DNA of 64,000 nucleotides, from the NCBI GenBank assembly GCA_037379345.1, contig CM074519.1, positions 14,734,742-14,798,741 of the forward strand, given 5' to 3'. Below are positions 1 through 64,000 of this stretch, piece after piece. Within the stretch, counting starts at the first letter, position 1, and every line of letters starts with the position of its first letter. Position numbers and translations under genes: made by a program. Under the pieces are notes generated by a model. That model saw only the letters and a program-made list of their open reading frames with translations, did not search any database and had not been told where the DNA came from. The DNA comes from Perna viridis. Lineage: Eukaryota.

Positions 1-15221: not shown

Positions 15222-15625
15222 AACAACATAAAGCTGATAAGGCAGTTTTCTTTTATGTAACACTACCAAGAGACACAACGTACAATAAGAACTCTATCGT
15301 CCGTTTTGATACTGTTATTTACAACATGGGAAAACATTTCAATATCGGAGATAGCGTATTCGTGGCTCCTAAAACCGGTGTGTATCTGTTTTCGTGGACA
15401 ACACAGACATACAGTGGAAAACTGACTGAAACTGAACTACGAGTGGCAAATGTTGTAAAGGGAACTCTCCACATCCGTTTTGCTTCGACACGAGTTGTCG
15501 TCTGTAATGTGAATAAGAACGACCATGTGTGGATTCAGACAAGTCGATCATATTCAGAACATTTCTTAGATGACGCCAATGGCTCACCCAGTTCATTTAT
15601 GGGAGTACTGTTGTTCATAAGATGA
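15222..15625 (+). CDS. C1q-domain-containing protein, gC1q exon
   Basis: Acceptor ttttctctcag at 15220-15221, then an open frame reading VFFYVTL...IVRFDTVIYNMGKHFN...VFVAPKTGVYLFSW...NDHVWI...SSFMGVLL, typical gC1q motifs. Confidence 0.88.
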
Positions 15626-16051
15626 GTATTTTGTATAACAATATTAATCAGCATTGTTTATATATGTTAGAGTAAATGTGTAGAATTAGTTATATATAAT
15701 CAATGAAATTACAGTAAATATGTACAATTACTAAACCTCTTATGAAATACATAAAATTCCTAATTCTGACCAGAGATTATGCATAATTACTGATTTTTTC
15801 CAAGGTTTTTCTACAAATTTACTGTTTTAAATTTAGTAAATGTAGAAAGGTGCAAAAAGTTAAATTACTTGACCTAATATTATGAGTTATAATTTATTTC
15901 AGTTTTGAAAATTTAATTAACAGTAAACATTATTTAAATTGATTGTTAAAGATTCAAGTCAACAATAAATAAAATATGAATCATACATTGAATCAACTTT
16001 ACTATAATAAATGTACAGTTTTTTTTTTAAATGTAGCTGTCGAGAACTGCT

Positions 16052-16775
16052 GAAAGAGTAATCAAGGGAACCAAGATTTTAGCGGAAATCAAAAGAATGT
16101 AATCCGGGGACAAAGACCACACATGGAAAACAGACGAACACAACAAAGAACATTAAGTAAAATAATACATACAAAGTAACAAAAGTAAATGAGCAACTCG
16201 GACTCCACTAAAAACTGGGAGCATGGACCAGGTGCACCGGTAGGGTAAGCGTCCTCTGCTTTTTCTAGAAACACCCGCCGAGTTGTTCATAAAAAGTCAA
16301 GTCCTGGAGGAAAGAGGAAAGGAAAACTCTGATACGTTGAACAAATCAGTTTTCATGGTGCAGATAGATACACCGTAACGATCCACGAGTTCATGATGAC
16401 GACCATAAAACTTCTGTAGTGATGACTTCAATCTCGTAGCAACATAATCCTGTTCCAGAAGTCTTATTGTAAGAAATCTAGCGCGATACAAGAAGTCTGC
16501 GTAGTTACGGCATGCTCAGGCATAACGTATGGGTTGTGTTATGAAAACTCCATACGCAGGTGTTGAAGGGATGTTACCACAGATGAAAGGAACGTTAACA
16601 ATTTTGAATGAAAAGTCATCACGTTTGTCGTAAAGTTTGGTCAATACCATTGATCTCTAAATGTAGATCAAGATATGAGGCTGACCTCACAGCGTCTGTA
16701 GTATCCTTTATCTCAAGATCTTTGGGATAGATGCGATGTACCAAATCCCCGAATCTATGGACCAATATTTGTTGA
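16052..16775 (-). mobile_element. Truncated Penelope-like retroelement (RT C-terminus plus tail)
   Basis: Minus-strand translation gives IYPKDLEIKDTT..SASYLDL, KLYDKRDDFSF, NIPSTPAYGV and KSSLQKFYGRHHELVDRY, with disruptions. Confidence 0.8.
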
Positions 16776-17149
16776 AAGTCCGACTGAAGCAGATACTAGG
16801 AACTGCGTCGTTTCTGTTTAAAAGCCTTAAGGCTCTTCCCAGATTGCACACACATAAACAAAACTATAAAGATTTTTTTCGTGTAATTCTTGTTCGAGGG
16901 TCTGTTATCCCTGCACAAAAAACATTTAAAAATATACGTAGACGTATATATATATAATTGGTTTGGCTTAAGGGATTACGATGAGTCACAGATATTTGTA
17001 TGTTTTCGAATGTTTCCGTAAACTTTAAGTAGCATTTGCTACTTTGCTTATGTTACGATACCATAATATCATATGCATGATACTTTATATAAAGTAGGTT
17101 GTTGTACATTATGTGGTGTTGTTTTGTTTTTGGATACCTGTGTTCCAAC

Positions 17150-17682
17150 TTTTATTAGCCACGCAGATTGTTAAGGATATCCCAAAGAACATTCGTGTAA
17201 AGGTTGGTTACAACCCATTCAGTAGTTTCTGAGATTTGAAAATATAATTTTTTTTTTTTTTTTTTTTTTGGGGGGGGGGGGGGGTCGACATCCAGACCCA
17301 TAACGCAAACGTCCGTCAATGAATCTTTCTGAAAATTTCTTTAATGGTCCATCCTGTCATGCCGAACAATTTTACTTAACTGCCATATATTAACTAAATC
17401 CAACTGTTTTCGAGTTATTTGCATTTTTTCTGCAACTTGATCCCAATGGTCTATCTCAAGTAACGGCGGCCAAGTTTTTCACAAAATCAAAAATCCCCAC
17501 AGACAGATTGTTAAAAATACCTCAAGGAACATTCACATGAAGTTTGGTTACCTGTCCTTTTGCTTCAGAGGAGAAGATGTTTGAAAAAGTATATAATATG
17601 GAAGACAACAACGACGGACGACGATGGACACAAAGTGATGACAATAGCTAACATGGCCTTTCATATCAGGTGAGCTTAAAAA
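17150..17682 (+). mobile_element. 3' part of a Helentron/HINE-like non-autonomous element
   Basis: Shares the internal repeat unit (ggcggcca..tttt..atcaaaaatcccc), a GACG microsatellite and a terminal caggtgagc with the other copies. Confidence 0.65.
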
Positions 17683-19211
17683 AAGGACGTTACGCTACTG
17701 GACCACTGGATCCACCACTGGATAACACATAATGTATTTTGCCACTTCTTATTGCCTAAACAAAATATTTTGGGCACCTTACTTTTAGTGGGTTCATTTA
17801 TGTATAATATAAACAACTACAACGTTAAATTGACAAAAGCACAAAGGACGACATATTTTTTTCAATACGATCAATGAGGCCACAAAATACATCAGTTACC
17901 AATCTAAAAATTTATTATCAATAAAAAAATACTACAGTACTCTCATATTATAACAAACCATGCTAACATGACATTTCATTCAAATAGTATTTTCCCATCC
18001 ATAGACCAAAACTGTACTCTGTAACGGCTTTATGTCAGTCATATTTTTTAAAACACATTGAATTACTTTATGAAGATAAAACAAAATTTTGTGGCAACTG
18101 CAAAATTCAAATAGAAAATTAATGCAACTTTATAATTATAAGCTGTTAGAGAAAATATATAGAGATGTTGGTGAATCATGAATTGGTGTAAGAATCATTA
18201 ACTTTCATAAATTAATCACAGGTATAAGTATTATAACCGCCCAAGAATCCCTTATGTTCATTCAAATATCAAGAGGGCATTACCTGAACAGTTTTACCAA
18301 ATCCTGTACAAAAATAATGATTTTCCATAACATAACATTCAAAAAGATATACATTTGATCCCATGACTATACAATTTTATGCTTGGCAGGCATAATTTCT
18401 CAAATCAGGGAAATATCTAAAAGAACAATTTAATAAATGCTGTACCACACATTTAATGTAAACTTATTGATAAAAAAAAATCACTAAAATCTTGCATTTT
18501 ACAATTACACCATTCAAATTATTCCTGAGAACACTTGTTTAAATGTACAACACTTGAACAACAAAATGTCATGTAGAGTTCATAATTCTAGTTTTAAAAT
18601 CTTTGAACAGTTGCCACAAACGAAATCACTAACTGTTAATGCCATTGTTGATTAATTTGGAAGAGCACATACACAATTTTTTTTATAATAATATTTATTC
18701 TTAATTATTGGTTTAATGCTAATGGAGACAGGTTAATTTTTGTTTTTCTTGTATTTAATACTGAATAAGAATAAGAAAAATACAGGGTTATATTCTAGAT
18801 AAAATAAAACTAATGCATATTTGACAACAACTGAAGTTAATAATCATGCTCCTACAGTGTCTAAGATAATTTTAAACACTATAACTTTTTCCCATCAGAG
18901 GATTAAAAAATATTATCTTTCTTTGCAGCAGAAATACAAATATCATCTGCTTGCAAAGAAAGGAACTATAAATAAATAGGTATTTAGAAATCTGTAAACA
19001 CTGCTCTGTTAATATGATCTTAAAATGTGTATAAGAAAACTATTCAAAATATACCATAAATAAAAAAGCAAGAATTATATATATAAACTATACTGTTTAG
19101 AGTAAATACGGTTTCCTTTATTCAGTTTTTAGCTGAATATTTAACAAATACCAGAGAAATAAAATGCTTTACAGAAAACACTTTAAAATATAAAAATAAA
19201 AACAAACTAGT

Positions 19212-20380
19212 AACAAGAGGCTCCCAGGAGCCTGAATCGCTCACCTTGTTGAATTTTGCCTTTCAAGGGCAATAAATTAAACAAGAAGTTGTCCAACAAT
19301 TTTGACTCAAGAGAATTTTGATAGGATTTATCATAAGGATCATTTCAGTAAATGAAAGTCTAAATCTATCATAGTTTTCAAGACATTGGCTGAAAACTGT
19401 AAAAAAAAAAATTATGCCTGAAGACTTTTGTAGTCCTAAAAATAAGGATCATTTCAGCTTTTGAAAGAATTTGGCTAAACCTAACCGTTTTGGAGATATA
19501 TGCGAAAAACTACTGTCTGACACCTATGTTCTATTTTTAGTAACAGAGGCCATGTTTTTCGACAGATCAAAAATCCCCACTTCAATTCTATGCAGGATAC
19601 CCCAAGGAACACTTATACCGAGTTCTGTTTCAATTGGTAAAATAGTGTCACAGAAGATTTTTGAAAGAAATAACATTAAAAATAGCAAAAAACTTTGAAA
19701 AAGGGCAATAACTCCAACATAGCTTAATAAATTAAAAAGAAAATTTGACTGCTGATAAATCTCATCATGCTAAAGACTTTTACTCCTTTCAAAATGAGCT
19801 AAACCTAATGGTTTTGGAGATATATGCAAAAAACTATTGTCTGATACGTATGTTCTATTTTTAGTAATGGCGGCCATGTTTTTCAACGGATCAAAAATCC
19901 CCACGCCAGTTCTATGCATGATACCCCAAGAAACATTCATACCAAGTTTGGTTAGTTTGGTTCCAATTGGTCATGTAGTGTGAGAGGAGAAGATTTTTGA
20001 CAGACATAACATTAAAAATAGCAAAAAAACATCGAAAAAGAGCAATAACTCCAACATGACTGAACAGATTACAATGAAAATTTAACCGCAGATAGATCAC
20101 ATCATGCTAAACACTTTTACCCAGTCAGAAATGGGCTTAACCTAACCACTTTGGATATATAGGCAAAAAACTATTGTCCGACCCTTATGTTCTATTTTTA
20201 GTAATGGCGGCCATGTTTTTCAACGGATCAAAAATCCCCACATCAGTTCTATGCAGGATACCCGAAGGAACATTCATACCAAGTTTGGTTCCAATTGGTC
20301 AAGCACTTTCAGAGGAGAAGAGTTTTGAAAAATTGTTAACGACGATGACGGATGACCACGGATGCCAAGTGAGCTAAAAA
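19212..20380 (+). mobile_element. Helentron/HINE-like element with internal tandem repeats
   Basis: Starts aacaagaggc...tcgctcacct, carries repeated internal blocks and gacgatgacgga, and ends gtgagctaaaaa. Confidence 0.7.
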
Positions 20381-23300
20381 CTGCTTTAGTACATTAAAAC
20401 AAAAGTATTCCACTTCCCAAATGAAGTAGAAATGGTAAAATAATAAAAAATATATTTGAACTTGGTTTCACATGTTAATGTCTTTAATATGAAGATCATT
20501 ATACTTATAGTATATGACACATAGCCTAATACTGACAATTTCATACACCAACTTCTATGCCCTACTTTAAAACATAATAAAGTTATAACTGACCTTAGGG
20601 TTAAAAGCTGAGGTAAAATAAAAATCATGCAACCTAATGGTAATATATCAATAAGTCAAATATTTAAGGCCTAAATCAAAAGCCAAAATAGTTGGTCCAG
20701 ACAAACTTCCTTTAAAAAAATGATCTTAAGGTCAAGGTCAATATCATACAAGGTCATAATAAGTGACACACCACATATTGCTAACACATCCATCCACATG
20801 CCAAGTATGTAAGACCAAGATCAAAGACAAAAATGTACATTCCTGGACGATCTTTCCCATTAAAAAGAGAATATGATTGACCTTAAAGTCAAAGGCCAAG
20901 GTAACATGAAAGTCATTACGATTCTCAACACACTGCATATGTTACCTTATAGTGATTAATTTTCACAGAGTGCTTATTTTGGTGTATTTTATTGGTCTGT
21001 CTAAAAAGGCCAAAATAAATTGGGCAGAATATTTACTCTGGAATATATCCACAATCCAAATATCGAAGGCCTGAATAAATCATCAGATTAAAACATACTT
21101 TAAAAGTATGGACAAATAAAAAAAAACAAGCAAAACAAATCAACGTTTATTTATAAATGCCAGGTGTAAATAAATGCATGGTGCATCTTGATACAACCAC
21201 AAACGTTGAATAATGAATAGTTGGGGCAAATATGATCACCATATTCAAGCTTAAATCTTTGATATAGCATGGATTTCTGACACCAAATGAGTGTAATCAA
21301 TGAACAAAAAATCTTTGAAATTGGATATTAACCTAATCAGATTTGTTGAAATCAATTGGTTTAACCTTGGACACTGATTTGGACCAACATGAATTCAGGG
21401 CCAAAAATCAAAGGACCCTAAAATTTCTTCGTTTGTGTGAATAAAAAAAAATTATTTAGGACTTCTTGGACCGGTCTGAAAACAAGGTTCAAAATCAAAA
21501 AAATAATTGCACAGTCAGATTCTGCATATCAAAAAACCTTCATAATTCATTGTTTTAGTAAGAAATCAAACCAAGTTTAATTCTGGACCCTGATTAAGAC
21601 CAAAGTCCAATTGTCCTTTGTTCTTTTTTCTCTTCAATGTCGTTAACAGTTAAACCTATGAACCTAAAAAACCATACCTACCTTTTTGGTATGGAACCTT
21701 ATGTTAAAATTACCAGGTATACATTGAGTAATACAAATTAATTGGATGAAGACAAAGTGTTTTCAGACAATAACCACATAGACAAAAGCACCATACTTTA
21801 ACCATAAAAAGTATAGTTAATATGACAAATATAGTGACATCTGTCTAAACTAAACCCTGGATAAACAAAACAAAAAATGCTTAAACAGTGTTGTCCTTGG
21901 GCCTATACACCTAACCTTGATCCAATAAGACTGCCTCAAACCTTATACAAGCTTATATGAAATTGTCAATTAATAACGTTATATGTACAGGTTTCATCAT
22001 ATATTTGTCGGTAAAACCATTATACATTTGTCTGTAAAACCATCATATATTTGTTAGTACATACAGTTCTTCAATACATACTTCAACACCAAAAGGTTAA
22101 AAAAAAACAAAAATATAGGTTACTTACAAAATGTATTACATTAATTATGTGCTTTTGATAGCAAATTATTCTGAAAAAATAGCTAAGTACTTTAGGTAAA
22201 AATTCATATTAAATATCTGTGTATAGGAGGTATACATGCCTGATCTATTGTGTATTTAGGTTATACACTGGTGCATTTGTTATGTTTCACCATATCTTAT
22301 CAATATGTATAAAAAAATGTGCAAAGTTTGAATAATAATAATTCTACACTTTTGAGCAACTGACTACACAAAATGGTAACTGTTAAGTATGACTGACATG
22401 TGGACGGTCATGAGGCTACCACACATATGCTTTCACAATTGGTGACACAGATAAAAATGCCAATGTGAAACTTTTAACTAAAAGTATCAAGCTTTTATAC
22501 TAATATTTTACATTAGTTAATTAATAGAAATTTGATTGAATGTCATGTAGAGATTACAGAAGAACAATTAAACCATTCTATTTAAATACTAATGACTTTT
22601 ATGCTGTTTCTTTTTCCACAAAAATATAACATACAAAAAGATAGTTCTCATATTTGATGATTGACCACTAAACACCTTAACATTTCAGCACATTGCAATC
22701 ATCACATAAATGGCAGGTTCCAAATAACAACTATAGTATCTAATTTCAACTTTAACATGCCTGTCACAAGATGCTGAATTACAGTAGACACAACACAAAC
22801 AATATCTCAGACAGCTGCTCTGTACATAAAGACTAAAAATACTTTGATGTGAAAAAATTGAAAAGTCCCACATTATTCAAGGTTCAGATCAGACAGATTT
22901 TCAATTTATTCAGGGTTCATTTTAGACAGGATCCATGTATTTCATGAAAACCATAAACACAATGCTAGCCTGACAAAAATTGATACATCTTTTGAGGATC
23001 AATTTGATAGGCTTTTACATTATACTTTGAAACTGTTTGATTTTGTTTTATCAATTTAAGGTAAAACTCCAAGCTGCACAACAATATAATACCTAAGATA
23101 TCTATCACCAAAATAACTCATTAATCCATAATCACTGAACATGTACACAAATCTTTACACATGTGAAATCTAAACATAATTATTCCAAACAATGTCAACA
23201 AAAACTGTAGCACCATGGGAACTATTGTTCTATAACTAATTATTGCATCAAGTCAAAATATAGCTAGCATTAATCCTTAAAAATTCAACAATCATAGCAA

Positions 23301-23612
23301 AATTTAACTACCCAATCAAATTAATCTGACTCTAGCACCCTATAAAAATAAATGTTGTGGAAGGAACTATAGTTCATGGGAACCAAATTTTTTGGTTTGT
23401 TTAATCAAAATTCAAACTCATGACATATGTTAAATTTCCTATAAAAACTTCCATTTCCCAACAGTAATGTAATCCATGCATTTGAAAATCCACCAGCAAA
23501 AGTATGAAAAACCATGTAAAATGTTACCCATGAAAAAACAGTACCTTCAAAGAAATTCCATCTGTAGTAGTTAACCTTCTATAATAAGTTATCTCTATTA
23601 GTTTAACTGTTT

Positions 23613-23790
23613 TTATAACATAGTTAAACTTCCATCCAGGGAATTTCGAGGTGTGTTTCTTCCTGGAGATCCACGACTGTCACTCTGTAGGGAACTTTGA
23701 GAAGGAACTTTATCCATGTGGGGCATCTTCTCCCCACGAAGGAACTTCTCTACCTTGTCTACACAAGCATCCTGATAATCATGCACCCAT
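23613..23790 (-). CDS. SARM1: SARM1 alternative last exon B (WVHDYQDACVDKVEKFLRGE...DGSLTML*), 930-aa isoform
   Basis: Translated by hand. Acceptor attttcag|A, phase 2; 59 codons to TAA at 23613-23615; paralogous to exon A. Confidence 0.88.
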
Positions 23791-23879
23791 CTGAAAATAG
23801 ATTGAATACCAGTACATGTAATATCTCATTGTAACATTTTTTAATCTATCCTTATCCTCCTAAAAATGTAAACCACATG

Positions 23880-24062
23880 TGCAAAGACCATTAAAAAACT
23901 TTTTGTTTATTTGTACCCATGAAGATAGATGAATACAAAAGAAAAATACAAAATGTTTAAGTAGCACTCCACAAAAGAATGATGCAAAGACCATTAAAAA
24001 ACTTTTTGTTTGTTTGTACCCATGAAGATAGATGAATAAAAAAGAAAAAAACAAAATGTTTA
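23880..24062. repeat. Local direct duplication, ~100-bp period, 2 copies
   Basis: tgcaaagaccattaaaaaactttttgttt...caaaatgttta occurs at ~23880 and ~23983. Confidence 0.85.
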
Positions 24063-24697
24063 CAATACCATAGTAAACAGAAAGTAACATGTGGTTTTTC
24101 AAATAAAACTTGTTCATAGGAGATAAAAATAAAAGAATGTACTGTAGAATTCAAAATTAAGGGAGAAAATTCTGTAAATGTCACTATAACACAATAGAAA
24201 CTATTGGATTTTTCATGTTGATCATCTTCTAAGAGCAGACAGCTTGGAATGAATAATTATACATTTCATCATATAGACCTATAAAGCAATTTAATAACAA
24301 AACTAAAAATGTGTAGCCTTTTTTTTAAGTGTATCACATTTTACAGAATTTGCATGATTCTTAAAAAGACTGCAACTTAAATTCCTAATTAACACATATT
24401 TCAAGCAGTATTTTAAGGGTGGCTGTATTTGATTTGCAGTATACTTTGTAACTATTTCTGTCAAGACCTTTTTTTTTTATCTTTACTGACTTTCTGAAAT
24501 TGGAAACATTTGTCTGTCCTTAAGTTTTCAAAACAGAGATTATTTCCCATCCTTTTATTTCTAATATTGTATCCTATGCAGTCAATCGAATGATTGCTCC
24601 CTTACTCTGAACTATTACCAACATTATGTTTTATTACAGTACAATGGATCAAATAGTAAATATATATCTATATAAGGATAGATGTTCAGATAAAGTT

Positions 24698-24781
24698 GGT
24701 ATATGTTTACATGTATGTTCATGCAGGTATATGTTTACATGTATGTTCATGCAGGTATATGTTTGCATGTATCTTCATGCA
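24698..24781. repeat. 28-bp tandem repeat, 3 copies
   Basis: Unit ggtatatgtttacatgtatgttcatgca. Confidence 0.85.
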
Positions 24782-25301
24782 AAGTTGGTGTATAACAAAT
24801 TATTGTTTAAGTTTGTGTCAAGTGTATATGTGTCAGTTGTAAAGTTCGTAATACGTGTTGTATATGCTTTCTTATTTATAAAGTTGGTGCATTTAAAGGT
24901 GTAAAGTGTATTATATAAGTCCATATGCAATTTACTTATTTCATCCAAAACAATTTCACATATATGTAGGTATTGGATTTAAAGTAGAGCTAATTAAGAA
25001 AACTTTATTATCATAAACGACTAATGATAAAATGTATACAAAACAATAATATAATAACAAATATCAACCACACTAAACAACTGTTTGATTGTAAACACAA
25101 CTGCCAGAACTATCAAAATTATTTATCAGATCAATGTGCCTTAAAAGACAAGGTAATCTTATACAGTTACAATAAAGAAAAGTAGAACAAATTCAATCAG
25201 CAGAATAGCTAACTTAAAATACAAATAAAATTTCTAAACAAAAACGAATAAAAGTGGAATATCTAAACAAGTTATCTTTCTAGAAATCATCCAAAACAAA
25301 A

Positions 25302-26465
25302 ACTGTAAATGACCATAAATCTGTGTAAACCAGACATCTATTATGTGTTAACTCAACAATCTCCTACATCAGTCCAGTTTACACAAATTTTACTATAAAT
25401 AACCATAAACCTGTGTAAACCAGACATCTAACATGTGTTAACCAAACAATCTCCTACATCAGTCCACCAAACACAGATTTTACTGTAAATAACCTTAAAC
25501 CTGTGTAAACCAGGCATCTAACATGTTAACTCAACAATCTCCTACATCAGTCCAGTTTACACAAATTTTACTATAAATAACCATAAACCTGTGTAAACCA
25601 GACATCTAACATGTGTTAACCAAACAATCTCCTACATCAGTCCACCAAACACAGATTTTACTGTAAATAACCTTAAACCTGTGTAAACCAGGCATCTAAC
25701 ATGTTAACCCAACAATCTCCTACATCAGTCCACCTTACACAGATTTTACTGTAATAACTATACACCTGTGTAAACTAGACATCTAACTTGTGTTTATCCA
25801 ACAATCTCCTACATCAGTCCACCTAACACAGCTTTTACTGTAAATAACCATAAACCTGTGTAAACCAGACATCTAACATGTTAACCCAACAATCTCCTAC
25901 ATCAGTCCACCTTACACAGATGTTACTGTTAATAACCTTAAATCTGTGTAAACTAGACAACTAACATGTGTTAACCCAACAATCTCCAACATCAGTCCAC
26001 CTTACACAGATTTTACTGTAAATGACTATAAATCTGTGTAAACCAGACATCGAACGTGTTAACCAAACAATTTTCTACATCAGTCCAGTTTACACAAATT
26101 TTACTATAAATAACCATAAACCTGTGTAAACCAGACATCTAACATGTGTTAACCAAACAATCTTCTACATCAGTCCAGTTTACACAAATTTTACTGGAAA
26201 AGCTATACACCTGTGTAAACTAGACATCTAACTTGTGTTTAACCAACAATCTCCTACATCAGTCCACCTTACACAGATTATACTGTAAATAACCTTAAAC
26301 CTGTGTAAACCAGACATCTAACGTGTTAATCCAACAATCTCCTACATCAGTCCACCTTACACAGATTTTACTGTAAATAACCTTAAGCCTGTGTAAACTA
26401 GACATCTAACGTGTAAATCCAACAATCTCCTACATCAGTCCAGTTTACACAGATTTTACTGTAAT
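25302..26465. repeat. Satellite-like tandem array, 88-90 bp unit, about 13 copies
   Basis: Unit tactgtaaataaccataaacctgtgtaaaccagacatctaac...aatctcctacatcagtccaccttacacagattt. Confidence 0.95.
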
Positions 26466-27045
26466 ATCCTTATTCCTCTGATTTAAAACTTAATGTATCC
26501 AAAAATAAGTAAATAATTGTATGAAGTTTCACTCGTTGTGCTCGGTGCACCCTCACTCATACAGGAAGTTGATCCAAAATTGCTTACTACAACATAAGCC
26601 ACATACCACATTTGAAATCTATCTGTCCAATGACAGTTGAGATTTTTGTGATGAAAATTCTCTCTCTCATTCAATATTGTAAAAAGTAGGGCATTAATGG
26701 AAAATTAATAAAGTGATACCCCGCAACGCAATAATTAAAAAAAAGGTAATGGCCAGATTTGAACATTGGCCCATCTGGAAAACTGCATTTTGGATTTTGC
26801 CAAAAATTGAACTCAATCTGTATTTTAGAGTACTAAATAATTCTGCAAAGTTTCAAAAGTTGGAAACAAACAGACAGAGGGTGGACATAATAGAAAGTTG
26901 ATATTGGACAGCTACTAAAATCAAATACAATTATATGGTTAAATTATATGTTTGAATTTGTCAGACAGACAAATAAAAAGAAAAAAAATACTTCTTACCC
27001 AAACCAGTTAGTTGCTGGAAAATCGTTTTACTTAAAGGGATAAAA

Positions 27046-27187
27046 CACAGAAACTCCATTTTATCATTGTTTTACCAATAGCTGGCCATTTATGTCGCAT
27101 TGTTTTACCCCAAGCGATAGCGAGAGCTTAAATAACGACACAAATGGCCAGCCCGTGGTAAAACAAGGATAAAATGGAGTTTCTGTG
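27046..27187. mobile_element. 142-bp hairpin MITE
   Basis: cacagaaactccattttatc...gataaaatggagtttctgtg; a degenerate relative lies at ~3162-3290. Confidence 0.8.
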
Positions 27188-27838
27188 ATTAATTTCGATT
27201 CTAATATGACTAGTTTCTTCATATTTTTTAATATACAAATTTTTAATAAACCATTGCACAAACTGTTGGTCATGTGTCAATAACTTTTTTTACAATGGTT
27301 GATATGAAAAATGTCATGTTAGAATGCATTAGTACCCATAGATGAAATCCAAGAACAATGAACCATGGTTTAATGTGTCAGACAAACAGACACACATACA
27401 GATAGAACAAATAATCCCTGGGTAGGTACTGTCAAAGTCATAAAGCAGTGTGTGATACTTCTACTCATCAGTCAAAGGCAAGGTAAAAATTGCATTAGGC
27501 TGGTGCTTAATTTACTGAGCACTTACTAAGTTAGTGAGTACTAATTTCGTAAGTAGTATTGTAATGATCCTGTTCATAAAAAAGTCCAAGGGCCATAACT
27601 CTGCAAATTAAAAGCTTCACTGAGCACAGCATGATACAACTGCAGCCACTTAACTTTGCTAATCTGAGGTAAGTGTGGACACATTATTAGTTTTTGACAC
27701 ACTAAACATAGGAATTAACAGTTCATAATGGATGCAATAAATAGTTTAGACACAATATTACAGTATTTTGAAATTCAATTAAAGTATAAAGGTCTGCTTC
27801 AGGGTGCATTTATGGATCACCTTGTACATCATTATCTC

Positions 27839-29015
27839 AACTAGAGGCTCTAGAGAGCCTGAATTGCTCACCTGGTCAAAAATAATCTTTTTAGGTTTCT
27901 AAGGCCAGACTCTTGACCTTATTGCACTACTGTCACAAGAATCATTTAATCAAAAGAGAGCATCTTAGTTATCTACCCAGTTTTCATATTATAAAACAAA
28001 TCTTTTTTAATCATATTTTTACTCTTAAAAAGCAATGACTATGAAAATTTCAGCATAGGTCTGTCTCACTATTCTGGTCAATTTTACCCATGAAAATTTG
28101 GCTAAACCCATTGTTTTTCAAGTTAATTAAAAAAATATCCTCAATTTTCAGTAATGGTGGCCATGCTTCAACAGATCAAAATCTCAACACACAGATTGTT
28201 ATGGATATCCCAACAAACATCCATACCATATTTGGTTACAGTCCATCCTATTAGTAGTCTCAAAAGAAATGATTTTAAAAGTTGGTTATGTAAAATTCCA
28301 GAAAAAATAATCCATTTCAGGACCCATAACTCATTCATCTGTCCATAGATCTTTCTGAAAATTTCAGCTTAAGTCCAACTCATCATGCTGCAAAAATTTA
28401 CTCCTGCCAGATTTTACCTAAACCCATCTGTTCTTGAGTTGTGTGCAAAATTCTGCAATTTGACCCCTATGGTCTATTTTTAATATCGGCTGCCAAGTTT
28501 TTGGCAAGATCAAAAATCTACACACACAGATTGTTAAAGATATTCTACAGAACATTCAAGCTGAGTTTTGTTTCAATCCATTAAGTTGTTTCAGAGGAAA
28601 AGATTTTCAAAGTTGGAAATGTAAAATTTTGGGAAAAATCCATTTCAGGACCCATAACTCATTCATTTGTCAACAGATCTTTCTGAAAATTTCAGCATAG
28701 GTCCATCCCATCATGCTGAACAATTTGACTACAGTAAGATTTTAGCTAAACCCAACTGTTTTTGAGATATTTACAAAATTCTGCAATTTGACCCCTTATG
28801 GTCTATTTTTAGTAACGGTGGCCATGTTTTTTTGCAAGATGAAAATCCCCCACACAAGGATTGTTAAAAGTTCCCTAAGGAACATTCATTGTTTTGTTAC
28901 AATCTGTCGAGTAGTTTCAGAGAAGAAAATGTTTGAAAAAAGTAAAGGACGACGACAGGCACATAGTGATGGCAATAAGTAAACACAGTAAAAGCTAGGG
29001 TTTATTTGGTGAGCT
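27839..29015 (+). mobile_element. Helentron/HINE-like element
   Basis: Same 5' box (gagcctgaattgctcacctgg), duplicated internal blocks, ggacgacgac and a ggtgagct end. Confidence 0.65.
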
Positions 29016-29271
29016 CATACTCTGAGGCCAGAATTTCCATATGGATTCCAAAAAAAAAAATAGTTACAAATTTTTTGCAGTCGTATAAAAATCAACAGAC
29101 CAGAACAAAATTTGAACCTGATTTGTAACTTTCCATAGTAATATAATGTACCAAATATGAAATGAATATCTGCAAGCATGACATAAAAAAAGTGTGGAAA
29201 ACTGAGTTATTGTATGAATTTCCTAAGTCCAAGGGCCATAACTCAGCAAAAAAACAAGGGACTGGAACAAA

Positions 29272-29800
29272 AATGGACATAAAAGCAAGGCTAAATAAAG
29301 CAGGCTCAGCATTTGAACAACTTCAGCACATCTGGTGGTCCAACAACTACCGTCTGAAGACCAACCTCCAATTTTACAATTGTAATGTTAAATAAGTCCT
29401 CCTGTATGGGTCTGAATGCAAGCCATGCAAGCATCATGAGATTAATAGAGGCATTTCACAACAACTGCCTTAGAAAAATAAACCACATCTTCTGGCTAAA
29501 TAAGATCAGCAACAAAGATCTGCACAAGACATGTCAAAAAAGAGCATTGCATTGCAATTAGAAATCAATCAAAGAAAAATGAGATGGCTTGGACATGTTA
29601 TGAGAATGCCCCAAGGGCACCACCTGGAAAGAGGAAGAGAGGTAGACATCATACCACCTGGCAAAAAAACTATAACATATGAAAAAGAGGAAATGGGCTA
29701 CTCATGGGGACAAGCACAGCAGTTTGTGGCAAAAGACAGAGGTAGATGGCAATTACTTGTTGAAACCAATTGTGACATAGAAGATAAATAAGTAAGTATA
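29272..29800 (+). mobile_element. RTE-clade LINE 3' fragment
   Basis: DIKARLNKAGSAF, VLLYGSE, MRWLGHVMRM and VAKDRGRWQLLV, followed by a (TAAG)n tail; stops and frameshifts present. Confidence 0.85.
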
Positions 29801-32800
29801 TGAAATTTCATCTCTATGTCCACACATAATTTTTTTGCTAAACAGTCTGTTTCTAGCTATTATACTTAGTTGTTACATAAACAATATCAATGGATCACAA
29901 CAAAATTCTAAATCATTAAGGAAAAACCATAATTAATGCACAAGGACAAATATACAATATTATGCTATAATTTCTTGAGAAAATAAAATTCTTCTGAATT
30001 TCCACATAAATAAAATGTTTTGCGAGGCGCAGCTTGATACAAACACATATATCAAAATGTAAACAGCTGCGGCAAGAATGGATTTATGTTAATACATCAT
30101 GAATTTACATTTTTGTAAGCAGCAAACAAAGAATTGACAGCAATTAAGAATAAGACAACAATTAAAGTGGCCTCTTCTTGGCTACTTAATTCCTGAATGG
30201 TTCTAGTAACAATGCCTGAAATTCAATCCCGGCCTTATGTAAGTGGCATGGGACATTGTGGTACAATTTCAAAGGGATCACGTTTGTTTATCCAACATAT
30301 TATCCAGACATCAGAAACATGCTTGTTTCTCGCCTCTTATTATGTTACAAAATTAGTGAACATATTGTTTTTACTTCTGTTTTTTTTTTAATTCTTTCTT
30401 CTAACCTCCCTCTTGTCCACGAACTTCTCTGAATAGACTGAATGGATTTATACCAAACAAAAATAGACCCCCTAGGCCCAATAAACAGATGTGCATAAAG
30501 TTTTGAAATTTTATAACATGGCCGCTATCTCAAATTAGCCATCATGTAAACTTTTAAAAAATTGTCAAAAAATCATAAAAAAATAGTAGAAAGTTCATAC
30601 TTGCATCACCACAATCTGATCAGCCACTTTGAAGTTTTAAAAATGGTTGCCATTTCAAGATGGCTACCAGTCAAAAGTATAAAAAAATTAAATAAATTCT
30701 TTGATGCGTACAAAGTGATTCTAAATGCTCCTGTGACAATGGGGAACCTTGGGGAACACCCTGTTATGCTAAGTGTAACAATTATATCTAGTGCCTGACT
30801 GGTTCAAGTCACAAAGCGAAAAATCAATTGCAGCCTTCCTTTAGTGGTATGGCTCCTTTTGGTACAAAATCAAAGAGATCAAATCACTTGTACTAAACTC
30901 ACTCTTCTGAAATCATAAAAAAAACATATTTCTGGCCCTTTTATGACCCCTTTTCACAAAACAGCTCAAGGAACAATCCCAAAATCAATCAATCAACTAG
31001 CCTTCCTTTTGTGATATGCAATCTTGTGGTACAATTTCAAAAATATTAATAAAATTTCCATTCACTAACAGTCAAGTAACTGTCTTTACATCATAAATAT
31101 GATTGTTTCTAGTCCCATTTTGCCCCCTCATTCCTATATTTATTCAAGTTACAATTCCCAAAACCAACCACAGCCTTAATCCTTTAAATGTACCACACCT
31201 TGTTGTTTAACTTAAAGAGATCCGTTCACTTTTAGTCAAGTTATTGTCTGGACAATTCATTAAAATGCTTGTTTCTGGTTCTATTTTGATCCCTAACAAG
31301 GACATTGACCCTAACAGCATGACACCGTAATACTAAAGCCAACTTTTTTTGGTCATATAACAAATTATATTTGTCTATAAATCTGAACCAGGAAAGTTAT
31401 TTCCAGTATAATGCATTTTCATATGTATGGAAATGCCTAATTAACTATCAATTAAACGTTATAAATACGATATAAACTGTACAAGCTCTATAACTTTTAA
31501 ATAAAAAAATACTGATATTCCCAATTCAGAGTGACTCCAAATTTGCAGTAGTTGTCTTTCAATGGAACAAACATTTTGAACTGAATAAATAGGAAAATAC
31601 ACTTCTGCTTTCCTTAAAGTATACTTTAATGACCAATGTACAATGATAACAAAAATAAAGTAAAATAAATTTAAGCTGGGGCTGAAAAATATAACAATAT
31701 AAAAGAATATTACGGCCAACAACATGCAAAGAATATATTAAGCTACCACAAAACAGGAGTCTTTACATGATATCTGCAATAAAGAAAGACAACTCTGCAA
31801 AAGGGAGACAAATTCTTCAGACTAAAGGCAGGGAATGCATCAGAACACAAGAATGAAAGACAACCATTTCAATATATTGCATTGCACACACCCTATCTAT
31901 TAAGTATTATTACAAAAATTATATTTATAAACACATATATCAACAACCAATAAAGTTAATCCAAAATAAAAGAAACCAATAATAAATATAATGTACATAT
32001 GTAATAAAAAAAAAACCTTATAGTGACTTGACCTGATTCTGTGTAATGGAATTCCAATTGGTCTTTGGTAATGGAGAGGCGGTGAACATGTGATTGAATG
32101 TGTACAAATGTCAAATTTAACATCTAAGCAGAAATTAAACTTCAGCAAGCTCTTTCTAAAATTAAAAAAAAATTGTATAATTGTAAATCTATGAAAAAAA
32201 AAAATATTCTAAAATCATTTTTCAAAACAATTCAATTTTTCAACTGCATTTCCTTTTCTAAAGTGCTTAGAGGTAAAAAAATGAGGTGATATATAAAGAA
32301 TAATAGCTACTTTTGATTTAAATACTGACAATATCATGAAGAATATCTCAAAATAAATGAAATATTCTACATTATAGGGTCAAAATCAGAAGTAGCTATT
32401 ATTCTGTTTCTTGGTAATCCAATTATTGCTTTTTTAATCATTTAATTATTGGCTACCTTTTACATGCAAAAATCTAGTAGTGCAACAACACTGTTGGTGT
32501 AGACAACATTTTCATTCAAAACTCTTAAGAAGATCTGATGACATTACCACATCCCCCAAAGTGACAAATATTTTTGAATATTCTGTCATATATGAGAGAC
32601 AGAGAAATATCTGTCAACAAGACCAAAGGAAAAATGTTCAGATTACCAATAAATACTCCTGTAATGTTTAAGTGAACATCTGCAAAGAAATATCTTGAAG
32701 GTATAAAAATGTTCCATATGGGTCCTTTCTTTCAAATAGAAAAAATACATATCTGATCAATGGACTTCTCTAAAAATCTAAATATTATATAATACTTTAT

Positions 32801-33030
32801 ACATATGACATACTGGTAATTATCCCTTTACCACAAGTCAACAGTCAATTCCTAGTATCTCTTTCCACTCCTTTCTCTCTACTCATCACTACAGTTGTAT
32901 TACTATATTCCAGTACAGTTACAATCTCCTTTTATTCCATTCCAACATTACATGATTCTCTTTCAGTTCTCTTCTTCACCCACTTATTTAAACTCTTTGG
33001 TGAACCTAGCTCATCCCCCAAAAAAATATG

Positions 33031-33271
33031 TCAATATGACTCCACAATATTTTCCCATATTGAGTTTAAAAGGCCTGTTGATTTGTCTTTAAAGCTTTTC
33101 ATGCTGGACATATCACTATCACTGTCACTGGTGCTCTCCTGTCCAGAATATTCTAGAGAGTTTTCCTGTATAGGCGAGCATTTATTGTCGAATGCCTGAT
33201 GTGCACGTTTCCCAACTTTTAGAAAGTTCTCAAGCTTTTGCATGCAGGCATCCTGATAGTCATGAACCCAT
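33031..33271 (-). CDS. SARM1: SARM1 alternative last exon A (WVHDYQDACMQKLENFLKVG...SIWENIVESY*), 951-aa isoform
   Basis: Acceptor cctgtag|A, phase 2, matching the donor at 35442. Encodes the TIR EE loop and last helix; stop at 33031-33033. Minus-strand AATAAA at 32931-32936. Confidence 0.85.
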
Positions 33272-34552
33272 CTACAGGTATAAAAAGGACCATGTTAATT
33301 AAGGGTCAATAAAGGCCTTCTACATAAATTAAATTTCCGTAAGTCAAAAGTCACAAAAGTCTATAAAACAGAAAAGGTGAAAGAAGTCAACAGAGAAAAA
33401 AGAAAGTACATGTGCAAAACTAAGATGATGTACACGTTCCTTTGTATCATATATTGTAATTGTTTATGAAGACTGGTTTATTGACATTATAAATGTTTAT
33501 TGTAAATGTTTTCTAAAACCATTGTTTCTTTTCTAAATAAAAAAAGGAAGTTGAATTTAGTTCAGTAAAACATTGATAAATTAAAGGATTTTATCGAAAG
33601 TATCAATTTCATTCAAATACAAGATTGAGTAAATTAGGTCTGTTATAAGTAGGAAATGGTAATACACAATGTATCTAACATGAGGAATCATAATTGGCAG
33701 TTGTTTAAGGAAGTTTAGGCGTGTACACCATCTGAGTATTGTACATAGTTGCGTAGAAGTACCTTTTTTTTTTTTTTTTAAATTAACATTTATTATCTTT
33801 TTAATTGTGCAGTTTGGAGAATTTAGAGAAAATATGTGGCCATCCAGACTATTGATTGACAAATATCATCAGGACTTCAAATATTTACCAGGACAATTAT
33901 AAAGGACATAGACAACTACAATACAACAACAAAAGCCTAGAAATCAACAAAAATGCTATACCTGTAGATTGAGTCTCATGAAACTTATCACTGAAAGCTC
34001 TCAAATGACAGCTTTAAAAAAGATGGCAATTAAAGCTAAGCTGACGCAAAATGGAAGTATAAAAAACATGTACATCCAACTTAAGCTGAAATATGATAAA
34101 TATGCATATCTTTTAATATAGATGCACTAGTCCATCCAATTGAAAAAGGACTGTGATAACTAGCTAACTAAAATGTAAAATAACAACTAAGCAAGTGCCA
34201 TAAAACTAAAGAGCTATATAGAAAAGGCTTGCAATAAGCAAAAAGAAAGGCTAAATGCTTGATATGTTAATTTTAGCTCATGACATGATGATAAATCATA
34301 TTATTGTGAGAGTACTATCGCTCCTGAAGTACCAATTTTCATGGATTTCGTGGGAAGGCAAACCATGAAATTTGATTCCCAATGAAAAGGATTATTTCTC
34401 CAAAGGTGTATGACAGGATACTAAAAAAAAAAAACAACACAAATTCAAGAATCCAAGAATGTGAGCTTTTCCCATAAACCACGAAAATTGATACCCACAA
34501 ATATACATGTACATGTAAGTACTTTAAACAGTATTCTATTTCAATCAATTAA

Positions 34553-34921
34553 GGACGAACAATAAGAATAACAAGGACTTCAAAGGGTTGTGAAATATTA
34601 TAAGATCTTTCATGCTAGAACAGCATAAGAAGAAATAATGGATAGGTCAGTGAGCTAATTTTGAGATATAACCTTTTGAAATTTTGGCGGGAAAAAGATT
34701 TTCCAAAAGTTTTGTCTTAGTAGGTTTTATTTTTTATACCACAGACGAAATAACAATGATTTCATAAAAACTTCGCAAATAACATTTCAAGGTGTGTTTC
34801 ATGAAATTATGAAATGAAAAGTGGAGATCACTGGGCAAAAAATATAAATGCTATGAAATTGATAAAACCAGAGGAGTCTAAAAATCTGACAAAAATGACT
34901 AAACATGACCAGTAAACATCC
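34553..34921. mobile_element. Possible TTAA-specific (Kolobok-like) non-autonomous element
   Basis: TTAA|GGA...TCC|TTAG with short weak termini. Confidence 0.35.
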
Positions 34922-35441
34922 TTAGTTGTAATTTTAAACATAAGTGTAAGCAGCTATTACAGACAGAGCTGGATAAAAACCTGTTCTTTACTAAGTGAAG
35001 AATTTTTTTTCTATACAAGTGGCGATATATAGATGTTTATCATGTAAAAATTAAAATAAAAAATCATCTTTTAAATTTCAGGAATTTTCTAGACTTTGAT
35101 TCAAAAACACAAGTAAAAGTGTTACAATCAATTTAATCTAATTCATACAGAAAGTGGAATCTATACAACATTTTATGTCAAGTCAAAACAAATTTCTTCA
35201 CATTCTCTGTTTGTATACATGACAAATGTAACATACATGTATATCAATAAGTGTTAATTATAAACATGTTTTTCATAAGTTTCACATGCTGTTACTAATT
35301 ATCTTGAAAGTTCATATGTAGAAGTTATGGTCAGGATATAAAATATTAGTATATATTCCTCATTGTAAATGAAGAAACAAAGAAAAGCCGCTATGCTTTT
35401 TAATTAATTATCCATTTCTTTAGCATGTATAATATTCTTAC

Positions 35442-35563
35442 CTTACACCATTAAAGTAAACAACCTGTTGCATATCTTCTGGTAAACTCTCAGGTGTTGG
35501 CCAGTCAAAACTGTCAAGTACTGGGATAATATTACAATCACTGTCTAATGCTGTAACAACCTC
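35442..35563 (-). CDS. SARM1: SARM1 exon: TIR, starting with the catalytic Glu ([41 protein letters not shown])
   Basis: Translated by hand. Acceptor ctatag|GAG and donor AG|GTAAGA; 122 nt, phase 0/2. DWVHK-E matches human E642. Confidence 0.93.
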
Positions 35564-36118
35564 CTATAGATAAAATTAAAGAACTTTAAAGAGCTTGTTC
35601 ACAATACCTGACAAGCCTATCATTATATTCTTCTTTAAGATTGATTTCTGTGGACAATTTTTTATTGACTACTCACTTTCAGTGGTAAGGGATTAAATTT
35701 TAAGAAGGGGCCATTTTCAGGATTTTTTAAAGATAATGACAATTTGAAAGAGCCATTTGTTAAAAAAAGCATATGATTCTCTTTTATATGAAGAGGCCAT
35801 TTCCAGCCAGAAAGGGCAAAAGGTCCATGGTCCCTTGCCTTCCCAACACAGTTCTGACACACAATTTGCTACTGTTTCTAAAATACCCATCCCCAAACAG
35901 CAATCAGTACTATTTTTATTGACAATATGCATGTCTCCATATGATAACCTAACACTCCATTCAAAATTAGACCAGAAATAAATCATTTTTTGGGTTGTGG
36001 CCCCCGTTTGCCCCTTATAACTAAAAAAAGACATATCTGAAATCTGATAGAAATTAGCAGGCAGGAATTTTAATAAGGAATCCAATAAAAATTTTTTTTT
36101 TAAATCAGACCAAAAATA

Positions 36119-37970
36119 AACAAGAGGCTTCCAGGAGTCTGAATCACTCACCTGGTTAAATTTTTGCTTTTCAAGGGCAATAACTCTAACAAGGAGTTGT
36201 CCAACAACTTTCTTCAAAAAAGACTTTGGTAGGACTTATCCTAAGGATTGTTTCATCAAATGAAAGTTTCTTTCTGTCCATTATAGTTTTCAATATATTG
36301 ACTGAAAACTGGTAAAAACATTTTTTTTTCACCTTTCAGGGACAGTACCTCAAACAAGGAGTCGTCTGACAACTTGGTCCCATGCAGTCATTTTTAGGTA
36401 TTGTCATAAGGATCATTTCAAGAATTGAAAGTTTGTTTCTATCAATCAAAGTTTTCAAGATACTGGTACTAGCTGAAAACTGTAAAAAAAAAAACCCATC
36501 ATTTTTCAGCTTTCAAGAGAAATAACTATTACGATGAGTTGTCCAATAACTTTGATCCAATGCAGCCTTTGAACGGCATTATAATAAAGATCATTTCAAC
36601 ACAAAATATATTTGGCTAAACCTAACACTTTTGGAGATATATGAGAAAAACTTTTGACTGACCCCATTGTTCTATTTTTAGTAACAGTGGCAGTGTTTTT
36701 CAAGGGATCAAAAATCCTTATATCAGTTCCATGCATAGTTTGGTTCTAATTGGTCAGAGAAGGTGATTTTGAAAGAAAAACCTGAAAAGAGTAAAAAAAA
36801 ACGTCAAAAAAGACAATAACTACCACATGGCTTAACAGATTTATATGAAAATATGACTATTGATAGATCTCGTCATGCTAAACATTTTTATCCCTTTCGT
36901 ATGTCAGAATTTGGCTAATCCATACAGTTTTGGAGATACAGTGAAACTTCTCCAAACAGGCCACTGCTGGGACAAGAGGAAATGGCTGGTTTATAGGGGT
37001 GGCTGGTTTGGTGAAAAACAGCAATGCATTCTAAGAGTTGTCTACCTTTATGTTTTTTATAACCCTACTGTCGTCAGGACATGTTTGATGTCAATTCAAA
37101 ATTTTGGGCCTTTTCATTCCATTTCAAAGCTTGCATCATTTGTAAATGGTTTTATTGAAAATAATGTTCAAGACTTACAAAGAATGGGTATTAAAGATCA
37201 AAGGGCTATTGATGGTAATTAATCATTCGTTCTGTTTTATTAAACTAACTTTCAACAAAGTTTAATCATTTCACTTCTTCATTATTTGGGCTTGGATACA
37301 TATCACATTAATGAACAATTTTAAGATAACACTATTAAATGACTCCAATTGTCTGATGTGTCATGTGTGTAAACGCCTATTAAAAACCATCCAGTGGCAA
37401 AAGATGATGTCTGGATTAAATTGTTTGTTTAAACATCTGTCCACTCAAATAAGCATTTGTCCATTGATGGAATGTAACCTGGTCAGTGAAGGAATGATTA
37501 ATTACATAATCATTTACTGTTTTGCTGACACATTTATTACCAGTCGGCCGGAACAGAGAGGTTGTTTTTACATGAATTATGTAATTAAAACTTTGAAAAA
37601 CCAGCGGATGTACAGTTTGGGGTAGTGGCTGGTCTATTGAAAACAAAACATACAGATTTTTAGGTATATCAGCCAGGACTTTTGAAAACACCCAGTTAGG
37701 AGAAGTTTCACTGTATATGGAAAAAACTTCTGTCTGACCCGTATGTTCTATTTTTAGTAACTGCGGACATGTTTTTAGACAGATAAAAAATCCCCACATC
37801 AGTTTTATGCAGAATACCCTAAGAAACATTCTTACCAAGTTTGGTTCTGACTGGCCTAGTAGTTTTAGAGGAAAAGAGTTTTTAAAAAATTGTTAATGAT
37901 AACAAAGGACAATGACGGACGACAAGTGATGGCAATAGCTCACATGGACTTTTGCCAGGTGAGCTAAAAA
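36119..37970 (+). mobile_element. Helentron/HINE-like element carrying a nested MITE
   Basis: aacaagaggc...cactcacctgg start; gctcacatgg...ccaggtgagctaaaa end. Confidence 0.7.
36939..37713. mobile_element. Tc1/mariner-type MITE with TA target duplication
   Basis: TA-CAGTGAAACTTCTC...GAGAAGTTTCACTG-TA; removing it restores the host repeat unit ggagatatatg. Confidence 0.85.
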
Positions 37971-38784
37971 AATTATTTTTAGGGTGTGGCCCCACTTTGG
38001 CCCCTTTATATTGAAAATACTAAATGTTATTATTAATCTGTTATATTCTCAACACAGAATTTTATAAGAAAAAAATTATTGAAGAATTTTCAAAATTGAA
38101 TATTAAATACTTAAATAGCATGCTTTTTCTAGCACTAAGTAACCAACATATATCCAGTTTCAAGAAATACAACTTAGGTAATCCACAGGAACAAAAAATT
38201 AACAATGCTGACGACAATCATGAAACCGAAAACGACAACGACAGCATCATGACATAATATGACCGCAAAAATTGCAGATTTATAAAAAATGGCAAAATGT
38301 TCATAATTTTTAAATGTGCTAAAAATTGAACTTATACTGTATTTTATGCTACTAAACAACTGCGCAAAGTTTCAAACATTTTCATGGTGTATACATTCCA
38401 CACCAAGACATTTTCAGAATTCATTTGGAAATGGACAATTTTTGTCATTTATCAGAGAAATTAAAGCTAAGTGATATTCCTAGCACCATAAAGATTGATT
38501 TGTCTCCCTTATGATACATTCCCTATAACTGCCAGACTAAACATACATGTAGCTCAGATAGATATAAAGGGAGAAGCTTTAACCCTTTTGCTGGACAATA
38601 GTAATATTTTAATTTCAAAATCCAAAAATCTGTGTTCCATATACATATAATGGTACATGTATGTTTTTTTCCTGTGTATATACTTTCTGCAGAAGTTTGC
38701 CAAAAGATTATACACAGTATTGAAAATATCATGACCACTTTAAGAATAGAAGATTCACTTGATTCCAAAGAAATGAACTCTTAC

Positions 38785-38974
38785 CTTATGAACCCAATCC
38801 TGAAGATCTGTATCACCACAACATCTATCAAGAGCATTTGGAGTCAGCACCAACAGGAAGTGCCGAGACAGTTTTATATTAAGTAATAAATTCTCATCAA
38901 ATTTTCCTGCCCTTAGTCTGTCAATATCCAAAAATACTGTAAATCCTCTTAACTGCAGATGTACCTTCAGTAAA
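38785..38974 (-). CDS. SARM1: SARM1 exon: TIR BB loop ([26 protein letters not shown]...DWVHK)
   Basis: Acceptor tttccag|T and donor AAG|GTAAGA; 190 nt, phase 2/0. Confidence 0.95.
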
Positions 38975-39006
38975 CTGGAAAGGAACAAAGATCATGGTTT
39001 ATACTT

Positions 39007-39392
39007 GTATTGATAGATATACCATCTCACCAAATATTAAGTATTGATGGAAATACCATCTCCCCAAGTATTGATAGAGATTCCATCTCACCAAGTAATG
39101 ATTGAGATACCTTCTCACCAAGAAATGATAGAAATACCACACCACCAAGTATTGATAGAGATACCATCTCCCCATGTAATGATAGAGATACCATCTCCCC
39201 ATGTAATGATAGAGATACCATCTCACCAAGTAGTGATAGAGATACCATCACACCAAGTATTGATAGAGATACCATCTCACCAAGTATTGATAGAGATAAC
39301 ATCTCCCCATGTAATGACAGAGATGCCATCTCCCCAAGAATTGACAGAGATACCATCTCCCCAAGTATTGATAGCGATACCATCTGACCAAG
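39007..39392. repeat. 27-bp minisatellite, about 14 copies
   Basis: Unit gtattgatagagataccatctcaccaa; produces the 9-aa periodic ORFs on both strands. Confidence 0.95.
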
Positions 39393-39588
39393 CACTGAAC
39401 CATCTTTATTTATAAATTAATGTATTCATTGTTACTGTAGCGTTGTCATTTTAGACTCTTTAAGACATATGACAGTTATTTTTTTTTAAATTACAATTTT
39501 TTTGCATTATAGCATCACAAAAAATTCTGAACAAAAGCACTGCATGGAATGGGACCAAGAGCATGATGATTTTCTATAAGCACCTGCT

Positions 39589-39795
39589 TAGCCAAGAGCA
39601 CCTAATTTGCCAAGAGTACCTGATTTCCTAAGATTACCATGATATGCCAAGAGTACCTGATTTCCTAAGATTACCATGATATGCCAAGAGTACCTGATTT
39701 CCTAAGATTACCATGATATGCCAAGAGTACCTGATTTCCTAAGATTACCATGATATGCCAAGAGTACCTGATTTGCCAAGAAAACCATGATTTGC
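39589..39795. repeat. 37-bp tandem repeat, about 5 copies
   Basis: Unit gccaagagtacctgatttcctaagattaccatgatat. Confidence 0.92.
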
Positions 39796-42337
39796 TAACA
39801 GAACCTGACATCAATCTTTCTGACCAAGTCAACAGCATCAAAGCAATTCAAATAATAACAAAGCTCAAAGAAATCTGAATTCTTTAAATTTGTAAATATT
39901 GTGCTTTTCAAGTGATTAGAGTTAACATTGAAAGAATAACAACACAGGTAGATTAGTTCATTCTTCTGTGACATTACCTATCTAAATTGTAAGTTTGTTG
40001 AAAAATCTCTTTTTTATTTGTATTAAATGCATTTTGAAAAAAAGAAACAAACAACAAAACAAAATTTAAATCAAAACTTATTTAATAAGAAAGCAAACCA
40101 AACATATCAATTAAAAACACAATTAACCCAAAATATCAAATCATGTAAACAAATAAAGCACACACAAAAAAAACAACAAAACCTGAGAAAAAATGGGACT
40201 TAAACATCAGCTTCAACAAAAAAAGAATAATATATAGTAAAATAGAAGCTACAATGTACTACCATATGTTATATTTTAAAAATTCAGAAAGTATCACTGA
40301 AAATTAGAAGATAATAATAGAATGCTTTGTAAGTGTAAGCTTGACATGACCACAGAGGTCTATAATTAGTAATAAAAATTTAATAATCTCTTATAAAATG
40401 TGCTAACTAAAAAAAATAATACTATAATCCTACGATATGCACACTGGTAGGTCATAATAAAATTGAAAAAGTTTAAGCCTCCTTCAAACGAAGAAGTGAA
40501 ACTAACACTGAGTATTTTTTTTGGCTTTTATATGTTAAATCAAGCTGACATTAAAACATGGTAGCAAGACAATGCAAGTAAATAGTAATACCATTCATAG
40601 AAACAAAACAGAGTCAATTCCCAAAGTGACCAATACAACTCATGTTAGGGTACCAGTCATTTCTAACATTGAATTTCTTATAAAATACACATGTAATCTA
40701 ATCTGTTATTCTGACAGTGTCCTCTGCATCAAATGCTTGGATGACTACAGAATTAAGATTGTTGAAAGAAGACTATACCAAAAGCGGTTGAAAGAAAAGA
40801 TTGATAAAAGAGATAGAAAGAGGCTTCAAACACTGCTGCATGTGGACCAGCTACAAATTCCTGCTGAAATAATAGTTATTCAAGAGCAGTCTGGCAACAA
40901 TGCACCAGTTGTCACAAGAAGCATCAAGTGTCAAAGAAGCTATAATTTTTCACATTAATCATGAGAAATACTATAATCCCTTTTGTCACAGGAGCCCCTG
41001 TATCATTTGTTAGTACATGTAGTGATTTCTTTAATAAATCAAATGTGTATGTAAGACACAAAGGATGCCCCTGCTCACTAGATTTGCCAAATTAAGAACA
41101 TGTTTATTTTGTAAGAAGACATGGTTTGCAGATTCAGAAAGGTATGTACTGTTGGTTGATGCAGTAAATATTTGGTATGTTCGGAGAAGCACTGCAAAAA
41201 TACTTGGGATGAGAAAAAGAGGACTGATGGACGGACTGGTTGACACATAAAAAATGTTAATACCTCCATTTACAAATTCCTAACTTTGTTGCTTGGAGTA
41301 TACTTCTGACAAAAATTACAAAGTCCAACTATCACCCAGTTACATAATATTCCACAAAAATCAAGATCCTATGACCTTGAACACCATCATTATGTGTAGA
41401 AACACCCAGGAGCCCCCACGTCATTTGTTAGTGTTAATTTTTTTTTAGTAAATCAAATGTGTCTGTAAAACACTGATGATGCCCCCGCTCTCTAGATCTG
41501 CCAAATTAGGAACATGTTTATTTTTGTATGAAGACATGGTTTGCAGATTCAGAAATCCTTCCATGACTTGAGATACTCATGACCTGTGAGTTCAGCTCAA
41601 TCCTTCCAAGACTGGCAATGACAAATTGTTCCAGTACCGCAATTCAAAAAATCTGGGGATCAATTTTGGGATCAGAAATTCCTAAATATATGCATATCTA
41701 CTTATTTTATCCTGGCCATATAGTGTCATAAGATTATGTTTGGTAGCATAATATTTCATGAAAATCAAGATCCTATGACCTTGCATACCATCATTATGTG
41801 TAGAAACATCCAGCAAAATGTATTTTAGATGTAGCTCAAAAACTACAGGAGGAGATAGCCAAACAAGCCATATAACCCTATTTCTGATGAAAATAACTAA
41901 GTCTAACTTTCACCAGTTTCTGTAATATATCATGAAAATCAAAATCCTTTGACCCTGCACACTTTCATCATGTGTAGAAATATTCTGTAAAATATCTTAT
42001 ATGTAGTTCAAAAACTGTACGAGGAGATAGCCGTACAAGCCATGATCATGTGTAATCCGGATGGACAGACAGAAACATGTAAATTAATGTGCCCCAGACT
42101 GTTTGTCGCGGGGCCTTAAAAAAATTTGACAGTGTGTAAGAGTTGAAAAAAAAGTGCAAGTATTTTTTATACATGAGACATAAATTGAGATTGGAAACAA
42201 AACAATTATCGGTATATCAAGAATGGGCTTTCACGTAAAAATACCAATCAAATAAAAGTCTTCTCATGTTTTGGGGACGTATTCTATACAATGGAATGGG
42301 AACTCCAACACCAGTCAGGGTTAACTTTAGCAGTAAA

Positions 42338-42822
42338 GTTTGTTTGTTGGGGTTTAACGTCCGAGCAGCAATATTTCAGCTATATTCAGACGATGAACAT
42401 GAAATGGATGATAAAATGAACATGAAATGAAAAAAAAGGATGGGACACAAGGATAATAGGGTCGACAAATTTTGATTGCCACTGGAAAAAGGGGGGATGG
42501 GTAAGGTCGGGCAATTTAGCCTCCTGTGGCGGAGCGCAAAGGTTCCTACTCCTATTGAATACTACAGCAGGGTTCTTTAACGTGCGAGGAACGTGGCATC
42601 TTTCCCAACACAGTGCACCACTATGGTTTGCGGTCAGGTTTTCCGTATTATAGCCTGACAACTCCAGCATGTAACACGCCAGGGGTACCCCATTCCACCA
42701 CCTGGGGCACACATCCCAGTTGCTCTATGGGCAGAGCGCCTAGCCCCCGGCTAGGTTTCTGAGCACTATTTAGTCGCCTTATACAACAAGCTTACTTTTA
42801 ACACCCGCACCTGCACGGGGCA
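42338..42822 (-). mobile_element. SINE-like element
   Basis: Island of higher GC with a minus-strand gcacgttaaagaaccc core and (AAAC)n tail; resembles mollusc SINEs, from recall only. Confidence 0.55.
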
Positions 42823-42919
42823 CTTAAGCAGTAAAGGATATACATATATAAATATTGTGACCTGTTGTTGCTAGACATGTATTCCAATAAGTCAATGCTC
42901 CCTGCCATGATCATGACAG

Positions 42920-43200
42920 GCAGACTGTAAATAACATTCCCACACTATCATGACCAACACAAATAAGCCCAGATCTTAATGAAATAAAAAATGTGTGGAA
43001 AGTAATAAAAGTTTGCATTCAAAGAAGAATACATAATAATTCTAATGTCATAGAATCAAAAATCATTGTTTTTTTTTGTTGAGAAATCTGGACTATGCTT
43101 CAATGCCATTACATTCAAAGACTCAATAGTATCCTACCTCATAGATATTTTTTAAATGAGATGCATTAGGGGCTAATGGGTTTATAACAAAGTAAAGTAA
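42920..43200 (+). mobile_element. Decayed Tc1-like transposase C-terminus
   Basis: SPDLNEIKNVW from 42966 (compare the SPDLNPIENxW motif) and a downstream ANGFITK, with stops and frameshifts. Confidence 0.7.
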
Positions 43201-43890
43201 AATCTGTCTTAACAGCTTTAGGACATTTTTGACTGGTTAAGACAGGTGTTGGGTTTACCAAGGTTTAAAATAAAGGGACTATAAAAAGTGCCTGGTTTAC
43301 AATTTGTCCCGGTTCATTTCAAGCAGGTTTCACTAAAATAGTTAAGGAATGTAACTTTCTCTATTTTTAACATATTGATTTTTTAATTTCATTTTGCCTT
43401 CCATTATTGTATGTATCAATGCACTTGGCTTTTTGGAACTGCAGAATGAGCTCAGAAGAAAGCAATCACATTCTACATAGTTTTATCTAGTTCCTGATTC
43501 AATGCATTAAGCAATTATGTCATTCACTTTCTCGATTAAGGAGTCAAATTTTTATGATCTTAGAACGTATCAAAAAATAAAAATATGAAATCAGTCAATC
43601 AAAAAAGCATTGTTGCAGAGTTTACTAGTATTCCAAATAAATGTTCATATAGACTGTATATTGTCATACAGTTAAATCCATGTAAAAAAAAAAAAATATT
43701 AAAAAAAAAAACTAGGCCTTTTTACCTTTTACCTCTTGAATTCGTGAATAACAAGCCAATATAAAATATTAATGAGCACTTTTTAAGCATATTCTAGCAA
43801 TTAAAAATGAGTAGCTTTCTACAATGACATCACCATGAGTCAAAATAAGTATTCAGAATCTGTCTATGCATAGGGTAAAGTGAGTTGTAC

Positions 43891-44035
43891 CTGGCAAGCT
43901 GTGATCCTGTAGACCTTCTGTAACTTATAAAAACATCCACTGATTTAGGCATAGTAGTCATGCTAGAAACATCTACACTCTTCTGTCTCTGAAGGCTACT
44001 GAAACTTCCATACTTTGGTAAAGCACAATATAAAT
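43891..44035 (-). CDS. SARM1: SARM1 exon: SAM-TIR linker and TIR box 1 (DLYCALPKYG...KSVDVFISYRRSTGSQLAS)
   Basis: Not in the ORF track; translated by hand. Acceptor tttttcag|AT and donor AG|GTACAA; 145 nt, phase 1/2; DVFISYRR signature. Confidence 0.92.
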
Positions 44036-45775
44036 CTGAAAAACAAATCTTTAGTTTTTGTTTGCTAATTTCTTTTCTCGTGAAGTTTTGAGCATCTTAT
44101 TGTACATAACATATCTTGATATTGAATGAAAAATTACCCATGAGGTATTGGCAATAAAAGCCTTTACTTAAGAACCTTCCTGTAAATAATAAACTAGAAA
44201 TACTGAGAGCAAGCTTACAAAACAGAATACTCCCACTTAAAGTGAACTTAAATCATATTAAGTTAAATACAGAAACCACCGCTCACCAGCTCGCCAAATA
44301 CGAGTAGATGTGTAATTTGGCGAGTTCTCATTAGCTTACACTTGTCAATTTGGCAACCGTCATTTGATTGGCGAGCTCCAAGGAAAATTAACCAGCCAAC
44401 AGGTTATATAGTAAAACATCCCTTAACTTCATAAATTAAAAATATGTTCCCTACATTTTAAGAAGTTTGGCTTGAATATTTCAAGTGAATTTTGGCATGA
44501 TATGTACAATTTTATTGTCTTGTAATTCATTGTTTATGATATGCCATTTTGATTTTCGGAAAACGGGATGTGCCAAAACCTATGCGACGGTCCCAATCTC
44601 GTATTAGTATTTAAACGAAATTATCTGGGTAATTTAAGATATGTTGCCTTGCAAATGAGCAAGAAGCAAATGATAAACATTTTCTTGTTTCATGATGAAT
44701 CTGTTGAAATACAATTTTATTTTAAAATAGTTCAGAAATGGAGTACTTATTTTGTTACTGTAAAAATGTGAAGAGCAGAGAAATTTTTTGAATAAATGGA
44801 AAATAGAAAGAAAGTGGATAATCAAATTTCTATTTGGCTTGCAAGATCAACATTCCACTAGCCAGAATGGTAAGTTTAGAAAAAAAATGATTTCCCACAC
44901 CGTAGATACAATGTAAGTTCCTATCGTATTTATTTTTTTTAAGGCACATCTACATGTAATGCCTCAACTGTTTAAAAATATCATAAAAATACACTGCATG
45001 GTTTACAAGGAGTTGAAAGATGAGTGGAAAGACAAAGTGACAAAAGGGTGAATACAGGTAATGTGGAGTTGAGCTTATGAGATAAACGAAAGGACAAACA
45101 GACAAACAGCGTAATTACAGGTAAGGAGGAGTTGCGATTACAAGACATGTTGACAGATGAACATGGGGTTAAAAAGATAAACATGGTGGTTCTGATAACA
45201 GTGTATGCAAATTTGGTTTAGAGGTTACCAGACCAAATCTAATATTTTGAACTTTTCTCCTATTTGGGCAACTCAAAAAAAAAACCAATATTTTTTACAG
45301 GACTGACAGCATTTTCACCAAAAATACCTGTCGATCCTGTGGTATTTTGTTTTCACTTTGATATACTCCAAAACTTTGTTTGAGGGGGATGTAATAATTA
45401 CAATAATATTAAAGTGTTCTGGATACAAAAAAAAACATTTACCATATAACAAATTAAGGAAAAATTGACATACATGTTTTTTAATATCTGTGTATTGTAC
45501 TGTGTAAGGTCTCATTCTAATTTGTGAATAATTAGTGAGCACAAACATTAGACAAATCAAAATAGATAAACATGAAAAAATACCATACTCTGTACATCCC
45601 CTAAAAGGTAGTTACTTTATTGACTAAGCTGACTATCTTTTTTCAAGTCAAGATAATTTGCATTTTGGTACTTAACATTTGAATGATTCTAGGAAATTTT
45701 TCCCAATATTTCCCTTTTTAAGCCTCCTGCCAATAACCATATAAAGCAGGAGAGAGTACATGTCCTCTAGATATT

Positions 45776-46089
45776 AATGTTCTAAGTCCCTGTAAATACA
45801 GAGCAAGTTCCCTCATCTTACCATCAATATGTTCTAAGTCCCTGTAAATATAGAGCTAGTTCCCTCATCTTACCATCAATATGTTCTAAGTCCCTGTAAA
45901 TACAGAGCTAGTTCCCTCATCTTACCATCAATATGTTCTTAGTCCCTGTAAATACAGAGCTAGTTCCCTCATCTTACCATCAATATGTTCTAAGTCCCTG
46001 TAAATACAGAGCTCATATTACCATCAATATGTTCTTAGTCCCTGTAAATACAGAGCTAGTTCCCTCATCTTACCATCAATATGTTCTAG
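45776..46089. repeat. 52-bp tandem repeat (about 6 copies) spanning the SARM1 SAM2 exon donor
   Basis: Unit ttaccatcaatatgttctaagtccctgtaaatacagagctagttccctcatc; one unit is 44 bp. Confidence 0.95.
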
Positions 46090-46306
46090 TATAAGCCTCC
46101 TGTGTATAGGGTTTGAGACTCCACATTCTTTCAGCTCCTCATGACTGGTTGTGGACAACAATTCCTTATTCATGCCATTCTTCAGCATACAGTATGTGTA
46201 CTGAGACAGGTCAGGTAATATCTTCATCATCCAACTGTCAATCTGTGAGTGATCTACAGAGGAGTAGTCAGCAGTCACTTTTAAACCTTTCAATTCTCTC
46301 AAGAAT
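46074..46306 (-). CDS. SARM1: SARM1 exon: SAM1 end and SAM2 (FLRELKGLKVTADYSSVD...SQYTYCML...CGVSNPIHRRLIL)
   Basis: Acceptor ttgtag|A and donor G|GTAAGA; 233 nt, phase 2/1; conserved RFLREL, ADYS, QYTY and CGVxNxIHR motifs. Confidence 0.93.
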
Positions 46307-47561
46307 CTACAATATATAGATGGAGAAGTGGTTCCCATTGGAAATCTGTAATTACTGGTAAAAATAAAAAGGATTTTGGTCTGCGAGTTGTGAAATGGAT
46401 ATAACCAGGAAGTTATTCCCCAACTTTGAAGCCAACATCAATTGAATTGGTTCAATAATCCAGAACTATACACAATGAATTAAATGTTGTTCACAAATTC
46501 ATAGCACTCTGCACTTAGTGATAATGTTAAACTGGTCAAGAAATTTATTAGGCTAGTTGCTAATTATGACAGGAGATTCTGTCTTTTTCTTTCCACTAAT
46601 AATAACAATAATAAAACTGTAAATTCACCCTGGAAACAATTGCAATTAGCCCTGGTACATGTACATGTATATGCCACAATCTTGCATAGATCTGACTTTA
46701 AAAAATCAATCGTGCAGTTATCAAAAAAATATATATTTATCAATTTCGAAGGTGTATTTAGAAATAATTTGTGGCAAAAAGCATAATTTCTTATGTCCAT
46801 TATTACTAGTAATCTAAAAATAAAACAATTATATGTCATTTAGTTTTTGATGGTAATTTTATAACATTTAGTATAATTCTCTCCCGCCATGGCCTGGTGT
46901 ATATCATACTTCTGACATGTCAAAGACCTGTGTGTGACCAGGCCTGGCCATACCAGCAGCTCAAGTAAAACTGACATTTTTCCATTTTTGAAACCATAAA
47001 TATGATGACTGTAACTTGTATTGTGAAACACCAGGTAATGACTTAACATTAAAAAAATACAAACATATAATTATTTACATGTAACAGTGATTAAATTATA
47101 AAGATACCTTAAAAAAAGCATTTCAAAAAACATCAATATTTCACTTCACCATATGATCTACTGGGACTACAATTCTGACTATCTTTGACAAGATCAGCAT
47201 TTTGTAATGTTACAATATGTGTATGGAAAAAGTAACATGGTTATTTTTATGCATGATTGATGATTGCTATGCAAAGTTAAATCAATTATGTACTTATGAT
47301 AACATATACTGAGGAAAAAATTGACAAATTCAACAAAGAAAGTCATACTAAATGTTTTTCAAGCTTATCCATGATACAGTAAAAGGTGCAAAACCTGATT
47401 TTTTTCATGAATAAAAACACTTTTAATTTGTGATAAAATTTGTTACATAGTTTTTGAGTTTCAGATTACACAAAGTAGGTTTCCCCTGATTGTAACTGAC
47501 GAAAACAAATGAGTTGCTTTCACTATTAGTGACCCAAGCAATGAAAAATGAAGTAACCAAC

Positions 47562-47686
47562 CTTTTCCTGGCCAGTTTACAGGTCATATTAATACTATTC
47601 TGCAGTTCATCTTCAGTAAGTAATAACAAAATGTCACCATCCACTCGACAACTTGTAAATGTATCCACATAATCTTTAAATCCAAC
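47562..47686 (-). CDS. SARM1: SARM1 exon: SAM1 (VGFKDYVDTFTSCRVDGDILLLLTEDELQNSINMTCKLARKR)
   Basis: Acceptor ctttag|GTT and donor AG|GTTGGT; 125 nt, phase 0/2; VDGDxLL SAM motif. Confidence 0.93.
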
Positions 47687-48734
47687 CTAAAGTCAACAAG
47701 TTATTTTGTTTAAAAATTAATAAGTCTTTAAGGCATACAAAATGAATCATAACTTTTTGGTCATTTTTTCATTTCAATATAAGAATTTATAAAATATAAT
47801 AAAGCATTTTGAAGAAAAATTAGTTGGACAAATCCTCAAAATGCATTTTAATTACTGATGCATATTTCACAGAGAAGATGCATAAACATTACCAACATAA
47901 AGTAATGTGTATGTACAACTACTTGTACATGACATCAAAGCAGTTGTGTACATCCCTATCATTAGTGACACAGGTGTACAGGTATCAGTATGCTGAGATG
48001 TGTTTCACTTGTTTGTTCTTACAATCATTCCATCTAAACTTAAACATTCACAAAATGCTAAACCATGAAACATACAAAATCATGTACTTTTAGTTCTCAG
48101 TAAAAAATGTAGTCCTCACATCTATATACAATGTACATGTAACATCATAGTCCATACATTGAGTAATATATGCCATAGTATGGGACATATCACTCAATGT
48201 ATGGACTATGATGTTACATGTACATTGTATGGCATAGGGTTTCCTTATTTCTATTAATTCTGGTAACATGTGAGTATAGATCATTTGGCTTTTACAGTAA
48301 CTTGCACAATGTATGACAATTTTTTTATTCATTAATCAAAAGTTGTTTGAAAATTTTGTGTCAATTACTAATAAATTATTTTTTAAGATATGTATATTTA
48401 ACAGATCAATCAGCCTAAAGTGCATCTTGTATAACATATAATGTAGATAGATGATACAAGAATCTACATCACCTACAAAAATACATGTACATGTATGATA
48501 TGAAAATAATGATACAAATGTAAATTGCAGATGTTTTTTTTTTTTAAACAATATGACCATGCAAGTCTCAATAATATTGAAGATGGTCTATACATGTATT
48601 TTGTATATTTTCAGCATTACATCTGCAGCATGAGACTAAAATAAATCAAGTAGCAAGAACAAAGGAAGGTATTTCAAGTTCCCAATAACTTTTGTTTGGT
48701 TAGAATGATAATCTACATGTAAGTGAACTGATAC

Positions 48735-48911
48735 CTGTTTGACCCAGTGAGCAACATCTTCAATATTCCAAACTGGTACTTGAGGTGTTAGTTTATGAGG
48801 TACATCTTCACCAATGATTTTCAGAGCCTGTGCAGCCAGTTTAGAGGCTGTGGCATTAGGACTACTTGCCACATTCTTTAAAGGTTCTACTGCACCAATG
48901 TCATAAAATGT
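48735..48911 (-). CDS. SARM1: SARM1 exon: end of ARM, start of SAM1 ([12 protein letters not shown]...[15 protein letters not shown])
   Basis: Acceptor ttttcag|ACA and donor CAG|GTATCA; 177 nt, phase 0/0; SARM1-like [11 protein letters not shown] motif. Confidence 0.93.
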
Positions 48912-49483
48912 CTGAAAATATATGAAGAAAAAATTTACAGAATAAATGACTAATAAATTACTCCATGTATTACCCTTCCTACATATAGATATACATTGCA
49001 CTGTATATTTAAATGTAAAATCTAAATTCAAAATAATGGATTAAAGTGCACATACATTTTTTGCTAATATATATTACAAATGTACATGTACAAATGTACC
49101 AAAGCAGATCCTGAAAAACAATATCCTTTTGTCATGTTAATACATTTAAGTCTTTGATGTTGATTTTGCACAGCTTTCCAGTATAATAACAAGTAAATAT
49201 CATACATGTACAGTGAATGTAACATGTACAAAATGTACATTTAGGCAGATGCATTGTACATGTAGTTTGTAGAGTTGTGCATTTTTGAAAGAAAATTCAA
49301 TTTTGTACAAAATAAAAACAGTATGCTGCACTATATAAAAATTAACAGATGTTTTTGTAAGTTAATGTATCAAAAGTGGTTTTTTTCCCATGTTTTACTG
49401 TACTTTTGTTTTTTAACAATAACCATTGAATTCTGGTATAAAGAATTAGTAGTAATACGTGTGAATAATTCACATTTGCTTAC

Positions 49484-51106
49484 CCCCACTCTCCCTTGTT
49501 CTGCTTTAATGCCAGCTTCCATTGCGAAATGGAATGCTGCAAGGGCTTGGGCTTCTTCCCTTCTACTGGACAGTAAGGGAATAAGATGTTCCAAATAGGC
49601 ACTGTCTCGACCTTGGCGATGGGTAAGATCATTTTTGGCAAATGTTGAAGGCTTTGTACTGTTAATGAAAGGCATGACTAACTCTAATGTTCCAGATTTG
49701 ATCACAGCAGCTTCAAGCTCTTTATTAGCAACAAGAACACAGATGGCTAAGCAGGCGTAGTACCGAATATTATCATCCTCCATGAAAGCTAAAGGAAATA
49801 ACCATTCAGGGACATTACGTGAAGCCATCTCCTCCTGGTTTTCAGCACCCCCAAATAATGACAAGTTTGAAATGGCTTTGGCACAGCGGCGTAATACTCC
49901 AAGATCAGAACTTCGACACCAGTGCAAAATAATGTCAAGTCCACCTAGAGAAACAATTTTAGATGAAGCTTCCCCTGAAACTTTAAACAAACCTTCAAGA
50001 ATCCCTGTTGTAATTTTAGCAAATTCATGGTTATCCTTAAGGCCCACAGTCATATTAATGACAGTTTCTAGACCATTTTCAAGCACATATTTCCTATTTT
50101 CTGTGGACAAAATTTGTTCAAGAAGACCAGCCGATGCCTTCAAAAGATCTTTATTTGATGAGGAACAGTTCTCTATCACCATGTCAAGAATACCCTCCTC
50201 TCGTATGACATCACAAAGACCGTAAGAAAGATCACGACCAAAAACTTCCATCTTCCAAGCATGTTCAATTACATGGAGAATAGCATTTAGATGTCGTATC
50301 TCCTCACTTAAATTCCCATGGGCAGTTTTTATGGCTTCAATGTGTTTTTCCAAATTTCTTGAGGACTTTTGATAGCTGATTTTGAGATTTGTCAGGCATT
50401 TCCATGAAATATGTGAGTCACTGGAATATGAAGGAGGCAGTTCAAGTGGATATTTCAAACAAAGAGCTGGAACTGCTTCTTCTTTTTCCATTATCTCTTC
50501 TATAATGACATCCTGAGAAAAGGAATCTTGGGATTTATTTGACATTAAAGACTGATGAGAGGAACATTCAGAACTTCGAAATTTTACTTCTTTTGCTTTC
50601 GCAAAGGATGATGACTCATGTTGTTCTGAACTTTGGGCAGAAATTGAGCCTGCTTTACCAGTACTTTCCATTTGCTTATATGCCGCCAATGACGACCTTT
50701 GGCCTTTCTGTAAAGAACTTTTGCTTGCCTCTGCATGGTAAACTTTGCCATTGTCTTTGCTACTCATTTTTGCCATCATTGCAGCCTGTTCACTTTCTTC
50801 AGATTGTGACAAGTCAAAATAAACTTTTGAACTTTCTGAAATTTTTTTGTTTCCTAGAATACCTGCATTTTGCTCCAAGTTTTCAGCAGAGCTTGCAGCT
50901 TTGTATGAAACTGACTTGTTAGCCTTTTGTGATTTGGCTTCTTTAAAAAGTGATGTTTCAGATACAGACTTGTCAATCAACTTGTCAGGGTCAAACTTGT
51001 TGACTGATCTGTTACCAGTCCTTTCAAGCAGGGCACCAGTTCTACTGAACATAGAGTCAAACTCATCATCACCATCAATCTTTGTCAATCTGCCTTTCTT
51101 ATCCAT
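49484..51106 (-). CDS. SARM1: SARM1 first coding exon: Ser/Lys/Glu-rich N-terminal extension plus ARM domain (541 aa)
   Basis: The ORF contains SARM1 ARM motifs (LLEQILSTENR, GGLDIILHWCR, PEWLFPLAF, IRYYACLAICVL, SGTLELVMPF, LAAFHFAMEAGIK). Acceptor ttctcag is at 51111-51112, so the exon starts at 51110. Donor GGG|GTAAGC follows 49484, phase 0. Confidence 0.95.
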
Positions 51107-53226
51107 AGTTCTGAGAAAAAAAACAAAGAACTTCTATATACAATGTAATTATGTGAAATTTATGACACAAATGAACATTGTCAATATTGGAGTTTTGTAA
51201 CTTATTGCTACACTGTACATGCACATTATGTATCTGAAATCTTAATTGTAATATTTTCTGATTCCAATTGAAGTGAAATTGATACATTTATGCACAGTAT
51301 GCATGTAGTACAATCAATTACCAATAAATAAAAAAATTACTTGTTCTGAAGTGAAATTCAGGAAGTCTGTTAGGTAAGTACATTAGTTTGTAAATAAAAA
51401 AAAATGAATTGATCGTTTGGGTTTGATTTTATAAACAAACACATACATGTACATTAATGCACAGGAACATTGAGTTTTTCAATGGCTATTTTTTTACATA
51501 TTTGATATTTGATTACTTATGTAGCAATGTATACTGTCATGTTGAATGCAATAAAAAGTGACTGAATTGCATACAGAGTATATGACATTTAAAATTTAAA
51601 AAAGGCTTTGCATTTTGACCACGGGACACAAGCAAATTCCTTATGCAGATGCTGTGTAATCTCTCAATTGTGACTACAAGTACCATATAAATAGTGGCAC
51701 AAATCAATTGTCTTTGACAGCCAGTTTGATTGAAGGCTTTCATTTTTCAAAGACATAGAATTGCAGTTTATCCCAAATTATGGTTAAATTGAATCATTAC
51801 ATGTATATTGTAATCAAATCATTTAAAAAACGTAAGGGCCCAAACTCAGGTCAGGAAAACTATGGGTTTGAAAGTTCAAAGGTCTAAAAACAAGTGTCAG
51901 ACTGTTAACTAATAATTAATTTGATTGAAATACATTATGTAGATCTTTATTAAATAAACAATTCTGTGTATCTGTAAAGCCTGATGAAGACAATACAATC
52001 TAATGTATTGCATTGTCATTAACATTATTCTTGAAAAAATCATTAGATTAGTCCAAGTGGATGATAAGTCCAGGCTGACCATTACTAGCTGATTGACTTA
52101 TAGTCCGGAAAAGAGAAATTCTATAAATCTACATTTGTACATTGTACATGTACATGTGCAACTGACTAAGCTTAAGAGATAACTCACTGGCATAGCTACA
52201 ATGTAACTAAGACCCTCTATTTAACTCACTAACTGCTCAAGAAACCCTTTCCATTTTTCATAAATCTTACATGTACATTTATGTAAATACACATGCATTA
52301 ACAGAGAATTTGAGCATCTGACAGCTTCTTTAAGTACTGCAAATCAATCAACAATACCATTGGGACTTTTTCTTAAAGAACCATTTAGGTTTAAGCCTTA
52401 CACAAGTCCATCTTGCCAGCACAGTCAATGACTGAATAAAAATGATGCAAGTTGTTTTGGCCACACTAATCATCTTGGCCTTAGTCACTTTGCCAACAGT
52501 ATATTTCTTCCCAATTTTTTTTAAAAATTGAACATGGTTATAATTTATATAAATTTGTATTTAAATAAAGATGAATGACTATGGTAAACTTATAACATTA
52601 TGATAATGATTTATTAAATAAAACATTTTTCATAAGTAGAAAAAAAATTAATACACATGGTGATCATTGCCCTTAATGTAACAGTTGTGATGCAGAAATA
52701 CCTTAAGCATTTTCTTATCTGTGCATCTCTCAACCCTATAAAAGAATTTTTTTAGATTTTCAAAGGGTCACTGCCTTAACTTGCAAATGTAAAGGAGTTG
52801 CTGCTCGGTGGAAGAGTTCTCTTTTTAGTTAGTGACATTGGTTATACTTTCAATGATGAAATTAGGTATTTTTATCATATTTAAGGATGGTAATGATACA
52901 TGAATTCTGATTTGACATAACATTCAAATACATGTATTTAGCAAATATTGAAATAACTTATGACCCAATTAAGAACCAATTAAGTGTTATATCCATTTAA
53001 GCATTATAACTGTCCATTGCTATGTTTTCTGTAGGTACTATTTTGCAGCAAATCATTCTTTAACATAGATTGACAGTTTGTTAACCATCAGTCCTATATG
53101 ATTATGTTATTCATGTATTTTCCTTTGCGTCTCGAATGGCTAGAATTAATGCAAAATGAGATTTTTTACTTCTGATAAAGCTACATGTATTTCACAAAAA
53201 AAAAATCTTGTTGCTAATTATCTATA

Positions 53227-54137
53227 GGCAGTGCCTGCTCATCCATGCATTCGAGGACAAGGAGCCTCTAGAGGCTAATCATCCACACATCCGGTTTGCG
53301 CCAATAATGTACGGAATCGTGGCGGAAACGCCTCTTTTACGGAATAAATGTTGAAATTGTGAGAAATTCAATTCTTTATTGTAAAAATATACAAATATAT
53401 ACAAAATGATACTAATTCAATACAACTTATAAAATCGTATCAGATGTAACATATATCGATTAAAAATCATTATGAATTAAAGTAGAATTAAATAAGAAAT
53501 GGTAAATCTGAAATAAAAGGTAAATATGGAAGAGTATTTTAAAAATTGTATTGTTTTTTCACTTAACTAATAATTAAATAAAATAAATGAATGTATATCC
53601 ATGAAGGGAAAGGGAGCTTATTATGATTTGGTTTTAAAAAGGTTAAGTTTGTTTTTTTGCAAAGAATGATTGAACATTAGTACCTTGCATTTGGTCTATT
53701 TCCACTGGACTGCGAAGAAAAACTTCCGCCTCCATGAATACATGAATATGTAAGTCTTACATATTTTAAGTGTTTGTCAATATTTTTCTCTGCTGCACAT
53801 TTGATAGCACTTTCAATAGTTTGAGAGTTTCTTTGCATAGTTAATGTGTAGTTCTTTCCTTCATAGCCTTTAACAAAGTTTTCCAAATTATCAAAAGTAT
53901 TAAACGTCTGACCAACATAAAATCTGTCCATTTCTAGTAAGCATAACAGAAACAATATGTAAAATGTAAAAAAATTAATTCATTAGAAAACTGTTCAGGA
54001 AACATTGTGCATGAAATCATAAATAAATATTTCCGTAGCCGTCACGATTCCGTATATTATTGACACAAACCAGATGTGTGGATGATTAGCCTCTAGAGGC
54101 TCTTCATCCTCGAATGCGTGGACAAGCAGCCACTGCC
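53227..54137 (-). mobile_element. Non-autonomous MULE/Mutator element with a transposase N-terminal fragment
   Basis: ~100-bp TIRs (GGCAGTG...CACTGCC) and a 9-bp TSD ttatctata/ttatttata. The internal ORF FYVGQTFNTFDNLE...LKYVRLTYSCIHGG...SSGNRPN resembles the MULE/ZSWIM3-type N-terminal domain. Confidence 0.85.
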
Positions 54138-54392
54138 TTATTTATATATATATATATTATGATGAATAAAATGCAAATTAAATTACATGTACTTAATTGA
54201 TTGCATATGAAAAACCATACCCAAAATAACTATGGCAGAGATGGACTATACCTGGCCAAAAAGTACTGTGGCCCAAACGTTCTATGGTCAAAATGACTTG
54301 ATAGCAAATAAAAAGAGTTTAAACTCTCTAGCTCAGCTAACCATGACTGGCTTTTAAACAGACAGGCCAGAGGGTGCTTAAATATCAATACG

Positions 54393-55794
54393 AGGGGAAA
54401 AAAGATAATATGTGTGTTTCTGGTCACCCGACCGACCTTGAAATAATGGCACCAACCTGAAACATTTTTTCCCCCAAAAAAAGAAATTTTTAATATTTGG
54501 TACATTTTCTCTCCTTACGGTCTATTTACATCATGGTTATTTGTTGGATCTTAAAATGTAATTCCAAATGTGCTTTATAGAAGCAGACTTTATATGAGTA
54601 TTTTAAACCGGAAGAGCGATCCTGATTTACTCCTTACGATTTTTACCTCATTGCGCTGGTAAAGTCAAGAGAATCTCGAATATAAAAACCACGATGGCTT
54701 GCTGAACAGTGGCAAGCTCGGTCATCGCTATTAAAATAGCGAAATGCCATCACATGGACGCAAAAAACATATGATCATGCTTTCAAAATAAAATATTTTT
54801 GACTCTATCGATATGAAAGGCTAGAGTACCTGATAAGGATGTACGACCTTGGTCATCTTGACCTAAAAGATATCCGAAACACAAGGTGAACAGATAAAAA
54901 TATAAGTTCCTACTGACTAAATATAAAAAGAAAGGTAACTGCTACCTCTTATTTAATTGAACATTACAGAGGGAATAACATTTTTAAGGAAATCATGTGT
55001 AGAGAAAATTAATAAATAAAAACAGACAATCAACTTCAAAAACTTATTGGAAATATGCAGCAAATAGCCAACTAGAAATTCTGTTGAACCCAACGAGTGA
55101 AAATAAACATTATGAAACAATATGAGAATCAAAATAAACGTAAATATGTTGCAGTTCAATACTTAATCATAGGAGGGATAAGACCGATGTTAATCTTATT
55201 AAACAAATGCAAATCATGTTGAAAGGTATTGGCATTGAGTTCTGCTGGGATAGGAATATGGACACGTTTTGAATTTTGCTGGCATAGGAATATGGACACG
55301 TTTATTCTTAAAAAGATATACCATTTTATTGAAGATGATAAATAATATAATAGCTGAAAATTTACAATATGAATGGGAAAATTCAGTAAATTTAAAACAG
55401 GAAATTGATTTTTTATTGATATTATATAAAACACATAATTCTGATACAAAACTTCTAGTTTCAGCAACAGATCAAACTTAAACTTCATCTCAGAAAGTAT
55501 CTCGAGACATCTTGAGATGATTTTATGCTTCAAGAACTGTCTAAAACAAGGTGTTTGTCTTTAACTGAAGACTTTACTTAAACATATAAAATTGTATCAA
55601 GATGTCTTTGGACACTGCAGATCATTTGCTTTCCAAACATGAGGATCAGGGAACTTAAAGAAACATTATACAAGAAAAAAATGGGTTTTTTTTTTGTTTT
55701 TTTTTTTTTTGTAAAATAAAAACTTTTTCCGACCTACCTACCTGCAGTCAAAATTTTTAGGTGATAGGAAACACACATTATTTTTTTTTGGCCC
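54393..55794. mobile_element. ~1.4-kb non-autonomous DNA element with ~35-bp imperfect TIRs
   Basis: aaaaaagataatatgtgtgtttctggtcacc is mirrored by ggtgataggaaacacacattattttttttt. Confidence 0.55.
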
Positions 55795-55896
55795 AATGTA
55801 CCATAACTCGTACTGTCGTAGAACAGTGTAGAATATATATGTACATGTATTGTTACACAACACACATATCATTACACTATTATACACATAACTTAC

Positions 55897-56040
55897 CAAA
55901 TGATCTCATCTTATGCCCATAAAACTGACAAATCGTCGTGGAATTCGGGAATAAAATGTCACGAAATATGTGGTAGAGTATTTCTGTTTTTACGAAGAAA
56001 ATGGAATTCAAGGACGATAACCTTGATAGCATAAAACATT
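55897..56040 (-). other. Candidate non-coding 5' exon of SARM1
   Basis: The first coding exon has an acceptor 4 nt before its ATG, so an upstream exon is needed. A consensus donor TTG|GTAAGT is at 55891-55896. The 5' boundary is a guess. Confidence 0.3.
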
Positions 56041-56311
56041 GACTGGAACGGACTCTGTGACTTGACTTTTTATGAGCAACTCGGCGGGTGTTTCTAGAAA
56101 AGCAGAGGACGCTTACCCTACCGGTGCACCTGGTCCATGCTCCCAGTTGTTAGTGGAGTCCGAGTTGCTCATTTACTTTTGTTACTTTGTATGTATGATT
56201 TTAGTTACTTTATGTTCTTTGTTGTGTATGTCTGTTTTCCACGTCTGGTCTTTGTCCCTGGATTACATTCTTTTGATTACCGTTATAACCTTGGTTCCCT
56301 TGATTACTCTC
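56041..56311 (+). mobile_element. Solo tail of the Penelope-like element
   Basis: Near-identical to the reverse complement of 16055-16300; shares the KAEDAYPTGAPGPCSQ pseudo-ORF. Confidence 0.85.
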
Positions 56312-57536
56312 TCCCACAAATAGATGTAGCACATTTCGTGAGTTGTCGGGCTGCATATTTGATGGTAAAAGCAAGCCCCGTGTGATCAAACGAGAGTGAA
56401 CGTGTTATATAAGCAATTTCCATAATATGGGGTAAACATTGCTTAAATCAGCGAGCACCGTTAGTTTTACCATACGTGCACCGTCTGTGTGAGACCCGTA
56501 AAAAATAATAAAGGACTTCACAAAAGAGGGGGATCGACCCGGATGAAAATTTTTGCTTCGCAAGTGCAATATTTTTATTTTTATTTAAGCTACAAGCAAA
56601 ATCAATATTTCTATTTGAAAATCTGTCTTGTTAATGTTTTTTTTTTCAATAAATGAATAACTTGAATTTTTTTTCACCAAAAATTCCAAGCCCATACTCC
56701 TTTCCCCTGGCTCTCTAAATGGTCGATAACTTTATAGCACTTGGTAATACTTTACATTTTTTGTCCCTTAAGGGCATCTGTAGTAATATCCATTTCAGTT
56801 TTGGTCGGTCTGATCAATCTGTACAGATACCGGAAATATTACGTACAGTTCTTCACGGATGGTGGGAAAATTTCACACATATCATTTGACGTAAACAAAA
56901 CTCGGACGACAGCTGCAAATTCCAAACAAGAAAATGATTGCCTTTCCTATCTTAGAAAAGCTATTCTTCGATTTTGATAATATAATCGAAGTTATATTTT
57001 TTTCCGAGGCGGGTTAGGTTCTTGACAACAGCAACAGCGGGGACATACGCACGTTCATCCACGTGTTTCACGAACTTAAAAAAAATCATATTTACTTCTT
57101 TTAATTAGTAAAAAAAGTAAAGAAAGACTCAGAAATGATGAATTTAATTTTACTGAAACGTAATCTTTACCAACGTATTTTTATTTTTGTGGTTTAATGA
57201 AGCGATAAATTTTCTCCGTAAGGACAGTCACTTTTTGTTACTTCCGGGACATGACTTTTTTTCGTTAGTATATTGGAGAACCTTAAAGGAAATTTTTATA
57301 GTACATGTAATAACCGTAGAGCCCACACCGCTTCGCGGTGCTCGCTACTAATTTCACAAACGAATGGAATTGGCGGTGACTGCCTTAGTTACTAATAATG
57401 ATCAGCGGAAAATCAGGTTAGGGTGCAATTATAATTAAATGCCGAACACAATTGACTCAGCTAAGTCCCCAAATTATATTTGTTTTTGTTTATAAGGAAG
57501 ATTTTGAATTAAAAAAGTTCTTCAAAATTTTAGAAA

Positions 57537-57576
57537 GGCAGTGGCTGCTCGTCCACACACAAGTGACGAGGAGCCA
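57537..57576. mobile_element. Solo terminal fragment of the MULE TIR
   Basis: ggcagtggctgctcgtccac...gaggagcc matches the ends at 53227 and 54137. Confidence 0.65.
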
Positions 57577-58138
57577 TCAAACATATATCTATATGTAAAC
57601 CTCTATTTTCATATAAAATTAGTTTTAAAATCTAATGCTCATACAGTCTAATTACTGAATATTCATCTAAAAATTCCATAGATAAAAAGAGTTTTATTGG
57701 CAGTGTAGCGAACCAATAGAATTTTTAAATTGTCTTTAAAAAATGAAAAAGCTATGATGATTTAAAGTTGATACCCCATGCCACTCAATGGATTTTTTTG
57801 GACAACCAAAACCAAATCACAGGTAAGTGATGACTTCATGAAGAACTCTCCTGTTATTACTTTTTGTATATTTAGAGCCTGAAATGATAAATGATATCCA
57901 TTGAAAGCGGGCGTTAACAAAATCAAGGAGTAAATCCTTGACAAAATATAAGTACAGAAAATAGAAAATGTTATTGATGTAACATTCCGGAGATATTTGC
58001 TAATGTGCGTCATTGATAGAAATTTGAAAAATGGAAGTATTAGTTAATTAGACAAAAAACTAATAGCAGAACCATACTAGGAAGACCCTGAAAGGAAACG
58101 ATCGGCCACTTTTTGAAAAAGGCATTCAATGTATTTAA

Positions 58139-58390
58139 GGTAAATCATACCTAATATTTATAGCAGAAAATTTTTCCTAGTTATATAACTGACATTCTTT
58201 TATATTTCAAAAAGAAAATTAGGCGTCATCGAACTTTTTTTCTCGTTTTTATTCAAAAGCTAAAATTCTTGTATAAATTTATTAAATTTACATTTCCCGC
58301 CAATTACCTCCCCTTCAAAGAGGTTATATACAATTTATGCTCAAAATTTTGCCATACAATTTTTTATGCCAAAAAAGCTTTGAAAGTACC
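58139..58390. mobile_element. Possible TTAA-flanked (Kolobok-like) non-autonomous element
   Basis: TTAA|GGTA...TACC|TTAA. Confidence 0.4.
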
Positions 58391-58504
58391 TTAAACATAC
58401 TATTTTTACTCTATTCCCTACACTGCTTCATCGGATCAAATTGAAAGATAATATATGCATAGAAGGGTCTGAACAATTCCCAACGATGTTAGAACTGTCA
58501 ATTT

Positions 58505-58660
58505 TGCAAAGCATAGCGGTACGAGTTCGAGTCCCGCGGAGGGAAAGACCATAAATCTGCTTAGCAAATTTGCAGAATTTCCCGACTTGGGACAGGCACA
58601 AATCAAAGCACCGAAGGTGCTGAAACTCGGAAGTCGCTTGGCGTGCAACCTGCAAGATAG
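58505..58660 (+). mobile_element. tRNA-derived SINE-like fragment
   Basis: Pol III B-box-like gagttcgagtccc at ~58523 in a GC-richer patch; no full cloverleaf. Confidence 0.4.
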
Positions 58661-59806
58661 GTTGACGATGGTTATTTTTTAAACAATGTGCTAGAGAGCC
58701 AGTCATGACATGGACTAAGGTGTGAGAATGTTTTGGTGTTGAACCCATATTTCCCTTGCAACCTGCAGCAAAACAAGACAAAGATGTACACAGATATCGT
58801 GAAAATAAGATTAGTGCCTTTGTTTACGTTCTTAAGACCTGAGACTTCACGTTGGTTGTGATGTTTCTTGATAAAATGATTATGATTATAATACCATTCA
58901 AGGGGCATGGTTAAAATCCAATACCACCCAAAAAGAGATAACTCCAATTAAATCGTATTGGCTTTTAACTATCTTCTATGAAATTACTACGCGGCCAAGC
59001 GGCAAAAAAGTAGTTTGGTGTCTCGATTTACCAGTTCAACAATATTTAGCTGAAAATTAACACTTAAAATGCTTGAAATATCATTCATTCTGGATATCGG
59101 TGAAATATTTAAAGTTTAAAAGAGAATCACGCATTAATTTGAAGAAAGCATTTCCGTCCGTGAAGTTGTCTGCCGGAAGCCCTTTTGTCATTCTTATACT
59201 GACATTACTCGAAGCCACTCACGTGACTTCCGAGTGAAAAGTACTTTGGCGTGATTTAAAAATTGGCTACTGTGGAAAAAAAACTGTATACGTTTGTATA
59301 AGATGACAGAAACGAACGCTCCTTGCAAAAGGCATGATCTACATTAAATAGATATATCAATCAGATCGGGAAATAGTTCTTCTCTCTACTGGTATTTTTT
59401 TGCAAATATCCCTTCCTGATATGATAAATCTGTTCATAATTAAGCCCATCTACTTCTGTTCCAACTAATTTATGCAAACTTAGGCGAAAAACTACAATGA
59501 TGTTGTCTCCAGGATGTTTCTCTTTAAAAATTATAAATATGGAAAATTGTTATAAATGTAACTCAACATTATTCCTTCCAAGACATGTACACTAATGCAT
59601 CCGGTCCACGTGCAAGTTATGTATCAGTTTGAATATGTTTATATTCTGTGTACCATGTTCCTGATCAGTAAAACATCACTATTTATCTTGCAATAAGTTC
59701 ACAATGTTCATTCTCGACTAACATTTTTACGGTATTGCTAATAGCATCTGGGCTTCGATACAAAATGTTTTTTTTTAAATGAATTCAGTTTAGTTCAGGC
59801 GGGACC

Positions 59807-59950
59807 ATGATAGTAAGTGTAATAGTGTTAGTGATTTTGATTGTTATTTTGGTGTTAATAGTTACACGTAAGCACAAAAAACAGGAATACTTCCATGATA
59901 CTAGAGCTAACATCCGATATAGCTCATGTTTCACTATTCTTGTCGCATAG
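59807..59950 (+). CDS. Candidate 47-aa single-pass membrane peptide or transmembrane exon
   Basis: ACC-ATG context; MIVSVIVLVILIVILVLIVT then RKHKK; TAG at 59948-59950. An internal GTAAGC donor is at 59868. Confidence 0.3.
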   Translation: MIVSVIVLVILIVILVLIVTRKHKKQEYFHDTRANIRYSSCFTILVA

Positions 59951-61235
59951 TTATCATTGTGTCCATCTTATTTGGAAATCAAACCTACGATTATAATTCG
60001 AGAAGTTGTTACATATAATTCCCCTTTAAGAAATCTTAATGTTGAATGGTCAGGATTTGATGTAATGAAAAAAAACAACTTACAAAACAAAACCTAAGAA
60101 AAGTGTTTAGCAGGTAATTTGTACTTATTTGAAGATTAAACCATTATTAACCAACCCATTTGTGCATACATTCTCATTGCTCACCAAGGTTTGACATTCC
60201 CTTTAAAAGATAATGCCGGAAGTTCAACCCAATATTTAAATTTTTTTGTGGTTTGTTTTATATATATTTATGTTGTTGTGTAATTGTTTTGCTTATCATA
60301 TTTTATAATATTGTTTTGGTCTCAGTATCGTATTAATTTCCCAATAGATTTCTATAGTGAAGTGCATATTTTCAGGATTTTTTAAAAAAATATATGAATT
60401 GATTCAATGAAACTTTCACGTATGTAGCATTTCTAAGGACACGTGAAAAAATAATTTCCCGCAAAGAAAATATGGTGAGTTCACGAAGATCGCGCAGGAA
60501 AGTAGTCTTAAACTATAAGTAGCCATTTTCTCTACTTTCACATTCGTTTTGCACTCATTAAACCAACCTTTTCAGTAGAACATTTTTATGGTATTATGTT
60601 AGATTTTTTTAAAAAGAGTTTGTCATCTTATAGTGTGATGTTTGCTCTATTTTATAAGTCATTGTTCATATCTTTCGACAAAACATTAGTTTGTAGAGAA
60701 GCAAAAAGAAAATGCACAATATTTTTGTAGCATCCATGTTTTGACGTGCACCCGCTCAGGGATATGCTATGCGATACTGGTACCTTTTTAAGTTGCTAAT
60801 AGTGTTAGCGACTTCTTACACTCGTAATTTTTGTATTTAATATTCGCATATGATTTGCATTAATGTATAGTTATACGCCACATAATCCAGCAGATCTTCG
60901 CCGTATTCACCGCCACAGCGTTATAGTTCTAGATTCATACGAGATAAAAATGTACCTCTTAAATATCATACACGTGTGTTCTACGTGTGTTTCTAGCGTG
61001 AATGAGAACGGGAAGTTTAGTTAACGTTGAACATTACCCAATTTCCCATTCAGGCACTGAGGTTAGTCACTAGACTTTATAGGTCATATGCATTAGCGCG
61101 CCCCAATATTTATGAATAATCATTGCCAGCTGCTTAATCTGGTTCATACACGGGTTCCCTGTCAATATCATAAGCGACCCAAATATCGCTACAACGTACC
61201 TTTTTAAAAATATTTCATACACATGTCTATGCGTG

Positions 61236-61266
<31 letters not shown>

Positions 61267-61659
61267 TGTATTAGAACGGGAAGTTTACATTAAAAGATAA
61301 AATGATCGGTTAGCATTGAATTTATGTAATATTATCCAGTTTCCGATTTAAACACTGGCGTTCGTTACAATTGATTATATAAAGGTAATAAATATTATCA
61401 GTACACCGATATCTATAATATATAGCCATTCGGGTCATAATGGTTACGAAATAATACGCAATAATCTGAAGGGAACCAAGATTTTTGTAGAAGTCCCCCG
61501 ATTTTAGAGCATATCGCATTTGTACCATTACTGATATTTAAAGTATGCCAAAATCAGTGACAGTGAATATTTGACGATTAGCGATTCGAAGACTTCAGTC
61601 TTTGATTTTTTATTTACTGTTCTAAACCCCCATTTACATGCATGATTATACAAATATAA

Positions 61660-63420
61660 ATTGTTATTTTCGTTAATGTGGTCCTCGAAAGTTACTTGGT
61701 CGTCCACCACAACTCCAATACTTTTTTCTGTCGTTGTTGATTGTAATTTGGTGTTACAGAGACTATAATTGGCTGTTAGTGTTGAGAGTTTGCTGTCTAT
61801 TGAAACTTGGCACTTATCCGGATGGAATCTGAGTAGCCAATTATCAGACCATTTTTTTCTAGGTGCATATCGTTTTGGAGTATGGCATTATCATTTGGCG
61901 TTTTCATGTTTCTGAAGACTTTCGTGTCATTTGCGAACATGTAGCAGTCTGAAGCTAGTGCGTCTAGAAATTCGATGTAAATGACGAATAATATCGGGAC
62001 TAATATGCTATCTTTTGGGATGCTGCTTGTAACTGGTGTCCAATTGGAAAACTATTCATGACTCTTGTTTGCTGTTTACGATTACTTCGGAATGATTTTG
62101 TCCATCGTATAATATAATTTGAAATACATGTACCATAATAACAAGCGTCGGTGTGGTACTTTATCAAACGCTTTCACGAAGTTTAAATACAGGCATTCAG
62201 TGGTTTCCACCTCTGTCTAATACCTGGGTCCAATGCTCTAACACGTATAAAAGTTGTAGTGACGTTGACCGTCCTGAAATAAAACCGAACTGTTTATTAG
62301 AGAAAAAGGGGATTACTTCCATGTTATATGGTCTCTGACATAAGTTTAACGCTATGTACATAATATACAGGTGAGGCTCACTGGCCTGTTGTTCGAAGCA
62401 CTTTTTCTACTACCTACTTAGAATATAGCTGTCATACAACCCCAACCCTTCCATTCATCTGGCACTGTACATAAATTAATAGTTAAATGTTCTCTCAGTT
62501 CATCGCAAAAATGATGAAGGAGTCTCGGTTGAAGATTATATAGGCCCAGAGATGTGCTTATGTTCATGTCTTGTAGCCTTTATTCGCTCCTTTCATTGTT
62601 AAATGTCGAGGACAGGCATACATGTTTGTACTGCATTCTATAATTGGTCTTGATAACAATGGATAATCGTCATCGTTTTCCACAGTGAACACATTGAGGA
62701 AAATTTTCGACAGTGTATCGACCTTTAATTTCTTTGTCGTTGCTTGTTTATCTCTCTGTGTTATTTTCCTGATTCATCACAAGATCTATCTTAGTTTTTG
62801 AGTTTACGTAACACCAGAATTTGTTCGGATTTTTTAAAATATCTGTTGCTATTTCCTTTCTTTATTTTTGGCAGCATTTCTTATCAGGTTTTTAATTTGG
62901 TTTCTAGATTTACAGAATTATCGATATCTATCTGTATCTCATGTTTCTGAATATCTTGCCGAACATCGATTTTTTTACTTATAGTTTTCAGTGTCACATG
63001 TTTTCATTTTGTCATTTCGCTTTGGAACATATTTGTCCTAAATGTGTATTTTTTTTAAATAAAAACCATTGATTATATCTTTGCCTTCTAACTCGTCAGC
63101 CCAGTTGATTTCATGCCTGGAAAGTCAGCTTTTGTCGTAGTAATATTTTAATCTTTCGGTGTTTTCTTGCTGAATGTAACAATTTAAGTTTAAGGTTATT
63201 AATGAGTTACCATTCTTGTCTAGGGGGGTACAGTATTTAATGTCTGAATCCATACCCTCTTCGTTTGATAAAACTAGGTCTAGGATATGCGGCTCTTGAT
63301 CAATTCTAGCCCTCATCGGTTTCGTAATGTGCTGAAATGGGTAACAACAACAACCAAGTATTCCAATATATCCTCTCGAAATTTAAATCACCGATGACTA
63401 ATACGTGGCTATAGTTAGCT
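61660..63420 (-). mobile_element. Decayed CR1/L2-clade LINE ORF2 (endonuclease plus RT)
   Basis: Minus-strand fragments ILDLVLSNEEGM, PNKFWCYVNSKTK, RPVSLTCII, QFGFISGRSTSLQLL, KAFDKVPHRRL, MFANDTK and WLLRFHPDKC, with many stops. Confidence 0.88.
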
Positions 63421-64000
63421 CCACTTATCTCAGATAAGTGGAACTAACTAATTTTGCGATTGCTCATAAGTTGGTTTCCCGAATAGACTTTATGATCAGA
63501 ACTAAAGTGTTACAATCCAAAAACATCTTTCGCGTAACTGAAATTTAATAAATAAATCTAAATTCAGTATTTGAGGATATTTTTAAAATGTTTGTTTGTG
63601 TGCAATCATTTTATTTAACAGTCAAGTTTACTTTCTGTTCAGATGACTTTGTCAATTTGCATTTTTGTACCACATTGTTTTGTTTTACTTTTATTTCATC
63701 ATTCTTTTTCGTTTGTTAATTTGTTTAATTTTTGTCTTGTGCCGATTTGAAGTGTAGAAACGATATCGCAATGAAAACCACAAGAGAATATCATTAATGT
63801 TTATTCAACTTTCCTTTCAATGGTTCTAAATTACTAGTAACCTGATGATCGTGTAACCAGTTCATCTTTTGTCGGTTAAGGTAACTCCTAGTCAGTTTGG
63901 AATGGAATTCTGTGTGGTATTTTGCATGAGGAAGAGTATTGAAACGAAACCAATTCAAATCTTCAAGTTTATTTGTCTTAGTACGATTTTTCAAGAATTC

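Follow-up and report, generated by a model that had tools for sequence, protein, structure and literature searches.

A variable, donor-spanning minisatellite in the SARM1 gene of the mussel Perna viridis is most likely neutral

Donor-spanning minisatellites in other genes

Minisatellites that carry copies of an exon-intron boundary have been described in several genes. In intron 7 of human F7, a 37-bp VNTR presents the splicing machinery with 5-9 identical donors, and only the most upstream of them is used (Borensztajn et al. 2006, PMC1557585). [quoted passage not shown] In ABCA7, the donor of the next copy is used at 2 ± 1%, a value unaffected by VNTR size, and exon 19 skipping does vary with VNTR size (PMC5954066, main text). 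When the next ABCA7 copy is used, a premature stop results and the transcript becomes a target of NMD (PMC5954066, PMC13747324). Amphioxus carries the so-called mirages, which differ in length between haplotypes and leave splicing undisturbed (PMC3087553, PMC3902484). On a wider scale, a human catalogue holds 9537 splicing-associated tandem repeats (PMC10078293).

The array described here lies in a stretch of 64,000 nucleotides from Perna viridis (the window), and it belongs to this known group of exon-boundary minisatellites, represented by F7, CBS, ABCA7, and the amphioxus mirages, to which it adds a member in a bivalve and in SARM1. As in F7, the first unit straddles the exon-intron boundary, identical donors stand in a row, the array is polymorphic, and the most upstream donor is, at low depth, the one seen in use. 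The mussel unit differs in being 52 bp long with ~15 exon nucleotides and in belonging to a mollusc; in addition, every mussel pseudo-donor leads to a stop, whereas the fifth and sixth of F7 do not. The likeness to the 25-bp VNTR in ABCA7 intron 18 consists of a unit that carries a donor, a next copy that leads to a premature stop, and a cryptic acceptor in the preceding exon (52 nt lost in ABCA7, 53 nt in the mussel). However, the units of ABCA7 number from 12 to more than 200 and have been measured to affect expression and the skipping of exon 19, whereas the mussel has ~4-6 donors.

The arrays of CBS intron 13, 6-16 intron 2, LMNB2, and PDGF intron 4 are likewise donor-spanning minisatellites, and CBS is the nearest precedent for the idea that copy number tunes splicing. 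CBS and 6-16 differ from the mussel in that no pseudo-site use is seen in the latter, at low depth, and in the number of copies (4-6 versus 15-25). As for the mirages, found in Adh3, troponin C, the BflGb6 and BflGb9 globins, and PGBD5, they share with the mussel array a tandem exon-intron boundary, a marine invertebrate host, and normal splicing, but they occur in another phylum and in other genes, and excerpts of the papers treat them as possibly cephalochordate-typical (PMC3087553, PMC3902484). A literature search returned no title dealing with the array or with the way mussel SARM1 is spliced, which does not prove that it is absent from print.

The SARM1 gene and its array

The gene model, assembled from tblastn and checks of the exon borders, has seven exons and two alternative last exons (Table 1), giving products of 951 and 930 aa. 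The attribution to SARM1, put forward in the original prediction from the sequence alone, is upheld by tblastn, by Pfam, and by the 82.5% identity of the 951-aa model to P0001 (Mytilus) along its whole length. The ARM region, two SAM domains, and C-terminal TIR all lie in one frame of this model, the same ARM-SAM-SAM-TIR layout being found in the SARM1/TIR-1 proteins of Mytilus and oysters (P0001, P0003, P0006, P0009). Pfam places SAM on exons 3 and 4 (SAM_2 with E 3.9e-10 on exon 4) and TIR_2 on exon 6, with E 6e-4, below the curated cut-off for this fragment; the Arm match was found on P0001. Compared with 11 protein candidates, the SAM2 exon gave nine matches, at 96% for Mytilus SARM1/TIR-1 and 67-68% for the oyster-type proteins, and in metagenome contigs it gave 246 pattern matches with no confirmed relative.

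Exons 8a and 8b share a TIR C-terminal motif at their start (13 invariant columns), and the choice between them swaps the last TIR helix and the tail. Both types of last exon are found in Mytilus proteins (P0001, P0003) and in oyster-type proteins (P0009, P0006); therefore, the duplication of the last exon may date far back in bivalves. The Mytilus protein models P0002 and P0003 are without the TIR core exon and run into the intron after exon 5, which is probably an annotation or assembly gap and not a real isoform.

Table 1. Positions of the SARM1 exons, the array, and the related splice features, in window coordinates.
Feature	Positions	Strand	Evidence
SARM1 exon 1, coding part, N-terminus and ARM region	49484..51106	-	tblastn, 81% to P0001; boundary check
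SARM1 exon 2	48735..48911	-	tblastn, border check
SARM1 exon 3 (SAM1)	47562..47686	-	tblastn, joints, Pfam
SARM1 exon 4, 233 nt, end of SAM1 and SAM2 domain	46074..46306	-	tblastn, Pfam, joints 46306/47562 and 44035/46074
Cryptic acceptor inside exon 4, AG at 46255-46254, exon resumes at 46253	46253..46267	-	X14 contig, depth 5.12
52-bp minisatellite, 6.2 units (one of 44 bp)	45777..46088	-	TRF, unit split, collapsed-unit contigs
Authentic donor ATG/GTAAGA, exon end 46074	46068..46076	-	only joint to 44035 in 4/4 runs; gives 951 aa
TGA ending the 735-aa TIR-less frame, met on donor 1 read-through	46024..46026	-	
Pseudo-donor 2, ATG/GTAATA, +5 G lost, in the 44-bp unit, exon end 46022	46016..46024	-	joint: none seen
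Pseudo-donors 3-6, exon ends 45978, 45926, 45874, 45822	45816..45980	-	identical to authentic donor from -14 to +8; joint: none seen
Five candidate 20-nt micro-exons (TTTACAG acceptor-like site to next pseudo-donor)	45822..46041	-	use: none seen
3' array border, short intron copy of exon-end letters TAGAACAT	45777..45790	-	exon end and border compared side by side
SARM1 exon 5, linker and TIR start, acceptor partner of the donor	43891..44035	-	tblastn, joints, translation
SARM1 exon 6 (TIR core)	38785..38974	-	tblastn, border check, Pfam TIR_2
SARM1 exon 7 (TIR)	35442..35563	-	tblastn, border check
Alternative last exon 8a, 951-aa model	33034..33271	-	tblastn, border check, motif alignment
Alternative last exon 8b, 930-aa model	23616..23790	-	tblastn, border check, motif alignment

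The array itself (TRF: period 52, 6.2 copies, 90% matches, score 533) is built from a unit that combines the final ~15 nt of the SAM2 exon with the initial ~37 nt of the intron. Its units measure 52/44/52/52/52/52 bp and are followed by a partial seventh; unit 1 (46087-46036) straddles the authentic donor at 46074/46073, a boundary that the RNA joints confirm. On the minus strand, GATG/GTAA repeats at the six exon ends listed in Table 1, and five further GT donors thus stand head-to-tail inside the intron, four of them matching the authentic donor exactly. The exception is the second donor, which reads GTAATA instead of the GTAAGA present at the other five of the six: its 44-bp unit has an 8-nt deletion plus a G>T at donor position +5. 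TTTACAG is present once per unit, in 6/6 units. The core of this had been anticipated (a 52-bp unit made of the exon end and the donor, six donor copies, five of them with identical GTAAGA, and an acceptor-like tttacag in each unit), and the minus-strand motif listing, TRF, and the unit split agree with it. The recurrence of the donor is not a matter of chance because, of ten GGTAAG in 27.5 kb of gene strand, five fall within the 310 bp of the array. The array is a single locus, with one match in a search of its own genome that ignores very common words.

Tandem repetition is frequent in this DNA: the window holds 15 tandem arrays with a period of at least 10, covering 6.6% of it, and six of these are within the SARM1 gene span. 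The intron preceding the TIR exon has two minisatellites, at 39007-39392 (27 bp x14) and 39579-39808 (37 bp x5.4), the former of which contains GATG-GTAT donor-like words and stops 32 nt before the TIR exon acceptor at 38975. Between the two last exons there are arrays at 23904-24062, 24698-24781, and 25302-26464 (periods of 50, 28, and 178/89 bp, respectively), and the one at 23904-24062 ends ~114 nt ahead of the 8b acceptor.

Variation between samples

Sequencing runs offer a view of the array in other samples. Eight of the 24 listed runs were examined (X4, X5, X8, X9, X10, X11, X14, X21), X9, X10, X11, and X14 among them being chosen for holding more than the exon's share of the query words. 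Of the other 16, six share 0.39 of the words, which is the exon's share of the query, and this was not counted as evidence. Three of the runs examined are DNA-like (X4, X5, X8), and five, from four data sets, are RNA-like (X9, X10, X11, X14, X21); X10 and X11, with their near-identical contigs, are probably one data set. X21 alone is recorded as RNA, and none of the holders in the run listing has such a record. The comparison covered 43700-47800 for X9, X10, X11, and X21, and 45300-46600 for X4, X5, and X8.

Is the array real, and is it the same everywhere? It is real, and it varies in unit make-up between samples. Collapsed tandem-unit contigs, coming from several studies, are present in seven of the eight runs (X4, X5, X8, X9, X10, X11, X14), which largely disposes of the doubt, raised with the original prediction, that the array could be an artefact. 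All three DNA-like runs carry the tandem unit, with three different dominant unit layouts, and in none of the three is there a joint that skips the array, as an array-free allele would produce. X5 has a closed cycle of a CTA-type 52-mer at depth 296 versus ~101 for the flanks (2.9x), and its upstream contig stops where a pure CTA allele predicts. In X8, the CTT-type unit has a depth of 23.6 (3.2x) and the core word of 32 (4.4x), with flanks at ~7.3. X4 has a closed 96-bp (52+44) cycle at depth 23 versus flanks of 9.5 and 5.9 (2.4-3.9x).

The allele of the window is a mixture of unit types in which CTT is the commonest join; therefore, X5 and X4 differ from it, since neither layout would result from following the commonest path of that allele, and X8 might be a simplified version. 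The 44-bp unit is absent from the contigs of X5 and X8, so that the weakening of the second donor is not constant. The array is probably variable in length as well: the depth ratios suggest ~4 donors in X5, ~4 in X8, and 5 or more in X4 against six in the window, with the proviso that contig depth is not a true copy number and averages the alleles.

Splicing at the SAM2 exon

Which of the six donors is used? The joint from 46074 to 44035 is the sole joint into that acceptor, at low depth, in all four runs that were compared over it (X21, X9, X10, X11), and the choice of 46074 as the productive donor is supported. In X21, for which raw reads were used (19% of the run read), three reads with two starts cross this joint; in the contigs its depth is 14.3 (X9), 10.2 (X11), and 10.7 (X10). 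A joint from any downstream donor (46022 to 45822) to 44035 was found in none of these four runs, with the caveat that contigs drop rare variants, and the expectation that the downstream donors are used found no support at this low depth. The raw junction reads of X21 (0/3 from a pseudo-donor) give an upper bound on pseudo-donor use of 63% only. X10/X11 contain a single unbroken 811-nt contig spanning exons 3-4-5; had a pseudo-donor been in frequent use, this contig would be expected to break at the junction words that the donors share. X14, whose stretch is without the 44035 acceptor, shows loose ends neither at 46074 nor at the pseudo-donors and is uninformative on donor choice. NMD would hide the products of a leak at steady state.

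Some sequence of the array does occur in the RNA-like runs, in the form of collapsed-unit contigs of 82 nt with a depth of 3.85 (X10, X11), 4.81 (X9), and 2.9 (X14). Each corresponds to ~1-4 reads. In addition, one X9 contig extends 12 nt beyond the donor into the intron. These reads could be pre-mRNA, DNA, retention, or pseudo-donor use; low-depth intronic contigs are found elsewhere in SARM1 (e.g., 43735-43885 at depth 3), hence pre-mRNA or DNA can account for them. In X21, by contrast, the depth is 0 across 45755-46028. The intron after the array also has interspersed repeats at 44270-44930, where X9, X10, X11, and X21 present many diverged reads or contigs (depth to ~300) and loose ends.

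Exon 4 contains a cryptic acceptor of its own. An X14 contig joins exon 3 to 46253 at a depth of 5.12, beside the normal joint (5.5), and its loose end matches exon 3. The site is 53 nt downstream of the normal acceptor and its use removes 53 nt; it has its own pyrimidine tract, and its AG spans the codons for Val-Asp, which correspond to Cys-Asp in the Mytilus proteins. By translation, this joint leads to a frameshifted 646-aa product without SAM2 and TIR, whose stop precedes the next junction by 164 nt. The joint is seen in one of the five RNA-like runs and is not listed in X21, X9, X10, or X11. Accordingly, a TIR-less SARM1 transcript may exist through this cryptic acceptor, apparently independently of the array.

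Predicted products

Translation assigns the 951-aa protein to donor 46074 and one and the same 735-aa TIR-less product to each of the five downstream donors. Plain intron retention gives this product too, because the 52-nt period shifts the frame onto the TGA at 46026-46024, which read-through of donor 1 meets ahead of donor 2. The earlier statement that read-through hits this TGA, and that every alternative donor ends the protein after SAM2, is therefore exact. A single-copy intron, when read through, would also be TIR-less (753 aa); hence, truncation is not special to the array. The units also frame five 20-nt AG..GT cassettes, of which cassettes 2-5 would have upstream introns of 76-232 nt; none of the 31 combinations gives the full-length protein.

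Two further roles for the pseudo-donors were considered and rejected. The downstream copies do not serve as back-up donors, for none restores the frame. Nor is the +5 G>T at 46022 taken as a change by which selection disabled the nearest pseudo-donor: the 44-bp unit is not seen in X5 and X8, and the variant was singled out in hindsight from a small number.

What would a TIR-less protein do? Mammalian SARM1 without TIR reportedly acts as a dominant negative. According to excerpts of one study, some artificial SARM1 mutants act in a dominant-negative manner, TIR-less splice or frameshift alleles are predicted full losses of function, and the natural truncated human protein G624* is hardly detectable (PMC9381744). 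The available portions of a review (PMC12106052) make no mention of a TIR-less dominant-negative SARM1.

Origin of the array and weighing of the explanations

The preferred reading, with a probability of roughly 83%, is that the copies in the array are silent or near-silent decoys: the first donor is used, the array has no regulatory role, and the minisatellite is most likely neutral. A 52-bp segment covering the end of the SAM2 exon and its donor would have been tandemly amplified into a variable minisatellite. Short direct matches at the ends of an array are the usual seed for duplication by slippage or unequal crossover. Judging from the letters at the two borders, TAGAACAT is the likely seed of the first duplication, an event of slippage or unequal crossover between the exon end and an 8-nt match lying 52 bp further along, in the intron; the same events would then have added and removed copies. 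The upstream donor would win because it is met first and closes a defined exon, as shown for human F7, a scanning rule established in mammalian cells, not in molluscs. In a rare leak, the stop would precede several later junctions and NMD would remove the transcript, for which reason the array would be tolerated rather than selected.

The opposite view is that the array works as a natural dial on mussel SARM1, with more or stronger donors diverting a real share of the transcripts (through the pseudo-donors, retention, or 46253) to TIR-less forms that are hidden by NMD or act as dominant negatives. Taken in this broad sense, the dial is very unlikely. Its most direct version, in which the downstream donors compete and additional copies shift SARM1 to NMD or to a dominant-negative ARM-SAM-SAM protein, so that alleles differ in output, is decidedly unlikely. 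It can draw on the four copies that match the authentic donor letter for letter between -14 and +8, on the variation between samples, on the few array-bearing reads in RNA-like runs, and on CBS, with its two used pseudo-sites and its VNTR listed as linked to lower activity (excerpts of PMC1557585, PMC1395315). Against it are the absence of downstream-donor joints in 4/4 runs and the fact that all five donors converge on one product, whose stop before donor 2 would mark it for NMD. The precedents point the same way, since ABCA7 second-donor use is independent of VNTR length (PMC5954066), the downstream copies of F7 do not compete (PMC1557585), and G624* is hardly detectable (PMC9381744). The tuning of productive versus NMD or dominant-negative transcripts by copy number, as originally proposed, thus finds no support, and F7 and ABCA7 argue against it. 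An indirect effect, by which the array weakens the definition of exon 4 and causes more retention or more use of the 46253 acceptor, with less productive SARM1, is judged very unlikely. The X14 contig, with its nearly even depths of 5.12 and 5.5, and the X9 contig that continues past the donor speak for it, as does ABCA7, where the exon before the VNTR has a cryptic acceptor and exon skipping rises with VNTR length (PMC5954066). However, the cryptic joint occurs in a single one of the five RNA-like runs (four data sets), its acceptor with its own pyrimidine tract needs no help from the array, intronic contigs of low depth are found at 43735-43885 as well, and the cryptic-acceptor isoform of ABCA7 is constant across VNTR sizes (PMC5954066).

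Could the units be 20-nt micro-exons, each made of a TTTACAG acceptor and a pseudo-donor, and a step toward new exons or introns? The five AG-20 nt-GT cassettes, with upstream introns of 76-232 nt for cassettes 2-5, and the proposal that mirage repeats are a route to new introns (excerpts of PMC3087553) make the idea conceivable, but no such joint is present in X9, X10, X11, or X21, and with 0/31 combinations keeping the frame to the TIR, micro-exon use would be selected against; this reading is most improbable. Even less credit is due to an assembly artefact: the exact six-unit layout of the window is indeed seen in none of the eight runs examined, but the units carry distinct substitutions and a deletion, the tandem unit recurs in 7/8 runs from several studies, and no DNA-like run (0/3) has a joint that skips the array. 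The reading of the copies as decoys is the one that remains preferred.

Significance of the array

For the present, the array is of small consequence, as a further exon-boundary minisatellite. It can serve as a length marker and as a natural test of whether "first donor wins" applies to molluscs, and it is liable to mislead gene prediction and read mapping at the SAM2 exon junction. If it were true that the number of repeats sets the share of TIR-less SARM1, the array would offer, unusually outside humans, a splice-site VNTR that tunes an enzyme of immunity and axon death, albeit by a mechanism that still has human precedent (CBS, ABCA7), and the dial would imply that the NADase signalling of SARM1 shows inherited differences in a bivalve.

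Other features of the window

The rest of the window holds a few other elements. An open frame of 139 codons at 15206-15622 on the plus strand resembles, we presume, a C1q-type globular domain. The segments at 29147-29788 (plus strand) and 61531-62406 (minus strand) are presumably broken reverse-transcriptase-like fragments of non-LTR retroelements. A plus-strand frame of 141 codons at 32774-33196 is merely the antisense of exon 8a. Finally, 16092-16515 and 56066-56382, which have similar translated stretches on opposite strands, are two copies of one dispersed repeat.
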